From assembly GCA_965116925.1 (NCBI GenBank), contig OZ220744.1, positions 1,024,001 through 1,088,000 on the forward strand: DNA of 64,000 bases, written 5' to 3'. Positions 1 to 64,000 of this stretch are shown piece after piece. Position 1 is the stretch's first letter; every line of letters starts with the position of its first letter. The stretch is from Candidatus Poribacteria bacterium (GTDB lineage Bacteria; Poribacteria; WGA-4E; PCPOR2b). The position numbers and the translations under genes were made by a program. The notes beneath the pieces were generated by a model. The model had not been told where the DNA came from. It worked only from the letters and a program-made list of their open reading frames with translations, and did not search any database.

Positions 1-1
1 A

Positions 2-121
2 CATGGTGAAGAACGGATCAGATATCCGGCTTGGGCGGCACCTGTTCTCTCAAATGGATTTCTCTACCTCCGTGGAAAAGATCGACTAATCTGCTTCGAT
101 CTGATGCCTCAAGACGAGTAA
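2..121 (+). CDS. 3' end of a PQQ-binding-like beta-propeller protein (partial, runs in from window edge)
   Basis: Own translation of frame 2: HGEERIRYPAWAAPVLSNGFLYLRGKDRLICFDLMPQDE*. WAxPV..NG.LYLR..D.L.C.DL is typical of the last blade of PQQ-like propeller proteins. Confidence 0.6.
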   Translation, partial: HGEERIRYPAWAAPVLSNGFLYLRGKDRLICFDLMPQDE

Positions 122-144
122 TGAGTAGCTGAAGCAGTATATCA

Positions 145-1719
145 TTAATCAATTCGCTCACCCGCTTTCCCATTCACCAACAAACGGATAGAACGTCCAA
201 ACGTATGGACGAACAACTCCCCTTTCTCTTGAAGATGCCATCTTTCCAACAGACAGTCGTCAAACGATCGTACATCAATTTCAATCGCGTCATCAAAAAT
301 CCTCACTTTCAGATCTTCAACAATTGATTTGTGCTGATGGTCTAAGGCATCAGCAATCCGCAGAATGGCAGCCAGCCGGGTTACCTGTTCCTTTTCAGTA
401 TACGAAAGTCGCTGAAAGTGAAAATGGGAGGATTTGTTTGGGTCAGGAAATGCTTTGCGATGATAGCGGGCGATGTTGGCAACTAGTTCGAGCTGCTTTT
501 CATTGAGTCCAACGATCTCCGAATTCCGTATCAGGTAGTAGGAATGCTTGTGATGCGACAACGGGTTGACATACCCACCAATTTCATGGAGTGCTGTCGC
601 TACACTCAGGAGCAGCCGCGACTCTGAAGACAGATGATGTATCGGTTGTAGTTGATCAAACAACAGCTCTGCCAAGTAGCGAACCTGTTTGGCGTGTCCC
701 ATGTGGAAGTGATACTTGTTGCCAAGTGCCATCGCTGCTTTTATAATCTCTGCTTCTTCTGATGTCACGTCCCATGAGTTTCGGTGGCGATCCGCCATCT
801 CGGCAAGTAACCCGTCCTTGAGTCCAACATTTGCGGCATAAATCCCCCTTGCCCCAATCACATTGCTCACCACCTCCGTGAGAACGAGACCTGCGGGCAA
901 AATAACGTCCGCACGGTCCGGTGCCATGTCGTATCGCTCCATCCGTTCCTGCACACTGAGTCTCGAAATCTCTCTGACAAAACGTTGGAAATCTCGCAGT
1001 GGAATAAAACGAACATCTCTGGGAAACTCGTTGTTATCTGGATCTAGAACACCAAGCTGCTGCCCAAACTCTTCGACATTTCCGCCGGTGCCAAGCACTA
1101 TATCAATTTCGTATTGGTTGATGGCATCTAGCGTCGTTTCGAGCAGCTGTTCCATGTATGCCCTGAGCAACAGGATCTGTAGATCTGAGATAGTATCCGT
1201 CCGGAGGAAGGTCTCTTGTAGTCGCACAGTTCCTAAGCGAAGACTGTTAGAGTAAATGATTGAGCCGTGATCAATGACATCAAATTCAACACTTCCTCCA
1301 CCGATGTCGATAACTAAGGCAACCCTATTCTGGATATCGACTTTACGGGTCACGGCAAGTTGGACGAGACGTGCTTCTTCGCCACCTGAGATGCGTTCCA
1401 ATTGCACACCGGAGCTATTATAGATGCGATTTACAAGGTTATCGCCGTTGACGGCTTCGCGGGTTGCACTGGTTGCAATGGCGCGTGTGGTGTGGACCTT
1501 CATCTCCTCAATGACTTGGCGAAACTCATCAAACGCCTTGATTGCCCGTTCAATTGCTTCATCGTTTAAAAACCCAGTCAAGAAAACTTCGTGCCCCAAA
1601 CGGACGGGTGCCCGATGCTGATATATCTCCTCAATAGTTCCATCAGCTTTTACCTCAACAATTTTTAGCCGAATCGCGTTCGATCCGGCATCGATTGCGG
1701 CCAGTGTAGCACTTTCCAT
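145..1719 (-). CDS. ppx: Ppx/GppA exopolyphosphatase, long form with C-terminal HD-like domain
   Basis: AAIDAGSNAIRL, ATSATREA, EEARL, DIGGGSVE, RADVILP and GLKDG motifs; C-terminal LHEIG...HHKHSYYLI...ARYHRK. Confidence 0.93.
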   Translation of the reverse strand: MESATLAAIDAGSNAIRLKIVEVKADGTIEEIYQHRAPVRLGHEVFLTGFLNDEAIERAIKAFDEFRQVIEEMKVHTTRAIATSATREAVNGDNLVNRIYNSSGVQLERISGGEEARLVQLAVTRKVDIQNRVALVIDIGGGSVEFDVIDHGSIIYSNSLRLGTVRLQETFLRTDTISDLQILLLRAYMEQLLETTLDAINQYEIDIVLGTGGNVEEFGQQLGVLDPDNNEFPRDVRFIPLRDFQRFVREISRLSVQERMERYDMAPDRADVILPAGLVLTEVVSNVIGARGIYAANVGLKDGLLAEMADRHRNSWDVTSEEAEIIKAAMALGNKYHFHMGHAKQVRYLAELLFDQLQPIHHLSSESRLLLSVATALHEIGGYVNPLSHHKHSYYLIRNSEIVGLNEKQLELVANIARYHRKAFPDPNKSSHFHFQRLSYTEKEQVTRLAAILRIADALDHQHKSIVEDLKVRIFDDAIEIDVRSFDDCLLERWHLQEKGELFVHTFGRSIRLLVNGKAGERID

Positions 1720-1930
1720 ATCTTCTCCTTATGTCTGTATATGGCAAAATAGTAGGTTATTCCATAGCTGATTGTCAAGGTAAGAATTGCTTGGGTTTTC
1801 CCTCCAAGCTGTGCTAAAATAGCCAGAATTGTAGTAGTAGGCATATTGCTTTGAATTCCAAATATGATACCTAAAGCATGATACATAAGGAAAAAATTAC
1901 GCATTACGTATTATTTTTTTAGGCACAAAC

Positions 1931-4255
1931 ATGACCTTCAAATTTCTTTCTTATTGGTGTTGGTTCGTTGCGTTGACGTTCTTAGCGTTAATTCTCGCAA
2001 ATACCCCCCTGCTTAATCTGCTCGCGTTTGAATTTTGTGCGGTCCTGGCTTTCGGAATTTCATTTGCAGGGACGCATACTGCTATAACGGGTGTTGCCAA
2101 CCTTAGACAGCGCACACAATCGTTGAGAGGCACCGCTGCTCAAATGGTTATGTCGACTTTCTGGCGGGCGTTTGGGATCAACCTGACATTACTGGTCACG
2201 CCGTTAATCATCATTTTACTGAATGCCTTCCGCGTTAAAAATTGCGATTTTTTGGAAGGGTTCGCCTTCTTTCTCCTTCTGCCCGTCGTCAGTTGTGCGT
2301 ATGCCACTGCTTTGGGTATATTCTTCGGGTTATGGTTAAAACGACGTTGGCTGGCGTATCTCGCTTATCTTGCTTACATCTTTGTTACGCTCCTTGCCCT
2401 TGCCTACAACCTCATCTTTCACCCGCCTATCTTCGGTTACCACTCAACCTTCGGCTACTTCCCGGGCCCCATCTACGACGAGCGTATCGTAATATCCGGG
2501 ACCCTACTAATCGCGCGGGGTACAACGCTGCTGTTGGCATGGATTTTCCTATCGCTTGCGATTAACACATTGGAAATTGGCAGGCATACCCGATTGGAGC
2601 CAACCCTCTATTGGCGAAAACTGTACCGATTCAAGCCGCAGTTTGAAGACCTAAACCACCGAATTCGCCTCATCGTGCTGATAATCCTGTTTGGGCTAAT
2701 CTACCTGTTTCGCGGAGAGTTGGGATTGCGTCCTACGCGAGGATACATCGAAAACAAATTAGGCGGACTGGAAGAGACGGCGCATTTCAAAATTTACTAC
2801 GAGAAGGGATCGAGGGTTGAAAAGGAGATCGAGTGGATTGCACAAGATCACGAGTTTCGCTATGCACAGTTGATCCGTTACTTTCAGATACACCCCACCA
2901 AGAAGGTTCAGTCCTATATCTACACTTCACCTGAACAGAAGAAGCGACTCATGGGAGCGCGAGGCACATCGGTTGAAGATCCACTTGGGTATGGTTTTCA
3001 TATCAACTACGAGGATTTCCCCCATCCGGTCATGAAGCATGAGTTAGCGCACGTTTTGACAGCGGACTGGCATCCGGTTTTGAAGGTGAGCATCAAAATT
3101 GGACTGCATGAAGGCATCGCTGTTGCCGCGGATTGGGATGAAGGGAAGTTGACAGCACATCAGTGGAGTCAGGCGATGCATCGGTTAGACATCGCCCCGA
3201 AAATGAGCCAGATTATGGGTATCGGTTTTTGGACGCAAGCCTCTTCGCAGAGTTATACGTTGGCGGGTTCTTTTGTCCGATTTCTCGTTGAAAAATATGG
3301 GGTCGAAAAAGCCAAACGAGTTTTTCCAACGGGGAATTTTGAGGAGGTCTACAATAAATCGTTAGCCAAACTCGAACAGGAGTGGATGGACTTTCTGAAA
3401 ACGGTTCCGCTGACGGAGGCGGATCTGGCTATCGCAGAACATCGCTTCAACCGTTCAAGTGTCTTCCAGAAACCGTGCGCCCATGAAATCGCTCAGCTCT
3501 CTTCCGAGGCGTGGCGAGCGTATTACCGAACGGATATGAGCACAGCGATTCGCCTGTTCGAGCAGATCTACCGATTTGATCCAGAGAATCCGCGCCATTT
3601 ACGCGGACTCATGTATGCACACTATCAAGCCGAAGATTACCCTTCAACCTTGGAGTGGACATCGAGAATCATTGCACATCCCGGGGCGAGTATGAGCCGG
3701 GTTGCAGAGGCGAAAAATGTGGAAGGGAACGTCTATTGGCAGCGAGGGGAACGTGAGGATGCCCTTGCACAATATCAAGAGGTTTTTGCACTGCACACTT
3801 CTGATGCTCTTAATCGAGAGGCACAAGCCAAGCTCGCAACACTTGTCCTCGACTCGCCTGATGTGGAGGATAAAATCAGGCAGGTACTTGTCGGGCAACC
3901 ATCAAACCGACTCAAGATGACACTGCTCCACGAGGTGATCGATGCGCTGCCGGAGTGGGGATTGGGTCACTATTTGATAGGGCGACAACTCTATTTTGAT
4001 CAGGAGTATGCTGCATCAAACCAATATCTGTTGACGGCTGCTGATTTGGGGCTACCACACCAGAAATTAGCCGTTGAAAACATAAGGCTTATCGGCGTGA
4101 ACTCGTATCGGCTTGGACAATATGATGACGCTATAGAGCAGTTTAGCCGGATTGCTACCGACAACACACAACCCCTTGGAGTCATTCACCGTGCGGAAGA
4201 TTGGATTGAACGGTGCGAATGGGCAACAGAGCAACTGAGCCAATCAGCGAATTAA
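1931..4255 (+). CDS. Multi-pass membrane protein with gluzincin-like metallopeptidase domain and C-terminal TPR repeats
   Basis: About 7 hydrophobic segments in the first 265 aa; HELAH followed by LHEGIA; SYTLAGSFVRFL; TPR-like helices at the C-terminus. Confidence 0.7.
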   Translation: MTFKFLSYWCWFVALTFLALILANTPLLNLLAFEFCAVLAFGISFAGTHTAITGVANLRQRTQSLRGTAAQMVMSTFWRAFGINLTLLVTPLIIILLNAFRVKNCDFLEGFAFFLLLPVVSCAYATALGIFFGLWLKRRWLAYLAYLAYIFVTLLALAYNLIFHPPIFGYHSTFGYFPGPIYDERIVISGTLLIARGTTLLLAWIFLSLAINTLEIGRHTRLEPTLYWRKLYRFKPQFEDLNHRIRLIVLIILFGLIYLFRGELGLRPTRGYIENKLGGLEETAHFKIYYEKGSRVEKEIEWIAQDHEFRYAQLIRYFQIHPTKKVQSYIYTSPEQKKRLMGARGTSVEDPLGYGFHINYEDFPHPVMKHELAHVLTADWHPVLKVSIKIGLHEGIAVAADWDEGKLTAHQWSQAMHRLDIAPKMSQIMGIGFWTQASSQSYTLAGSFVRFLVEKYGVEKAKRVFPTGNFEEVYNKSLAKLEQEWMDFLKTVPLTEADLAIAEHRFNRSSVFQKPCAHEIAQLSSEAWRAYYRTDMSTAIRLFEQIYRFDPENPRHLRGLMYAHYQAEDYPSTLEWTSRIIAHPGASMSRVAEAKNVEGNVYWQRGEREDALAQYQEVFALHTSDALNREAQAKLATLVLDSPDVEDKIRQVLVGQPSNRLKMTLLHEVIDALPEWGLGHYLIGRQLYFDQEYAASNQYLLTAADLGLPHQKLAVENIRLIGVNSYRLGQYDDAIEQFSRIATDNTQPLGVIHRAEDWIERCEWATEQLSQSAN

Positions 4256-4374
4256 CTAGTACACTGTCAGGCAAATTATGATTGTCTATATGGATTGAGA
4301 CTCATAATACTTCGTAGGGGTCGGGTCACCCGACCCCCTTGTTGATATGCAAAACTTATATGACTGAGTACTAG
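4256..4374. mobile_element. 119-bp MITE-like element with CTAG ends carrying a GTAG REP hairpin
   Basis: Left end CTAGTACACTGTCA vs reverse complement of right end CTAGTACTCAGTCA (12/14); internal GTAGGGGTCGGGTCACCCGACCCC hairpin at 4314-4337. Confidence 0.6.
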
Positions 4375-4408
4375 GTTCTGTTAATTTTCACGTTTCACGG
4401 TTTTATGT

Positions 4409-5629
4409 CTACCAGCTATCAATGAAATCCTCCACATCGAAATCGGCGGGCATGTCAGTTAGCAATAACCGGTCTGGTCGAAACTCTAGGTTAGGAACAG
4501 ACCGGTCTATCTCCTCCTGCATTTTATCATAAAGCGTCCGAAACCGATTCCAAAGTAGGTCAGCCTCTTCTGCCGAGAAGCGGCGCGAAAAGCCCTCGAA
4601 CAGATAGAAATTGAGCCGGTGTTCTGAAATTGCATCTACACGTGCCTCAAACGGCAGGTTAGCAACATCCGGCTGTTTCAATGTGCGGGTCTTTTCCACC
4701 AACTTGGATAGATAGACCACACATACCATCCGCCACGCTTCGCCGGGATGGAGCATTGCAAGTCCATTGCGGAATGCCGCCGCATTTTTAGTGAGGATGG
4801 CGCGAAACGTAGATTCAATCACATCGCACTGCTGTTCGTGCAGGTGGTAGAAATGCTCAAACTGTTCTCGCGTCTCTTGGGGCATACGCTTCGTGAAATC
4901 TGGATGCCAATAGAAGTGGTTGACCAAAGGATAAATAGGACCGCCGAAAGAGCGGTAACCGAGATGCACCGTCCGCCGTAATTTCGCGCTGTAGTTACTC
5001 CCCCAATGCAACATCATGTGGATATAAACGATACCGTCACCGGCGTTAAGTTCCACCGGCATCCCGCCCGGTATTGGCTCCCGCCCCTTCGTGGCCAGGT
5101 GTTGATTTTCCACTTCTGTGTTGGGGCGTTTGTGACTTTTCGGCACGACCCAAAATACGCTGTCATCATAGAGAGGGATGTTCCATTGAACGTAAGCCGG
5201 TGCATTGTCAATCACATCCATCTGCATACCTCGTAGCGGTGCCTGCCCAACGGGATCGATGTCGCGATGCCAGCTAGCCGGACCGTGATCTCGCACCGGG
5301 CTGCACATAAGTGCCATCAGCGTTGGGGAAGCCTCCGGTGCCTGCATCAGTTGACGGCTAACGCCCAAAGTATTTTCGTGCAAGCAAAGCTCCACCGCTT
5401 TAGCGGTTGTCTCATCAGCGACACCATCAAAGAATACACGCGGTTGCGCCGCGGTTTCCCAATAGCCTCCCGGTGGATCGTCAGGTTGGCGTTCCTCCGC
5501 CCAGATGACCTTCTGTCGTTCAACTAGCGTCTCGAAACAGTCGCGCAGTTCTTCTAGCTGCCCCGGCGGAATGACCTCGCGCAGGATGATATAGCCATCG
5601 TCAAGCAGCTGTTGTGGATTGACTTGCAT
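4409..5629 (-). CDS. Phytanoyl-CoA dioxygenase (PhyH) family protein with C-terminal extension
   Basis: DGYIILREVI, WHRD, VVPKSHK, GDG...LHWG: the HxD...H facial triad. Confidence 0.85.
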   Translation of the reverse strand: MQVNPQQLLDDGYIILREVIPPGQLEELRDCFETLVERQKVIWAEERQPDDPPGGYWETAAQPRVFFDGVADETTAKAVELCLHENTLGVSRQLMQAPEASPTLMALMCSPVRDHGPASWHRDIDPVGQAPLRGMQMDVIDNAPAYVQWNIPLYDDSVFWVVPKSHKRPNTEVENQHLATKGREPIPGGMPVELNAGDGIVYIHMMLHWGSNYSAKLRRTVHLGYRSFGGPIYPLVNHFYWHPDFTKRMPQETREQFEHFYHLHEQQCDVIESTFRAILTKNAAAFRNGLAMLHPGEAWRMVCVVYLSKLVEKTRTLKQPDVANLPFEARVDAISEHRLNFYLFEGFSRRFSAEEADLLWNRFRTLYDKMQEEIDRSVPNLEFRPDRLLLTDMPADFDVEDFIDSW

Positions 5630-5667
5630 AGTTCGTTTTCCTTTCGTTTCAGAGGTGACGAATTTAA

Positions 5668-6075
5668 CTACACCTTCGACTCTAGAATCTGCATCACCTC
5701 AAAGACAAGACCGTTAGGCGATCTGTAAAAGGAGATTCGGCGTGACCCAAAATCGGTGCTAATCTCCACCGGTTCTATGAGCACTTCTGTGCCTAACGCT
5801 ATAAGCTGTTGGTATGCCTCGTCCAAGTTATCAACCTCAAACACTGCATGGGTCAGTCCCGGCATAAGCGGATGGTTAAGTGCCTCCTGAAAGACCGGTT
5901 TCGGTGTCAGAAAGAGACGGGTCCCACCGAACTCTAGCAACGCATGGGGATGGTCCCCATCCTCTCTAATGCGTGAACCACGACTGAGCAGTTTGGCACC
6001 CAATTCCTCAAAAAAACTGATTTCCGTCTCCAGATCTTCAACCTTGATGCCGATATTCCAAAGGCTTGCCTCCAT
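5668..6075 (-). CDS. VOC / glyoxalase family protein
   Basis: IGIKVEDLE...FF..LG, HAVFEVDNLD, FYRSPNGLVFEVMQ. Confidence 0.85.
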   Translation of the reverse strand: MEASLWNIGIKVEDLETEISFFEELGAKLLSRGSRIREDGDHPHALLEFGGTRLFLTPKPVFQEALNHPLMPGLTHAVFEVDNLDEAYQQLIALGTEVLIEPVEISTDFGSRRISFYRSPNGLVFEVMQILESKV

Positions 6076-6087
6076 TGTTGGTTCTCC

Positions 6088-7170
6088 TTATCGATATACA
6101 GACGACCGGGTGATATACGCCTTGGTGATGTCAATGATGAGTGCAATGTCGTCACGTGCATCTACGATTGAAGAACGTGAGGGAGTGCCTTGCGTGATAC
6201 ACTGGCGGAAGTGCCGCAGCTCACGGGTGAACCCACTTTCCCACGGAATTGCTGGCTCCTTGTAAAAGCTGTTCCCATCTGTATCGATCCCCTGCACCAC
6301 TAACTTTGTAAGCACTCGACGCGAAAAGCCGGTTGGGTAGGAAAGGATAACTCGCTTTTCTTCGCTGTATATCTCAAGGGTCTGCTTGAAATCCCATAAC
6401 TTGTTGAGATCGACTCGACTGACGACGCAACGCGCTCCGTTGGGATATTCCAAGATAGTCGTTATTGCTCGGCGATCATTCCAGATCTCTGTGCTGATGA
6501 CGGCGCTCGGTACACCTAGCATAGTTCGTAGGCTGTAAAGGTCGTGAATGAGACCGTAGGCGATGCCGCAAGATTCAGCCTTCTCAAAGAGATCTCCGAA
6601 CGCTTCACGCCGGGCGGCTCTAGATGCTTCCTGCCGTTCCATCATGACAGCGGGTGGCAGATCATTGAACCGCTTGACCTTAAAATGGCTTAGGTGGAGC
6701 TCATTGCTCGGATGCAGATGATTTGTCTGCACAAATTTGATATCGTCCATGGTATCGACTTCGTGTTTCGCCATTTCAAAGGCGGGTTCGTATACCTTCA
6801 TGTATCCTGCTTGCCCCACCTTTCCCGATTTTCGCATTGCATCAATCATGGCATCGGCTTCCTGCAAAGAGGTGCAGATCGGTTTTTCAATGAAGACATG
6901 CTTTCCCGCTTCAAAGGCTTCCACGGCTGCCTCAGTCTTGGGATCCGTGTGGCAGAGCAGAACCGCGTCGATATCCGCCGCTAGCATATCCCGAATATCT
7001 GTCGCATATTTAGAAATTTTGAACCGTCGGGCTACATATTCTGCCTGTCCCGGTGATACGTCGCAGACGATGGGCACTTCAAATTCGTCGTCAAGTTCAA
7101 GCAAGTTGGGAAGGTGCTGAACTTGAGCAATTGCACCGCATCCAACAACGCCAATTCGTACTGTTGACAT
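6088..7170 (-). CDS. Gfo/Idh/MocA family oxidoreductase
   Basis: RIGVVGCGAIA Rossmann motif and GKHVFIEKP; start placed at MSTVRIG, which has a GGAGG SD. Confidence 0.9.
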   Translation of the reverse strand: MSTVRIGVVGCGAIAQVQHLPNLLELDDEFEVPIVCDVSPGQAEYVARRFKISKYATDIRDMLAADIDAVLLCHTDPKTEAAVEAFEAGKHVFIEKPICTSLQEADAMIDAMRKSGKVGQAGYMKVYEPAFEMAKHEVDTMDDIKFVQTNHLHPSNELHLSHFKVKRFNDLPPAVMMERQEASRAARREAFGDLFEKAESCGIAYGLIHDLYSLRTMLGVPSAVISTEIWNDRRAITTILEYPNGARCVVSRVDLNKLWDFKQTLEIYSEEKRVILSYPTGFSRRVLTKLVVQGIDTDGNSFYKEPAIPWESGFTRELRHFRQCITQGTPSRSSIVDARDDIALIIDITKAYITRSSVYR

Positions 7171-7202
7171 ACTGTTTTCCTCCATTTTGCAGGCTACGGA
7201 TT

Positions 7203-7856
7203 TCAACGATAAGTGCGAAGTGTTCCCGCTCGTGGGGTGAGCGTGTTCCATTCTGCGGCCATTTCATTGACCTTTTTGAAAGTCTCTAACAGAGGTTCCC
7301 ACATGACATCTCGTATCTCGGCAGCAGCTTTCTCGTCTCCCGCTGCCAATGCCTGTTTGAGGGCGGCCGCCATCTGCTCTTGGATCTGGGCACTGTTCTG
7401 CGCCATGTCTGCCACTGATCGCGCTGTATTAACATGATGGTCAATAAGCGCGTCAATCGGCGTGGTGGAATCTGTCTCCGTGTCATAGTCGCTGGACGGT
7501 CTGAACTGGGGTGGGAGACGTTCTCCATTGTCAGAATACTGGGTGTGGGTCGGTTGAATATGAGGTGTCACCGAGAGATACATATACACCGGTTCATTCC
7601 CAAGAACGCGCACCGAATGAGGTTCGTCCGCGAGGGCATAGCACATTTGTCCCGGGCCTAGCTCTTTGGTTTCGCCGTTAATCCTGAATTCTACCCGTCC
7701 CGCCAGAATGATAAAGATCTCATGGCCCAAATCGTGGGTGTGATACTTATCAAGCGAGCCCGGCCCCGGCTCCATGCGACAAAAGCGAGCTCGTATCTGT
7801 GGGGTCACTAGGATATTGCGGATGTCTTTGCGACAGTCATAGACCGTGAAACCCAT
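7203..7856 (-). CDS. Cupin domain protein with helical C-terminal extension
   Basis: HTHDLGHEIF.IL.G and DEPHSV cupin motifs 1 and 2. Confidence 0.8.
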   Translation of the reverse strand: MGFTVYDCRKDIRNILVTPQIRARFCRMEPGPGSLDKYHTHDLGHEIFIILAGRVEFRINGETKELGPGQMCYALADEPHSVRVLGNEPVYMYLSVTPHIQPTHTQYSDNGERLPPQFRPSSDYDTETDSTTPIDALIDHHVNTARSVADMAQNSAQIQEQMAAALKQALAAGDEKAAAEIRDVMWEPLLETFKKVNEMAAEWNTLTPRAGTLRTYR

Positions 7857-7896
7857 GGTTCTCTCCTCCTTGAAATAGTTAGTTGATCAAAAATTT

Positions 7897-9174
7897 CTAG
7901 CTCACGGACACATCAAGACCGAGAGCAACATCAATGTCCACCTGATACTCCCGAACTTCGCCGGACAATACGCTTTCCATACTCACAGAGCGTTCAGCCA
8001 AAGCGGATTCGTATGCTCCAACTATTGCTGCAACCGCCTTCATGCCGCCTTCACCGTCTACTTCGGAGCTTGTTCCGTTACGAATTGCCTCGCCGAAATC
8101 GTGATATTCAATGGCTAAATGTTTGGCGTCAACCGCGATACCGGGGTCAGGCGCGTCTGCTGGAGGTTCGTATTCAACGCCCCCTTTGCCAAAAAAACGC
8201 TCGGTTATTTCGTTGAGTTCAAATTGAGGCAGAAGCGACAGGATCTCTTTTCCTTTTAGTTCCCGTCCTTCTAGACGTAGCACGACTGGTCTGCCGTTGC
8301 GGTCTCCGGGGGCGTATACGGCTCCCCAACGACCATGGACACTCCGTTCCCAACCTTGACTGCCGCGCCCACCACCGACATACGAGAGTTGAACAATAGC
8401 CCCTGATGCCATTGTGTACAACGCAATGACGGAATCCTCACCGGTCGCTTCGACGGTTTCCGGGTAAGTTTTGACACGTTCTCGGTAGGAAATTAGTGGA
8501 TGATCGGCGTGATCTGGCTTGCGGCGCACAGGCTCAACGATAAGCCCTCGACCAAAGATCTGGCTATATTCACCCATGTAGTAGCGGATAATGTCGGCGT
8601 AGTGAACCCCCATATCCAGGCCGATCGCACCTTTCTCCTTGAGGTGTCGCCAAGGGGTGATAGCCATCGTATCACCGCCACCGAGAGATGTCTGAATCAT
8701 GAGGTAAGGGTCACCCAACAGCCCGTGATCGATAATCGATTGCACCAGTCGGTTGGGCGTGTCCCTGCGATAGTTTTCCGCCGTTGCGAGTACTGCACCA
8801 CTGTGCTGGGCGGCATCAATCATCGCCTGACAGGCACGTATCGTAATTCCCAACGGCTTCTCAACCATCGTATGCTTCCCCGCCTCCAGTGCCGGCACGC
8901 CAACCTCGTGGTGGGTTGAACCGTCGGTGACGACATCCACAGCCGCGATATTGGGATGGGTGAGGACCTGATCTAAATCGGTGAAAACCATTGGCTTCCT
9001 GCCAAGTAGACGCTCTGCCTCGTTTGCTACTAATTCCGCGTTCTCCTGCCGAATATCACAGACAGCTACCAAATCGAGGTTGCCGATACCGCTATCCTTT
9101 AGTTCTTTATAACCCATGACATGTCGATGTCCCATGCCACCGCAACCCACTAGGCAGATTGGAACCTTTTCCAT
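7897..9174 (-). CDS. Gfo/Idh/MocA family oxidoreductase
   Basis: LVGCGGMG, GKHTMVEKP, DMGVHYAD. Confidence 0.9.
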   Translation of the reverse strand: MEKVPICLVGCGGMGHRHVMGYKELKDSGIGNLDLVAVCDIRQENAELVANEAERLLGRKPMVFTDLDQVLTHPNIAAVDVVTDGSTHHEVGVPALEAGKHTMVEKPLGITIRACQAMIDAAQHSGAVLATAENYRRDTPNRLVQSIIDHGLLGDPYLMIQTSLGGGDTMAITPWRHLKEKGAIGLDMGVHYADIIRYYMGEYSQIFGRGLIVEPVRRKPDHADHPLISYRERVKTYPETVEATGEDSVIALYTMASGAIVQLSYVGGGRGSQGWERSVHGRWGAVYAPGDRNGRPVVLRLEGRELKGKEILSLLPQFELNEITERFFGKGGVEYEPPADAPDPGIAVDAKHLAIEYHDFGEAIRNGTSSEVDGEGGMKAVAAIVGAYESALAERSVSMESVLSGEVREYQVDIDVALGLDVSVS

Positions 9175-9435
9175 TTTGATCTCCTTGCTATAGTTTTTCT
9201 CTGATCTGAAGTATCTGCATTTGAAGGGTCAGCGTGCTAAAAACATAAGCTCGGGTGCGATGAGCTGAACAATCAGGGAGAGAACAATGGTGAGTAAAAA
9301 ACTGACAGGAGAAGGTGATGAGAGAAACACAAAGGGAATCTGTGCACGCTTCACGTCTGGGTTAAAACGGAGCTCGTAATACCATCGCTGAAAGCATCAA
9401 GATGGCACGCCCGATAGACACTCTTTGTGTGCTGT

Positions 9436-9927
9436 CTATCGGGCAGTTGGTGCTTCTTCCAATTGAGCGTACTGTCCACTATAGAAGATAAGTGGCTCGC
9501 CATTGTGAGTTTCACCTGCAAGGGGTTCGCCAATGAACATATCGTGGTCGCCGGCGGGAGCGACTTCAACAACCCGGCAGTCTATATAAGCGAGCGCATC
9601 AACGAAAATAGGAGCCCCGGTTTCCGCTTCAGTCAGCTCTAAGTCCGAGAAATCCTTGGGTCCCGGCTTCGCAAACCGACGGGAAAGCTCTTCTTGGTCG
9701 TGCTTAAGCACATTTATCGCATAACACTGACCTTGCGTCAAGTGTCCGTGCATATTGCTCTGACGGTCTACGGAAACCACGACTAGCGGCGGATCAAGCG
9801 ATAGAGACATGACAGCGTTTGCCGTCATGCCCGAAATCTGTTCTCCATACCGTGTTGTTACAACCGTGACCCCTGTTGCAAAACGGCCCATAATCTGCCT
9901 TTGAAGCATCGGATCAAACGCCATCAT
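9436..9927 (-). CDS. Flavin reductase (HpaC/DIM6/NTAB family)
   Basis: FATGVTVVT, GMTANA.MSLSLDPPL, AGDH.MFIGE, PLIFY.G.Y. Confidence 0.93.
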   Translation of the reverse strand: MMAFDPMLQRQIMGRFATGVTVVTTRYGEQISGMTANAVMSLSLDPPLVVVSVDRQSNMHGHLTQGQCYAINVLKHDQEELSRRFAKPGPKDFSDLELTEAETGAPIFVDALAYIDCRVVEVAPAGDHDMFIGEPLAGETHNGEPLIFYSGQYAQLEEAPTAR

Positions 9928-9945
9928 TTTTCTCCTTGTCTGTTC

Positions 9946-11022
9946 TTAGATGGTTGGCATCGCAGGAACGACCTCGTTTGCTAGCAACTCTTGGGAACGC
10001 TTCCATGTGGCTCTGTCGTCCCAGTCATGTGTAATCATTAGCAGTGTGCCAAATCCACCGGACTGTTCCCACACCTCTTCAAGGCGACGGATACACTCCG
10101 CCACATCACCGATGATACAGATTTTCTTAAGCACATATTCTGGCGTTATGTCCTCATCGGGGAAGTCCGGATCATCTTTCAGAATATTGAGCATATTTGC
10201 TTTTGTAAGAACAGTGATCAGGTAGTCATAGGCACCTATGAAACTCCCATTGATTGCGTGCTCCCATGCTTCTTCAGTCGATTCACCAACAAAGATGCTG
10301 CGCGAGATGCGCCAGTCGGCGCGATTAGGTGCGGGCAGCCCAGCATCTTCAGCACCAGCGCAATAAGTCTCCCAATGATTTTCAAGGGTTATGCCCGGTA
10401 CAAGGTTCGTGCTTATCGGTATAAAGCCACGCTGTCCCGCTGTCCGTGCTGCCATCGAGTTTCCTCGGACAATGCTCATGGCGACCGGCGGATGGGGTTT
10501 CTGGTAAGGTTGGAGCAGTACCCCAATTCCACGTTCATGATCGAGGGTTTCAAGTTTTATGTTCCAGTAATCCCCGTTGAACTCGAAAGGTGGATCGGTT
10601 TGCCACAACTTGAGGATGGTGTCGATTGCTTCTATGGTCATCAACCCTTGGGTCTTTGGGTCAGGCAAGTCAAATAGTCCCCAATCGGTTGCTACTCCGC
10701 CTTGCCCAAAGCCGCAGTTGATACGGCCACGAGAGAGGTGATCAAGAAATGCAAGGCGGATTGCGGTATTGACCGGATGGTGCTGCGGGATAATCGATAC
10801 ACCGGTGCCGAGGCGGATGTTTTTTGTGCGTGGCAGCACATTGCCAATGAACACATCGTTGGACGGGATGGGTTCCCATGCGACCGTGTGGTGTTGACCA
10901 ATCCATGCTTCGGTAAATCCCAACTCATCAGCGAGGACAATTAAATCAATGTCCTCTTCAAAACACTCCGTCCGGTTTTTCTCCGGGGGATGCAATGGCA
11001 TCATAAACACGCCTAGGTTCAT
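9946..11022 (-). CDS. LLM-class (luciferase-like) flavin-dependent monooxygenase
   Basis: ADELGFTEAWIGQHH, IRLGTGV, LDHLSRGR, PYQKPHPP; start placed at MNLGVF. Confidence 0.9.
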   Translation of the reverse strand: MNLGVFMMPLHPPEKNRTECFEEDIDLIVLADELGFTEAWIGQHHTVAWEPIPSNDVFIGNVLPRTKNIRLGTGVSIIPQHHPVNTAIRLAFLDHLSRGRINCGFGQGGVATDWGLFDLPDPKTQGLMTIEAIDTILKLWQTDPPFEFNGDYWNIKLETLDHERGIGVLLQPYQKPHPPVAMSIVRGNSMAARTAGQRGFIPISTNLVPGITLENHWETYCAGAEDAGLPAPNRADWRISRSIFVGESTEEAWEHAINGSFIGAYDYLITVLTKANMLNILKDDPDFPDEDITPEYVLKKICIIGDVAECIRRLEEVWEQSGGFGTLLMITHDWDDRATWKRSQELLANEVVPAMPTI

Positions 11023-11069
11023 TTTAAGACCTCCCATGTTTCTATCTGTTGAGGCTTTGTGAATGCAAA

Positions 11070-12026
11070 TTACGGTTCCTCAATTGGATTCGATCCGGCC
11101 AACTCACGAAAGCGATTGAGCGTCTTCAAAATCCCTTGCTCCATTGTGTATTCGGGTGTAAATCCAACCTCCTGAGCGATTGGTTCCGCATCATAATCCC
11201 ATGAAATTCCAAACACGCCCGGCTCAAGCGTTATCTGTGCACTCGGCACTAATTTCTTTAAGTAAGCGACACCTTCCCTAACCGTCCGAATTCCACCCTT
11301 GACGTTGAAAACACGCGTCTTTGTAGCCGGACAGGTGCAGGACATCACAATAGATCTGGACACATCTTCGACGTATTGCCAATCTATCGCATCGTCGCCA
11401 AATGGAGAAACGTAGGGTTTTCCATGTGCAACAGCTTCAATCATTTGTGTTGAGAATGAGCTCATCCCCCGGGTCCGTCCGACACCGTACACCGCGGTAA
11501 ATCGTAATCCTATCGTGTCCACATCGTAGTTGTCAAAATAGTGGGCCGCGTATCTTTCGTTCATAGATTTGCACGCCCCGTAGATGAATTTTGGATAATG
11601 CGGGGCATCGTTTGCAATCTGCTCGTGATTATAATCTTCCGGTGATCCGAAGACTGCGACACTACTCGCCCAAACAACCCGCTTGAGTCCGAAAATTCGC
11701 GCTGCTTCAAACATGTTGATTGTGCCCTCACATACAATCTTCAACGCCTGGGGTGGGTTGGCATTGCACGCTGGCACCTGCCACGATGCTAGATGGATAA
11801 TCCTATCGATTTCGTGTTCTTGGACAGTTCGCAACACATGTGGGAGATCGGTGATATCCCCCTGAACGAAAGTAAACTGCTCAAGCTGTTCCTCTGTCAG
11901 CACCATTTTGGGAATCGTAAAATCTGGAATAAAATCGTACACAATAATCTTTTCGCCGGCGTTCAGAAGGTCACGAATGACATAGGATCCAATGCACCCC
12001 ATTCCACCTGTTATCAAATATGCCAT
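11070..12026 (-). CDS. NAD-dependent epimerase/dehydratase (extended SDR)
   Basis: ITGGMGCIGS, IIHLA, WASS.AVFG, YGACK (YxxxK). Confidence 0.9.
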   Translation of the reverse strand: MAYLITGGMGCIGSYVIRDLLNAGEKIIVYDFIPDFTIPKMVLTEEQLEQFTFVQGDITDLPHVLRTVQEHEIDRIIHLASWQVPACNANPPQALKIVCEGTINMFEAARIFGLKRVVWASSVAVFGSPEDYNHEQIANDAPHYPKFIYGACKSMNERYAAHYFDNYDVDTIGLRFTAVYGVGRTRGMSSFSTQMIEAVAHGKPYVSPFGDDAIDWQYVEDVSRSIVMSCTCPATKTRVFNVKGGIRTVREGVAYLKKLVPSAQITLEPGVFGISWDYDAEPIAQEVGFTPEYTMEQGILKTLNRFRELAGSNPIEEP

Positions 12027-12168
12027 AGACTTCAACTCCTCTTAGGTCATTTCCTTTCTGTAATTGTTGAGAAAATCAGTTAGGCACAGAGATATTCTGA
12101 TGCCTAGCGCGTAAACACCGCTAGGTTGCTTTATATCCCTGTTTTGCTCGCTTATTGATGGGACTGGG

Positions 12169-12340
12169 GTCAGTTACCCCGCCCTAAAGGACGGGGCTTG
12201 TTTATCCGTCCAATGGGTCTTACCGAGTTCCGCGCTTCTGTCCCCGGACGGGGCGGTTCGGGGTCGTTGACTACCGACACACCTCCACGCAAGGCTACAG
12301 CAGCCTTTTTAATGTTTATCGCAGCGTTATAATCTCTATC
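12169..12340 (-). ncRNA. Putative TnpB omegaRNA (reRNA) scaffold overlapping the tnpB 3' end; 5' boundary approximate
   Basis: Position at the element right end; GC-rich hairpins; low-complexity protein tail after NAAINI. Inferred from known TnpB loci. Confidence 0.6.
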
Positions 12341-13396
12341 CAATACCAACCCACAGTGTGGACAGGCATGGACACGATCTGATAACGATTTCGGTACAAC
12401 TGAATCACAACCTGAGCATTTCTGACTGGTATGCTTGGGATCAACTTGCGTCAACGTCAAGCCAGCGTTTGCAGCTTTGCTTTGAAGTCTTAATCGAAAG
12501 TTACCCCAGCCAGCATCAGATATGCTCTTAGATAGATGCTTATTCTTTACCATGTTCTTGATTTTCAGGTCTTCAACAGCGACTTCTTCGCATTGGGAGA
12601 ACAACCAATGAGCGGTCTTCCCCTGAAAATCACGACGTTGATTGCCGATATGTTCATGTATCTTGGCAACATGCTCCCGTTGTTTCTCATAGCGGACACT
12701 GCCTTTTTCACGACGGGACAATATCCGTTGCGCTTTACCAAGTCTCTTTTCTGACCGGCGGAAGTGTCGGGGGTTATCGACTTTATTACCATCTGAGGTG
12801 GTTAAAAACGACGCAAGCCCTACATCAATACCTATTGTCGTTTCAACGGGAATCTCAACAGGGTCTGCAATCTCAACGACTATGCACACATACCATCCAC
12901 TCGCTTTGCGCCGTACCGTCAACGTCTTAATTTTCCCATCGGGCAACGGCCGGTGGTAATGGATTTTAACATGACCGATTTTCGGCACAACGACTCGCGC
13001 TGTCCGCTTGCGAATATCGCGTATCAACCAGTTCGATAAGTGCTTAAACGTCATTGAACGATACCGACCGGCACCTTTGAAGCGTGGAAAGCCGGGTTTG
13101 TCTCCCTTCTTCCCACGGCGAAAAAACGCTTGGTAGGCTTTGTCTAATCGGTCAATCGTATCCTGCAAAACGTCAATATGAAGCGATGCGACTGGGGCAG
13201 ATTCTTGGCGAAACGGCGTTAAGGCTTTTTCTTGGGTTGATTTCTTAACCGACTGACCGGTCTGTTCGTAGGTCTCCTTACGCCATGCAAGAGCTTGATT
13301 ATACAAGTTGCGAAGGATTTCAAGCCATGCGACCAATTTATTGAATTGCTTGACTGTTGGATAGGCTCTGTATTCATAAGTCTTTTTCATAATCAA
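12170..13396 (-). CDS. tnpB: RNA-guided endonuclease TnpB
   Basis: N-terminal HTH (YEYRAYPT..Q), GFPRFK, RuvC-I GIDVG, RuvC-II VEDL, Zn finger CSGC..CPHC, RuvC-III DRDYNAAINI. Confidence 0.96.
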   Translation of the reverse strand: MIMKKTYEYRAYPTVKQFNKLVAWLEILRNLYNQALAWRKETYEQTGQSVKKSTQEKALTPFRQESAPVASLHIDVLQDTIDRLDKAYQAFFRRGKKGDKPGFPRFKGAGRYRSMTFKHLSNWLIRDIRKRTARVVVPKIGHVKIHYHRPLPDGKIKTLTVRRKASGWYVCIVVEIADPVEIPVETTIGIDVGLASFLTTSDGNKVDNPRHFRRSEKRLGKAQRILSRREKGSVRYEKQREHVAKIHEHIGNQRRDFQGKTAHWLFSQCEEVAVEDLKIKNMVKNKHLSKSISDAGWGNFRLRLQSKAANAGLTLTQVDPKHTSQKCSGCDSVVPKSLSDRVHACPHCGLVLDRDYNAAINIKKAAVALRGGVSVVNDPEPPRPGTEARNSVRPIGRINKPRPLGRGN

Positions 13397-13462
13397 TGCT
13401 TTGAATCTATCACAAAAGGAGACGTAGTTTCCTCTCCGCTCTAAAGGACGGGGCTTCCACTG

Positions 13463-13783
13463 CTAAGATTTTGGTGAATTGACATCGACAAGAATATCGT
13501 TGCCCTCAATTTTCACAGGATACGTTGGGAGTTTCTCCTGCTCTGGCCAGAGGCATTTTCCTGTCTGCACATCAAACTCCCACATGTGGAGTGGACAAGT
13601 GACGACGTTATCATCAAAGAATCCGTAGGTCAAAACGCCACCAAGATGCGGGCAGATGTTATTCATCGCGTAATAGTTGCCATCGATGTTGTATATACCG
13701 ATGAAAACGCCTTCGACTTTAACACCGAGGCAATCACCGGGCTGGACCTCCGTTGTTTCGGCAGCTTTTACAAACTGAGACAT
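13463..13783 (-). CDS. Rieske [2Fe-2S] ferredoxin
   Basis: CPHLG...CPLHMWEFD (CxH...CxxH). The last codons come from the IS left end. Confidence 0.92.
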   Translation of the reverse strand: MSQFVKAAETTEVQPGDCLGVKVEGVFIGIYNIDGNYYAMNNICPHLGGVLTYGFFDDNVVTCPLHMWEFDVQTGKCLWPEQEKLPTYPVKIEGNDILVDVNSPKS

Positions 13784-14154
13784 TCACATTCCTTTCTCAT
13801 CTGTTTTTTTAGAGTTTACGCTTCATGTTCAACACCTTCATTGTATCACGTCTCTCAATATTCCTCAACCTAATTCCTTATGCTGAATTTCGGAGGAAGC
13901 AACGAGAAAATCACATGACCACATTGGTCAATTTTATCGTGTATGGAGGGGACAGGTGGGCAAGGCGATGAGAGACAAGTCTCAAATCTTTTGGAAAATA
14001 ACCTGCTGTTTGAGGATATTCGTAAACTCCTCAAACAGCAGCCCTAGGAAAATTGTTGGTCAGCGAACGCAGAAATCAATGAAACGATTTGCTAGGAAGT
14101 TGAATGCCGAAATATCATGTCTTACGTTTCACGTTTTATGCATCACGTCCCTAT

Positions 14155-15297
14155 CTAAATGTATCCAGTTGACCCATCTGGACGAATCGGGCAGGTGCGT
14201 TGCCAGTGGACGTATTCGTTATCTCCGATGACATCTTCATTTATCTCTACACCAAGCCCTGGTCGATCTCGTAATTCCAGATACCCATCTTTGGGCAGAT
14301 AAGGTTCATCCACCCACTCATTCCATTCGGTTCCTGTTGGCAGAATATATTCGAGGATCTTGAAGTTGGGTGTTGCTGCAGCAAAATGTACGTTCACCGC
14401 GGTCGCCAACGGTCCCATCGGATTGTGGGGGGCAATGGAGACATAATGCGCTTCGGCAATAGCAGCTATTTTGCGCATTTCGAGCAATCCGCCGCAGACG
14501 CAGATGTCCGGCTGGATGATGTCTGCCCCTTGTGCAGCCATCAGGTTGAGGAACTCAAATCGCGCGTAGAGGGATTCACCGGTTGCCAATGGCACCTGCA
14601 TCTGAGAACGCAAGCGTGCCCACGCTGGGATATGCTCAGGCCTGAGCGGTTCTTCGTAGAAATAGGGGTCATAAGGTGCTAGCGCATTGGACAATTGTAG
14701 TGCACGAATCGGCTCAAAGATCTTAGCGTGCGGGTCGAATGCAAATTCCCAGTCTTCCGGTGTGTGGTTACGGATTCCCTCGAAATAGTCGGCAGCGGCA
14801 GCACAAACTCGTCCCCAACGATTTGCGTCCGGCTCGATCGGATAAGGACTGGTTTTGAAAGCTGTAAATCCCCACTCTTCGTTTAATCGGTGTGCCGTTT
14901 CGCCGACTTCTTGGCCATCGCGACCGCCGATGCCGTGATAAACGCGAATTCGGTCCCGAGCTGCCCCACCGAGAAGCATATAAACCGGAAGATTCGCTGC
15001 TTTACCGCTGATGTCCCACAAGGCGTGGTCAATTGCAGAGGTAACTGCGAGCCCCACCCCACCAGCAGGGAAGCGTAGCTGCTGATGGATCTTCATCATG
15101 ATATATTCAATACGACGTGGGTCCTCACCTTTAATCATCTCGAAGATGTAATCCGCAATCGGTTCGGCGGCGAGGTTCGGTCCTACAGAGTAGGATTCGC
15201 CCCAACCGTGGATACCTTCATCAGTCTCAACTTTGATCAATCCTCTTGAGCGTCCGCCGAAGCGGGCCATATAGGTTTTGATATTCGTAATCTTCAT
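14155..15297 (-). CDS. Mandelate racemase/muconate lactonizing enzyme family, galactonate dehydratase-like
   Basis: VETDEGIHGWGE, IDHALWDISGK, EEP, ATGE, QPD, APHNPMGP. Confidence 0.88.
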   Translation of the reverse strand: MKITNIKTYMARFGGRSRGLIKVETDEGIHGWGESYSVGPNLAAEPIADYIFEMIKGEDPRRIEYIMMKIHQQLRFPAGGVGLAVTSAIDHALWDISGKAANLPVYMLLGGAARDRIRVYHGIGGRDGQEVGETAHRLNEEWGFTAFKTSPYPIEPDANRWGRVCAAAADYFEGIRNHTPEDWEFAFDPHAKIFEPIRALQLSNALAPYDPYFYEEPLRPEHIPAWARLRSQMQVPLATGESLYARFEFLNLMAAQGADIIQPDICVCGGLLEMRKIAAIAEAHYVSIAPHNPMGPLATAVNVHFAAATPNFKILEYILPTGTEWNEWVDEPYLPKDGYLELRDRPGLGVEINEDVIGDNEYVHWQRTCPIRPDGSTGYI

Positions 15298-15415
15298 TAA
15301 TATTCCGCCCTTTCTTTGCCAGAAACATGTTACATTCAGTCGCTATCTAAAAGACCATCTTAGGTTTGTCCCCATTTTAATCCCCCCCGGATTTTTTGTC
15401 AATTACTTTTTCCTG

Positions 15416-15444
15416 TTGACGGTGCCTACTGTCTGTGATATATT
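15416..15444 (+). promoter_or_regulatory. sigma70-type promoter for glpK operon
   Basis: TTGACG-17 bp-TATATT with extended -10 TG. Confidence 0.55.
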
Positions 15445-15495
15445 GAAAACGCTCTGTAGATAACATAGATTGTTAGTACATTTGGTGAAAACAGA

Positions 15496-16983
15496 ATGGT
15501 ACATCCCCCGTATATTCTTTCGATCGATCAAGGTACAACCGGCTCAACAGTGCTACTCATTGATGCACATGGGGAGATTGTTGCACACGGTTACCGTGAA
15601 TTTACGCAGCACTATCCCCGTCCCGGCTGGGTTGAGCAAGATCCCATCGAGATCTGGCAGGTAACGCATCAAGTCATCGCGGATTTAATTAATGGGCATG
15701 GGGGCGCAGATGAGATTGCAGCAATTGGCGTAACAAATCAGCGGGAAACGACGGTGGTCTGGGAACGCAAGACCGGACGGCCGATTCATCCCGCAATCGT
15801 GTGGCAGTGCCGTCGCACCTCGGATATCTGTGCGGATCTGAAGGCACGCTCGCTGGAAGAGCGGGTACGGGCGAAAACAGGTTTGGTACTCGATCCATAC
15901 TTTTCGGCGACGAAGGTCGCATGGATCCTCGATCAGGTCGATGGTGCACGTGAGCAGGCTGAACGTGGTGAACTTGTTTTTGGAACTATTGACACATGGT
16001 TGCTGTGGTATCTAACAGGAGGTAAAGTTCACGTAACAGACTACACGAACGCGTCGCGGACGATGCTGTTTAATATCGACACGCTCGCGTGGGATGACGA
16101 ACTGTTGGAGGTACTGCGCGTGCCAAAGTCTGTTTTGCCAAACGTACAGACCTCCGGAAGCATTTTCGGGAGAACGAGGAATATTGTCTCGTTGCCGGAT
16201 GGCATCCCAATTGCCGGTATTGCCGGAGACCAACAATCAGCTCTGTTTGGACAGCTTTGTACACAAGCCGGCATGGCGAAGAACACCTACGGCACCGGAT
16301 GTTTCCTAATGCTTAATACAGGTGAGCAGCGGATCCACTCAAAATCCGGACTATTGACAACATTGGCTTGCGGTTTCGATGAAACACCGGTTTACGCGCT
16401 TGAAGGAAGCGTGTTTATCGCAGGGGCAGCGGTGCAATGGCTACGGGATGGGTTGAATCTTATCGACGCTGCCGCAGAGACGGAAGCGATTGCCGCTAGC
16501 GTTCCAGATTCGGGTGGTGTGTTTGTGGTTCCTGCCTTTACAGGTCTCGGTGCACCGCATTGGGACGCAGAAGCACAAGGTGCAATACTTGGCTTGACGC
16601 GGGGCTCAACACGTGCCCACATTGTCCGAGCAACACTGGAATCGATCGCACTTCAAACAGCGGATGTCGTCGCAGCTATGCACATTGATGCAGGAATTGA
16701 ACTGAATCGGCTGCGAGTTGACGGCGGTGCAGTTGCCAACAATTTCTTGATGCAATTTCAGGCGGATATACTGGGCATAGATGTGGAGCGTCCGACACGA
16801 ATCGAAACGACAGGACTTGGTGCGGGCTATCTAGCGGGGTTGACCGTCGGCGTGTGGAACGGGATTCACGACTTGGAATCTCATCGGAAAATTGATGCGG
16901 TTTTTTCACCACGAGTCGCCATCCATCAACGACAGGAAAAACTGGACGGTTGGAAGAATGCTATCCGAAAGGTCATGAGCTAA
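15496..16983 (+). CDS. glpK: Glycerol kinase
   Basis: SIDQGTTG, TNQRETT, VWQCRRT, DPYFSATK, TNASRTML, GDQQSALFG, KNTYGTGCF, VDGGA. Confidence 0.96.
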   Translation: MVHPPYILSIDQGTTGSTVLLIDAHGEIVAHGYREFTQHYPRPGWVEQDPIEIWQVTHQVIADLINGHGGADEIAAIGVTNQRETTVVWERKTGRPIHPAIVWQCRRTSDICADLKARSLEERVRAKTGLVLDPYFSATKVAWILDQVDGAREQAERGELVFGTIDTWLLWYLTGGKVHVTDYTNASRTMLFNIDTLAWDDELLEVLRVPKSVLPNVQTSGSIFGRTRNIVSLPDGIPIAGIAGDQQSALFGQLCTQAGMAKNTYGTGCFLMLNTGEQRIHSKSGLLTTLACGFDETPVYALEGSVFIAGAAVQWLRDGLNLIDAAAETEAIAASVPDSGGVFVVPAFTGLGAPHWDAEAQGAILGLTRGSTRAHIVRATLESIALQTADVVAAMHIDAGIELNRLRVDGGAVANNFLMQFQADILGIDVERPTRIETTGLGAGYLAGLTVGVWNGIHDLESHRKIDAVFSPRVAIHQRQEKLDGWKNAIRKVMS

Positions 16984-16984
16984 C

Positions 16985-18580
16985 ATGCGTTTACAGTGGA
17001 AGTACGCCCTCATTATCAATCTTTCTGTTCTGATCATTCTTGCTGCCTTCTACATGCTTCTCAATATTAAAGCTGTGGATGACCTTGGAGACCTTTACGA
17101 AAAGGGCATAACACGCGGCGCGATTTTCAAAGAAATTACAGAGAAAACCATTCGTCCGATCGTTGAAGAGAAGATGGCCTCCAAAGAAATTGCAGAGCAG
17201 ACAATTCCTCCGCTTGTCGAGGACAAGATTGAGGATAGGCAGACACTATACAGGGAAAAACTTGAACATGCCCTCCGACAATTAAAAAAGGACAAGCCTA
17301 ATGAGATGCGAGATGTTTTGGACATAAATGTGACCTTCGGCATTGATGCGAGAATCCAAGCCAGTTTAATTCCAAATAAGGAGGTAAACGACCATATAAA
17401 TTTAACTGAGGAAGGGGTGTTTGAAATAAGGAAGAAAGGCTTTGAACTCTACCGGACCCCTCAAATTAACGGCAGAGATGCGACAGCAGTTATCATACCC
17501 TATTCGGTTGAATTTGTCGGAGAAGAATTTGACACAGAGCCAATCGACGGATTTATTCAAGCGATTTTTACAGGACCCAATCTTGCCAACCATCTCTACC
17601 GTCTCCGTATCATGCTCCTGATTTCCATTCTCGTTGTGAGTGTGCTGCTGATCATCATTATTGATATGATGACGACTCGTTTGGTTCTGCGTCCCCTTCA
17701 AGGCATGATGGAAATTATCAGACGTGCAGAAGCGGGTGATTCCGAATCGCTGCCGCAGTCCTATGCCTCCGACGAGATTGGGCGTGTGACCTACAGTCTT
17801 GCACGGATGTTGAGGCAATTGACAGGGACCCACTCGAAGCGAATTGCTGCACTTCAGCAATTTGCTGCAGGTGTCGCTCACGAGATCCGTAACCCGCTGA
17901 ATACTATCGGTATGACAGCCCAACACCTGCGAGATCTCTTTGCACACGACAACATTAAACCCAAGGACATTGAAGAAGCTCGAGACCTGCTTAATATTGT
18001 CAACTTTGAAATCCAACAGTTGCAGCGGATTTCTGAACAGTTTGTGACCTTAAATCGTCCCAAAACGCTCGATCTGGAACCGACGGATCTCAATGTACTT
18101 ATTGACCAAGTCATTGCAGAATTTAAACTCATGAGCGAAAATGCCAAAGTCGAGATGATCACCAATTACACCCCCAATCCGCCACAACTGCAACTAGATC
18201 AAGGGTTGATTCGGCAGACGTTTTTTAACCTGATACAGAATAGCATTCAAGCTATGCCCAAGGGCGGAAGAATTTACATCACAACGCAGCCAACGCAAAC
18301 ACTCGCCGGCCGCGGAATCGACATTGAGATTCGTGATACGGGTGTTGGTATTCCCCGCGAGATTCAAGAGCGGATTTTTGATGCTTACTTCACGACAAAG
18401 GAGAGTGAAGGGGGAATGGGACTTGGGCTTGCGATCGCTCACCAAATTATTACAGCACACCAAGGAAGGATTGAGCTCAAAAGCCAAGTCGGAATGGGAA
18501 CCGCATTCCAGATCTACCTGCCTATTAAGAGTCCCATTAGCTCCTCAGCCAATAAACCCGTAAACCATAAGGAGGAATAG
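16985..18580 (+). CDS. Membrane sensor histidine kinase (HAMP-HisKA-HATPase)
   Basis: Two TM helices, HAMP (DEIG), AHEIRNPL, NLIQNS, DTGVGI, GMGLGL. Confidence 0.93.
   Translation: MRLQWKYALIINLSVLIILAAFYMLLNIKAVDDLGDLYEKGITRGAIFKEITEKTIRPIVEEKMASKEIAEQTIPPLVEDKIEDRQTLYREKLEHALRQLKKDKPNEMRDVLDINVTFGIDARIQASLIPNKEVNDHINLTEEGVFEIRKKGFELYRTPQINGRDATAVIIPYSVEFVGEEFDTEPIDGFIQAIFTGPNLANHLYRLRIMLLISILVVSVLLIIIIDMMTTRLVLRPLQGMMEIIRRAEAGDSESLPQSYASDEIGRVTYSLARMLRQLTGTHSKRIAALQQFAAGVAHEIRNPLNTIGMTAQHLRDLFAHDNIKPKDIEEARDLLNIVNFEIQQLQRISEQFVTLNRPKTLDLEPTDLNVLIDQVIAEFKLMSENAKVEMITNYTPNPPQLQLDQGLIRQTFFNLIQNSIQAMPKGGRIYITTQPTQTLAGRGIDIEIRDTGVGIPREIQERIFDAYFTTKESEGGMGLGLAIAHQIITAHQGRIELKSQVGMGTAFQIYLPIKSPISSSANKPVNHKEE
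17128..17235 (+). repeat. Diverged 54-bp tandem duplication inside the kinase sensor domain
   Basis: KEITEKTIRPIVEEKMAS / KEIAEQTIPPLVEDKIED; both DNA units start CAAAGAAATT(A/G)CAGAG. Confidence 0.75.
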
Positions 18581-18582
18581 GT

Positions 18583-19965
18583 ATGCCATCAATACTGATT
18601 GTTGATGATGACCAGGGGCAACGGACTGTTTTGCAGACCATATTGAAGCGCGAAGGCTACACTATAGAGACAGCTGAAAATGGCGTTGCTGCCCTCGAAA
18701 AAATTGAGGACAACCTATTTGATGTTATTGTCAGTGATATGCGGATGGCTCAGATGTCAGGGCGAGAATTGCTGCATGAAATTAAAAGCAGGGATCCAGA
18801 TCTACCTGTACTAATTGTCACAGCCTACGCTGAAGTGAATGACGCTGTGGATCTGGTGGCACGCGAAGGAGCATTCTATTACCTTGAAAAACCGATTCAG
18901 ATTGATACCCTCAAGAAGGAGATTAGACGCGCTATTGAGATGCGACATGGCATAACAGATGAAGGATCGAGTGACGAAACCAATGTTCAGGAGATTCATT
19001 TTGAAGGGATTATTGGCAAAAGTGACTCCGTACGTCAACTGTTCAAAACCATGTCTCGAATCATTCATCGCGGTGCCAATCAGGTGCTAATTACGGGTAG
19101 CACGGGTACAGGGAAAGGACTGGTTGCCAAAGCAATTCATGAGTACGGTAGACGTAAGGACAAGCCGTTCTTGCAAATTAACTGTGGTGCTGTGCCTGAA
19201 ACGCTGATTGAAAGCGAGCTCTTCGGGCATGAAAAAGGGGCGTTTACCGATGCCCATCGGCAGAAAGATGGTGTGTTTGAAGCAGCAAATGGCGGCACAG
19301 TTTTTCTGGATGAGATTGGCGATCTTTCTGTGCATACGCAGAGTAAACTCCTCCATGTCTTGCACGAAAGGGAAATCATGCGTGTCGGGGGCGTGAAACG
19401 GATTAAGGTTGATGTGTGTGTCCTTGCCGCGACCAATAAGGATTTGCAAACCGCTGTCGACGAGGGGCACTTCCGTGAAGATCTCTTTTTCCGGTTAAAC
19501 GTCATTCCGCTTCACATGCCCGACCTCCGGGAGCGAAGCGAGGACATAGGGCTTCTGGTCGATTTCTTCCTCCAGAAGTTTGGACGAGAATACCCCGGTG
19601 CTGAACCGAAGCGCATGACACCTAGAGCGATGTCTACACTTCGGCGGTACGATTGGCCCGGGAATGTGCGTCAACTTGAAAATTATCTACACAGAATCTT
19701 TGTGCTGTCGGAAAACGAGGTCATTGATCTTGAAGATCTTCCGCCGGAAATTTCGGATAGTTCATTGCCTCTAGGCGATTTTCCCGTAGAAATTCCCGCG
19801 GATGGGGTTGCGCTTGAAGAAATTGTAAAGGAATACATTCGGGTTGCTTTGACACAGACCGGCGGCAATCAAACCAAAGCTGCCGAACTTTTGGGAATTT
19901 CCCGCCGCAGACTTCAAAACCGAATGCAGAACTATGGGTTTAGTAGCAGGGATTTTAAGGATTAG
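18583..19965 (+). CDS. sigma54-dependent response regulator (NtrC/AtoC family)
   Basis: REC domain (VDDD, SDMRM), GSTGTGK, ESELFGHEKGAFTDA, FLDEIG, WPGNVRQL, Fis-type HTH. Confidence 0.95.
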   Translation: MPSILIVDDDQGQRTVLQTILKREGYTIETAENGVAALEKIEDNLFDVIVSDMRMAQMSGRELLHEIKSRDPDLPVLIVTAYAEVNDAVDLVAREGAFYYLEKPIQIDTLKKEIRRAIEMRHGITDEGSSDETNVQEIHFEGIIGKSDSVRQLFKTMSRIIHRGANQVLITGSTGTGKGLVAKAIHEYGRRKDKPFLQINCGAVPETLIESELFGHEKGAFTDAHRQKDGVFEAANGGTVFLDEIGDLSVHTQSKLLHVLHEREIMRVGGVKRIKVDVCVLAATNKDLQTAVDEGHFREDLFFRLNVIPLHMPDLRERSEDIGLLVDFFLQKFGREYPGAEPKRMTPRAMSTLRRYDWPGNVRQLENYLHRIFVLSENEVIDLEDLPPEISDSSLPLGDFPVEIPADGVALEEIVKEYIRVALTQTGGNQTKAAELLGISRRRLQNRMQNYGFSSRDFKD

Positions 19966-20117
19966 AATCGGCAGGACTTCTATCAATAGATGTCTGAACA
20001 ATTCAACCGTGCCCGTTGGGTGGTATTGTTCCGTATGATGAGTCTAATCTAGCCATTGTCCCCCATGATTACCCGCCAATTCGCATTTCTTGCCGAATAA
20101 CTTCCGCTTATCCAGTA

Positions 20118-20249
20118 CGCTCATGTTAAGATTTAGTGCAAAGAAACCGAATATTCGTAGGGGTTGGGTCCCCCAACCCTTACGGCGGACGGGGAGACCC
20201 CGCCCCTACGATTTCGCTTCGTGTTTTGCACTCTCTTTTTACATGAGCC
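20118..20249. mobile_element. 132-bp MITE with imperfect TIRs, 8-bp target duplication and internal REP doublet
   Basis: Flanked by ATCCAGTA direct repeats (20110-20117, 20250-20257). TIR CGCTCATGTTAAGATTTAGTGCAAA vs GGCTCATGTAAAAAGAGAGTGCAAA (19/25). Internal GTAGGGG...CCCCTAC at 20157-20209. Confidence 0.75.
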
Positions 20250-20326
20250 ATCCAGTAATTGCGCTTCCGTACATATCACTTCGCCTGAATTATGCGGATT
20301 AAGTATCAAGCGATCTGTCCTCTCAA

Positions 20327-21991
20327 CTATTTAATCACCGGTAGGTTTAGACGTGATAGGTTTCGCTTGCCGTGATGAACCGTGTTGCGGGCAATAACCG
20401 GTTCAGTATTTGCCCACGGTGGGGCAAGGGTGTTTGGATGCGGAAAGATACGGGGAAAGTCACTACTAGTGATGAGCAGACAGATCCGCGAGCCAGTTGG
20501 AAATACATAGGCAGTCTGCCCCAACTGTAAGTGGATACGGGTAACATCGCCAGATGTGAGTGACTGAGGATCTGTCCAACTATCACGATAACGGCATCGC
20601 AGCGAACCAAGCGTCAGACAGGTCACGGCACCAGAGGGCTCTTCAACACAAAGTTTGGCAACAAAGTCAGTATCAAGGGCATCACTGGAAATGCAGAGAT
20701 CAAGCGAAACTTCGCCGACTACGGTCAGCGGCGATTCCAGTTTTGGACTTCGATAAAATAGCAGATCGGACCGATCCAGCAGTGGACGCTGATCAACTGG
20801 ACCGAGGTGCTCAAGTCCCCAGTAGACGGGACCTCCACGTGTCGGAACAGGCTCCCGTGGATTGTACACATAACTATCGTCAACACTTTTATCCGGGGGT
20901 TCTTGCGTTAGTACCCCATCGCCAGTCCGCATATTTGCACTACCATCTGATTTGAGATACCATGATTGGGTTGTTGCTTCTGGCGGGGGCCAATCTTGCA
21001 GAGAAATCCATCGGTTTTCTCCCATCAGAAACACTTTCGCAGGTGGTTGGCTTGTGTAACCGTTGTCTATGTCTTTTAAGTAAAAATCGAGAAACTGAAG
21101 TTCATGGGCAAGGACCGGCAGATCTGCTTCCGTTCCAAAATCCCAGTCACCATAGCGGCAATGCTCCGGACCTGTGTTTCCGATATTTCTATGCCCCCAC
21201 GGTCCGATGAGAAGGCGCTGCCCGTTTTGTGCTGATTCTGTCGCACCATTGTTGCGGATGTTTTGGTAAGCCTCAAACTGACCCCGCGTAAGATGGTCGA
21301 ACCACCCGCCAGCGTGAAATCCAGGCACCTTGATGTGCGGGTGCATCAAGCATTGATCGATTGATTCCCAGTAGTCGTCATAATGATCGTGAGCTGCCCA
21401 ATCCGGCAAAATAGGTGTTTCAAAGCCAACTTGATCGGCAATTGTTTTAGGATTGCTCAAGTAGTGGAGCTCGTCCCAAGAGAAATGCGCCATCGGTGGT
21501 TGATTGCGGCAGGAAGCGTGCGTCAGAGACCATCGGATAGTGTTGCCGAGTGCGAAGCAGCCATCGTAGCGAATCCAGTCACGGAAGAATGAACCGGGTG
21601 CGACAGAAGGGGCGATACAGCGCAAGGCTTCATGACCGCCGCTCGCTGCCGGCACTTGAACGATTCCAAGATAACTGCGTCCCCACAACCCTATCCGGCC
21701 GTTGCACCACCTCTGATTCGCTGCCCAATCTAGCGTTGCTTGTCCATCACGAGCCTCGTCAATCAGTGGAACGAAAACACCGTCGGAATCATACTTGCCA
21801 CGACAGTCTTGTGCAACAAACGCATAACCCCGGTCGGTGAATTGGTGTGCTGTACTTTGAAGTCCCACGCGATGGTAGGGAGTACGGACAATAACAGCGG
21901 GAAATGGCCCCGGACCATCAGGGAGATAGGCATCTGTGGCAAGGTTTACTCCATCTTCGGCAGGGACCTTTCGGCATAATAGCGTTTGCAT
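20327..21991 (-). CDS. CocE/NonD family hydrolase
   Basis: RTPY, QDCRG...SDG, GRSYLG nucleophile elbow, GWFD, IGPWGH, SSDFPR. Confidence 0.93.
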   Translation of the reverse strand: MQTLLCRKVPAEDGVNLATDAYLPDGPGPFPAVIVRTPYHRVGLQSTAHQFTDRGYAFVAQDCRGKYDSDGVFVPLIDEARDGQATLDWAANQRWCNGRIGLWGRSYLGIVQVPAASGGHEALRCIAPSVAPGSFFRDWIRYDGCFALGNTIRWSLTHASCRNQPPMAHFSWDELHYLSNPKTIADQVGFETPILPDWAAHDHYDDYWESIDQCLMHPHIKVPGFHAGGWFDHLTRGQFEAYQNIRNNGATESAQNGQRLLIGPWGHRNIGNTGPEHCRYGDWDFGTEADLPVLAHELQFLDFYLKDIDNGYTSQPPAKVFLMGENRWISLQDWPPPEATTQSWYLKSDGSANMRTGDGVLTQEPPDKSVDDSYVYNPREPVPTRGGPVYWGLEHLGPVDQRPLLDRSDLLFYRSPKLESPLTVVGEVSLDLCISSDALDTDFVAKLCVEEPSGAVTCLTLGSLRCRYRDSWTDPQSLTSGDVTRIHLQLGQTAYVFPTGSRICLLITSSDFPRIFPHPNTLAPPWANTEPVIARNTVHHGKRNLSRLNLPVIK

Positions 21992-22092
21992 TAAGGGTTC
22001 TCCTAACTTTCATTCTCAATGTGATAGTAATAACAGATGAGGATAAAGACTTCTTAGTGGCTTCGTAAATTTCTTCTCAATTCATTTCACGA

Positions 22093-22121
22093 TTGACACG
22101 ATGAATGGTAAATGCTACAAT
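22093..22121 (+). promoter_or_regulatory. sigma70-type promoter
   Basis: TTGACA-17 bp-TACAAT with TG extension, about 60 bp upstream of the CNNM gene. Confidence 0.65.
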
Positions 22122-22181
22122 GAAACGCTAAATTTATCCAAACAAAAGGCACCCTGAACGGTTAAATGAAAGGAAAATCCA

Positions 22182-23192
22182 ATGTTGATGCTGTTGATAG
22201 CTATTGGAATTGTCTTGATTTCTTCTGCTATCTGTTCTGGATCTGAAGCGGCGTTGTTTTCGGTTCCGATAGTTAAAGTTCAACGATTGGCTCAGTCAAA
22301 TCGGCCCAGTGCACTAGCTCTGCTGTCTATCCGCGAGCAGATGAATCGCCCTATCGCAACCATTGTTATCCTCAACAATATTGCTAACATTGTTGGAACG
22401 AGTGTCGTGACTATTTTGGCTTCCGAGGTTTTGGGGAGTCAATGGTTGGGCTTAGTTTCAGGGATGCTTACCTTCTTGGTAATCCTTTTTTCGGAAATTA
22501 TCCCCAAAACGGTTGGTGAACGATATTCAGACCAGATTGCGTTGGTTATTGCTAGACCCGTCGCTGGATTGACCCGAATTTTAACCCCGTTGGTATGGTG
22601 CATCGAGAAAATTACCACCCCTTTAACGGCAGGTGGTAACAGCTTCACAACGGACGAAGCGGAGATAAAGTTACTCGCAAAGATGGGACAAGAGGCAGGA
22701 ACGATTGAAGATGATGAATTTGAAATGCTCCGAAAAATATTCGATTTGAATGATATGACAGCTGCCGATCTAATGACGCCGCGGGTCGTAATGACATACC
22801 TAAATGGTAACTTAACGCTCGCGGAGGCAAAAGAGGACATTCTGACTTCTCCACATAGTCGAATTATTGTCATTGGAGAAACGCTGGATCAGGTTACCGG
22901 AGTTGTTTTGAAGACCGACTTGTTGGCAGGGGTCATCGAAGGAAAATTAGATCAATTCATCTCACATTTTGCTTATGAGGTACATTTTGTGCTTGGACGG
23001 AAGCGTGCCAATCAGCTTCTGTCGATATTCCAGCAGACTCGTCAGCATTTAGCCGTTGTTGTTGATGAATATGGAGGTGTATCAGGAGTGGTAACGCTTG
23101 AAGACGTGCTAGAAGTCCTCACGGGTCAACTTGTTGATGAAACTGATACAGTGGTTGATTTGCAAGAGTTCGCTCGAAAAAATAGCAATTAG
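22182..23192 (+). CDS. CNNM/DUF21-CBS (hemolysin-like, CorB/CorC-type) membrane protein
   Basis: SGSEAALFS, NNIANI, SEIIPKT, MTPR, HSRI, VVDEYGG..G.VTLED. Confidence 0.92.
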   Translation: MLMLLIAIGIVLISSAICSGSEAALFSVPIVKVQRLAQSNRPSALALLSIREQMNRPIATIVILNNIANIVGTSVVTILASEVLGSQWLGLVSGMLTFLVILFSEIIPKTVGERYSDQIALVIARPVAGLTRILTPLVWCIEKITTPLTAGGNSFTTDEAEIKLLAKMGQEAGTIEDDEFEMLRKIFDLNDMTAADLMTPRVVMTYLNGNLTLAEAKEDILTSPHSRIIVIGETLDQVTGVVLKTDLLAGVIEGKLDQFISHFAYEVHFVLGRKRANQLLSIFQQTRQHLAVVVDEYGGVSGVVTLEDVLEVLTGQLVDETDTVVDLQEFARKNSN

Positions 23193-23198
23193 CGACGT

Positions 23199-24296
23199 TC
23201 AATTCCACGGCAGGGGTTGCCTGACAGGAGTAGGTGCGGGGAATCGACTCACAACATCAACCGGCACCCCTTTGTCAGCGGATTCAAAGATGCGTTCGCA
23301 GATTTCTAGTACATGCCGGGCGTGTTTGCCTGAACACCGCACGGGGCGATTATTCCGAATTGCGTCCGCAAAGTCGGAGGGGCCCTTGCCCCAGTCTAAA
23401 CCCTCATACGCTCCTTCCGGGGAGGCTTCAATTTCCCAATCGCCTGCAAGGGTGCGTTTGCGAATTCCACGTCCATCGTCATGTGCCTGGATCGAGAAGA
23501 CCCCTTTTGTGCCATGAATCTCGTAGGGTGGGATTTCTGATCTGGCAGTCCAACTGTGGTAAAGTAGCCCGTAAGCACCGCTTTCAAATTCAAGTAGCCC
23601 GAAGCCGTGATCTTTCTCAGTGACTTGATAGTGCGTCCCTGCGCGTGGACCTGCATGTAACATCCTTTCCGGAACGGTAATGCGAGCCAAACCGTAGACC
23701 CGTTTAACAGGACCAATCATCGTCGTCATGGCAGTCAGCGGATAGGGTGCAACATCCTTGAAAGGTCCAACGCCTTTCTGCATAAAAGCATCGGCGGTCG
23801 GATGCCAATACTCGACCGGTCCACCAAAGTTTCCAATGGCGGAAACGACTTCGCCAATTTCTTTTTCGCGGATGCGTTTCCAGACGTTTTGCTGGACATG
23901 ACCGAGCATCGCCACCGGCGCACATGCAAATTTAACGCCCATTGCATCTGCGGTTTCGACCAACTGATCTGCTTCCTCAATGCGTAGGGCGACAGGTTTT
24001 TCAGAATAAACATGCTTTCCTGCTGCGAGCCCTACCAAAGACACCGGGTAATGTCCGGTATGAATTGTTAGATTAATGATTGCTTCAACATTAGAATCAT
24101 TCAGAACATCGTCGAAGGATTGATAAACTGTTCCACCACCATTTTGGGCGAGTTTTTCCGCACGAGAAACATCTTGGTCGTAATAGCCGACAAGCTCAAT
24201 TTTGTGCGAATAGGCTTGGCACCGCGGCTGATAACCTTTGCTCGCAATCATACCGCAGCCAACAATGACTGTCTTGACGGGTTTGAAATCGGACAT
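23199..24296 (-). CDS. Gfo/Idh/MocA family oxidoreductase
   Basis: IVGCGMIA, GKHVYSEKP, GP..D..PY, ARHVLEI. Confidence 0.9.
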   Translation of the reverse strand: MSDFKPVKTVIVGCGMIASKGYQPRCQAYSHKIELVGYYDQDVSRAEKLAQNGGGTVYQSFDDVLNDSNVEAIINLTIHTGHYPVSLVGLAAGKHVYSEKPVALRIEEADQLVETADAMGVKFACAPVAMLGHVQQNVWKRIREKEIGEVVSAIGNFGGPVEYWHPTADAFMQKGVGPFKDVAPYPLTAMTTMIGPVKRVYGLARITVPERMLHAGPRAGTHYQVTEKDHGFGLLEFESGAYGLLYHSWTARSEIPPYEIHGTKGVFSIQAHDDGRGIRKRTLAGDWEIEASPEGAYEGLDWGKGPSDFADAIRNNRPVRCSGKHARHVLEICERIFESADKGVPVDVVSRFPAPTPVRQPLPWN

Positions 24297-24426
24297 TCAT
24301 TCGTCTCCTTAAACTGAATTTTAAGTATTATAACAGATGGTCGTAGGTTGATCAAGGACGGAGAAAAGTGGCTGGGAATCCAGAGCAAGCGGGGGAAGCG
24401 TCTGTAAAAAGGAGGAGAAGTACAGT

Positions 24427-24984
24427 TTGGAAAGCATTAAGATCAAACTGCCGTTCCCGGAGATTGAGGTCGATCACATGCACGAAAGCGATCTGCCGGC
24501 AGTAATGGAGATTGAACGGAGTTCGTTTTCCGGTCCGTGGGAAGAAGCCGCATTTCGTGATGGGTTGAGACATAGGAACCATCATGTTTACTTTCTTGTC
24601 CTTCGCTACCACCAAAATCCGATTGCGTTTATTAATTTCTGGGTTGTAGAAGATGAGGCGCATATTGCAAACTTCGCGGTTTCTCCTGACTACCGCAATA
24701 AAGGTGTTGGTAAATATCTTTTTGCGGAGTCGCTTGTATATATCCGAAAGCTAGGAGGCGATCATGTGTCTTTGGAGGTGCGTGTGAGCAATATCCCGGC
24801 ACAGCACCTCTACAGACAATTTGGGTTTCGGATTGTGGACATTCGGAAGAAATATTATATGGACAATCGTGAAGATGCCTACGTTTTTCAACTTTCTAGC
24901 CTTGGGAAAATTGATTTGTGCATTGACCATGCACATCATACAAATTCCGAATCCAAAGCTTGCTTAACATCTTCGATAAATTGA
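24427..24984 (+). CDS. rimI: Ribosomal protein S18 alanine N-acetyltransferase
   Basis: IERSSF..PW, EAHIANFAV, RNKGVG, LEVRVSN, RKKYY.DN.EDA; TTG start with AGGAGG SD. Confidence 0.9.
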   Translation: MESIKIKLPFPEIEVDHMHESDLPAVMEIERSSFSGPWEEAAFRDGLRHRNHHVYFLVLRYHQNPIAFINFWVVEDEAHIANFAVSPDYRNKGVGKYLFAESLVYIRKLGGDHVSLEVRVSNIPAQHLYRQFGFRIVDIRKKYYMDNREDAYVFQLSSLGKIDLCIDHAHHTNSESKACLTSSIN

Positions 24985-25012
24985 ATCGTTAATAAAAGGG
25001 AGTTTCGATACG

Positions 25013-25912
25013 ATGAAAAAATGCTTTTGCTACGGCGTCCGGCTGCTGGTTCTATTTCTGATTATTATCAGCTTGACGCCGCCTACAATGGGAGCACAGA
25101 CCAACGGTTTAGTCATCATGATAACCGATTTTGGTGTTAAGGATTTTTACGTTGGTGCAATGAAGGGGGCAATGTATAAGGTCTTCCCACAAGCGAAAAT
25201 TGACGAGATCTCTCACGGAGTCTCAAAGTTCGACATTAAGGAGGGAGCCTATACACTTGCTAAAGCTGCACCAGAATTTCCGACGGGGACTGTTTTTGTT
25301 GGCGTTATTGATCCGGGGGTTGGTACACAGCGCAAACCGATCGCAATGAAAACGAAGAATGGGAGTTATTTCATTGCGCCGGATAACGGACTCTTAACCC
25401 TAATCGGTGATTCAATGGGGGTTGCAGAGGTGCGGGAAATCACGAACCGCGATATCATGCGTCAGGAGGTCCAGTCAAGCACGTTTCACGGACGAGATAT
25501 TTTTGGCCCAGCTGCTGCACATCTTGCCAAAGGGTTTGCATTTGAAAAGATCGGACCCGTTTTGAAGGAGTATGTCCAGCTGCCGATTTCATTTGCAAAG
25601 ATAGTTGATGACGCAATTGTCGGGCAGATTGATGTGATCGACGAATATGGAAATGTCATCACGAATATACGTCCCGATCTGTTCAAGGAATTGGGCATAC
25701 AGGGTGGGCAGAGCATTGAGGTCGATTTTAGCCACCATAGGCGTGTCGTCTGCAAATATGTCAAGGCTTACGGGGACGCGCCGATCGGTTTTTTTGTTGG
25801 CTTGTTTGGGAGTGGTGGGGTTTTTGAGGTTGCTATCAACCAAGGGAATCTTGCCAAGGAGTTAAAACTGGAGACTACCGGGAAGTGCATTGTACGGAAG
25901 GGATCAGACTAA
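25013..25912 (+). CDS. DUF62 SAM hydroxide adenosyltransferase (chlorinase/fluorinase superfamily) with predicted signal peptide
   Basis: TDFG..D.YVG.MKG, DPGVGTQR, PDNG, TFHGRDIF, D.YGN..TN; N-terminal MKK plus hydrophobic stretch. Confidence 0.9.
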   Translation: MKKCFCYGVRLLVLFLIIISLTPPTMGAQTNGLVIMITDFGVKDFYVGAMKGAMYKVFPQAKIDEISHGVSKFDIKEGAYTLAKAAPEFPTGTVFVGVIDPGVGTQRKPIAMKTKNGSYFIAPDNGLLTLIGDSMGVAEVREITNRDIMRQEVQSSTFHGRDIFGPAAAHLAKGFAFEKIGPVLKEYVQLPISFAKIVDDAIVGQIDVIDEYGNVITNIRPDLFKELGIQGGQSIEVDFSHHRRVVCKYVKAYGDAPIGFFVGLFGSGGVFEVAINQGNLAKELKLETTGKCIVRKGSD

Positions 25913-25929
25913 GATAGGAGCGAGTAAAA

Positions 25930-26763
25930 ATGAACAGTGTCGTAACAAGATTAGGCGTAAGCGTCATTCTAATTGTAGCCAGTTTGATATTGACGTCCGT
26001 AAGTCATGCTCGAATTCAGCCCGAAGACATCGTTGCAATGTGGCTTTTTGATGAGGTCGAGAAAGATATGACGAAGGACCTCTCTGGTAACCTACACCAT
26101 GCAAAGATGGTTGGCAACCCAGAGTTGGTGGAGGGAAAATTCGGCAAAGCATTTGCTTTTGGGAAGGGCAAATATTTGGAAGTGCCACACCACAGGAAGC
26201 TACAGATTAAGGAGGTCATCTCCATCTCTGTATGGATAAAAAGACCGCTCCGGCAGGATGCAAACGATATTGTTGCTGCACCCTTTTATATTATCGAAAA
26301 GGGTGGAAACTGGGGGTTTGGCCAGCAGGGGCAGGCGAATTATGGAATAGCACTTCACAAGATCCTCAAGAATATGTTCTTTTTCTTTTTTAGAGGTGGA
26401 TTCCGGGGAGTGGAGGGTATCCCTGATGATCAGTGGCATCATTATGTCGCTGTTGCCAAAGATAATGAGGCTGACCCTGTGATGTATATTGATGGCATTC
26501 CGCGGGAGATCGCGCTACGGGATGGCGAAAAGAGGATAGCACTGTTCCCGGATTCCAAGAGGAATCTACATATTGGTGCACTGCTCCCGGAGAGATTTGA
26601 TTCTTTCAGTGAAAGCGTGATCGATGAAGTAGTCATATTCAACACTGCCTTAGATGAGGCTGAGATTATACAGCTTAAGACGGGGATAGGAAATGTTTTA
26701 TTCGCCGTTTCCGCATCTGGCAAACTTGCTACAACTTGGGGGGACATTAAACGGGGTTGGTAG
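25930..26763 (+). CDS. Secreted LamG/concanavalin-like domain protein with C-terminal KLATTWG motif
   Basis: Signal peptide; WLFDE, GKFGKA, QWHHY, YIDG, IDEV.IFN.AL; ends AVSASGKLATTWGDIKRGW. Confidence 0.85.
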   Translation: MNSVVTRLGVSVILIVASLILTSVSHARIQPEDIVAMWLFDEVEKDMTKDLSGNLHHAKMVGNPELVEGKFGKAFAFGKGKYLEVPHHRKLQIKEVISISVWIKRPLRQDANDIVAAPFYIIEKGGNWGFGQQGQANYGIALHKILKNMFFFFFRGGFRGVEGIPDDQWHHYVAVAKDNEADPVMYIDGIPREIALRDGEKRIALFPDSKRNLHIGALLPERFDSFSESVIDEVVIFNTALDEAEIIQLKTGIGNVLFAVSASGKLATTWGDIKRGW

Positions 26764-26925
26764 GTTATCCCACGATTCAGCAGAGGTGGGGGTGTAGATC
26801 ACGCAGGTTTCCGATTGATTAACATCATGGAATTTGATATAATGAGCACTATTATTTGAGACTCGCCCCTTCAAACTTGAAACATTGAATGCAATCTGCC
26901 CCGGATTTTTAAGGAGATAAAATTT

Positions 26926-27975
26926 ATGGCTAAAACATATAGGGTTGGAATTATTGGTTGCGGCGGGATGGGAAGATCTCACGCTAACGCTTGGGCCACC
27001 ACCGGTCGCGCCGAAGTGGTAACTGCAACGGATATGAACCCCGAAGCCGCCGCTAAGCTAGCTGGAGAATTTTCGCTGCCAACACATTATACCGATGTCC
27101 GCGAAATGTTTGAAAAAGAGATGCTGGATGTTGTAAGCATCACAACATGGCAGAGTGTTCGTGCAGAACTCACGCTAATTGCTGCGGAAGCAGGGGTGTC
27201 AGGGATTCTCGGTGAAAAACCGATGAGTGCTTCTTACGGTGAAGCGCAGGACATGATGAACGCTTGTGAAAGGAGTGGCACCAAACTTGTCATCGGACAT
27301 CAACGGCGTTTTATGCCCCAGAACTGCGAGGCACGACGACTCATTCAGGAGGGGGCGATCGGTGAACCACAGGCGATGTTGCGCCGCGATGGATATGGTT
27401 TGCTTAATCGAGGGACGCACGAAATTGATGAAATGCGCTACATCCTTGGCGATCCGGAACCGTTGTGGTTAATTGGACAGGTCTCACGTCGGACAGATAA
27501 GTGGGAGCGCCGGGTACGTTGTGAGGACGTTTGCATGGGTGAAATTTGCTTTGAAGGCGGCATCCGCGGAATTTATGAGAGCGATCTGCCCGACCCGGGA
27601 CTGCGCGGCGACGCTGTTTACGGGAGCGATGGCCAACTTAGGCGTGGCGCAGATGGAACAATTGAGTTGCTCAATAGCAAGGTTGCGGGTTGGCAGACCA
27701 TCACACCCCGTCAGAGTGAACCGAATCAGTACGAAGAAATGATTGCATGGCTCGATGGGGAGATTGAGGAACATCGCAATGCAGGGAGACACGCCGCCAC
27801 CACTATGGCAATCCTGATGGCGATTTATGAATCTTTGCGGATTAAGGATGTTGTCAAGTTTCCGTTAACCACGCGCCCCAATCCACTAGATTTGATGGTC
27901 GAAGGTGGTATGTTGCCCGTATTTGTAGAGGGACGTTACGATATCCGTGCTCCGTTTCCAGAGCAACAGAATTAA
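26926..27975 (+). CDS. Gfo/Idh/MocA family oxidoreductase
   Basis: VGIIGCGGMG, EKPM, GHQRRF, GTHEID. Confidence 0.9.
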   Translation: MAKTYRVGIIGCGGMGRSHANAWATTGRAEVVTATDMNPEAAAKLAGEFSLPTHYTDVREMFEKEMLDVVSITTWQSVRAELTLIAAEAGVSGILGEKPMSASYGEAQDMMNACERSGTKLVIGHQRRFMPQNCEARRLIQEGAIGEPQAMLRRDGYGLLNRGTHEIDEMRYILGDPEPLWLIGQVSRRTDKWERRVRCEDVCMGEICFEGGIRGIYESDLPDPGLRGDAVYGSDGQLRRGADGTIELLNSKVAGWQTITPRQSEPNQYEEMIAWLDGEIEEHRNAGRHAATTMAILMAIYESLRIKDVVKFPLTTRPNPLDLMVEGGMLPVFVEGRYDIRAPFPEQQN

Positions 27976-28065
27976 ACAGGGTGAGCGTTTACAGGATGCA
28001 GGAATCAAGCGGTGTATTGAGGCCCCGGTTTCTTGTATGCCCATAACGCATTATGTTTTGCATCT

Positions 28066-30591
28066 ATGACATGGATTAAACATTTTACAGAAATTGATGA
28101 TGCTGATCTACTGCTTGTCGGTGGAAAAGGGTTAAATCTTGGCAAGTTGACAGCAGCGGGATTTCTTGTGCCCCCCGGCTTTTGTGTTACGACTGATGCT
28201 TATCGTGCCACCGTTGGGACGGTTGATACACAGAATCGCGATGCTGTCCAAGCCGCTACACTATCGGAGTCACTTCAATCGGAGATTTTAGCAGCTTATA
28301 ACGAATTAGCTGCAGATTCGGTTGCGGTGCGTTCGTCTGCCACCGCAGAGGATCTCCCTGATGCCAGTTTTGCCGGACAACAGGACACATTCCTAAATGT
28401 ATCCGGGGCATCTGAACTTTTAGAGAAGATTCAGGCGTGCTGGGTGTCGTTGTGGTCGGATCGTGCCGTTGCCTATCGCCGTGAACACGGAATTGAGGAT
28501 GCACAGTTGGCAATGGCTGTTGTGGTACAGACAATGGTCGACGCTGAGGTCTCCGGCGTTATGTTTACTTGCAGCCCGACAGGAAGGGATGAACTCGTCA
28601 TCGAGTCAAACTGGGGGTTGGGTGAGTCCATTGTTTCCGGTGAGATTACCCCCGATCATTTTATGATTTCACGAGAAACCGGAAATCTCATCCGTGAGAC
28701 TGTAGTAAGCAAGCGGAAGATGGTCGCACGCGAGGGAGTGCAAGCAGTCCCAATCGGTCAGCGAGAGATTCCAAGTTTACAACGTGGACAGGTTGCTGAA
28801 CTCGGCAAGCTGGGTATGCAGGTGGATGCGTTCTATGGGACGCCCCAAGATGTCGAATGGGCACACGCCAAAGGGCAATTCTATCTGCTGCAGGCGCGTC
28901 CCATAACAACGCTCACAGACGCGGCAGAGATTGAGCTGCTACGCCGTCAGGAAATTGAAGCCCTCCAGAAAAAAGCCGATGAAGGTGGAACGGTGTGGAG
29001 TCGATACAATCTCTCCGAAGTGCTACCCGCGCCTCTCCCCATGACATGGACAATCATGCAGGAATTTATGTCAGGTCGAGGTGGATTTGGACTGGCCTGC
29101 CGTGAGTTGGGGTTCCTTCCTAGCCGCAGGTTTGATGAGGAGGGAGTGTTGGATCTAATCTGTGGGCGGCTTTACTTCAACTTGAACCGAGAGGTAGAAT
29201 TCAATTTCCATGGGTTTCTGTTTGAACACAATTTTCAGCAACTCAAACGTGACCCACATAAAGCAATCTATCCACAGCCAACCCCGAACATCAAGCGCAG
29301 TAACGTCCTGTTTTGGAGCAAGTTTCCCTACTATATCGTTAAGGCAATTACTGCCGAACTCAAACATAGCAAAATTCGTAAAGATCTGGACAGAATTCTA
29401 TCCGAAAAAATCTTTCCAACGTTTGAACAGTATGTTCAGACTCAAAAACAGGTTTCACTCGAAGAACTGTCAGATCAACAGGTGATTGACAAATTCCACG
29501 AATGGCGTGAGAAAACACTCAACGAATTTGCTAAGGACGCGCTCAAAGCAACGGTGTTTGCGAGTTTTTCTTATCAGCAGTTGGAAATCACGCTGCAAAA
29601 GTGTTTTGGTGAAGAGGAGGCAAAAGATCTCGCTAGACTGTTAATCACAGGGTTGGAAGGTGACCTAACCGTTGATGCCAATCTGAAAATGTGGGAGGTC
29701 GCACAGGACAAACTTACACTGGAAGATTTCTTGGAAAAACACGGACATCGGTCGGTTGGCGAATTTGAGTTAGCACAGCCCCGCTGGCGTGAGGACCCTT
29801 CCTACGTCGAACAGGTTATCGCATCGTTCCATACCAATCCCAATGCCAATCCGATGAAGCATCTTCAAACCCAAAGGGCGAATCGGGAAAAAGCAAAAAG
29901 GAGATTGGCACGGTTACCGGTAAGCAAAGCAGCCGCGTTTCGGAAGCGAATCAATGAAGTGCTTGCTCTCACACAACGGTATATGCCCTTCCGGGAAACC
30001 GCGAAGTTCTATCTCATGCTCGGCTACGAATTAATCCGAAAAGCCTTGCTGGTACTCGATCGACGCTATCAACTTGACGGTGGTATCTTTTATCTTGTGC
30101 CTGATGAGTTAGATCGGCTCATCGAGGGAGAAGACCTTCAATCGATTGTTGTGGAACGTAAAACAGCCCGATCACGATTATTGAAGATTGAGCTGCCGGA
30201 TGTCATATACAGCGATATCCTTAACCGTGTCGGTGAGCCTCAAGCAATTGAAGCAAAAAATGAGATCCAAGGAGTTGGGGTGTCGGTTGGCGTCGCTACC
30301 GGCGAGGCGTATGTTCTCCGAGATCCAGCCGATGCACAGATTGCTGGTAAAAATTATATCTTGGTCTGTCCCTCAACAGATCCGGGTTGGACCCCACTCT
30401 TTCTTCACGCCGCTGGGTTGGTGATGGAGTATGGCGGTATGCTGTCGCACGGTGCTATCGTTGCACGGGAATATGGCATTCCGGCGGTAGTCAATGTTGC
30501 CGCCGCAACACAACGCTTCCAATCCGGTCAACGGCTGCGCGTTGACGGTAGTCGAGGGATTATCTCAATTTTAGAGGACGAATCTGTGTAA
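28066..30591 (+). CDS. PEP-utilising small-molecule dikinase (rifampicin phosphotransferase/PPS-like architecture)
   Basis: GGKG.NL, VRSSATAEDLPDASFAGQQDT, WGLGE, DVEWA, LQARPIT; C-terminal swivel domain TDPGWTPLF...GGMLSHGAIVAREYGIPAVV. Confidence 0.85.
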   Translation: MTWIKHFTEIDDADLLLVGGKGLNLGKLTAAGFLVPPGFCVTTDAYRATVGTVDTQNRDAVQAATLSESLQSEILAAYNELAADSVAVRSSATAEDLPDASFAGQQDTFLNVSGASELLEKIQACWVSLWSDRAVAYRREHGIEDAQLAMAVVVQTMVDAEVSGVMFTCSPTGRDELVIESNWGLGESIVSGEITPDHFMISRETGNLIRETVVSKRKMVAREGVQAVPIGQREIPSLQRGQVAELGKLGMQVDAFYGTPQDVEWAHAKGQFYLLQARPITTLTDAAEIELLRRQEIEALQKKADEGGTVWSRYNLSEVLPAPLPMTWTIMQEFMSGRGGFGLACRELGFLPSRRFDEEGVLDLICGRLYFNLNREVEFNFHGFLFEHNFQQLKRDPHKAIYPQPTPNIKRSNVLFWSKFPYYIVKAITAELKHSKIRKDLDRILSEKIFPTFEQYVQTQKQVSLEELSDQQVIDKFHEWREKTLNEFAKDALKATVFASFSYQQLEITLQKCFGEEEAKDLARLLITGLEGDLTVDANLKMWEVAQDKLTLEDFLEKHGHRSVGEFELAQPRWREDPSYVEQVIASFHTNPNANPMKHLQTQRANREKAKRRLARLPVSKAAAFRKRINEVLALTQRYMPFRETAKFYLMLGYELIRKALLVLDRRYQLDGGIFYLVPDELDRLIEGEDLQSIVVERKTARSRLLKIELPDVIYSDILNRVGEPQAIEAKNEIQGVGVSVGVATGEAYVLRDPADAQIAGKNYILVCPSTDPGWTPLFLHAAGLVMEYGGMLSHGAIVAREYGIPAVVNVAAATQRFQSGQRLRVDGSRGIISILEDESV

Positions 30592-30675
30592 TGATTCGTT
30601 CATTCATACTCAATAGGTTTTCGGTCACATTAATCTGCTTCAGCAATAAATTTTAACGATTCATCGTAATCATAC

Positions 30676-30704
30676 TTGACAAAGATTCCTAATCAGGGTA
30701 AACT
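30676..30704 (+). promoter_or_regulatory. sigma70-type promoter for nadA
   Basis: TTGACA-17 bp-TAAACT. Confidence 0.55.
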
Positions 30705-30837
30705 CTAGGGCAATCCAACAAACAACAAAGATTTCCCCCATTTTTTTGCGGTATACCAAGCAGATCTTTAGAACTACGAAACTCAAATCAGAAATTCGAG
30801 GCGAAAAACGCCCTGACAAATTTAGGGGTGAGAAGAA

Positions 30838-31947
30838 ATGAATTCCCAACCAACAGTATCCCAACACAATATAGATAAATCAGTGCTCAGTGTTGAAAGT
30901 GTGAAAAAAGAGCTTTATAAGCGGAACCATCCCAGCTTAACACCTATTGACATTGAAGCGCACGCAGAAACAGTGTATCAAATATTGAGACTGAAGGAAA
31001 AGCACAATGTAGTGATACTCGGCCATAATTACATGGAGCCTCTCGTATTTGGTTTGTCGACAAAGAGTGAGCAAGGTGATTCACTTGGGTTGAGCATGTA
31101 CGCTGCAAAGACCGATGCACCATACATCCTCTTTAACGGTGTGCCGTTCATGGCGGAAACTGCGAAAATCCTCAATCCTTCAAAAACGGTTCTCGCTGCA
31201 GATAAGACAGCGGGCTGCTCCTTAGCGGATAATTTTGGGGCTAAAGAGGTCAGGAAGCTAAAGGCATTCTATCCAGGGGTTCCTGTCATGATTTACATCA
31301 ATAGCTACGCCGATGCAAAGGCGGAGTCGGACATCTGTTGTACGTCCGCAAATGCCGCCCAAATCGCCCGAGAAATGCCGGGTAATGAGATTCTTTTTGT
31401 GCCTGACATTTACTTCGCGGAGAATTTAGAGGAGGAACTGAAGGGAACGAAAACAGTCTTCTACCCCGGTAAAGGGAACCAAGAAAGAGGAGCCGTATGT
31501 GAGGTGCATGAAAAATTCCTGCTTTCAGACCTGTTAGCGATACGTAATTCATTTGACATCCCCAAAGGTCATCCCACGAGAATACTTTATGCACACTGGG
31601 AATGTCGTCCTGAGGTGCTTCAGGAAGCCGATTTTTACGGCAGTACCAGCCAGATAGGGCAGGACATTGCAAAGCGGGTAGAGGAGAATCGGTTGGAACG
31701 TGCTTTTGTTGCTTCCGAGTGCGAACTGACCTCCAACTTGGCGCAAGAATTCCCGACCGTACAATTTTCGACCGCATGTTCTGTACGGTGTTCCCACATG
31801 GCGAAGGTCACACTCAATAAAGTGCTTAATGTCCTACAGGCACTTGATAAAGGCGACGATTTGAGTCCGCACGAAGTTACACTTATGCCGGAGGTCATCG
31901 AACGGGCAAGAACACCAATTGAGCGGATGCTTGAGTTAAGCGCGTGA
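30838..31947 (+). CDS. nadA: Quinolinate synthase
   Basis: ILGHNYM, GDSL.LS, GV.FMAETAKILNP, AGCSLA, YINS, CTSANA, CEVH, HWEC, GSTS, CSHM. Confidence 0.95.
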   Translation: MNSQPTVSQHNIDKSVLSVESVKKELYKRNHPSLTPIDIEAHAETVYQILRLKEKHNVVILGHNYMEPLVFGLSTKSEQGDSLGLSMYAAKTDAPYILFNGVPFMAETAKILNPSKTVLAADKTAGCSLADNFGAKEVRKLKAFYPGVPVMIYINSYADAKAESDICCTSANAAQIAREMPGNEILFVPDIYFAENLEEELKGTKTVFYPGKGNQERGAVCEVHEKFLLSDLLAIRNSFDIPKGHPTRILYAHWECRPEVLQEADFYGSTSQIGQDIAKRVEENRLERAFVASECELTSNLAQEFPTVQFSTACSVRCSHMAKVTLNKVLNVLQALDKGDDLSPHEVTLMPEVIERARTPIERMLELSA

Positions 31948-31977
31948 AACACCAAAATATCTGAAAATGATACCAAC

Positions 31978-32011
31978 AAAAAAGGCTCCCATAAACTTGG
32001 GAGCCTTTTTT
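31978..32011. terminator. Bidirectional intrinsic terminator between convergent nadA and mini-gene cluster
   Basis: AAAAAAGGCTCCCA-TAAACT-TGGGAGCCTTTTTT. Confidence 0.85.
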
Positions 32012-32041
32012 ATTGATATAACTGGATATCGAGTCGATTTG

Positions 32042-32248
32042 TCAACCCTCGAGTTTCACAACATTTTCTGCCTGATAATCTTTGGGGCTTTGTACAATCT
32101 CAAACTCGACCTCTTCTCCCTCATCAAGGGATTTGAAGCCAATCCCTTCGATGGCTGAATAATGTATAAACACATCTTCCCCTGAATCGGTGGTGATGAC
32201 CCCATCACCCTTTTGGTTGCTAAACCATATATAGCGTTGCTCAGTCCA
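32042..32248 (-). pseudogene. Cold-shock domain without its own start codon, in frame with the upstream ORF after its TAG
   Basis: Own translation: WTEQRYIWFSNQKGDGVITTDSGEDVFIHYSAIEGIGFKSLDEGEEVEFEIVQSPKDYQAENVVKLEG*. Not in the ORF track. Confidence 0.8.
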
Positions 32249-32476
32249 CTATTTTAATTTTTCATCGTGCTGTTGAATGTAAAGATCTGTGAGATATTCC
32301 TTCATTTCATCAACACTTTTTTGGAGTGCGTTAAGGTCTGCTTGGATTTGTGTGAGCACCTCCTGGCTACCCTCATTTCTGTTTTCAAATTGATATTTCT
32401 TTTTTACTATGTCACCGATAGTTTGAATAGCTACAATTACAACAATAAATAAGCCTACAAAGAAAAATACTTCCAT
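32249..32476 (-). CDS. Small N-terminal TM / coiled-coil protein (paralog 3)
   Basis: MEVFFFVGLFIVVIVAI TM, KKKY, heptad LTQIQADLNALQKSVDEMKEYLTDL; GGAGG SD. Confidence 0.75.
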   Translation of the reverse strand: MEVFFFVGLFIVVIVAIQTIGDIVKKKYQFENRNEGSQEVLTQIQADLNALQKSVDEMKEYLTDLYIQQHDEKLK

Positions 32477-32566
32477 TATGTTCAAGCCTCCATTTACGGT
32501 GTTAGAGGTTAGAATGGTCTGGTCCAATAATTAAAATTACTCAATCATAGCCTATTGTTGACCAAT

Positions 32567-32851
32567 TCATTGGTTCCTCTCATATTGACTACATGGTGTT
32601 TTGGTACTTCGATTGTGATGAATAATGATCAGGTCCGCGATATGCTCGCGAATCTCCTCTAAATCTGCAGAAAGGCTTCGCAGATCCAATTGTAACTGAT
32701 TGTACGTCTCCTTTGCTTGGTTGGGATGGTATCCGCGCTTCTTCAAAGCATAGGACGTTCCTAACCAGACGGAGATTAGGGTAACAACCGTGATCGTCCC
32801 CATCACAATTGCGACAATCCACACAGCAAGGGCCATCGAATGTTCCTCCAT
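32567..32851 (-). CDS. Small N-terminal TM / coiled-coil protein (paralog 2)
   Basis: TM helix, SVWLGTSYALKKRG, LQLDLRSLSADLEEIREHIADL. Confidence 0.8.
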   Translation of the reverse strand: MEEHSMALAVWIVAIVMGTITVVTLISVWLGTSYALKKRGYHPNQAKETYNQLQLDLRSLSADLEEIREHIADLIIIHHNRSTKTPCSQYERNQ

Positions 32852-33084
32852 TATGCGGCATCTTTTGTGACGATGACCAGTTCAGCAATTTGCTCTTTGA
32901 GCTCAGCAATATCTTGCTGAATCTGCGCGATATCATGCTGTACCTGCTCAAGTTCGCGGTTCGTTACACCTCTCGTCAACCCGCGTTTTTTAGCAGCGTA
33001 AGAGGTTCCCATCCATACCGATCCGAGCACAATCACCGCGATACTGACAAATACAATTGTAATAATCGCAATCATGCCACTCAT
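32851..33084 (-). CDS. Small N-terminal TM / coiled-coil protein (paralog 1)
   Basis: TM helix, SVWMGTSYAAKKRG, VQHDIAQIQQDIAELKEQIAEL; AAGGAG SD. Confidence 0.8.
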   Translation of the reverse strand: MSGMIAIITIVFVSIAVIVLGSVWMGTSYAAKKRGLTRGVTNRELEQVQHDIAQIQQDIAELKEQIAELVIVTKDAA

Positions 33085-33295
33085 GCAATTCTCCTTTGGC
33101 TTTTGGAGTTATAAATACCATTAAGATGAGGTATAAGATTTTTGCCACTCTTGAATGAATGATTCGCACCAGCTTAGTGCATATCGGCAGGAATATGTGA
33201 ACGGTTTGAGCAGAGCCCTGATTGTACTTGGTAGTATCGCCCTACGCGGAAACACCCACTTGCTATGTACTAAGGATATATCAAACCTACCCATC

Positions 33296-34720
33296 TCATA
33301 TTCTGTTTCTTGCGAGTCGCCTAGTGTCTGGCTTTCTACAAAGTTCATAGACTAGCTGTTCTAAGATGCACTCCGGATCTAATTGACTGCTCTTGAGTTG
33401 GACATCCGCTTCTAATGTTTGTTCTAATCCGTGGACTAGCTCCTCCGTGCTGAAAAAAGGAATTGCTTGGATAATTTTATAAGCAGCGTAAGGATTCTGC
33501 TTGAGAAGATTGACCTGCGCTGCGGTGGGAAGGGAACTCGACATCTTTGTGGCAAGTGGTTTGAAGACATTATCTGCGAAACTTTGGTAATTCATTCGAT
33601 CCACTGTCGGTTTTAGCTCACCTTGTTCAGTAAGCAGTTTTGCTTGGAGCGTGAGCCTGATTTGTCGAGCGATAAGTGCGTTGACTTTGATTGGTGGTTC
33701 GCCGCTTTCTAGAACGCTGTGGAGACTGGACAGTGCTTGCGAAACGGATCTTTTCCCAAGGGCGTCGGTAAGCGCGAAGATGTTCTCAAAACTACTCTGG
33801 GCTATAACGGTTTCGATATCTCGTTCGTCAATTCTTGTCTTATCTCCAACAAAAGCGATTATCTTTTCGATTGCTTCTGCAATCAGGTGCATATCGTTTC
33901 CTGTTCGTCTCTGAAGAAGATTAAAAGAACTAGGCGAAATCTTCTTTCCGAATGTTGCGAGCTTCCTGGAAACACCTTGGTAGACCCGATCTTGCTGGCT
34001 TGATCTCCCGGGCTCTAGCGAGGCAAACGAGGCATACCTGCCTACACGACCAATCAATTTGACAAGCCGACTGCGGCCATCAACGTTTCCTTTGACAGTA
34101 AAGATTAGAACACTCGTTTTGGGCAGTGCCCCGTCTAACCACTCGGTTAGGATTTCAGTATCATCAGCTGCGCCTGATATGTGTTGGAAATCATCAATTT
34201 GGGCGGTAAGTTGCGGCAGGTTGCGGAGAAATTCGAGGTCTTCAGGACTCAAGCCTGCTTCGTTTTCCTCGATGAGATCGCCGATGATCTCTCTGAAATC
34301 GCTATTCTCATCAGCGATATCCTGCGCTGAAACGCCCAAAACCTTGACCATCAGTGCGATTGCCTTTCGTGGATTGCCTTCTTCGGCGGCTTCAGCGGCA
34401 CTTTGTATTATCTCCGGCGATGATGGGCCCTGCTGCCTTTTGAACACCGTGGCTTCGCTCACAACAACAACGCGCCAATCTGCCATCACTGGATAAAGCT
34501 CTACTGCGCTAAGAATTTCACGAACAGAGACTTCTGCGCCATCAAGATGAGTCAAATTAAAATCACGGGTCTCAGGTGACAGAAGATTTTCAAGCATCTG
34601 CTTGAGGGTGCTTTCTACCAGATACTGTTCTTCGCCGCACAGCAGGTAAACAGGACGAACCTTGCCGGCTTGCATTTCCTTAATAATATTCGGTGTTGTG
34701 GCTTGCGCTGGTTGTCTCAT
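33296..34720 (-). CDS. holA: DNA polymerase III subunit delta (with internal insertion)
   Basis: PVYLLCGEEQYLV, FNL..LDG, P.MA..RVVVV, IEK...F, IFALTDAL, D.QLKSS...LEQL. Confidence 0.88.
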   Translation of the reverse strand: MRQPAQATTPNIIKEMQAGKVRPVYLLCGEEQYLVESTLKQMLENLLSPETRDFNLTHLDGAEVSVREILSAVELYPVMADWRVVVVSEATVFKRQQGPSSPEIIQSAAEAAEEGNPRKAIALMVKVLGVSAQDIADENSDFREIIGDLIEENEAGLSPEDLEFLRNLPQLTAQIDDFQHISGAADDTEILTEWLDGALPKTSVLIFTVKGNVDGRSRLVKLIGRVGRYASFASLEPGRSSQQDRVYQGVSRKLATFGKKISPSSFNLLQRRTGNDMHLIAEAIEKIIAFVGDKTRIDERDIETVIAQSSFENIFALTDALGKRSVSQALSSLHSVLESGEPPIKVNALIARQIRLTLQAKLLTEQGELKPTVDRMNYQSFADNVFKPLATKMSSSLPTAAQVNLLKQNPYAAYKIIQAIPFFSTEELVHGLEQTLEADVQLKSSQLDPECILEQLVYELCRKPDTRRLARNRI

Positions 34721-34856
34721 AGATACATGACCTAATACTTTGTAGAAAAAACGATGAGGGAGTTATCTTGCTTTATCAAGAGGCATGATTCGGTAGTTGG
34801 CTTGAATCTCAACCACATCGGAGAGAGTCGGAAGGCTTCACAACCCAATGGGCACA

Positions 34857-35759
34857 CTATCCTGCACGGTCGGGAAATCTTAGAAACCGTTTCGCATTCT
34901 CACCCATAATGTCATCGTATTCGTCGTCGCGTAGATCCGGTAACAGTTCTTTGAGGATGCCAGTGAGTTGACCGTAGCCGGGGTCTTCTAAGATCCACGG
35001 AAAATCGGTTGCCCACATCAGACGTTTTGCACCAAAAAGATCGAGGATTCGCTGGTGCCATCGGGCAAGATCCCGATAGGGATATGCTTCATTGCTAAAG
35101 GCGTATTGACCTGATATATGCATCATTACATTTTCAAAGCAGGCGAGCCGGTGGGTCGTGTGGAAAGCAGGATTATACTCGACTGTTTCAATTCGTGGAC
35201 GTCCCTTCGCGTCCCAAGAGAATTTCCCTTTGCCAGGGCAGATGCCAAGGTGGTTCAATACGACCCGAACTTGGGGAAAGGCGTCAATCAGATGCTGGAG
35301 CAGATGTGCATCAATCGCGCGCGGATAGAGCCAAAGCACATAATCTTTCTCTGCAGCATGTTTCCAGATAGGGTAGGTCTTGATTTCCTTGATGTTGATC
35401 CGAGCAAAGGGATCTCGCGGACCTCCAATCGAAGACAGCCGAAAGCCGATAATCCCGGTGCCATCTGTCAGTCTGTCCATGTGATCTTCCGGCTCGGTGA
35501 GATCTGGCGGGACTAATCCAATGCCGAGGAAGCGATCGGGATACGCTTTCAAACAGTGTAGCAGATAGGCATGGTGCTTGATTTCAGTGCCGCCAGTTTG
35601 CACGAGCATTGCTTGGTCAATGCCGTTTGCTTCCATTTCGCTGAGTAGTTTTTCGGCAGTTTCTTCTCGATCCGGCGGACAGACTGGGGTCGGTTCTCTC
35701 GGAAATTCAGGGGAAACCTTAGCGAAAACGTGGAGATGGGAATCTATTCGCGTCATCAT
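34857..35759 (-). CDS. Amidohydrolase_2 family protein
   Basis: IDSHLHV, VVLNHLG, FGAKRLMWATDFPW, GENA. Confidence 0.9.
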   Translation of the reverse strand: MMTRIDSHLHVFAKVSPEFPREPTPVCPPDREETAEKLLSEMEANGIDQAMLVQTGGTEIKHHAYLLHCLKAYPDRFLGIGLVPPDLTEPEDHMDRLTDGTGIIGFRLSSIGGPRDPFARINIKEIKTYPIWKHAAEKDYVLWLYPRAIDAHLLQHLIDAFPQVRVVLNHLGICPGKGKFSWDAKGRPRIETVEYNPAFHTTHRLACFENVMMHISGQYAFSNEAYPYRDLARWHQRILDLFGAKRLMWATDFPWILEDPGYGQLTGILKELLPDLRDDEYDDIMGENAKRFLRFPDRAG

Positions 35760-36472
35760 TCCTCCAAACCGAAAAGTTTGCGCCGTTCCGGTGTCGTACA
35801 GAGATGAGCAATGGAGGTAAACCGTTTGGAATCTACACGGTCCGGCGTCCGTTTTTCGTAAATGAGGATGAGTGATTTTCGTGGGGTATCTGTGTGGTTA
35901 TCCATGGCAGTATGCCAGCCGTACGAGTTGAACATAATCGCAGTGCCTGCTTTTCCCGAAAACCGCTTATGACCGGGCATTGCTTCTAGCCGTTGTGCTT
36001 TGGAGTAAGGGCCCGCATCGGGTTTGTGGCTTCCCGGCACAAACGCAAATTCACCAGATTCAGGTTCGACATCGTTCACGTAAACTTGGACTTTAATGTG
36101 CAGCGGGTTGCTCTGTGGCACATCGGGATGCCAACCAGTATAACAGACAGGTCCGGGTGGAACAGTGCGGACCTGTGGTCCCAACAGAATCAAATCGTCG
36201 TCCGTAAATGCCATCAAACTGCCATAATAGCTAGGATGATCAATCATGTCTACAAAAATGTCATCTTTTACGAAGGGATCGGGGATGTCATAAAACGACG
36301 CGGCCGCTTCACCCGCCTCTATGCGGTCTAACCATGCGGGTTTGCACTCTTCTGCCCAATAATCAAAGGCGTTTTGGAGTCGCTTCAACTCATCACCCTG
36401 GATCGCATCTTCAAAGACAAGGTAACCTTTTTCTTCCCATTGTGTTGTTTGGATTTCGGTGGGTCTAATCAT
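35756..36472 (-). CDS. PhyH family dioxygenase
   Basis: GYLVFEDA, WHPD, FVPGSH, AG.A..F....WH. Confidence 0.88.
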   Translation of the reverse strand: MIRPTEIQTTQWEEKGYLVFEDAIQGDELKRLQNAFDYWAEECKPAWLDRIEAGEAAASFYDIPDPFVKDDIFVDMIDHPSYYGSLMAFTDDDLILLGPQVRTVPPGPVCYTGWHPDVPQSNPLHIKVQVYVNDVEPESGEFAFVPGSHKPDAGPYSKAQRLEAMPGHKRFSGKAGTAIMFNSYGWHTAMDNHTDTPRKSLILIYEKRTPDRVDSKRFTSIAHLCTTPERRKLFGLEE

Positions 36473-36534
36473 AGAGTTCCTCCTACTCTTGAATCAATAT
36501 CACGGTGGCGAGAAGTCCTTATGTTTCCGCCGTC

Positions 36535-37308
36535 TCACAGGTTGTTGATCTTTTCCATTTCTTCAGGTGTTAGTTCCCAATCAAACAGGTCAAGATTTTC
36601 TCTTAGATGGGGGTCAGAACTCGATTTGGGAATCACGATTAAACCCTTCTGAAGCAGCCATCGCAAGGCGATCTGTGCCGCTGTTTTTCCGTGGTTGTCA
36701 CCAATGCCTCCCAAAACCGGATCGTCAACGATTTTTCCAACTGCTAGTGGACGATGGGCGGTCAGGGGAATCTGGAGTGCATGACAGTGCTGCAAAAGAG
36801 CCTCGTGTTGGCTATGGGCGTGATATTCCACCTGATTGGTCGTGATGGGTGCCTGAGAAATTGCTCTTGCCTGATCCACCTGTTCGATACTAAAGTTGCT
36901 GATGCCGATACTTTTTGCCTTACCTGCATCATGTATCTCGTTGAATGCGGACAAGGTTTCCTCCATCGGCACAGTGCCATCGCCGGGGTGATGAACTAGT
37001 AACAAATCTACATAATCAGTTTGTAGATCCGCTAGGCATTCATCAAATTGGGAGTGTACTTGGTCATATTTTAAGTGCGTGTGCCAAATCTTAGAGGTAA
37101 TATAAAGATCCTCCCTAACCGCACCGATTTCCCGCAGCGCATCTCCAATTTCCTTCTGGTTAGCGTACATCCAAGCGGTGTCGATGTGGTTGTAACCGAG
37201 TTCAAGTGCTATCTTGACAACGGTTTTGCACTGTTCGTCCCGCAAGTTCCAAGTCCCAAGTCCCAAAACAGGGATGTCATGTCCCGATATAAGTTGGATT
37301 GTCTCCAT
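36535..37308 (-). CDS. Aldo/keto reductase
   Basis: LGLGTW, IDTAWMY, TSK, DLLLVH.P, IGISNF, NQVEYH, VIPKSS...LRENL. Confidence 0.95.
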   Translation of the reverse strand: METIQLISGHDIPVLGLGTWNLRDEQCKTVVKIALELGYNHIDTAWMYANQKEIGDALREIGAVREDLYITSKIWHTHLKYDQVHSQFDECLADLQTDYVDLLLVHHPGDGTVPMEETLSAFNEIHDAGKAKSIGISNFSIEQVDQARAISQAPITTNQVEYHAHSQHEALLQHCHALQIPLTAHRPLAVGKIVDDPVLGGIGDNHGKTAAQIALRWLLQKGLIVIPKSSSDPHLRENLDLFDWELTPEEMEKINNL

Positions 37309-37343
37309 CTAATCTACCTCGCAGTGTTGGGATTATCTCTACC

Positions 37344-37371
37344 GTAGGGAACGCAGATCTGCGTTCCCTAC
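37344..37371. repeat. Perfect 28-bp GTAG-type palindrome (REP-like)
   Basis: GTAGGGAACGCAGA|TCTGCGTTCCCTAC, intergenic between purH and the AKR gene. Confidence 0.8.
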
Positions 37372-37406
37372 ATCACGGTTAACGGTATCCTTTTTTATTT
37401 CTCCTC

Positions 37407-38972
37407 TTAGTGCCGAAAATGCCGGACGCCGGTAAAAACCATCGCCATACCGTACCGATCTGCTGTCTCAATCACAGGTGGATCGCCTACCGAGCCACCG
37501 GGCTGAATGATTGCCTGTACACCCGCTTCACCAGCGATTTCAACGCCATCCGGAAATGGAAAGTAGGCATCAGAAGCAAGGACGGATGCTTTCGCCCGGT
37601 CACCTGCTTTGCGCGCCGCGATGATGCACGAATCAACGCGGCTCATCTGCCCAGCACCAATTCCGACTGTCTTTGAATCTTGAGCGAGCAACACGCAGTT
37701 CGATTTGACATGTTTACATGCCTTCCACGCAAACAGCAGTGATTCAATCTCCGCGTCCGTCGGTTGACGCTTTGTGACAACCTTCAGGTCATCGGGCGTA
37801 ATTTCATGGAGGTCTCGGTCTTGGACAAGAACCCCACCGATAACGTTCCTGATCTGTTTAACTGAGGCATCCTGCTGAAGTTTACCTGTTTCGAGAATCG
37901 GTCGACGCTTCACGCGGGAGAGCGCGCGCAATGCTTTCGAGGTGTAACTCGGAGCGATAACGGCATCGATTTTGATTCCTGCGCTTGCTGCCTCACGGAT
38001 AGTGTTCGCTACTTTCAAGGAGACTTTTTGGTTCAAACCGATGACGGAGCCAAAAGCGGAGGTACGATCACAATCGAGGGCATCGTTAAACGCCTCCTCC
38101 AAACTGCCAGCCGTGGCTAATCCACACGGATTGTTATGCTTGATAATTACGCAGGCTGGCTCGGAGAAGTCCTTGACGATTTCAATAGCCGCCTCCAGAT
38201 CAAGGAGGTTATTGAACGAGAGCGGTTGACCACTCAGTTGATTCGCCCACGCCGCACACGGTTCTGGCGAAGCGTGGGTACGATAGAACGCCGCGCGCTG
38301 ATGGGGATTCTCACCATACCGGAGACTTTGAGCACTCTCATATCGGAGGTCGAGCAGGTCTGGAAAGTCCGTATCGGGGGCATCCAGATCGGCGAGATAG
38401 CGTGAAATCGCTGCGTCGTAATGGGCGGTATGTGCAAACGCGGCTTTAGCCAACTGGAAGCGGGTTTCCTCCGAAAGGCAACCATCGTTTGTATCAAGTT
38501 CTGCGATAACGTCGGGATACTGTTGTGGGTCAGTGAGGATAGCCACATCGGGATAGTTTTTGGCAGCTGCCCGAATCATTGACGGGCCACCGATGTCGAT
38601 GTTTTCAATGGCTTCGGCGAGTTTGACCCCTTCCTTGGCAATGGTTGCCTCAAATGGATAAAGATTGGAAACAACGAGATCAATGAAGTCGATTCCTTGG
38701 TTCGATGCCTGAGCCACATGGTCGGGATTATCCCGCATTGCCAACAAGCCGCCGTGGATTTTGGGGTGAAGCGTTTTTACCCGCCCATTGAGCATTTCCG
38801 GGAAACCAGTGTAATCGGACACCTCGCGAATCTCAATCCCCGATTCGCGGAGTGTATTTGCGGTGCCGCCTGTGGAAAGAATTTCTACACCGTGTTGAAC
38901 AAGAGTTTTAGCAAGATTTATCAGACCAGTTTTATCGTACGTACTGATTAATGCGCGTTGTATCTTTTTCAT
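37407..38972 (-). CDS. purH: Bifunctional AICAR transformylase/IMP cyclohydrolase
   Basis: [64 protein letters not shown]. Confidence 0.97.
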
Positions 38973-38985
38973 GCCTCCCTCCTTT

Positions 38986-40263
38986 CTATGCTACGTACCT
39001 CGGATGTCCAAAGCCGTCATTAGCGACGTGGCTACGTGCAGGAATTTCTGACTGATCTGGAATAATCAAATCTATCGCTGACGTGTTTTCGATGATCGTG
39101 CCATCGCCTACCGAGACGTTTTTTCCCAGACGAATCACGCCTGGCTTCATGGCTTCGCTCCGGATGGTTCCGATAACCACTGAAGAACCGATATGGCAAC
39201 CTGTGCCGATTTCAACGAAACCGTAGATCTCTGTATTTGTGCCGACAGTGGAGTGATTTCCGACTCGTACTGGACCCAGCAAGCTTGCGTCTGTACCAAT
39301 CTGCACGAAGTCCCCAAGAATTGGATGACGTTGCTTGACCCTTACGCTCAAACCACCAAGCGTACACGGATAGATGACGCACCCGGAACCGATAACTCCG
39401 GTTTGTCCGGTCGTAAAGCCTCGGTGGGGATGCTCCAAGAAATTGGCATCACCAATCTGTGTTTCCGGGTGGAGATCTGCTTGGTAGTACCTGCCTCCAA
39501 GCTCAGAAATTGCGCGAGGCAAAAGCGGTACAGGACTTCGGTAGAGATTGGGGTTATCCTCAACGGGACCGGATCGGGTTAAGAGATAGCCAACATCGTG
39601 ATAAAAAAGCACCCGCCAACCGGGATATGTGCTGACAACTAACTGCAGCTGATAATCAAAAGCGAATCCCAAATTGAGGGAGTCTAGGACGCTGCGATAG
39701 GGGTGAAATTCCCGTTTTAGGATCGCTTCCTCTACCTTGTCCCTAATGTCCAATTCGATAAGTTTTTCACGGGAAACCCCGCTGTGGAGCAGGTAAGCAT
39801 CCCACACCGCCGGATCCCTTAGAGCAGCAAAACGATTCCATAGAGCACGTTGTTTAAGTCGAGGCAGCTCCCAGAGCAGCGCAAACGTGGTGTCTAACGC
39901 GCGGCTTTCCCATTCACTTTCGTCGGTTACTGCCAAGAAGGATTGGGCAATCATCGCGTAAAGTTGGTCTGCGACCTCTTCAATCGCTTCCGATAGCTCG
40001 TCTTTACTATTTTCTGGACGTGGGGCATTGTGGGAACCGGGGGCCACGCATTCTAAGAGATTACCGAGCACCGTTTCGAGAATATCCCGATTGACAAATC
40101 CCCGTCCAGAGCGAAGGGAGAGGACATCTCGACTTTCACTGTTAATGCGCAAAACCTTAAGTTCATTTGCGGAATAGATCGGACGAATCGCCTCCAATAC
40201 CTGCTTCAGCAGGGGACGCTTCCGGCTTTCATAGGTTGAATCAAAGAGTGTCGTTTCGAGCAT
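38986..40263 (-). CDS. Serine acetyltransferase-like left-handed beta-helix protein with long unknown N-terminal domain
   Basis: DLHPETQIG...LEH..G...GQT...TLGG.....RHPILGD...G..ASLLGPV.VG aligns with the CysE core; about 210 extra N-terminal aa. Confidence 0.65.
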   Translation of the reverse strand: MLETTLFDSTYESRKRPLLKQVLEAIRPIYSANELKVLRINSESRDVLSLRSGRGFVNRDILETVLGNLLECVAPGSHNAPRPENSKDELSEAIEEVADQLYAMIAQSFLAVTDESEWESRALDTTFALLWELPRLKQRALWNRFAALRDPAVWDAYLLHSGVSREKLIELDIRDKVEEAILKREFHPYRSVLDSLNLGFAFDYQLQLVVSTYPGWRVLFYHDVGYLLTRSGPVEDNPNLYRSPVPLLPRAISELGGRYYQADLHPETQIGDANFLEHPHRGFTTGQTGVIGSGCVIYPCTLGGLSVRVKQRHPILGDFVQIGTDASLLGPVRVGNHSTVGTNTEIYGFVEIGTGCHIGSSVVIGTIRSEAMKPGVIRLGKNVSVGDGTIIENTSAIDLIIPDQSEIPARSHVANDGFGHPRYVA

Positions 40264-40312
40264 GTTGTTTATACTTTCGATTTGCGTACTGTTTTCTCAC
40301 TCACGATACTGT

Positions 40313-41110
40313 TCACAACCCCAATTCTTTCAGCAGCTGAATCTTCTTCATTCGATTCGGACCCGCTGTTTCAAAAAACTGGTCGGAGACCAGCCGTCCA
40401 GTCTCAGGGGCCCACATCTTCGCATAGCTCTTATTGAATGTAACAATGCGTTCAATCTCCCATGCCATCCGTGGTTGTGTTCTCATCATCCACGCCATCT
40501 GTCGCCGGTTAGCACCGCCGCCCCAAGATGAATGCCAAATCCGTGTGTTAAAAGCGATAACATCTCCCTTTTCCATTGGCAGCTCATAGCGTCCGGGAAA
40601 TTCTTGCATAGGATAGCCAAGTGCACACTCGTCTATCCCCTTTTCAAGTTCGGTATAATGGAGCGGCCACAGGTGGCTGCCGGGGATGAAACTCAAGCAC
40701 CCTTTACCCGGTGCAACATCATCCAGATAAAATGTCAGTTTGGCTTCAATTCCGGGTTCGGGTAAACTCCCATCGCGATGCCAGTTTGTGTTCCCATTGT
40801 GAATCTGTCCATCGGAACTGCCGAAAAAGATGCAGTCTGCTCCAAGCAAATCTTCGGCGATGCTAGCCAGTTTGGGATGATCTAGCAGGTTGTAGAAATA
40901 CGGATCTGCCTCAATCAACGGAACGATGACGCGGTGCCCGTCTGGAAATATCCGTGCTCCGGGGACTGACGTATCCCCTTGATCTTTACCGTTAGCGATA
41001 ATTGCGTCAAATCTCCAAGAAAACTCGGCGACCTCTTCAGGTGTTAGAACAGCAGGGACTTTAACGAAACCCAACAGGTAAAAGTGTGTTTTCTGATCAT
41101 CCGTCAACAT
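40313..41110 (-). CDS. PhyH family dioxygenase
   Basis: LTDDQ..F...GF, WHRD, FIPGSH, GD...F....WHS. Confidence 0.88.
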   Translation of the reverse strand: MLTDDQKTHFYLLGFVKVPAVLTPEEVAEFSWRFDAIIANGKDQGDTSVPGARIFPDGHRVIVPLIEADPYFYNLLDHPKLASIAEDLLGADCIFFGSSDGQIHNGNTNWHRDGSLPEPGIEAKLTFYLDDVAPGKGCLSFIPGSHLWPLHYTELEKGIDECALGYPMQEFPGRYELPMEKGDVIAFNTRIWHSSWGGGANRRQMAWMMRTQPRMAWEIERIVTFNKSYAKMWAPETGRLVSDQFFETAGPNRMKKIQLLKELGL

Positions 41111-41133
41111 GATATTTCCTCAAAATCGGAAAT

Positions 41134-41946
41134 TCATACAAACCTCAGTTTCACATCTGGTTGGGCAAGGTCGTACTTCACAGCGAGTTCATAAAACCTC
41201 TTCAACCCGGCAATTTCAGAATCACCGAGCTCATAGCAGATATGCTTGGTAAGATAATCACGACAGAGACTTTCTGGGAAACCGAGTCTTTGGGATTCAG
41301 TTCGGACAATCTCAGGAATGTTTTTAATGCCGTCTTCCTTTGCGTTCAAAAGGATTTGAGGAACTTGTCCCAGTTCAACCTCTCCCCGTGCCACCCAGCA
41401 GGCATAGACAAACGGTAACCCTGTCAACGTTGTCCATTCCGCACCGAGATCTAAAGTATAATCCGTTGCATCAAGTCGCCTCAACGCCGCATCCCCAATC
41501 AGCAGCACTGCGTCCGTATCAGCCTCTTGCGGGCCGATAGTAGGCGGACAGGAATGCAATTCGGGATGTAAGTTATATTTCTCGGCGAGCACGATCTGTA
41601 CAAGCGCACGGGATGAGCGGGAACTAGTGTCAAGTGCGACGCTGCGGATGGCGGAAATCGGCACACGACTGAGCAGTTGAATGCTCAATACCGGTCCTCG
41701 CGAGCAGATTGAAATGTCCTGTATGATTCTATACTCGCTATTTGTTCGGAAATATTCAATGATCGGAATCAAACCAACATCAATGGCTCCGTCCTTTAGT
41801 TCTGCCGCTAAACAGCTCGGCACTGCCAAGCTAAGTTCGATTGTTTCACTACCGGGGAATTGAGGATCCTCCAAAAGGGGGTAAATCAATGGCTTCGTGT
41901 TGAGAAACGAAACCGCCCCAACTTTTACGCGGCTTTCCTGTGCCAT
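41134..41946 (-). CDS. mqnA: Chorismate dehydratase (futalosine pathway)
   Basis: VSFLNTKPL, GPVLSI, SSRSS..L, LLIGDAAL, DLGAEW..LTGLPFVYA; adjacent to mqnE. Confidence 0.92.
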   Translation of the reverse strand: MAQESRVKVGAVSFLNTKPLIYPLLEDPQFPGSETIELSLAVPSCLAAELKDGAIDVGLIPIIEYFRTNSEYRIIQDISICSRGPVLSIQLLSRVPISAIRSVALDTSSRSSRALVQIVLAEKYNLHPELHSCPPTIGPQEADTDAVLLIGDAALRRLDATDYTLDLGAEWTTLTGLPFVYACWVARGEVELGQVPQILLNAKEDGIKNIPEIVRTESQRLGFPESLCRDYLTKHICYELGDSEIAGLKRFYELAVKYDLAQPDVKLRFV

Positions 41947-43061
41947 TGATTTCCTTCTCGAATAATTTCGTTATAGAGCGTGTCGCGCTCAACGGAAATG
42001 CGACCGGCTTCCTCGATCAGCTGGACAATCTCTTCTGCTGAGATGGCTTCCGGCGTGTCAGCACCAGCCATATGCGTAATCTTCTCTTCCGTCACCGTAC
42101 CGTCGATGTCATCTGCGCCAAAGCTCAGCGCGATTTGTGCTGTCTTCAGTCCGGTCATAATCCAATACACTTTGATGTGCGGGAAATTGTCAAGCAACAG
42201 ACGCGACACCGCTATATTTTGCAGGTCGGTCAGACCGGACGTGCTCGGTAGGTAGTCCATTCGTGTGTTTTCGGGATGGAATGCCAACGGGATAAAGGTG
42301 ACAAAACCGCCCGATCTGTCCTGCTGCTCGCGAAGCTGAATCAGGTGGTCCACCCGATCTTCAGTCGTTTCGAGATGTCCATAGAGCATCGTCGCGTTTG
42401 TTGAGATACCGAGCCGGTGTGCGCTGTCATGGATTTCAAGCCAACCCTCTGCGCTCAGTTTACCGGGACAAATTTTTTCTCGCGTCTCCTCCGCGAAAAT
42501 CTCCGCCCCACCGCCGGGTAGCGAATCTAGTCCTGCCTCGCGCAACGCAATCAGAACCTCCTCAATTGACATCTTGAATATCCGTGCAAAGTGGTGGATC
42601 TCCACAGCTGTGAAAAACTTGAGATGCACCTGCGGCATCCGTTTTTTCAATCCACGAAGCATGTCAAGGTAGTATTCAAACGGTAGTTTGGGGTGCAATC
42701 CACCCACACTGTGAATTTCCGTGCAGCCGTGGTCAATCGAATACATCGCCTTATCCAGAAACTCATCGACGCTCATCTCCCACGCGCCTTCGGTCTCTAT
42801 ATTCTTCCGTGCAAACGCACAAAAGTGGCAACGGGCATGTAGGATACACACATTTGAATAGTCGATATGCTGGTTGAAGTTATAGTAGGCAACATTTCCG
42901 TTTTGTCGCTCTCGTACGATATTGGCGAGATACCCAACTCCGTTGATATCCGGGCTTTCATAAAGCCTTACCCCATCCTCAAATGAGAGGCGTTCCTCCG
43001 CCTGTACTTTCTCGTAGATGGGATGAAGCGTTGCGTCTGTGATTGGTAAAAATCTTTCCAT
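41925..43061 (-). CDS. mqnE: Aminofutalosine synthase (radical SAM)
   Basis: VGGLHP, FTAVEI, SLPGGGAEIF, NATMLYGH, FIPLAFHPENT, HIKVYWIM, E.ITHMAGA. Confidence 0.92.
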   Translation of the reverse strand: MERFLPITDATLHPIYEKVQAEERLSFEDGVRLYESPDINGVGYLANIVRERQNGNVAYYNFNQHIDYSNVCILHARCHFCAFARKNIETEGAWEMSVDEFLDKAMYSIDHGCTEIHSVGGLHPKLPFEYYLDMLRGLKKRMPQVHLKFFTAVEIHHFARIFKMSIEEVLIALREAGLDSLPGGGAEIFAEETREKICPGKLSAEGWLEIHDSAHRLGISTNATMLYGHLETTEDRVDHLIQLREQQDRSGGFVTFIPLAFHPENTRMDYLPSTSGLTDLQNIAVSRLLLDNFPHIKVYWIMTGLKTAQIALSFGADDIDGTVTEEKITHMAGADTPEAISAEEIVQLIEEAGRISVERDTLYNEIIREGNQWHRKAA

Positions 43062-43085
43062 TGTTACTCCTGTGTCAATTTTGAA

Positions 43086-43866
43086 TCAATTTCTAAATCT
43101 TTCAAAGTACTGGTCAATCTCAGGTCGTAATTCGATACCAACTCTTTCAAAACAATCTAATAGATCCTGATATGCACCATCTCCACCTAAAAAATCCCAA
43201 AATTCATCGGCAACTATTAGTTCTTGTTCTAAATCCAACATCCCTTTTGCTGTCCAGCGTTTATAAGGTTCGGGCTCATACGGATTGTAAGGAATTGCAA
43301 TGAGAGAATGAATATCAAGGTTTGGATTCTTTGCTAAAGCGATTGCACACCAGTCTAGCAGTGTTTTCTTAAACTTCTCAAAGTCGCCCTTGTTTGGCTT
43401 GACTGTTTTCAGATCGAAAAGAAATAACGAACCTTCATCGTTTTCAACCAACAGATCAGCCTGCCTAGTCCCTAGTCTATTCATTTGTCCTTTTTGACAC
43501 ACATTCTTAATCTTCTGAATTTCTTCGCATTTATCTGGATCTGTATCTCCTATTGTTAGCCCATTCATAATACCTTGGATTTCGCGTTGGGCATATTCGC
43601 TAATCTCGTTGCCAACCACATATTGTGATTGTGCCTTTACGAAACGAGTTTTGGCTAATGTCTCCGCGACTGGTTCAAAAATAGATGTTCCAAATGTTGT
43701 ATTCAACGACTGAATAAATGAATAGAGAGCCATTCTATCTTGCCCTAGCAAGCGATAATGAAAGGGCATGTTTTTAGACTCTCGTTTGTAATTTTGAATT
43801 TTTTTTCCTTAAACTCTCTCTGATTGTTGCTTCAACTGATGTGGTCTGTTCCGCGGATAGCGGCAT
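43086..43866 (-). pseudogene. Type II restriction endonuclease (TdeIII/MjaII-like), frameshifted at an A8 run
   Basis: MPFHYRLLG.DRMA.YSFIQSLNTTFG, ADL...D.KT.KPN, PYNPY. Upstream ATG at 43866 joins this frame if one A of the run at 43799-43806 is removed. Confidence 0.75.
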
Positions 43867-43884
43867 ATTTATCCCAATCTGTAC

Positions 43885-45471
43885 TTAGTTTGATTTTAGG
43901 TGGAAAATACTCTCGGAATATGCGCCCTTGTCTTTTTCTGTTCTGTTGAGAACAGGTCGTTTATATTGATTGACAATCTGCATTCCCGAATGCTCCGCAA
44001 TCGTTGGATACATATTGAACTTGTCATTTGCCACCAGAAAAACATCATAATCTTCAGATAAGAATCTTTTACAATTCCGCAGCACCTCCGAAATACCTTT
44101 GATATATTGCTCTCTCGCTTCTTTTCCCTTGCCTTTAAAGAGCGGTCCAATCTCTAGTGCATCTTTTCGATCAAATTCAAATAGATCATAGGCGTAGGCG
44201 TGTTGTTCATGATAGTTAATCAATCCAACATACGGTGGACTGGAGAAAACCCCTTTAATCTTCTGCTCCTTCACGAGTTGAGAAAAATCTGGGTTATCTA
44301 CTTCTAATGCTTTGATAATGTCAATTGTCCGAGAATCTCCAGTTAGACAGGTTTGAAAAGTGTCAGTTCTCAATTTATCAAACTGAACGAGGCGTTGAAT
44401 TGTATCTTGACAGTATCGTTCCCACCAACTCAATATTGAAAACAATGGCTTGCACATCTTGCCATGCTTGGCACAGTAATAGACTGATGTTACGGGTTCT
44501 TTTAAGGTTGCTAAATCTGCATGAGTCGTTGCCCGGCAAGTACGGATTGTTCGACTCAAAATAATCTGAATCACCCGCTGTGTTTCACGATTTTGGATAT
44601 GTTTGACGCGCTCAAAGACAAGGTCGATCTCTTCTCTTACAGGCGATAAGTACCACATATCGAGGAAATTCTCTGATTTTCTTTGCCACAACTTGACTCC
44701 ATATTGGTTGATGAGTTGAAAATATCTGAGCGAGAATTGATCCTCTTTTTCTTTTCCATATTTCTCTTGATCAATCTGTCCTTGCCTGACTTTGTATTTG
44801 AAATCAGGAGACGGAAAATATTCATTATTAAACTCGTTGAGTTCTTCAGCGAGTTGTGCTTCAAATTGAGCGACATTGGATTCGCCGATAAACCGCTTCA
44901 AGGCGTTTGTGATATTGTGAATTTCATTCTGTACATCAACAAGACTATGTTTCTCTACTTTGATGTTGCTGATGAGCGTATTAAATGCGGAAATATCAAC
45001 CCCGATAGCGTGCATTCCAAGCTCGTTGGCTTGTACCAGTGTTGTGCCGCTACCACAAAACGGATCAAGGATAATATCACCTTGTTTGAAACACACATCT
45101 TTTTTGAAATCATCCGTATGACCATCTAAGAAGTATTCAACCAGTTGGGGGATGAATTTGCCTTTATATGGGTGGAGTCTATGGACATGTTTCGTCGTAT
45201 CGGCCTCTTTCAGATAATCAAATGACAACCCCCAGTTGATGTCTTCACCGAGTTGTGCCTTCCAGTTGATTTCTCGTGTGCCTAGATATGAACGGTAGTA
45301 TTTGATCAGATCCTGTTTTGAAACTCTGGTGGAACCATTGTCGTCATATTTCCGGATTCTTCCATACTGAATCAGATAAGAGATGTTAGAATTTGTCACA
45401 TTTTTTTTTAGATAGTCCGTCGCCCATTTGCTCGCTTCAGGAATTGTCATTAAATTTGTATCTGCAATCAT
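43885..45471 (-). CDS. Site-specific DNA methyltransferase (probably N4-cytosine) with N-terminal HTH
   Basis: HPYKGKFIPQL, DPFCGSGTT (motif I), SSPPY (motif IV); N-terminal TIPEASKWA...ISYLIQYGRI. Confidence 0.9.
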   Translation of the reverse strand: MIADTNLMTIPEASKWATDYLKKNVTNSNISYLIQYGRIRKYDDNGSTRVSKQDLIKYYRSYLGTREINWKAQLGEDINWGLSFDYLKEADTTKHVHRLHPYKGKFIPQLVEYFLDGHTDDFKKDVCFKQGDIILDPFCGSGTTLVQANELGMHAIGVDISAFNTLISNIKVEKHSLVDVQNEIHNITNALKRFIGESNVAQFEAQLAEELNEFNNEYFPSPDFKYKVRQGQIDQEKYGKEKEDQFSLRYFQLINQYGVKLWQRKSENFLDMWYLSPVREEIDLVFERVKHIQNRETQRVIQIILSRTIRTCRATTHADLATLKEPVTSVYYCAKHGKMCKPLFSILSWWERYCQDTIQRLVQFDKLRTDTFQTCLTGDSRTIDIIKALEVDNPDFSQLVKEQKIKGVFSSPPYVGLINYHEQHAYAYDLFEFDRKDALEIGPLFKGKGKEAREQYIKGISEVLRNCKRFLSEDYDVFLVANDKFNMYPTIAEHSGMQIVNQYKRPVLNRTEKDKGAYSESIFHLKSN

Positions 45472-45648
45472 TTTTGGCTCGTCTTTTTGTTCAGGGGCCC
45501 ACGTAAATTTCCAAGATCCGATATAAATATTATAGCCCAGCAGGTGCGACGGTGCAAGCGAATATTTCGTCTTGCCTGCGGCTTTTGTTTCTGTTACACT
45601 TTCGATGATGTGTATAATCTACTTATCTATTTTGCGAGGAAATCTACA

Positions 45649-46449
45649 ATGGATCTTGCGCCAGCCCGTATTATCACACTGATGACCGATTTCGGGACAA
45701 GCGATCATTACGTCGGCGTCATGAAAGGTGTGATTCTGAATATCAATCCGCAAGTTCAGATTGTTGACGTTACGCACGCTATTCCACCCCAGGATGTTAG
45801 TGGTGCTGCATTCCTGATTGATTCGGCGTATCGTTATTTTCCGACTGGCACTATCCATGTGATAGTCGTAGATCCAGGGGTGGGGAGTGAACGCCAAGCC
45901 ATCGTCTGTCAAACAGAAACAGCCTATTTCGTCTGCCCGGACAACGGGATTTTGACCCATATCCTCCGTGATGAAGAGCGTATCTACACCGTAGCAGTGG
46001 AAAATTCAGCTTACTTTCTCCCACAGGTGAGCAACACTTTTCACGGTAGAGACATCTTCGCTCCCGTTGCGGCACGCCTTTCACGTGGTATACCAATTGA
46101 TAAGCTGGGCAGTCCCGCTGCACAGCCTGTGCAGCTCCCCATCCCAAAACCTCAAGTGATGGACAAAGCGATTATCGGACAGGTTATCTGGATTGATTCC
46201 TTCGGGAATTTAGTCACAAACATCTCTCACGAAATCTTGCAGGTATTGGAAGGGCGGGACAACGTTGTCATCCATGCGGGAAGCGCGGAGATTGACCATT
46301 TCAACCGCTCGTACACAGAATCAGCAGTCGGCGAGGCTTTAGCAATCGTCGGCAGTTTTAATCGGCTGGAAATCTCAATCAACCAAGGCAATGCAGCACA
46401 AGTCCTCGGACTGAAACGAGGGGATACAATCACAATTTGTATGGAATAA
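45649..46449 (+). CDS. DUF62 SAM hydroxide adenosyltransferase (cytoplasmic paralog)
   Basis: TDFG..D.YVG.MKG, DPGVGSER, PDNG, TFHGRDIF, DSFGNLVTN; start at MDLAP with GAGGA SD. Confidence 0.92.
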   Translation: MDLAPARIITLMTDFGTSDHYVGVMKGVILNINPQVQIVDVTHAIPPQDVSGAAFLIDSAYRYFPTGTIHVIVVDPGVGSERQAIVCQTETAYFVCPDNGILTHILRDEERIYTVAVENSAYFLPQVSNTFHGRDIFAPVAARLSRGIPIDKLGSPAAQPVQLPIPKPQVMDKAIIGQVIWIDSFGNLVTNISHEILQVLEGRDNVVIHAGSAEIDHFNRSYTESAVGEALAIVGSFNRLEISINQGNAAQVLGLKRGDTITICME

Positions 46450-46483
46450 AACCGACGTAGATCTTAAAGTTTCTAAATATCTG

Positions 46484-47335
46484 CTAATCTGTTTTATAAT
46501 CTGTTTGAGGCATACCTTCGGGTCTTGGGTAGGTTTCTAGGAAACCGTGTGGGGTACGGAGGAGGTACTTTAACCAACTTCCCTCTGGCGCATCGTCAAA
46601 GAGACGTTGGTAAAGCGTATCGCCTCCAAAAGAATTCGCAATGACCCCAGGACAGTAGGTGAAGATGATGGTCCTACGCACCTTATCCGTGGTGTTGAAC
46701 GAACCGTGGCGCATATCGTGAGTAAAAAGCAGGACAGAGCCCGCCTTCATCGGAATTTCAACATACATATCCTTCAATGCGTCGTCGGGCGGTGACGGAT
46801 AGTTGGCTTTGTGGCTGCCCGGAATGACCTGCAATCCACCTTCGCCGGGATTGATGTCGCACATTGCGTAAAACACTTGGAAGAGGTTGTGATGGATACG
46901 ACCGTTAAAGTGATAAAAATTGTGCGTTACCGACGGTGTGTGATTGGAGTGAGCCACCGTCCTGCCTCCGTTCCACTTAAATGTCACCCATGTTGACTTG
47001 AGTCTGGGACGATCCACCATCTCATCAATATAGGGGAGCACTTTCGGATTCACAACGAGGGCTAGTAAGGATGGCTCCTGATTCAGAATGTCATCGTATC
47101 TGACTTCAGGATTTGCCGATTTTGGCAGGGCGAGGAAATCTTGCAATGCCCGTTCTTCCCAGATATCCAGACGCTTGTTTAGATACGCGAGATAGTCAGG
47201 CGCAATGGCATCTTCGATCAACAGATATCCATTTACATCGTAGTGATACAGTTCTTCGGGGGTCACGATAAAACGCTCCTTTAGGGCTAAGACAACAATC
47301 GTTGTGCCCGACTGGGATACAAATTCGTGGTTCAC
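46484..47335 (-). CDS. PhyH family dioxygenase with atypical HxN motif (start uncertain)
   Basis: NGYLLIEDA, AHSNH, VIPGSHKAN, KAG...F.....HGS. Confidence 0.82.
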   Translation of the reverse strand: MNHEFVSQSGTTIVVLALKERFIVTPEELYHYDVNGYLLIEDAIAPDYLAYLNKRLDIWEERALQDFLALPKSANPEVRYDDILNQEPSLLALVVNPKVLPYIDEMVDRPRLKSTWVTFKWNGGRTVAHSNHTPSVTHNFYHFNGRIHHNLFQVFYAMCDINPGEGGLQVIPGSHKANYPSPPDDALKDMYVEIPMKAGSVLLFTHDMRHGSFNTTDKVRRTIIFTYCPGVIANSFGGDTLYQRLFDDAPEGSWLKYLLRTPHGFLETYPRPEGMPQTDYKTD

Positions 47336-47340
47336 ATATT

Positions 47341-48129
47341 TTACGGTTCCTCTACTGGCACATACTCCGGAAAAACCTTCGGATAGCTGCGTCCGGTTGA
47401 GACTTGATGGGTTGCTGCATCAATGTAGCACACACTGAATCCCCGCCGGGGTCGATTTGTGGTGTTGACTTCTGAGCGGTGTAACGTCCAATTATGGAGC
47501 AGCACGACCTCTCCTATTTCCATCTCTAGATAGATCCGTTTCTCGTCCGGTGCATGGATTGCTCGTTCCTCTGGAGATAACTGATCGCCCTGTTCGGGGA
47601 TGAGGCTTTTGTGCGACCCCGGAATAATCTGTAGGCACCCGTTGGCAACGCTCGTCGGATCTAGCGCGGTCCAGATTGTCACCTTTGGTGGGATACTCAG
47701 TCCCCAGCCGCCGGCACCGTCTTGATGCCAATTGATGAGGACTCCTTGCTCTGCTGGCTTGTTGAAGAACATCGTGCGAAAAGCGGAAACTTCTTCTCCA
47801 ATAATCTTCTGCGTGATGTCTCGAAACAGTGGGTGTCGTATGTACGGCAGAAACAGGGGATCCTGATCAAGATCCTGAATTTTTCGATATTTCAGCGAAG
47901 ATCCCTTAAACTCTTTCGTCTGCTTCGACAGTTCGGGGTGACCGGCTGACGGACATAACTGCATAAGCATATTGTCGTAGCGAATCTTCCCTAGCATAAT
48001 ATCGTCGATACGCTGACAAAGTGCCTCAATTTCTTTGTCCGGTGCAACTTTGCCCAAACGCACGTATCCCTGTTCGTGGAATGTTGCAAGTTCGTCGTCG
48101 GTCAAAACCGGTCCGTGTAGGTTCGCCAT
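47341..48129 (-). CDS. PhyH family dioxygenase
   Basis: FHEQGY, FFNKP, WHQD, W.ALD....NGCL.IIPGSH, LHRS..N....RR. Confidence 0.92.
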   Translation of the reverse strand: MANLHGPVLTDDELATFHEQGYVRLGKVAPDKEIEALCQRIDDIMLGKIRYDNMLMQLCPSAGHPELSKQTKEFKGSSLKYRKIQDLDQDPLFLPYIRHPLFRDITQKIIGEEVSAFRTMFFNKPAEQGVLINWHQDGAGGWGLSIPPKVTIWTALDPTSVANGCLQIIPGSHKSLIPEQGDQLSPEERAIHAPDEKRIYLEMEIGEVVLLHNWTLHRSEVNTTNRPRRGFSVCYIDAATHQVSTGRSYPKVFPEYVPVEEP

Positions 48130-48177
48130 AGTACAGCCTCCTGATAAAGGTGTCAGTTAAGTTGCCTATTTGATAAT

Positions 48178-48780
48178 TTAACGGGACTTGCGGTAGATAG
48201 TTACCTCCATGGCATCACGTTTGACCCAAGGCAGATCTGTCTCGAACCAGTGGGTTCGACTGTCATAATGGGAACGGACATGATTTAGATAGTCCGCCAT
48301 GCCCGCTGCCCCGATTCCCACGTTATCTGCCACAACAGTTGCCCCGTCGGTCAGCTGCGATTCGATTGCCCGAAAACAGGGGAAATAATTGCTGTAGTTG
48401 TTGTCGAGCAGCACGAAATCGACCGGCTCACGGATAGTTTTCAGCACTTCCGTAGCATCCCCAATCCGCGAATCAATCAAATCATTAACGTTAGCGCGTC
48501 TAAAGTTTTCCTGCGCTTCGTGGGCGCGTCCTGTATCGATCTCAACGGTGAATAATCTGCCCCTACCCGCAGATTTGAGTGCAGCAACCATCCAGAGTCC
48601 CGAATAACCGATAGCAGTGCCACACTCAACAATCAAGTTCGGTGCCGCTTTCTGAGCAAGATTGGCGAGAAACTCGGCTTTTTCATTACCAAGCATCGGT
48701 ATATGCTGTTCTCGACATCGTTCATCGACTTCTTGTAACACCTGATCAAACACGGTCATTGGTGTTCCATCCTTCCGCAA
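48178..48780 (-). CDS. Class I SAM-dependent O-methyltransferase
   Basis: VECGTAIGYSG, TVEID, GDA, DFVLLD, VADN. Confidence 0.88.
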   Translation of the reverse strand: MRKDGTPMTVFDQVLQEVDERCREQHIPMLGNEKAEFLANLAQKAAPNLIVECGTAIGYSGLWMVAALKSAGRGRLFTVEIDTGRAHEAQENFRRANVNDLIDSRIGDATEVLKTIREPVDFVLLDNNYSNYFPCFRAIESQLTDGATVVADNVGIGAAGMADYLNHVRSHYDSRTHWFETDLPWVKRDAMEVTIYRKSR

Positions 48781-48809
48781 TTTTCAAGGCTTGACTTATA
48801 CGCCCCTTG

Positions 48810-50042
48810 TTAATCCGCACGGAACGTTCCTTCCTTCTGCACCCGCTCGTAGATACCGGCAAATTCCGTTGAGCCGTCGTCTTCCCATATTTCGGATTTG
48901 ATCCCCCGAATCGTGCCTTCTTCACGTCCTGTTACTCTGGTAGGTGAGACATAGGAGCGACCGTAGAAAGTATTCCCGCCCGGCATGTGCAGCACACCAA
49001 CGTACTTAGGAGGTTCTGTCGGCTTATTCGCTGCGATACGTGCCAGTGCGTCTTCGTCTACTTCGTATCCGAGTCCCGGACCTTCTGGAACGGGAGATGA
49101 TCCCTCGATGACAGGAATCCGCTTAGTGGTGTAATCTTCCTCGTATTGGTCGTCGAGATTGATGGAGTGAGCGGTGTGGGTGGGCAGAACAGCCGCCATG
49201 TGCAACGCCATTGCCTTGCCGAGTGTACCGGACTCAAACTGAAGTATTGTCTGGATATTCGCTTTTCCGCAGGCAAAGCCGGTCGCAATAGTGTCGCCAA
49301 TCGAGCCGCCAATCATGTAGATGTCGGCAACGCTGTGGAGAATTTCTTGGACGCTTCCGAGCGGTGTACCGTGCATGATAATCGGGAGACGGGTCTGCTC
49401 GCGCAATCGACGCCAGCCATCTACATCATTCTTTACGAGTGGGTCTTCGATATAACCGACAATTGGATGGTTACGTTCTAATTCCTGAATGATGGGCAGG
49501 ACCGCCGCCAAACTCCGGTTACTATTGAAGTCGTAATGAATCTTGAAACCCTCCGGTGCGACCTCTTCGGCGAGCCGAGTCTGTTCCATCACGTCGAAGT
49601 AATCGCAGGTGTGCATCTTAAAGATCGTATAACCTTGATCCGCCGCTCGACTGATTTCGTCACGGAATATCTCCGGTGCTGCCGGACGGGTCCACGCTGC
49701 AACCGGCACCGCATCCCGCACTTTCTGCCCTATTAACTTGTAGACGGGCACTTCGAGATATTTCCCCATTACGTCATAGAGAGCACAGTTCAAAGCGGAG
49801 CCGTAGGAGAGGTGATTGTTGATAAAGTCAAACGGATTGCGACCGATGAGTGATGCTGCGACTGCTGGATCTGGCTGCCCACCGGGGCGAACGCGCTGGT
49901 CACCGTAGCCAATTATCCCGGCGTCTGTCTCCACTTTGAAAACGGTGCGATGGTCTATGCCGTACAAATCGACCTTGCGATTGTCGTAACGTTTTGCAAG
50001 GCGCGGGTAAATCGGAATCACTTCAATGTTGGTAATTTTCAT
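48810..50042 (-). CDS. Mandelate racemase/muconate lactonizing enzyme family protein
   Basis: VETDAGIIGYG, ALYDVMGK, VYKLIG, YDFN, IEDP, PEGPGLG. Confidence 0.85.
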   Translation of the reverse strand: MKITNIEVIPIYPRLAKRYDNRKVDLYGIDHRTVFKVETDAGIIGYGDQRVRPGGQPDPAVAASLIGRNPFDFINNHLSYGSALNCALYDVMGKYLEVPVYKLIGQKVRDAVPVAAWTRPAAPEIFRDEISRAADQGYTIFKMHTCDYFDVMEQTRLAEEVAPEGFKIHYDFNSNRSLAAVLPIIQELERNHPIVGYIEDPLVKNDVDGWRRLREQTRLPIIMHGTPLGSVQEILHSVADIYMIGGSIGDTIATGFACGKANIQTILQFESGTLGKAMALHMAAVLPTHTAHSINLDDQYEEDYTTKRIPVIEGSSPVPEGPGLGYEVDEDALARIAANKPTEPPKYVGVLHMPGGNTFYGRSYVSPTRVTGREEGTIRGIKSEIWEDDGSTEFAGIYERVQKEGTFRAD

Positions 50043-50205
50043 CTTAACACTCCTCGCAGGGCGGCTTCAATTCAAGGGAAGAAAATTGGACTTAACCGTA
50101 CTGTTTCAAAGATATGTTAACAGATTTCCCACCGTTGTTCAAGTAAATGGTTGGTCTAACATCGGGATCCATCGTATTCCGTGAGAGGGTGGAACCTTTG
50201 CTGAA

Positions 50206-51438
50206 TCAGACCGCCCAACCTTTTACCATGTACGCTTGCAATGTACCGCTCTCATCAGAATTGAAGAAACCTGTGCTGCCATCTGGTGAGAGGAATGGGT
50301 GGATATGGCTATCTTTCTGCCAAGAAGAGCGTGGATTGAGCAGAAAGGTAATGTTTTGCAGCGGCTCCGTTTCGTCCGTAGGGAACTCAGCTAGATAGAT
50401 TGCACCGCCGCCATCTCTAGGTCCAGCGTCTGTAATCAGATGCTGCCCAGCGATATCTGTGGCAAAATGATAGAAGTCAGGATTTGGGAAATCACGCGAT
50501 AGGTCGTTGCGCCTGCCACCCGGCGTATTGATCCCCAAATGTCCCACATGAGGCAGTGCCTGCCCTTCAATCAGTTGACAACTCTTAGGTTCCCGTGTGG
50601 AGGTGCTAGTCAGTGCTCTTGAACTACGTCCAATCCAGCACTGATGACCTTGACAGAACTCAATCCCATCCCGTCCCCAAGGCAGATCCCTGAGTTTCGT
50701 TCCGTCATCACGAAGGACGTGGATATCCGCCCCATCTCCACCAACTAGTCGGGAGACTTTTCCTAATGAATCGCAAGTATTTCCGTGGTTCTCTTGGATC
50801 AGGATATCGCGTGTTTCTTCAGCATCAAGGGATCGGCTATATTGTGGGTGCATATTGCACCATGTCTGTCCATGGATAATCAGTTCGACAGATGCTTCCT
50901 CTAAATTGAAAACCATCAAGCCCCAAGGCGCGTCCACAGTGTTGCCATCGCCGAAGAAGGCAGAAATCGCCAACCGCTTTCCATCAGAGGATATTGTAGA
51001 TAGCGGATAAGGACGGCTCGGACGAAAATTGGTGTTAGGAAGCGGCGCGTCAATCGTCAGCAGTGTCTCTCTGCCGGTGCCATCCATACCAACCCGCTTG
51101 AGCGTCAAACTCCCGCCGCCGGGGCGGGTCTCATTGATAAAATAGTATAGGGTTGTTCCATCAGGAGAAACGGAGGGGGCAATCGTACCGGTTTCGTCGG
51201 TAATTGGAATGAGTTCACAGTTATTCTCTATATCACAGATCAGATATTGATGTTCGGGGTCTTCCGGATCTGAACCGTGTGGATGCGCGGAACGGTGCAG
51301 AATGAATCGCTTTGAATCCGGCGTGAAGATCTGCGCCTCCATGTAGATGTGTGAACTGGGCACATCCTCCGTTGTTAATTGGAAAATTTCCAGTCCTTCA
51401 GGACTAGCTTCGGCTTGCATATCGGGTCGTTTTTTCAT
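50206..51438 (-). CDS. TolB/oligogalacturonate-lyase-like beta-propeller protein
   Basis: HIYME...FTPD, SPDG repeats, HIHPFLSPDG...FFNSD..G..Q.Y. Confidence 0.65.
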   Translation of the reverse strand: MKKRPDMQAEASPEGLEIFQLTTEDVPSSHIYMEAQIFTPDSKRFILHRSAHPHGSDPEDPEHQYLICDIENNCELIPITDETGTIAPSVSPDGTTLYYFINETRPGGGSLTLKRVGMDGTGRETLLTIDAPLPNTNFRPSRPYPLSTISSDGKRLAISAFFGDGNTVDAPWGLMVFNLEEASVELIIHGQTWCNMHPQYSRSLDAEETRDILIQENHGNTCDSLGKVSRLVGGDGADIHVLRDDGTKLRDLPWGRDGIEFCQGHQCWIGRSSRALTSTSTREPKSCQLIEGQALPHVGHLGINTPGGRRNDLSRDFPNPDFYHFATDIAGQHLITDAGPRDGGGAIYLAEFPTDETEPLQNITFLLNPRSSWQKDSHIHPFLSPDGSTGFFNSDESGTLQAYMVKGWAV

Positions 51439-51674
51439 TGTCTCTCCAGTCTCCATGAACTTTCTGTGGCTTCTGTTGCTGTTTAACGTTACAGACGTGG
51501 TACTGTTGTTGCATCTCACTGTAGGCGGTTTCAATTCCCGTCTAGTTTAACATCAATGATAGATTCAATCAAGAAAAGTCGGTTGATCTGATGACTGAAT
51601 CGTGATACTATTTAAGCAGTCCAGCGGATTTCTCGATTACTGGAAAACTCTCGGATTTGAGGAACGGAGATATC

Positions 51675-52409
51675 ATGCACTTAAAACATATACGTCCCTA
51701 CCAATTGAAAGAAGCTGTGGAAGATGGATATCCCTTACTTGTACCGGCAGGTTGCATTGAGACGCACGGTCCTCACATGGCGATTGGTCACGACACGATC
51801 ATCGTTGAAGAAATTTGCGCCCGGATCGCTGAAAAGACAAATGTCGTCATTGCCCCCTCGTTCGACTACGGTCCTACCGGCTACGCGCTCGGCGGCCCCG
51901 CCGATGGCACCATTGACCCAGATTACGCTGCGTTTGGCGGTCATGTCAAAGCGATTCTGAAAAATTTCCGCGAGATGGGTTTCAAGACCATTTACGTGAT
52001 TATTATGCACCAGGGCATGGAGGCACCGCTTGCGCTAGCATTCAAAAAGGCAGCGGCGGAGCTCGCCTTCGAGAGCATCTTGGAGCGGGGGTATCCGCAC
52101 GGCTGGTGGGGTGTGGAATCCATGAAGGACGAAGCGGGTCCCCTATCCGGTCATATTGAAGTTCAACCGATGATTCTGCCCGACGCATCGCCGCCGGCTG
52201 GCGGTGACCATGCGGGGTATAACGAAACCTCTTTTCTGCTAGCGACCCGTCCCGAATTGGTAGAACAAGATCGCTTGGACGACACGGCGCCTTGGTATTG
52301 CCGTCAAGATGAGGAGAAGAATAGCTGGACAGCCAACGCCGAACATGGACAGGCGATGGTGGATGCGGTCGTGGCGGCTTGGGTGGAAAAAATTATGTCC
52401 CGTTCGTGA
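51675..52409 (+). CDS. Creatininase family protein
   Basis: G.IETHGPH...G.D, H.G, DHAGYNETS. Confidence 0.88.
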   Translation: MHLKHIRPYQLKEAVEDGYPLLVPAGCIETHGPHMAIGHDTIIVEEICARIAEKTNVVIAPSFDYGPTGYALGGPADGTIDPDYAAFGGHVKAILKNFREMGFKTIYVIIMHQGMEAPLALAFKKAAAELAFESILERGYPHGWWGVESMKDEAGPLSGHIEVQPMILPDASPPAGGDHAGYNETSFLLATRPELVEQDRLDDTAPWYCRQDEEKNSWTANAEHGQAMVDAVVAAWVEKIMSRS

Positions 52410-52460
52410 AGATTATTCCGCGTTATATCGGTGTTATTCTGTGTATAAGGTAAATGCCAA

Positions 52461-53870
52461 ATGACATTCGCAGATAAACAGATTACTGTCTTTGGACTCC
52501 ATCGCAGCGGCGTTGCTGTCGCCAAATTGCTAGATGATCTCGGTGCGAAGGTCCTTGTTACAGACCCAAAATCTAGCGATGAACTCCAAGCAGACATTGA
52601 TGCCCTAAAGGATCGAGACATTGATTTCATTCTTGGTGGTCACGATCAGCACTGCATCGAACAGGCGGATCTAATCGTCCTTTCGCCGGGAGTACCATTG
52701 GACCTCCCAATTCTGCAAGAAGCGCGCTCGACAGGTGTTCCAATCACTGGTGAACTAGAAGTTGCTGCTAGCCTTTGCGCTGCGCCGATAGTTGCAATTA
52801 CTGGTACAAAAGGCAAATCGACAACCACGATTTTAACAGCCGAACTTCTCAAGCGTGGAAATTTTCGTAGGGTTTGTACTGCGGGAAACATTGGTGTTCC
52901 GCTATCGAGCGAAGTTCAGGATTTAGCGGCTGAAGATCTTGTTGTCATCGAAGCCAGTAGTTTTCAGCTTGAAACGACCACACAGTTTCGACCGGTGGTG
53001 AGCGTTGTGCTGAATCTGTCGCGCGATCATCTAGACCGACACAAGACAATGGCTGCCTATCGAGCAGCAAAGTTGAAAATTTGCGTGAACCAAACATCGA
53101 CAGACTGGATTGTTCTGAATGCTTTGGATGAAGATGTTTTATCTTTTGGTGATGAGACACAGGCAAGAAGGGTTTACTTTACGGACACCACTACTGTCGA
53201 AATGGGCACGTATGTAAAAGATAACCAGATCTTTGCAAAGTGGGAGGGCGAATCTCACTGGATCTGTGATGTTGAAGACAGTCCTTTGCCCGGAAGGCAT
53301 AACATCCAAAATGTCCTTGCTGCCACGGCAGTTGGGCAGGTTTTCGGCATTTCACCAAACATGATGCGCTCCGCAATTTGCAATTTCACCCCTGCCGAGC
53401 ATCCTCCCCTTGAACACGCCTTTGAGCCGGTCAAGACAATTAATGGTATTCGCTTTATCAACGACTCCAAAGCCACCAATGTCGCTGCAGTCAAGGCAGC
53501 GATCGAATCGTTGTCAGATCCGATTATGTTAATTATGGGTGGATACGATAAGGGAAATAGTTATCAGCCGCTGATTGAGTGTGTCCGATCGAAGGTCAAG
53601 GGGCTAATCCTGCTGGGATCACACACCGGAATAATCCGAAACGCCCTTGCAGCGCATGTCGTTACACGGGATGCAGGGACAATGAGCGACGCTGTCGAAC
53701 TTGCTTACGCACACGCGGTGCCGGGCGATGTAGTGCTTTTATCACCAGCGAATGCAAGTTTTGATATGTTCACAGACTATAAGGCGCGTGGTCAAGCGTT
53801 TCGGGAGGCTGTTAATCACCTTGAATCGACAGAGACAACCTCAAAATCCGATATTCATCTGGACCAATGA
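52461..53870 (+). CDS. murD: UDP-MurNAc-L-Ala:D-Glu ligase
   Basis: SPGVP, ITGTKGKSTT, GNIG, E.SSFQL, DHLDRH, NDSKATN, GG.DKG, SPA.ASFD. Confidence 0.96.
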   Translation: MTFADKQITVFGLHRSGVAVAKLLDDLGAKVLVTDPKSSDELQADIDALKDRDIDFILGGHDQHCIEQADLIVLSPGVPLDLPILQEARSTGVPITGELEVAASLCAAPIVAITGTKGKSTTTILTAELLKRGNFRRVCTAGNIGVPLSSEVQDLAAEDLVVIEASSFQLETTTQFRPVVSVVLNLSRDHLDRHKTMAAYRAAKLKICVNQTSTDWIVLNALDEDVLSFGDETQARRVYFTDTTTVEMGTYVKDNQIFAKWEGESHWICDVEDSPLPGRHNIQNVLAATAVGQVFGISPNMMRSAICNFTPAEHPPLEHAFEPVKTINGIRFINDSKATNVAAVKAAIESLSDPIMLIMGGYDKGNSYQPLIECVRSKVKGLILLGSHTGIIRNALAAHVVTRDAGTMSDAVELAYAHAVPGDVVLLSPANASFDMFTDYKARGQAFREAVNHLESTETTSKSDIHLDQ

Positions 53871-54981
53871 TCCGATTAAAGGGGGGATAGATCATTTCCT
53901 ACTGTTCATCACGCTATGTCTCGTCGCAATCGGAATTGTGATGGTCTACAGCTCGAGCAACATGCTTGCTTATGAACTGTATAACGAAAACAGCTATCAT
54001 TATCTGAAGGCGCAGCTGCTCGCCTGCATGCTCGGATTGGTCAGCATGTTTGCCGCGTCATACTTCCCTTACCAATATTATCAAAAGTATGCTAAGTTGA
54101 TTTTAGTGCTATCATTAATTGGTTTGTTGTTGGTATTTTCTCCAATTGGGCTCAGCGTACGTTCAGCAGGTGGCATTATATTTCATCGGTGGATTCGGAT
54201 TGCGAACTTGCAGTTTCAGCCGGTTGAATTGACAAAACTTGGGTTAATAATTTATGTTTCTCATTTTCTCGTTAGCAAACGTGGTCAGATTCATAGGTTA
54301 ACCCGAGGCTTACTGCCAACCCTTTTTATCCTTTCGATTACATTTATCCTCTTATACAAGCAACCTGATTTTGGATCGGCGGTTCTATTAAGCCTATCAG
54401 TTCTTGTGCTACTATTTGTAGGCGGGGCGCGTCCATCACAGATTGTTCTTGTTGTTGGGATCGCCTGTTTTTTTATCTATTCATCAATCCAGGGTGATGT
54501 TTATAAAATGCAGCGGATTCACGGTTTTCTGAATTCGCTGAGGTTTCCTTATGAGGGGCACTATCAGGTTAACCAATCCTTAAATGCCCTTGCACTTGGT
54601 GGATTATTCGGGGCGGGCATCGGTAACAGTATTTTTAAACTTTTTCATCTCCCTTATCCACATACTGATTTCATCTTTGCGATTCTCGGTGAAGAGCTCG
54701 GTTTTATTGGTGTGGTTGGCATTATTACCCTGTTTATGTTGCTCATCTGGAGGGGTTTCCATATTGCTCAACATACCACGGATGCCTTTGGGAGTTTAAT
54801 TGCCATCGGAATTACCACACTCATTGGACTGCAAACGGTTGTTAACATGGGTGTGGTGACCGGCATGCTGCCTGTTAAAGGAATCACGCTGCCTTTCATA
54901 AGTTACGGTGGTTCATCACTCCTAGTCAGCTTGTTCAGTATCGGAATTTTGTTGAACATCTCGCGCGACATGAGTCAATAA
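53867..54981 (+). CDS. ftsW: Peptidoglycan glycosyltransferase FtsW (start ambiguous; see findings)
   Basis: MVYSSS, RWI...QFQPVE, QPDFG, LPYPHTDFIF..LGEELG, KGITLPFISYGGSS. Confidence 0.93.
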
Positions 54982-55004
54982 CCTTGCCCTAAAGGAGAGG
55001 GCTC

Positions 55005-56162
55005 GTGCGAATCCCGATACCATCGTCTAGTGGATACAAAATGAGGTTTACGTTGATGTCACGAATCGTGATTTCAGGGGGTGGTACCGGCGGTCACATC
55101 TATCCGGCAATCGGTATTGCTAAAGAACTAATACAACTTGATGTGGAGACCGAAGTTATTTTCATCGGCGGAGTAGACCGTCTCGAATCAACGCTGGTTC
55201 CACAGCACGGATTTCGGTTCCTGCCAATCTCCGTTGCAGGCTTCCCGCGCAAATTGACATGGGGGTGGATACCTGTTGTGTACAAGGTCTGTTCCGGTTT
55301 AGTGAAATCATTATGGCTGCTCAAAAGTCTAAAACCCCGTGTTGTAGTAGGAACAGGAGGTTATGTCTGTGGGCCCGTGTTGTTCGCAGCCGTGCTATTG
55401 GGCATACCGACGGTTATACAGGAGCAGAATGCTGCCCCCGGACTGACAAATCGCATTCTGGCACGCTGGGCAAAGGCGATCTATCTCTCGTTTGAAACTG
55501 CCGGTACACACTTTCCAACCGAGAAAACGACAGTGCTAGGTAATCCAATCCGCCGAACAATTGGAACAGCTGAACGAACCCGCGAAACTTACGATTCGCT
55601 TGGGCTAGACCCAGAACGAAAAACCGTGTTTGTGATGGGTGGAAGCCAAGGCGCACAGGCGATTAACCAAAATATGATGGATGCCCTAGATGAGTTAGTG
55701 CCATTCGACCAGCAGCTTCAATTCATCCATCAAACGGGAAAAGCTGATTACGAAACAGTCAAGGCGCATTATCAGAAATCATCACTTCGACATTTGGTAC
55801 AACCGTACTTTGATCCCATTGAAACAATTTACAGCATCGCTGATTTGATGGTATGTCGCGCCGGGGGCATGACAATCGCGGAAATCACCGCGTGTGGTAT
55901 TCCAGCGATTTTTATTCCTCTGCCAACTGCTGCCGGAGACCATCAGAGACTAAATGCCCAAGCGATTGCGGAGGCGGGTAGTGGTGTCGTGCTCGATCAA
56001 CGTACATTGACAGGACACAAACTCGCTGAAGAAATAATCAGAATTATGGACAATCCGGAGGAACAGCAAAGGATGGCAAATCAAAGTCGTCAGTTGGGCA
56101 ACCCGCACGCCGGGGAAGATATTGCCCAATCAATCTATTCTTTCGTGAAATCTAACCCCTAA
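55005..56162 (+). CDS. murG: Undecaprenyl-PP-MurNAc-pentapeptide GlcNAc transferase
   Basis: GGGTGGHIYP, GGYV, EQNA, GNPIR, GGSQGA, RAG, HQ..NA. Confidence 0.97.
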   Translation: MRIPIPSSSGYKMRFTLMSRIVISGGGTGGHIYPAIGIAKELIQLDVETEVIFIGGVDRLESTLVPQHGFRFLPISVAGFPRKLTWGWIPVVYKVCSGLVKSLWLLKSLKPRVVVGTGGYVCGPVLFAAVLLGIPTVIQEQNAAPGLTNRILARWAKAIYLSFETAGTHFPTEKTTVLGNPIRRTIGTAERTRETYDSLGLDPERKTVFVMGGSQGAQAINQNMMDALDELVPFDQQLQFIHQTGKADYETVKAHYQKSSLRHLVQPYFDPIETIYSIADLMVCRAGGMTIAEITACGIPAIFIPLPTAAGDHQRLNAQAIAEAGSGVVLDQRTLTGHKLAEEIIRIMDNPEEQQRMANQSRQLGNPHAGEDIAQSIYSFVKSNP

Positions 56163-56175
56163 ATTTAGAAAGTTT

Positions 56176-57570
56176 ATGTCTATGTTTGGAAAAACTCGTC
56201 ATATTCACATCATTGGTATTGGGGGTGTTGGACTCAGTGGAATTGCTGAGATCCTACTAAACCTCGATTTTCAGGTCTCTGGATCCGATTTACGCGAAAC
56301 GGAAGTCACCGATCGTTTGGTAGCATTAGGTGCGGATGTTTATTGCGGTCATGCCGCCGAACAGATCACTAGCGCAGATGTTGTGGTGATGTCTCCTGCC
56401 GTTTCGCTCCAGAATCCTGAGGTGGTTGCAGCGAAGGAACGCAAGATTCCTGTGATTCGCGGTGCAGAGATGCTCGCGGAGATTATGCGAATGAAGTTCA
56501 GCGTCGCGGTGAGTGGTACGCACGGAAAAACCACCACAACCGCGATGACGGCGGCGGTACTAGATCAACTGGATCCAACGGTTGTTGTTGGCGGGAAATT
56601 GGTCAGTTTGGGCAGCCATGCTCGGATTGGGCAGGGAGAAATGATGGTAGTTGAGGCGGACGAAGCTTACGGCTCCATCGAGAAATTCTTCCCAACAATT
56701 GCGGTGGTCACATCGGTTGATGCCGATCATCTTGACTATTATAACAGTGTTGAAGAGATTGGTGAGACATTTCTGGAATTCATCAACAAGGTGCCGTTTT
56801 ACGGCACTGCGGTGTTATGCTTGGATCAGGAAAACATACAGCAGCTGATTCCCCGAATCGAAAAACGCTATGTAACGTATGGAATCGAAACGCGCGCGGA
56901 CCTGATAGCAGAGCGATTAAGTATTGATGGTCCAACTTCTCACTACCGTGTCCATGTGCACGGAGAAGTCTTGGGCGAGATTCATCTTAAAATGCCGGGA
57001 AACCATAATATCTTAAACTCATTGGCAGCGGTCGCTGTTGGATTGGAGCTGGGCGTGCCATTTGACTCGATTCGAGCAGCTTTGGAGTCTTTTCGCGGCG
57101 TTCATCGTCGTTTTGAAATTATTGGTCAGGTCAACGATATCATTGTAGTCGATGATTATGCACACAATCCTGCAAAATTAAAGGCAACCTTTCAAGCTGC
57201 CCGTGAAAGCTATAATCGTCGTATCGTTGCTGTTTTTCAGCCACACCGTTATCAGCGAGTGAAACATCTTGCTGAAGAGTTTTCGAGGTCATTCTATCAA
57301 ACGGATGTTCTCATCGTCAGTTCGATTTATGGGGCCGGAGAAGCCCCTGTCGAAGGAGTGACCGCGGAAAAACTAGCACATGCCATACAAGCACACGGAC
57401 ATCGGCATGTGATTTATGTTCCTGAGAAAAACAAAATCACGGAAACTCTGGTAAATATAGTTCGTCCGAATGATATTGTTATCACAGTTGGAGCAGGCGA
57501 TATCTGGCAAGTTGGTCGTGAGTTATTGGAAAATCTTGGCGGAGCCAATGAAATGCTAAACAATGGTTGA
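56176..57570 (+). CDS. murC: UDP-MurNAc:L-Ala ligase
   Basis: GIGGVGLSG, GTHGKTTT, EADE, DHLD, RRFE, DDYAH, FQPHRY, GAGD. Confidence 0.95.
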   Translation: MSMFGKTRHIHIIGIGGVGLSGIAEILLNLDFQVSGSDLRETEVTDRLVALGADVYCGHAAEQITSADVVVMSPAVSLQNPEVVAAKERKIPVIRGAEMLAEIMRMKFSVAVSGTHGKTTTTAMTAAVLDQLDPTVVVGGKLVSLGSHARIGQGEMMVVEADEAYGSIEKFFPTIAVVTSVDADHLDYYNSVEEIGETFLEFINKVPFYGTAVLCLDQENIQQLIPRIEKRYVTYGIETRADLIAERLSIDGPTSHYRVHVHGEVLGEIHLKMPGNHNILNSLAAVAVGLELGVPFDSIRAALESFRGVHRRFEIIGQVNDIIVVDDYAHNPAKLKATFQAARESYNRRIVAVFQPHRYQRVKHLAEEFSRSFYQTDVLIVSSIYGAGEAPVEGVTAEKLAHAIQAHGHRHVIYVPEKNKITETLVNIVRPNDIVITVGAGDIWQVGRELLENLGGANEMLNNG

Positions 57571-57786
57571 ACAGAATGTTCTTGCGATTCATGGCTGTTC
57601 AGCATAAAATATCCTAGATTTTCGGTTTGATAGCCTCTCGCGTTATCCGCAAGAGAAAATGGGTTAATCCTAGCAGAGAGGTCTTTCAAATGGGTATACT
57701 ACGAGATATTGTGTGTTTTTTGTTAAAAATATACAAAAAAAATTGTGCCCAGAGTACGATTTGGGGCAAATTCCGTTAATTTTTAG

Positions 57787-57815
57787 TTGATATTTGCAAT
57801 TGTTTGTCGTATAAT
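57787..57815 (+). promoter_or_regulatory. sigma70-type promoter directly in front of RHH gene
   Basis: TTGATA-17 bp-TATAAT, 10 nt upstream of the ATG at 57826. Confidence 0.7.
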
Positions 57816-57825
57816 CAATTACATC

Positions 57826-58017
57826 ATGGCAAAACAAATTGTACAATTTCGTTTGGATAAGGACTTGCACGATTTCGTGAAGAAATATGCCGAGTTGAAG
57901 CGTATGTCTATCAGTCAGGTCATACGGCTTTGCGTCCTTGATTTTTACGAAGAACATCAAGACGAAGAAGATCTAGTGGAGGTGGAGGATGTTTCTGACT
58001 CGACAAATCAAGGTTAA
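57826..58017 (+). CDS. Small ribbon-helix-helix (CopG/Arc-like) protein with acidic tail
   Basis: MAKQIVQFRLDKDLHDFVKKYAELKRMSISQVIRLCVLDF: beta-strand VQFRL, helix A, S.S..IR helix B. Confidence 0.75.
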   Translation: MAKQIVQFRLDKDLHDFVKKYAELKRMSISQVIRLCVLDFYEEHQDEEDLVEVEDVSDSTNQG

Positions 58018-58265
58018 GCCTGACGATGCAGCCAAGATTCCGGCACAAGAAAACAGACGAATCTGCTCGAGAATGAATTTGTAGTGTCGGCACCGGGGTA
58101 GCCGTGCAACCAACCTTCGGAACGAGATGTAGGATTTTATGATAAATTCTGCTGTCGGAATTATAACCCCTTCTAGAGGTATCCAAATCGAGATGTTACA
58201 ACAGTTGTCTTTTTTGCGGCTCGCGAGCAGGCTTTTGTTTTTTATGGATGGTTACATACTAACAT

Positions 58266-59129
58266 GTGCATGCGCTAGGTATAGATTTCGTGCAATCTTT
58301 ATCATGTCAATCTTCCAATCAATTTAAAGCGCGTCTAATTGCGGCACCTGAAAAATCCCCGCGCCGCGTCGGGCGTTATTTAACAATTAGTATAACATGT
58401 GTGATTGGACTACTTTTCATTCACTATTCGACATTAAAGGTTGGCTTTTTTCGTGTGAAGGAAATTTCCGTTTCTGGCAATGAGCATTATACCCAAAAAG
58501 AAGTGATTGCCGCTTTAGATTTAAGTTCTCACCAGAGTGATGTGCATACCATTTCAAGGGCTGTAGTTGAACAACGTCTGAAACAAAAACTCAGTTACGT
58601 CAAACAAGCGCATCTTTCAAAAAGCATTCTGAAACGTTCTTTGACGCTTGAAATAACCGAAAGAAAACCAATTGCATTGTTGGAATATCCCGAAAATAGC
58701 CCGATTCGCTTTGTACTGGTTGATCTTGAAGGTTATGTGTTAGAATATATCGAATCGCTGCCGGCTTCCAGTTCGATCGTTACGATTGTCAGTCCTGAAC
58801 AGCAAGTGCCTAGTATGGGAGATCGAGTGGAGGTTGATAGCATTCAACTTGCCCTCAACGTGCTAAATTTGGCTTTGAGACTGGCTCCGGAAATTATACC
58901 TACGCTACAAACAATTGATACAAATCGACCAGATAAGATTACTCTCCAATTTAGCAATCTCCCTATCGTATGGATTTCATCAGATTTTATTGAAACTGGC
59001 ATTTATCATATTGGCTTATTTATAAAAGATCAAACGACGCTTATGGAGAAAGGGCAACATACTTCAAATCCTCTTGATGGTTATTTGGACGCTAGATTCA
59101 AAGACGCCATATATTGGGGAGGACGATAA
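58266..59129 (+). CDS. ftsQ: Cell division protein FtsQ/DivIB (start uncertain)
   Basis: Single TM, POTRA (F.VKEI.VSGN), I.ERKP.A, LVD.EG.VL, YLDARF; directly upstream of ftsA. Confidence 0.85.
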   Translation: MHALGIDFVQSLSCQSSNQFKARLIAAPEKSPRRVGRYLTISITCVIGLLFIHYSTLKVGFFRVKEISVSGNEHYTQKEVIAALDLSSHQSDVHTISRAVVEQRLKQKLSYVKQAHLSKSILKRSLTLEITERKPIALLEYPENSPIRFVLVDLEGYVLEYIESLPASSSIVTIVSPEQQVPSMGDRVEVDSIQLALNVLNLALRLAPEIIPTLQTIDTNRPDKITLQFSNLPIVWISSDFIETGIYHIGLFIKDQTTLMEKGQHTSNPLDGYLDARFKDAIYWGGR

Positions 59130-59130
59130 A

Positions 59131-60372
59131 ATGGCTGGAGAAGAAATTATTGTTGGCCTAGACATCGGCACTAGCAAAATTGCTGCGATTATCGGGAATA
59201 CTTGGCAGGGCGATCCGGAAAAAATTGAGATTATAGGTGTTGGGACCGCCCCTTCTGAAGGATTACGGAAGGGAGTTGTTGTCGACATAGATCTCACCAC
59301 AACGGCGATTCGTCAAGCCGTTGAAACCGCTGAACTCATGGCAGGCGTGCAGATTGGATCTGTATATGCCGGCATCGCAGGAGGGCATATCACCGGGCAA
59401 ACCTCTCACGGTCTCGTTGCCGTTTCAGGAGAAGGTCACGAGATTACACAATCCGATGTAGAACGCGCAATCAATGCTGCCCAAGCAATGAAGATTCCTG
59501 TTGAACGGGAAATACTCCATGTGATTCCGCAAGGCTTTATTGTTGACGAACAGAACGGAATTAAGGATCCGGTCGGGATGTCTGGGGTTCGTCTTGAAGC
59601 CTATGTTCATATTATTACCGGTGCCGTTGCGTCGGCACAGAACCTTGTGAAAAGTATCTATAATGCCGGGATTTCCGTTGAAGACATTATTTTAGAACCT
59701 ATTGCTTCTGCTGAGGCGGTCCTAACGCCTGAGGAGAAGTCAGTGGGTGTTGCTCTCGCCGACATGGGTGGAGGTACCACAGATGTTGTCATTTACAAAG
59801 ATGGTACACTTCATCATTCCGCAGTGCTCTCACTTGGCGGTCATCATATCACCAATGACATTGCACAACTGTTAAAGATAACGCCACAAGATGCAGACAA
59901 AATTAAACTGCGCTACGGTTGTGCATCGGTTGACTTTGTGGATCAGAATGATGCTATTCCAATTTCAACGGTTGGGGGAGTACACAAACCGCGTTTCATC
60001 ACTCGACGAGATTTGGCAGAGATTATTCAGTGTCGTATGGACGAATTCTTAAATCTAATTGGTCAGGAAATCTACAACTGCAACCTCACCATTCCGGCTG
60101 GAGTGGTACTTACCGGTGGGACTGCGCTTCTTGATGGACTGCTGGAATCAGCCGAACAGGCTTTTCCCTCTCCAGTGCGGGTTGGATACCCGTGCCCACT
60201 GAAGGGATTAACGGAAAAAATACATAGTCCAGTCTATGCAACAGGTGTTGGACTTGTTCTTGCCGGGGCGATGGAGCATTATCGGGCCCCCAAAAGAACC
60301 TTTATCAAAGGAACGAACCTGTTCGATCAAATTTTCAAACGCATGAAACGTTGGTTCCAAGACTGGTTGTAA
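59131..60372 (+). CDS. ftsA: Cell division protein FtsA
   Basis: GLDIGTSK, GLRKG, P.GMSGVRL, DMGGGTT, LTGG, C-terminal amphipathic helix FKRMKRWF. Confidence 0.97.
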   Translation: MAGEEIIVGLDIGTSKIAAIIGNTWQGDPEKIEIIGVGTAPSEGLRKGVVVDIDLTTTAIRQAVETAELMAGVQIGSVYAGIAGGHITGQTSHGLVAVSGEGHEITQSDVERAINAAQAMKIPVEREILHVIPQGFIVDEQNGIKDPVGMSGVRLEAYVHIITGAVASAQNLVKSIYNAGISVEDIILEPIASAEAVLTPEEKSVGVALADMGGGTTDVVIYKDGTLHHSAVLSLGGHHITNDIAQLLKITPQDADKIKLRYGCASVDFVDQNDAIPISTVGGVHKPRFITRRDLAEIIQCRMDEFLNLIGQEIYNCNLTIPAGVVLTGGTALLDGLLESAEQAFPSPVRVGYPCPLKGLTEKIHSPVYATGVGLVLAGAMEHYRAPKRTFIKGTNLFDQIFKRMKRWFQDWL

Positions 60373-60415
60373 TAGCAAGATATGGTTGAGGTTTTGTAGT
60401 GTCCGCAAAAAAGTG

Positions 60416-60444
60416 TTGACTTTAATTTGGTGGCTCTCTATAAT
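60416..60444 (+). promoter_or_regulatory. sigma70-type promoter dedicated to ftsZ
   Basis: TTGACT-17 bp-TATAAT, preceded by an A-tract. Confidence 0.75.
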
Positions 60445-60589
60445 CTGAAGATAGGGTGTAGGTCGAAATGTTTCGTGCATCTTCCGTAATTTGCGGAGGT
60501 GTCGCTTTACACTAACATCTTGATACTCGGGCGCGCTCAAAACAAGGAGGAATTAGGTTGCTCCGTCGATAGGAGTACAACTGAAAGTT

Positions 60590-61828
60590 ATGAACGATAA
60601 TGTAATCGAGTTTGTTGAACAGGATGAATTTTCAAATGTCGCTCGTATCAAAGTCATTGGCGTTGGGGGTGGAGGCAGCAACGCAGTCAGGCGCATGATT
60701 GAGGCTGAGTTAGCGGGTGTGGAATTCTATGTAGTCAACACCGATGTTCAGGCACTTAGAGCGTGTCATAATGCAACCCGGGTGCAGATTGGCGAAAATA
60801 CGACGGGGGGCCTCGGTGCTGGGGCAAACCCGGAAGCAGGGCGTAAGGCAGCGGAGGAAAGCAAGGAAAACCTCCGAAGTATTGTTGAAGACGCAGACAT
60901 GGTATTTGTAACGGCGGGGATGGGAGGCGGTACGGGTACAGGCGCAGCACCAATTATTGCGGGGCTGGCTAAGGAAACAGAGGCATTAACGATTGGTGTT
61001 GTTACGCGTCCGTTTACCTTTGAGGGTAGACAACGTGCTATTCAGGCAGAGGCTGGCGTGAATGAAATGCGCGAGAATACAGACTCCGTTATCGTTATTC
61101 CGAACCAGCGTCTCATGGAAGAGGCAGATCGGAATCTGCCGATAAAAATGGGGTTCCGCATGGGAGACGAGATCTTACTACATGCCGTTCAGAGTATTTC
61201 CGATCTCATCATGGTTCCCGGCGAAATTAATCTTGACTTTGCTGATGTCAAGACGATTATGTCTAATGCTGGTGGCGCACTAATGGGGATTGGTATGGGA
61301 ACTGGTGACAATCGTGCCCAAGGGGCAGCCAAGCGTGCTATCCTTTCGCCGTTATTGGAAGAAAACTCTATTGAGGGGGCAACTGGAATTATCGTGAATA
61401 TCACAGGACCCAGTGATATGGCGATGCACGAATTAGAAGATGCCATGGAGGTTATCAGAGAGGCTTCGGATACGGAGCAGGTAATTTTTGGACTTGCTTA
61501 TGACGATAGCTTGGAAGATGAACTGCGTGTAACTGTAATCGCAACTGGATTTGACCCGCAAACCCGAAGCAGTCGGCAGCAAGCAGGGCAGGGCGACATT
61601 GTGAATTTGGAAGAGTTCTTGGGACGTAATTTCCCACGGGCTGACCGAGACGCACGCGTCCAAGGCAATTCGGGGCAAGCCGGGTATAATCAAAAAAGTC
61701 CAGATTCTTTTAGACAGGACTCGGAACTGCCATCGGATCAATCTTCAGGCAACGTAGTCAGGCCTGATGAAGAGCTATTAGATATCCCGGCATTTTTGCG
61801 AGTCCGCAATCAGAAAGAAAGAAAATAG
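60590..61828 (+). CDS. ftsZ: Cell division protein FtsZ
   Basis: GVGGGG.NAV, NTD, GLGAGA, GGGTGTG, PF.FEG, NLDFAD, C-terminal DIPAFLR. Confidence 0.98.
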   Translation: MNDNVIEFVEQDEFSNVARIKVIGVGGGGSNAVRRMIEAELAGVEFYVVNTDVQALRACHNATRVQIGENTTGGLGAGANPEAGRKAAEESKENLRSIVEDADMVFVTAGMGGGTGTGAAPIIAGLAKETEALTIGVVTRPFTFEGRQRAIQAEAGVNEMRENTDSVIVIPNQRLMEEADRNLPIKMGFRMGDEILLHAVQSISDLIMVPGEINLDFADVKTIMSNAGGALMGIGMGTGDNRAQGAAKRAILSPLLEENSIEGATGIIVNITGPSDMAMHELEDAMEVIREASDTEQVIFGLAYDDSLEDELRVTVIATGFDPQTRSSRQQAGQGDIVNLEEFLGRNFPRADRDARVQGNSGQAGYNQKSPDSFRQDSELPSDQSSGNVVRPDEELLDIPAFLRVRNQKERK

Positions 61829-61850
61829 GTTTGCCCTCGCCAAAATTATT

Positions 61851-63581
61851 ATGCAACGAGTTTTACGCCAAACCTATCAGGAGCTCCTCAAGGCAGAGCA
61901 CCGTCCACACTTCAATTTTAGAAAAGCAAATCGGTTCGCGCTAATCTACCCGGGGGCTTACTCCCTTGGTATGTCAAGCCTTGGACTTCAGGTTATCTAT
62001 TCTCTCCTTAACCAGCGCGACGATACCTCCTGCGAACGTGCATTCCTTCCCGAACCGCAGATTGTTCGTCAACTCGATGACCGTCGGACCACACTATTTT
62101 CCTTTGAAACACAGACCCCACTCAATCAATTCGATCTGCTCGGATTTTCCGTCTCATTTGAATCGGATTACGTTAATATTCCCACCACGTTAGAGATGGC
62201 ACGGCTTGAACCCCTTGCTGCCGATAGGACTGATGCCGATCCACTCGTTATGGCGGGCGGGATCAATATCTCCTATAACCCCGAACCGATAGCTGATTTC
62301 ATTGATGTGTTCGTCGTTGGCGAAGCAGAAATGACTATCCACTATCTTATGGATATTTTTGGGGAGTGGAAAGAAGCGCGGGCATCTAAAGAGGACTTGC
62401 TGTGGGAACTTGCGACGGTTCCCGGGCTCTATGTCCCACGTTTTTATGAGGTCGATTATAACGACGAAGGGGGCATCGAAGAGATGCGGGCAAAATCACC
62501 TGCCCCAGCTCGCATTCGGTCCGGTGCGATTCCGAGCCTTGATGAAGCCGAAACTTGCACGAAAATCCACACACCGAACACAGAGTTTTCTAACGCACAC
62601 CTAATTGAGATTGTCCGCGGCTGCGGCCGGCAATGCCGTTTCTGCGTGGCGGACTATGCTCGGCGGTGGCCCAGACGTCGATCTGTAGAGAACACCCTTC
62701 AACTCGCCGAACAAGCCCGTGGTATTACAGATCGAATCGGTCTAGTAGGAGCCTCAATCTCTGATCACCCGGATATTGATGAGATTGCGAGCGGACTAGT
62801 TGAAAGAGGGTTCCGCATTTCCTGCGCTTCCTTACGGGCAGAAACGGTGCGGCCTCCCTTGCTCGACGCACTGGCTGACAGTGAACAAGGCACAATCACG
62901 ATTGCTCCAGAGGTCGCCACCGAAAATCTACAAAAAGTTGTCAACAAAGCTATCCCGCGTGAACGTCTGTATCATGTCCTTGAAGAAGCTGTCAAGCGGG
63001 ACATCCTCAACCTTCGCCTTTATTACCTAATTGGTGTTCCCTACGAGACCCCCACCGATGTCGAAGCCATTATTGATATGGCAAAGGAAATGCGATCTAT
63101 CGTTCTGCCTTACGCTAAAAAGTCGGGCAGGATGGCGCAGATCGGTTTCACCATTTCTCCGATGGTTCCTAAACCCCACACGCCCTTCCAGTGGGTGCCG
63201 ATGGAAGATCCGAAGACAATCTCTCGCAAACTCACGTTCCTAAAAAAAGAGTTGGGACGCATTGGTGGAATGAAATTCTCCTCAGCGAGTGCTCGGCTCG
63301 CCTATCAAGAGGCGGTGTTTGCCAGAGGAGACCGACGGCTGAGTGGGGTCATCTTAGACCTCGCTAGAGGAGGAGCGTGGAAAGCTACCTTCCGCAAACA
63401 TGGTTTAGACCCCGATTTTTATGCCCTCCGTCCCCGCTCGATCGGCGAGTTCAACCCGTGGGATTACCTTGATCTTAATGTCAAGCCAGAGTTCCTGCGC
63501 CTCGAACACAATAAGCACGAAAAGCGGTTCATGACAAGCCCATGCGATACCACCGTTTGTAAGAAGTGTGGCGCGTGCTAA
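61851..63581 (+). CDS. B12-binding-like radical SAM protein (TIGR03960-like)
   Basis: YP..Y..GMS.LG, NPEP.ADF.D, RGCGRQCRFC, APE, PKPHTPFQW, C-terminal C....C..CG.C. Confidence 0.82.
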   Translation: MQRVLRQTYQELLKAEHRPHFNFRKANRFALIYPGAYSLGMSSLGLQVIYSLLNQRDDTSCERAFLPEPQIVRQLDDRRTTLFSFETQTPLNQFDLLGFSVSFESDYVNIPTTLEMARLEPLAADRTDADPLVMAGGINISYNPEPIADFIDVFVVGEAEMTIHYLMDIFGEWKEARASKEDLLWELATVPGLYVPRFYEVDYNDEGGIEEMRAKSPAPARIRSGAIPSLDEAETCTKIHTPNTEFSNAHLIEIVRGCGRQCRFCVADYARRWPRRRSVENTLQLAEQARGITDRIGLVGASISDHPDIDEIASGLVERGFRISCASLRAETVRPPLLDALADSEQGTITIAPEVATENLQKVVNKAIPRERLYHVLEEAVKRDILNLRLYYLIGVPYETPTDVEAIIDMAKEMRSIVLPYAKKSGRMAQIGFTISPMVPKPHTPFQWVPMEDPKTISRKLTFLKKELGRIGGMKFSSASARLAYQEAVFARGDRRLSGVILDLARGGAWKATFRKHGLDPDFYALRPRSIGEFNPWDYLDLNVKPEFLRLEHNKHEKRFMTSPCDTTVCKKCGAC

Positions 63582-63637
63582 GTACAGTACCCGACTAGAG
63601 GCTCGTTTTCCGATTTCATCAACATACCCAATTTCTG

Positions 63638-64000
63638 TTACTCAGTACATTCGCTCAACGCTTTTCGCATTAACTGTCCCCGCGCAACGTAGCCTTCCCT
63701 CCCCGATCGTACACGCTCCAAATCTGCCTCAGTAACCTCTCGCCTAACCTGTGCTGGAAGACCCATTGCCAATGTATCTGGCGGAATCTCCTGCCCCTCT
63801 CGTACAACTGCACCCGCAGCAATGATCGATCTCTCACCGATCTTGGCACCAGTCAGGATTGTTGCTCCCATTGAAATCATTGCACCATCGCCAACTGTGC
63901 AGCCGTGGATGATTGCGCCGTGACCGATTGTGACATCGTCTCCAATCACACAGGGAAAGCCCGGATCGAGATGTACAACCGTACCATCTTGAATATTCGT
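63638..64000 (-). CDS. Gamma carbonic anhydrase family protein (partial)
   Basis: NIQDG.VVH...IGDDVTIGHGAIIHGC hexapeptide repeats; runs off the window edge. Confidence 0.9.
   Translation of the reverse strand, partial: TNIQDGTVVHLDPGFPCVIGDDVTIGHGAIIHGCTVGDGAMISMGATILTGAKIGERSIIAAGAVVREGQEIPPDTLAMGLPAQVRREVTEADLERVRSGREGYVARGQLMRKALSECTE

Follow-up and report, generated by a model that had tools for sequence, protein, structure and literature searches.

A tnpB-only IS200/IS605 element of Candidatus Poribacteria with an ISDra2-type TnpB and a predicted TCAC TAM

The 64,000-nt window analysed here comes from a 99% complete, single-contig genome of Candidatus Poribacteria, a sponge-dwelling bacterium, and carries on its minus strand a 1,305-bp element (12169..13473). 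By the features tested, this is one of the IS200/IS605 elements that have tnpB only, and its TnpB is of the ISDra2 type. Its best explanation, which we hold to be probable, is a non-autonomous (IS1341-type) element that was mobilised in trans and encodes an ISDra2-type TnpB with a predicted TCAC TAM. As a system the element is ordinary, tnpB-only being described as the common state of such elements (PMC10055086). The prediction of TAMs from element ends is presented as an established method (PMC10055086, PMC12822741). The element's distinctive part is a natural switch from TCAT to TCAC shared by the target and by TnpB residues. The value of the element is practical: natural copies define its ends, target and guide with unusual certainty. 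A literature search on Poribacteria together with TnpB found no paper.

By analogy with work on IS608, ISDra2 and ISGst, a Y1 TnpA made elsewhere would have moved the element as single-stranded DNA, using the GAAG guide of the left end to choose TCAC. The TnpB would then bind an omegaRNA, processed out of its own 3' end and carrying ~16 nt of right flank, and would cut element-free sites, in which TCAC runs directly into the flank. Repair templated by the occupied allele could then restore or spread the element.

Boundaries, insertion site and copies

The ends put forward in the preliminary description were confirmed by element copies within the genome, by empty alleles and by assembled reads, in which contigs from two of four sequencing runs jump exactly 1,305 nt at the element. 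Both the orthologous loci and these contigs show that the empty site is precise, with no target-site duplication at the element. The layout is that of the IS1341 group, which is defined by the presence of tnpB only: 83 nt separate the left end from the ATG, and no tnpA lies between the ends. An IS607-type element was rejected, with the IS607_TnpB profile reaching 160 bits against a cut-off of 350, no second gene inside and hairpin-and-guide ends of the IS605 type.

The element sits 3' of a host TCAC tetramer (13474..13477, minus strand), which is the left cleavage site and the predicted TAM, within the last codons of a host gene for a Rieske 2Fe-2S ferredoxin (13463..13783, minus strand; recognised by ORF, domain search and empty alleles). 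It was absent from all 24 orthologous Rieske loci, 18 of them from the same genus. TCAC stands at the junction in 14 of these 18 same-genus empty alleles, and in six of the 18 the opening 16 nt of the right flank follow it immediately. The left end of the element provides the last codons and the TAG stop of the Rieske gene, so that the protein has 106 aa rather than the 107-108 aa of same-genus empty alleles, and the insertion left the gene nearly whole. Downstream of the element and on the same strand, ORF and domain searches identified a host gene for an NAD-dependent epimerase/dehydratase (11070..12035, minus strand).

Two further copies of the element in the same genome are 92% identical to it, and seven more tnpB copies encode proteins of 64-68% identity. 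In one of the two close copies (4090912-4092359), tnpB is interrupted by a 144-nt insertion rich in palindromes; two relatives (loci L090 and L107) have an element at that same site but lack the insertion. All named relatives that carry the family are Candidatus Poribacteria, and the RNA runs containing the element stretch are mostly labelled sponge metagenome.

The family was surveyed in 89 regions, comprising 79 loci of relatives and ten copies from the same genome. Aligning other copies, which the preliminary description had suggested as a check on ends and target, gave a TCAC 5' flank at 19 of 20 independent sites of the clade to which this copy belongs. Right ends were called in 86 of the 89 regions, and all 81 distinct ones finish in TGAC (the first T being imposed by the search pattern), preceded by the right guide CAAG in 73 and CAAC in eight.

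TnpB, right end and predicted omegaRNA

The tnpB gene (12170..13396, minus strand), whose stop codon overlaps the terminal TGAC, encodes 408 aa from a TTG codon or 406 aa from the ATG at 13390; most of the closest homologs are also 406 aa long. The RuvC triad, in the motifs GID (D191), VED (E275) and DRD (D355), and a CCCC zinc finger (C327/C330/C345/C348) together span 12332..12826 (minus strand) and are invariant in 42 aligned homologs. The intact 408-aa TnpB that had been reported with these motifs was thus recovered in ORF 13396..12170 with every residue in place. The protein has the WED/REC/RuvC/zinc-finger architecture with its D-E-D triad, scored above cut-off with Pfam HTH_OrfB_IS605, OrfB_IS605 and Cas12f1-like_TNB and with NCBIfam guided_TnpB, and matches more than 4,500 proteins at E 1e-60 or better. 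Assignment as a type V CRISPR effector was rejected, the profiles for Cas12f (Cas12f2) and C2c8 reaching 150 bits (cut-off 350) and 50 bits (cut-off 450).

Of the natural proteins with solved structures, the 'typical' TnpB of ISDra2 from Deinococcus radiodurans (PDB 8H1J, 8EXA, 8BF8) matched best (E 5e-59), and it was among the top fold hits. It has the same length and domain order, its D191, E278 and D361 align with the triad here, and its Q80, which contacts the -2 A, corresponds to Q78. In an AlphaFold model, whose RuvC half is of low confidence, the confident N-terminal lobe superposes on the ISDra2 REC/WED region with a TM score of 0.85 by target length and an rmsd of 2.6. As in ISDra2, the 3' end of tnpB and the predicted scaffold share sequence; unlike in ISDra2, the reading frame extends to the last bases of the element. 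Identity is ~30% in fold alignments, tnpA is lacking here, the ISDra2 TAM is TTGAT whereas TCAC is predicted for this element, and ISDra2 Y52/S56 and K76/F77 are replaced by K52/E56 and I74/D75.

The right end (12169..12200, minus strand) consists of the guide CAAG, an 8-bp hairpin folding at -7.6 kcal/mol and the terminal TGAC. Each motif named in the preliminary description was found in place: TCAC at 13477-13474, GAAG at 13457-13454, CAAG at 12200-12197, TGAC at 12172-12169, and the right flank beyond. The last 123 nt of the element, within the 3' end of tnpB, are conserved over 26 aligned ends and fit a six-helix structure, and are predicted to form the omegaRNA scaffold (12169..12291, minus strand, with an approximate 5' end). 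In this structure 95.5% of cells are paired, both sides changed in six of 24 pairs, and covariation was 0.239 against 0.120 in shuffled and at most 0.068 in slid alignments, the structure itself having been derived from these aligned sequences. With RNAalifold the 5' part instead paired over a long range with the 3' part, at the expense of the right-end hairpin, which may be an alternative fold. Single-sequence folding of the omegaRNA region did no better than shuffles (z -0.54), an Rfam scan of 11900-13900 returned one weak match far below cut-off, and an inspection of the scaffold alignment by eye for pseudoknot partners gave no consistent register. A depth peak at 12176-12322 in RNA runs was rejected as a sign of expression; it is present also in a run of unknown kind and is explained by the many copies, and so was not used as expression evidence.

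The right flank (12153..12168, minus strand; 16 nt) had been proposed as the RNA guide, and the occurrence of these same 16 nt directly after TCAC in six of the 18 same-genus empty alleles supports this prediction. At position 17 of the 18-nt guide that had been proposed, the six matching alleles have G where this copy has A. The element-free allele would be the natural target of such a guide. Elsewhere in the genome no match to TCAC plus the 8-nt seed was found, and the closest TCAC-adjacent match to the guide has at least four mismatches in 16 nt.

Target tetramer and TnpB residues 52 and 56

The left-end DNA guide GAAG (13454..13457, minus strand) lies 16 nt inside the element, in a purine-rich internal loop (5x5) of which it is part of the 5' strand. 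Both GAAG with TCAC and CAAG with TGAC fit guide-to-cleavage-site pairing. The IS608 rule includes a pairing of G4 with C4, and guide position 4 is Watson-Crick with the target in 54 of the 72 left guide loops counted (six more were omitted as not guide-like); guide base 4 and target read A/T in 38, G/C in 16, C/T in 14, G/T in two and T/C in two corrupted loops. The 14 C/T loops, like the eight CAAC right guides, count against the favoured explanation. The pairing model of the preliminary description agrees with this rule, of which G1-C2 and G2-C1 are stated in PMC3201880. According to the same source, IS608 of Helicobacter pylori pairs guide and cleavage site in a like manner, with its guide at +16 to +19 rather than at +17 to +20 as here, and the GA guide with AG 3' of the hairpin resembles the IS608 right end. 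IS608 is, however, autonomous and targets TTAC, and the left end here has an additional covarying lower stem that encloses the guide.

Left ends were called in 83 of the 89 regions, and removal of five as repeats of the same site left 78. The pattern behind the counts of residues and targets required TCA upstream of the element; with a second pattern free of this requirement, all 83 left ends still showed TCAC or TCAT. At 20 sites the TnpB carries K52 and E56 (codons at 13229..13243, minus strand, in ungapped alignment with ISDra2 Y52 and S56), and TCAC precedes the element at 19 of them and TCAT at one. Where the TnpB has W/Y52 and A/G56, TCAT precedes the element at all 57 sites. The remaining locus (L122) is frameshifted across positions 52/56 and has TCAT. 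The sole TCAT exception in the K52/E56 clade is a copy in the genome studied here (5977468), a site at which relatives read TCAT or TCAC.

In the cryo-EM structure of ISDra2 TnpB described in PMC10097598, Y52 and S56 contact the -1 thymine. The equivalence of positions 52/56 supports TCAC as the TAM, and from the family survey we predict a TCAC TAM whose -1 base would be read by K52/E56. The preliminary description had given the TAM as (T)TCAC; the tetramer stands, given the covariation of residues 52/56 with the target, whereas position -5 is not fixed in the clade (T at nine, C at five, A at five and G at one of 20 sites), so the motif is TCAC and not TTCAC.

The 20 K52/E56 proteins form one branch (SH-aLRT 100 in a quick tree of 66 full-length proteins), and the covariation therefore counts as a single switch and not as 20 observations. 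The branch on which positions 52 and 56 changed is long, and many other residues changed along it as well. We tentatively suggest that the clade represents a natural re-targeting, in which one base of the left DNA guide changed from A to G, the target moved from TCAT to TCAC, and the TnpB followed from W/Y52 to K and from A/G56 to E; this falls somewhat short of being probable.

A rather doubtful alternative keeps the same element but has its TnpB read TCAY, with C or T accepted at -1, and assigns the TCAC bias to the DNA guide of TnpA only. The K52/E56 copy at 5977468 that follows TCAT would fit such relaxed reading, as would the long branch that residues 52/56 share with so many other changes, and relaxed TAMs are described for some TnpBs (PMC13639567). 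Against it, positions 52/56 are the structurally shown -1 contacts and change with the target across 77 intact sites, and a published screen of 59 orthologs reports 'relatively little degeneracy' of TAMs.

For a TnpB that reads TCAC, parallels come from ISDra2 relatives. In ortholog 29, from Deinococcus sp. RM, and in TnpB*, residue 56 is acidic and the -1 base is C, as here. The TAM TTGAC was measured for ortholog 29, an active protein with D56 (PMC10278001, File S2), and predicted for TnpB*; ortholog 29 keeps Y52, in contrast to K52/E56 here. TnpB*, also with D56, is reported to have given no edits in Streptomyces with its own RNA, which its authors explain by backbone repulsion (PMC12415229). 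As a general rule, the pairing of an acidic residue 56 with C at -1 was rejected, having failed in 80 distant metagenome loci. Left ends were callable in 26 of these 80; the three with C at -1 carry T56 or Q56, five with E56 (in a poorly aligned stretch) have TTAT, and the closest callable locus (L251, 62%) combines Y52/A56 with TCAT.

A TCAC TAM is also given for AmaTnpB of Alicyclobacillus macrosporangiidus (listed as TTCAC in File S2 of PMC10278001), whose omegaRNA right end, compared by eye with the version in that paper, is a very similar CAAG-hairpin-TGAC. AmaTnpB has 373 aa and is placed in the 'Derived' clade, unlike the ISDra2-type TnpB here, and because the clades differ, the shared TCAC TAM is probably convergent.

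If K52/E56 are the determinants, they would amount to a two-residue code for C at -1, movable between TnpBs that are 63-79% identical. A true re-targeting would supply TAM engineering with two naturally matched proteins, and would mean that a TCAC TAM arose here independently of AmaTnpB. The sister clades with TCAC and TCAT offer a cheap, direct test of how a TnpB keeps its TAM matched to the target that the DNA guide chooses. PMC12822741 already describes, over 6,479 TAM-TnpB pairs, a coupling of Y52/S56 to the TAM, so the family is a clear worked example and adds no new principle.

Left hairpin, mobility and derivatives

The left end forms a two-part hairpin with a lower stem, internal loop and upper stem (13424..13463, minus strand), indicated by folding and by compensatory changes in both stems. 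Across 19 sequences 93.6% of positions are paired and five of 14 pairs changed on both sides, with a covariation of 0.386 against at most 0.08 when slid, for a structure drawn from these same 19 sequences. In the copy studied here, three G>A changes (13440, 13435 and 13425) introduce C-A mismatches, and folding predicts a structure other than the native hairpin (z +0.76 versus -3.47 for the sister copy L078). The hairpin reaches -1.8 kcal/mol where the clade median is -8.85, which ranks it last among the 20 clade copies and 76th of 78 overall. The earlier view that both subterminal hairpins are preserved consequently holds for the right one, while the left one has decayed. Two of the three changes are shared by one relative (L112), making inheritance or gene conversion a possible source. 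In seven of 78 left ends (L095, L116, L121, L143, L144, L147 and L149) the guide loop has been converted into an exact inverted repeat, the outcome to be expected if template switching had corrected an imperfect palindrome; the guide of L095 was erased in this way.

The proposed dependence on a TnpA in trans is supported. No IS605-type TnpA was found in the 99% complete genome, which suggests that the copy is probably stranded, and with its decayed left hairpin and no cognate TnpA found, it is probably no longer mobile. Of the five Y1 matches in the genome, one is interrupted by a stop, and the other four resemble RAYTs and are flanked by REP-like or other repeats. Three of the matches align with IS605 TnpA seeds at 22-31%, and all five were rejected as the cognate TnpA because none looks like an IS605 TnpA or bears these element ends. 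Neither a TnpA nor an autonomous version of this tnpB family was found in 109 family loci. Among 80 metagenome loci, 35 have a TnpB linked to a TnpA, and none of these TnpBs exceeds 44% identity. Strong Y1 matches (>115 bits) were found in seven of 19 same-genus genomes, and at two such loci (L036 and L042) the left ends start like that of this element and the hairpins are close to these ends; on this likeness, their TnpAs are candidate trans-acting enzymes. A comparable situation is described for ISGst1-5 of Geobacillus stearothermophilus in PMC10055086, with many tnpA-less copies moved in trans and, as here, PATE-like derivatives; that account also includes clade-specific TAMs covarying with DNA guides and a TnpB that cuts the donor joint. 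The ISGst host genome encodes TnpA, whereas none was found here, and the ISGst TAMs are described as AT-rich.

It is unlikely, though worth weighing, that the element is a silent relic, its gene intact yet neither expressed nor active here and persisting since it does little harm to the Rieske gene. The left hairpin weaker than any other in the clade and the missing IS605-type TnpA would suit a relic, as would the fact that copies within the genome are only 92% identical. All 20 K52/E56 copies, moreover, have a short upstream region (here 13390-13473) in place of the longer one, whose leader motif is found in 42 of the 58 other copies. Against this, the clade reached at least 20 independent sites with its short left region, and 18 of its 20 copies keep complete catalytic and zinc-finger motifs. 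The element also has the same orientation as the Rieske gene and lies behind a promoter-like site upstream of that gene (13868-13840), one of four such sites found where 4.2 are expected by chance. We favour a TnpB that may still be an active nuclease, although in one published screen only 27 of 59 TnpB orthologs were active. A search for promoter-like sites within the left end found none, and K52/E56 copies show no orientation bias toward host read-through (9 versus 11). That the TnpB is domesticated or non-cutting and regulates host genes is highly improbable, since nothing beyond its position between two same-strand host genes was found in favour, and the RuvC triad is intact, the element is missing at 24 of 24 orthologous sites and no TCAC-adjacent genome match to the guide has fewer than four mismatches in 16 nt.

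The decayed left hairpin (13424-13453), with its T run, itself lies between the two same-strand host genes, and one may speculate that its weakness might ease read-through into the epimerase gene.

Seventeen further, distant TnpBs in the genome (24-36% identity) belong to several other families; their right ends finish in TCAA and none adjoins a TnpA match. Gene-less, PATE-like derivatives of 392-428 bp with both ends occur at 4161432-4161823, 4433301-4433692 and 2103547-2103974. Two of them match at 389 of 392 positions, which suggests recent movement even though an IS605 TnpA was not found. One-hairpin remnants of 48 bp, made of the left half of the left end and the right half of the right end, were seen at 4180774-4180821 and in three relatives (L074, L075 and L086). 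The flanks of the L086 remnant are nearly the same as those of a full element in L099, so that the remnants look like deletions between two similar hairpins.
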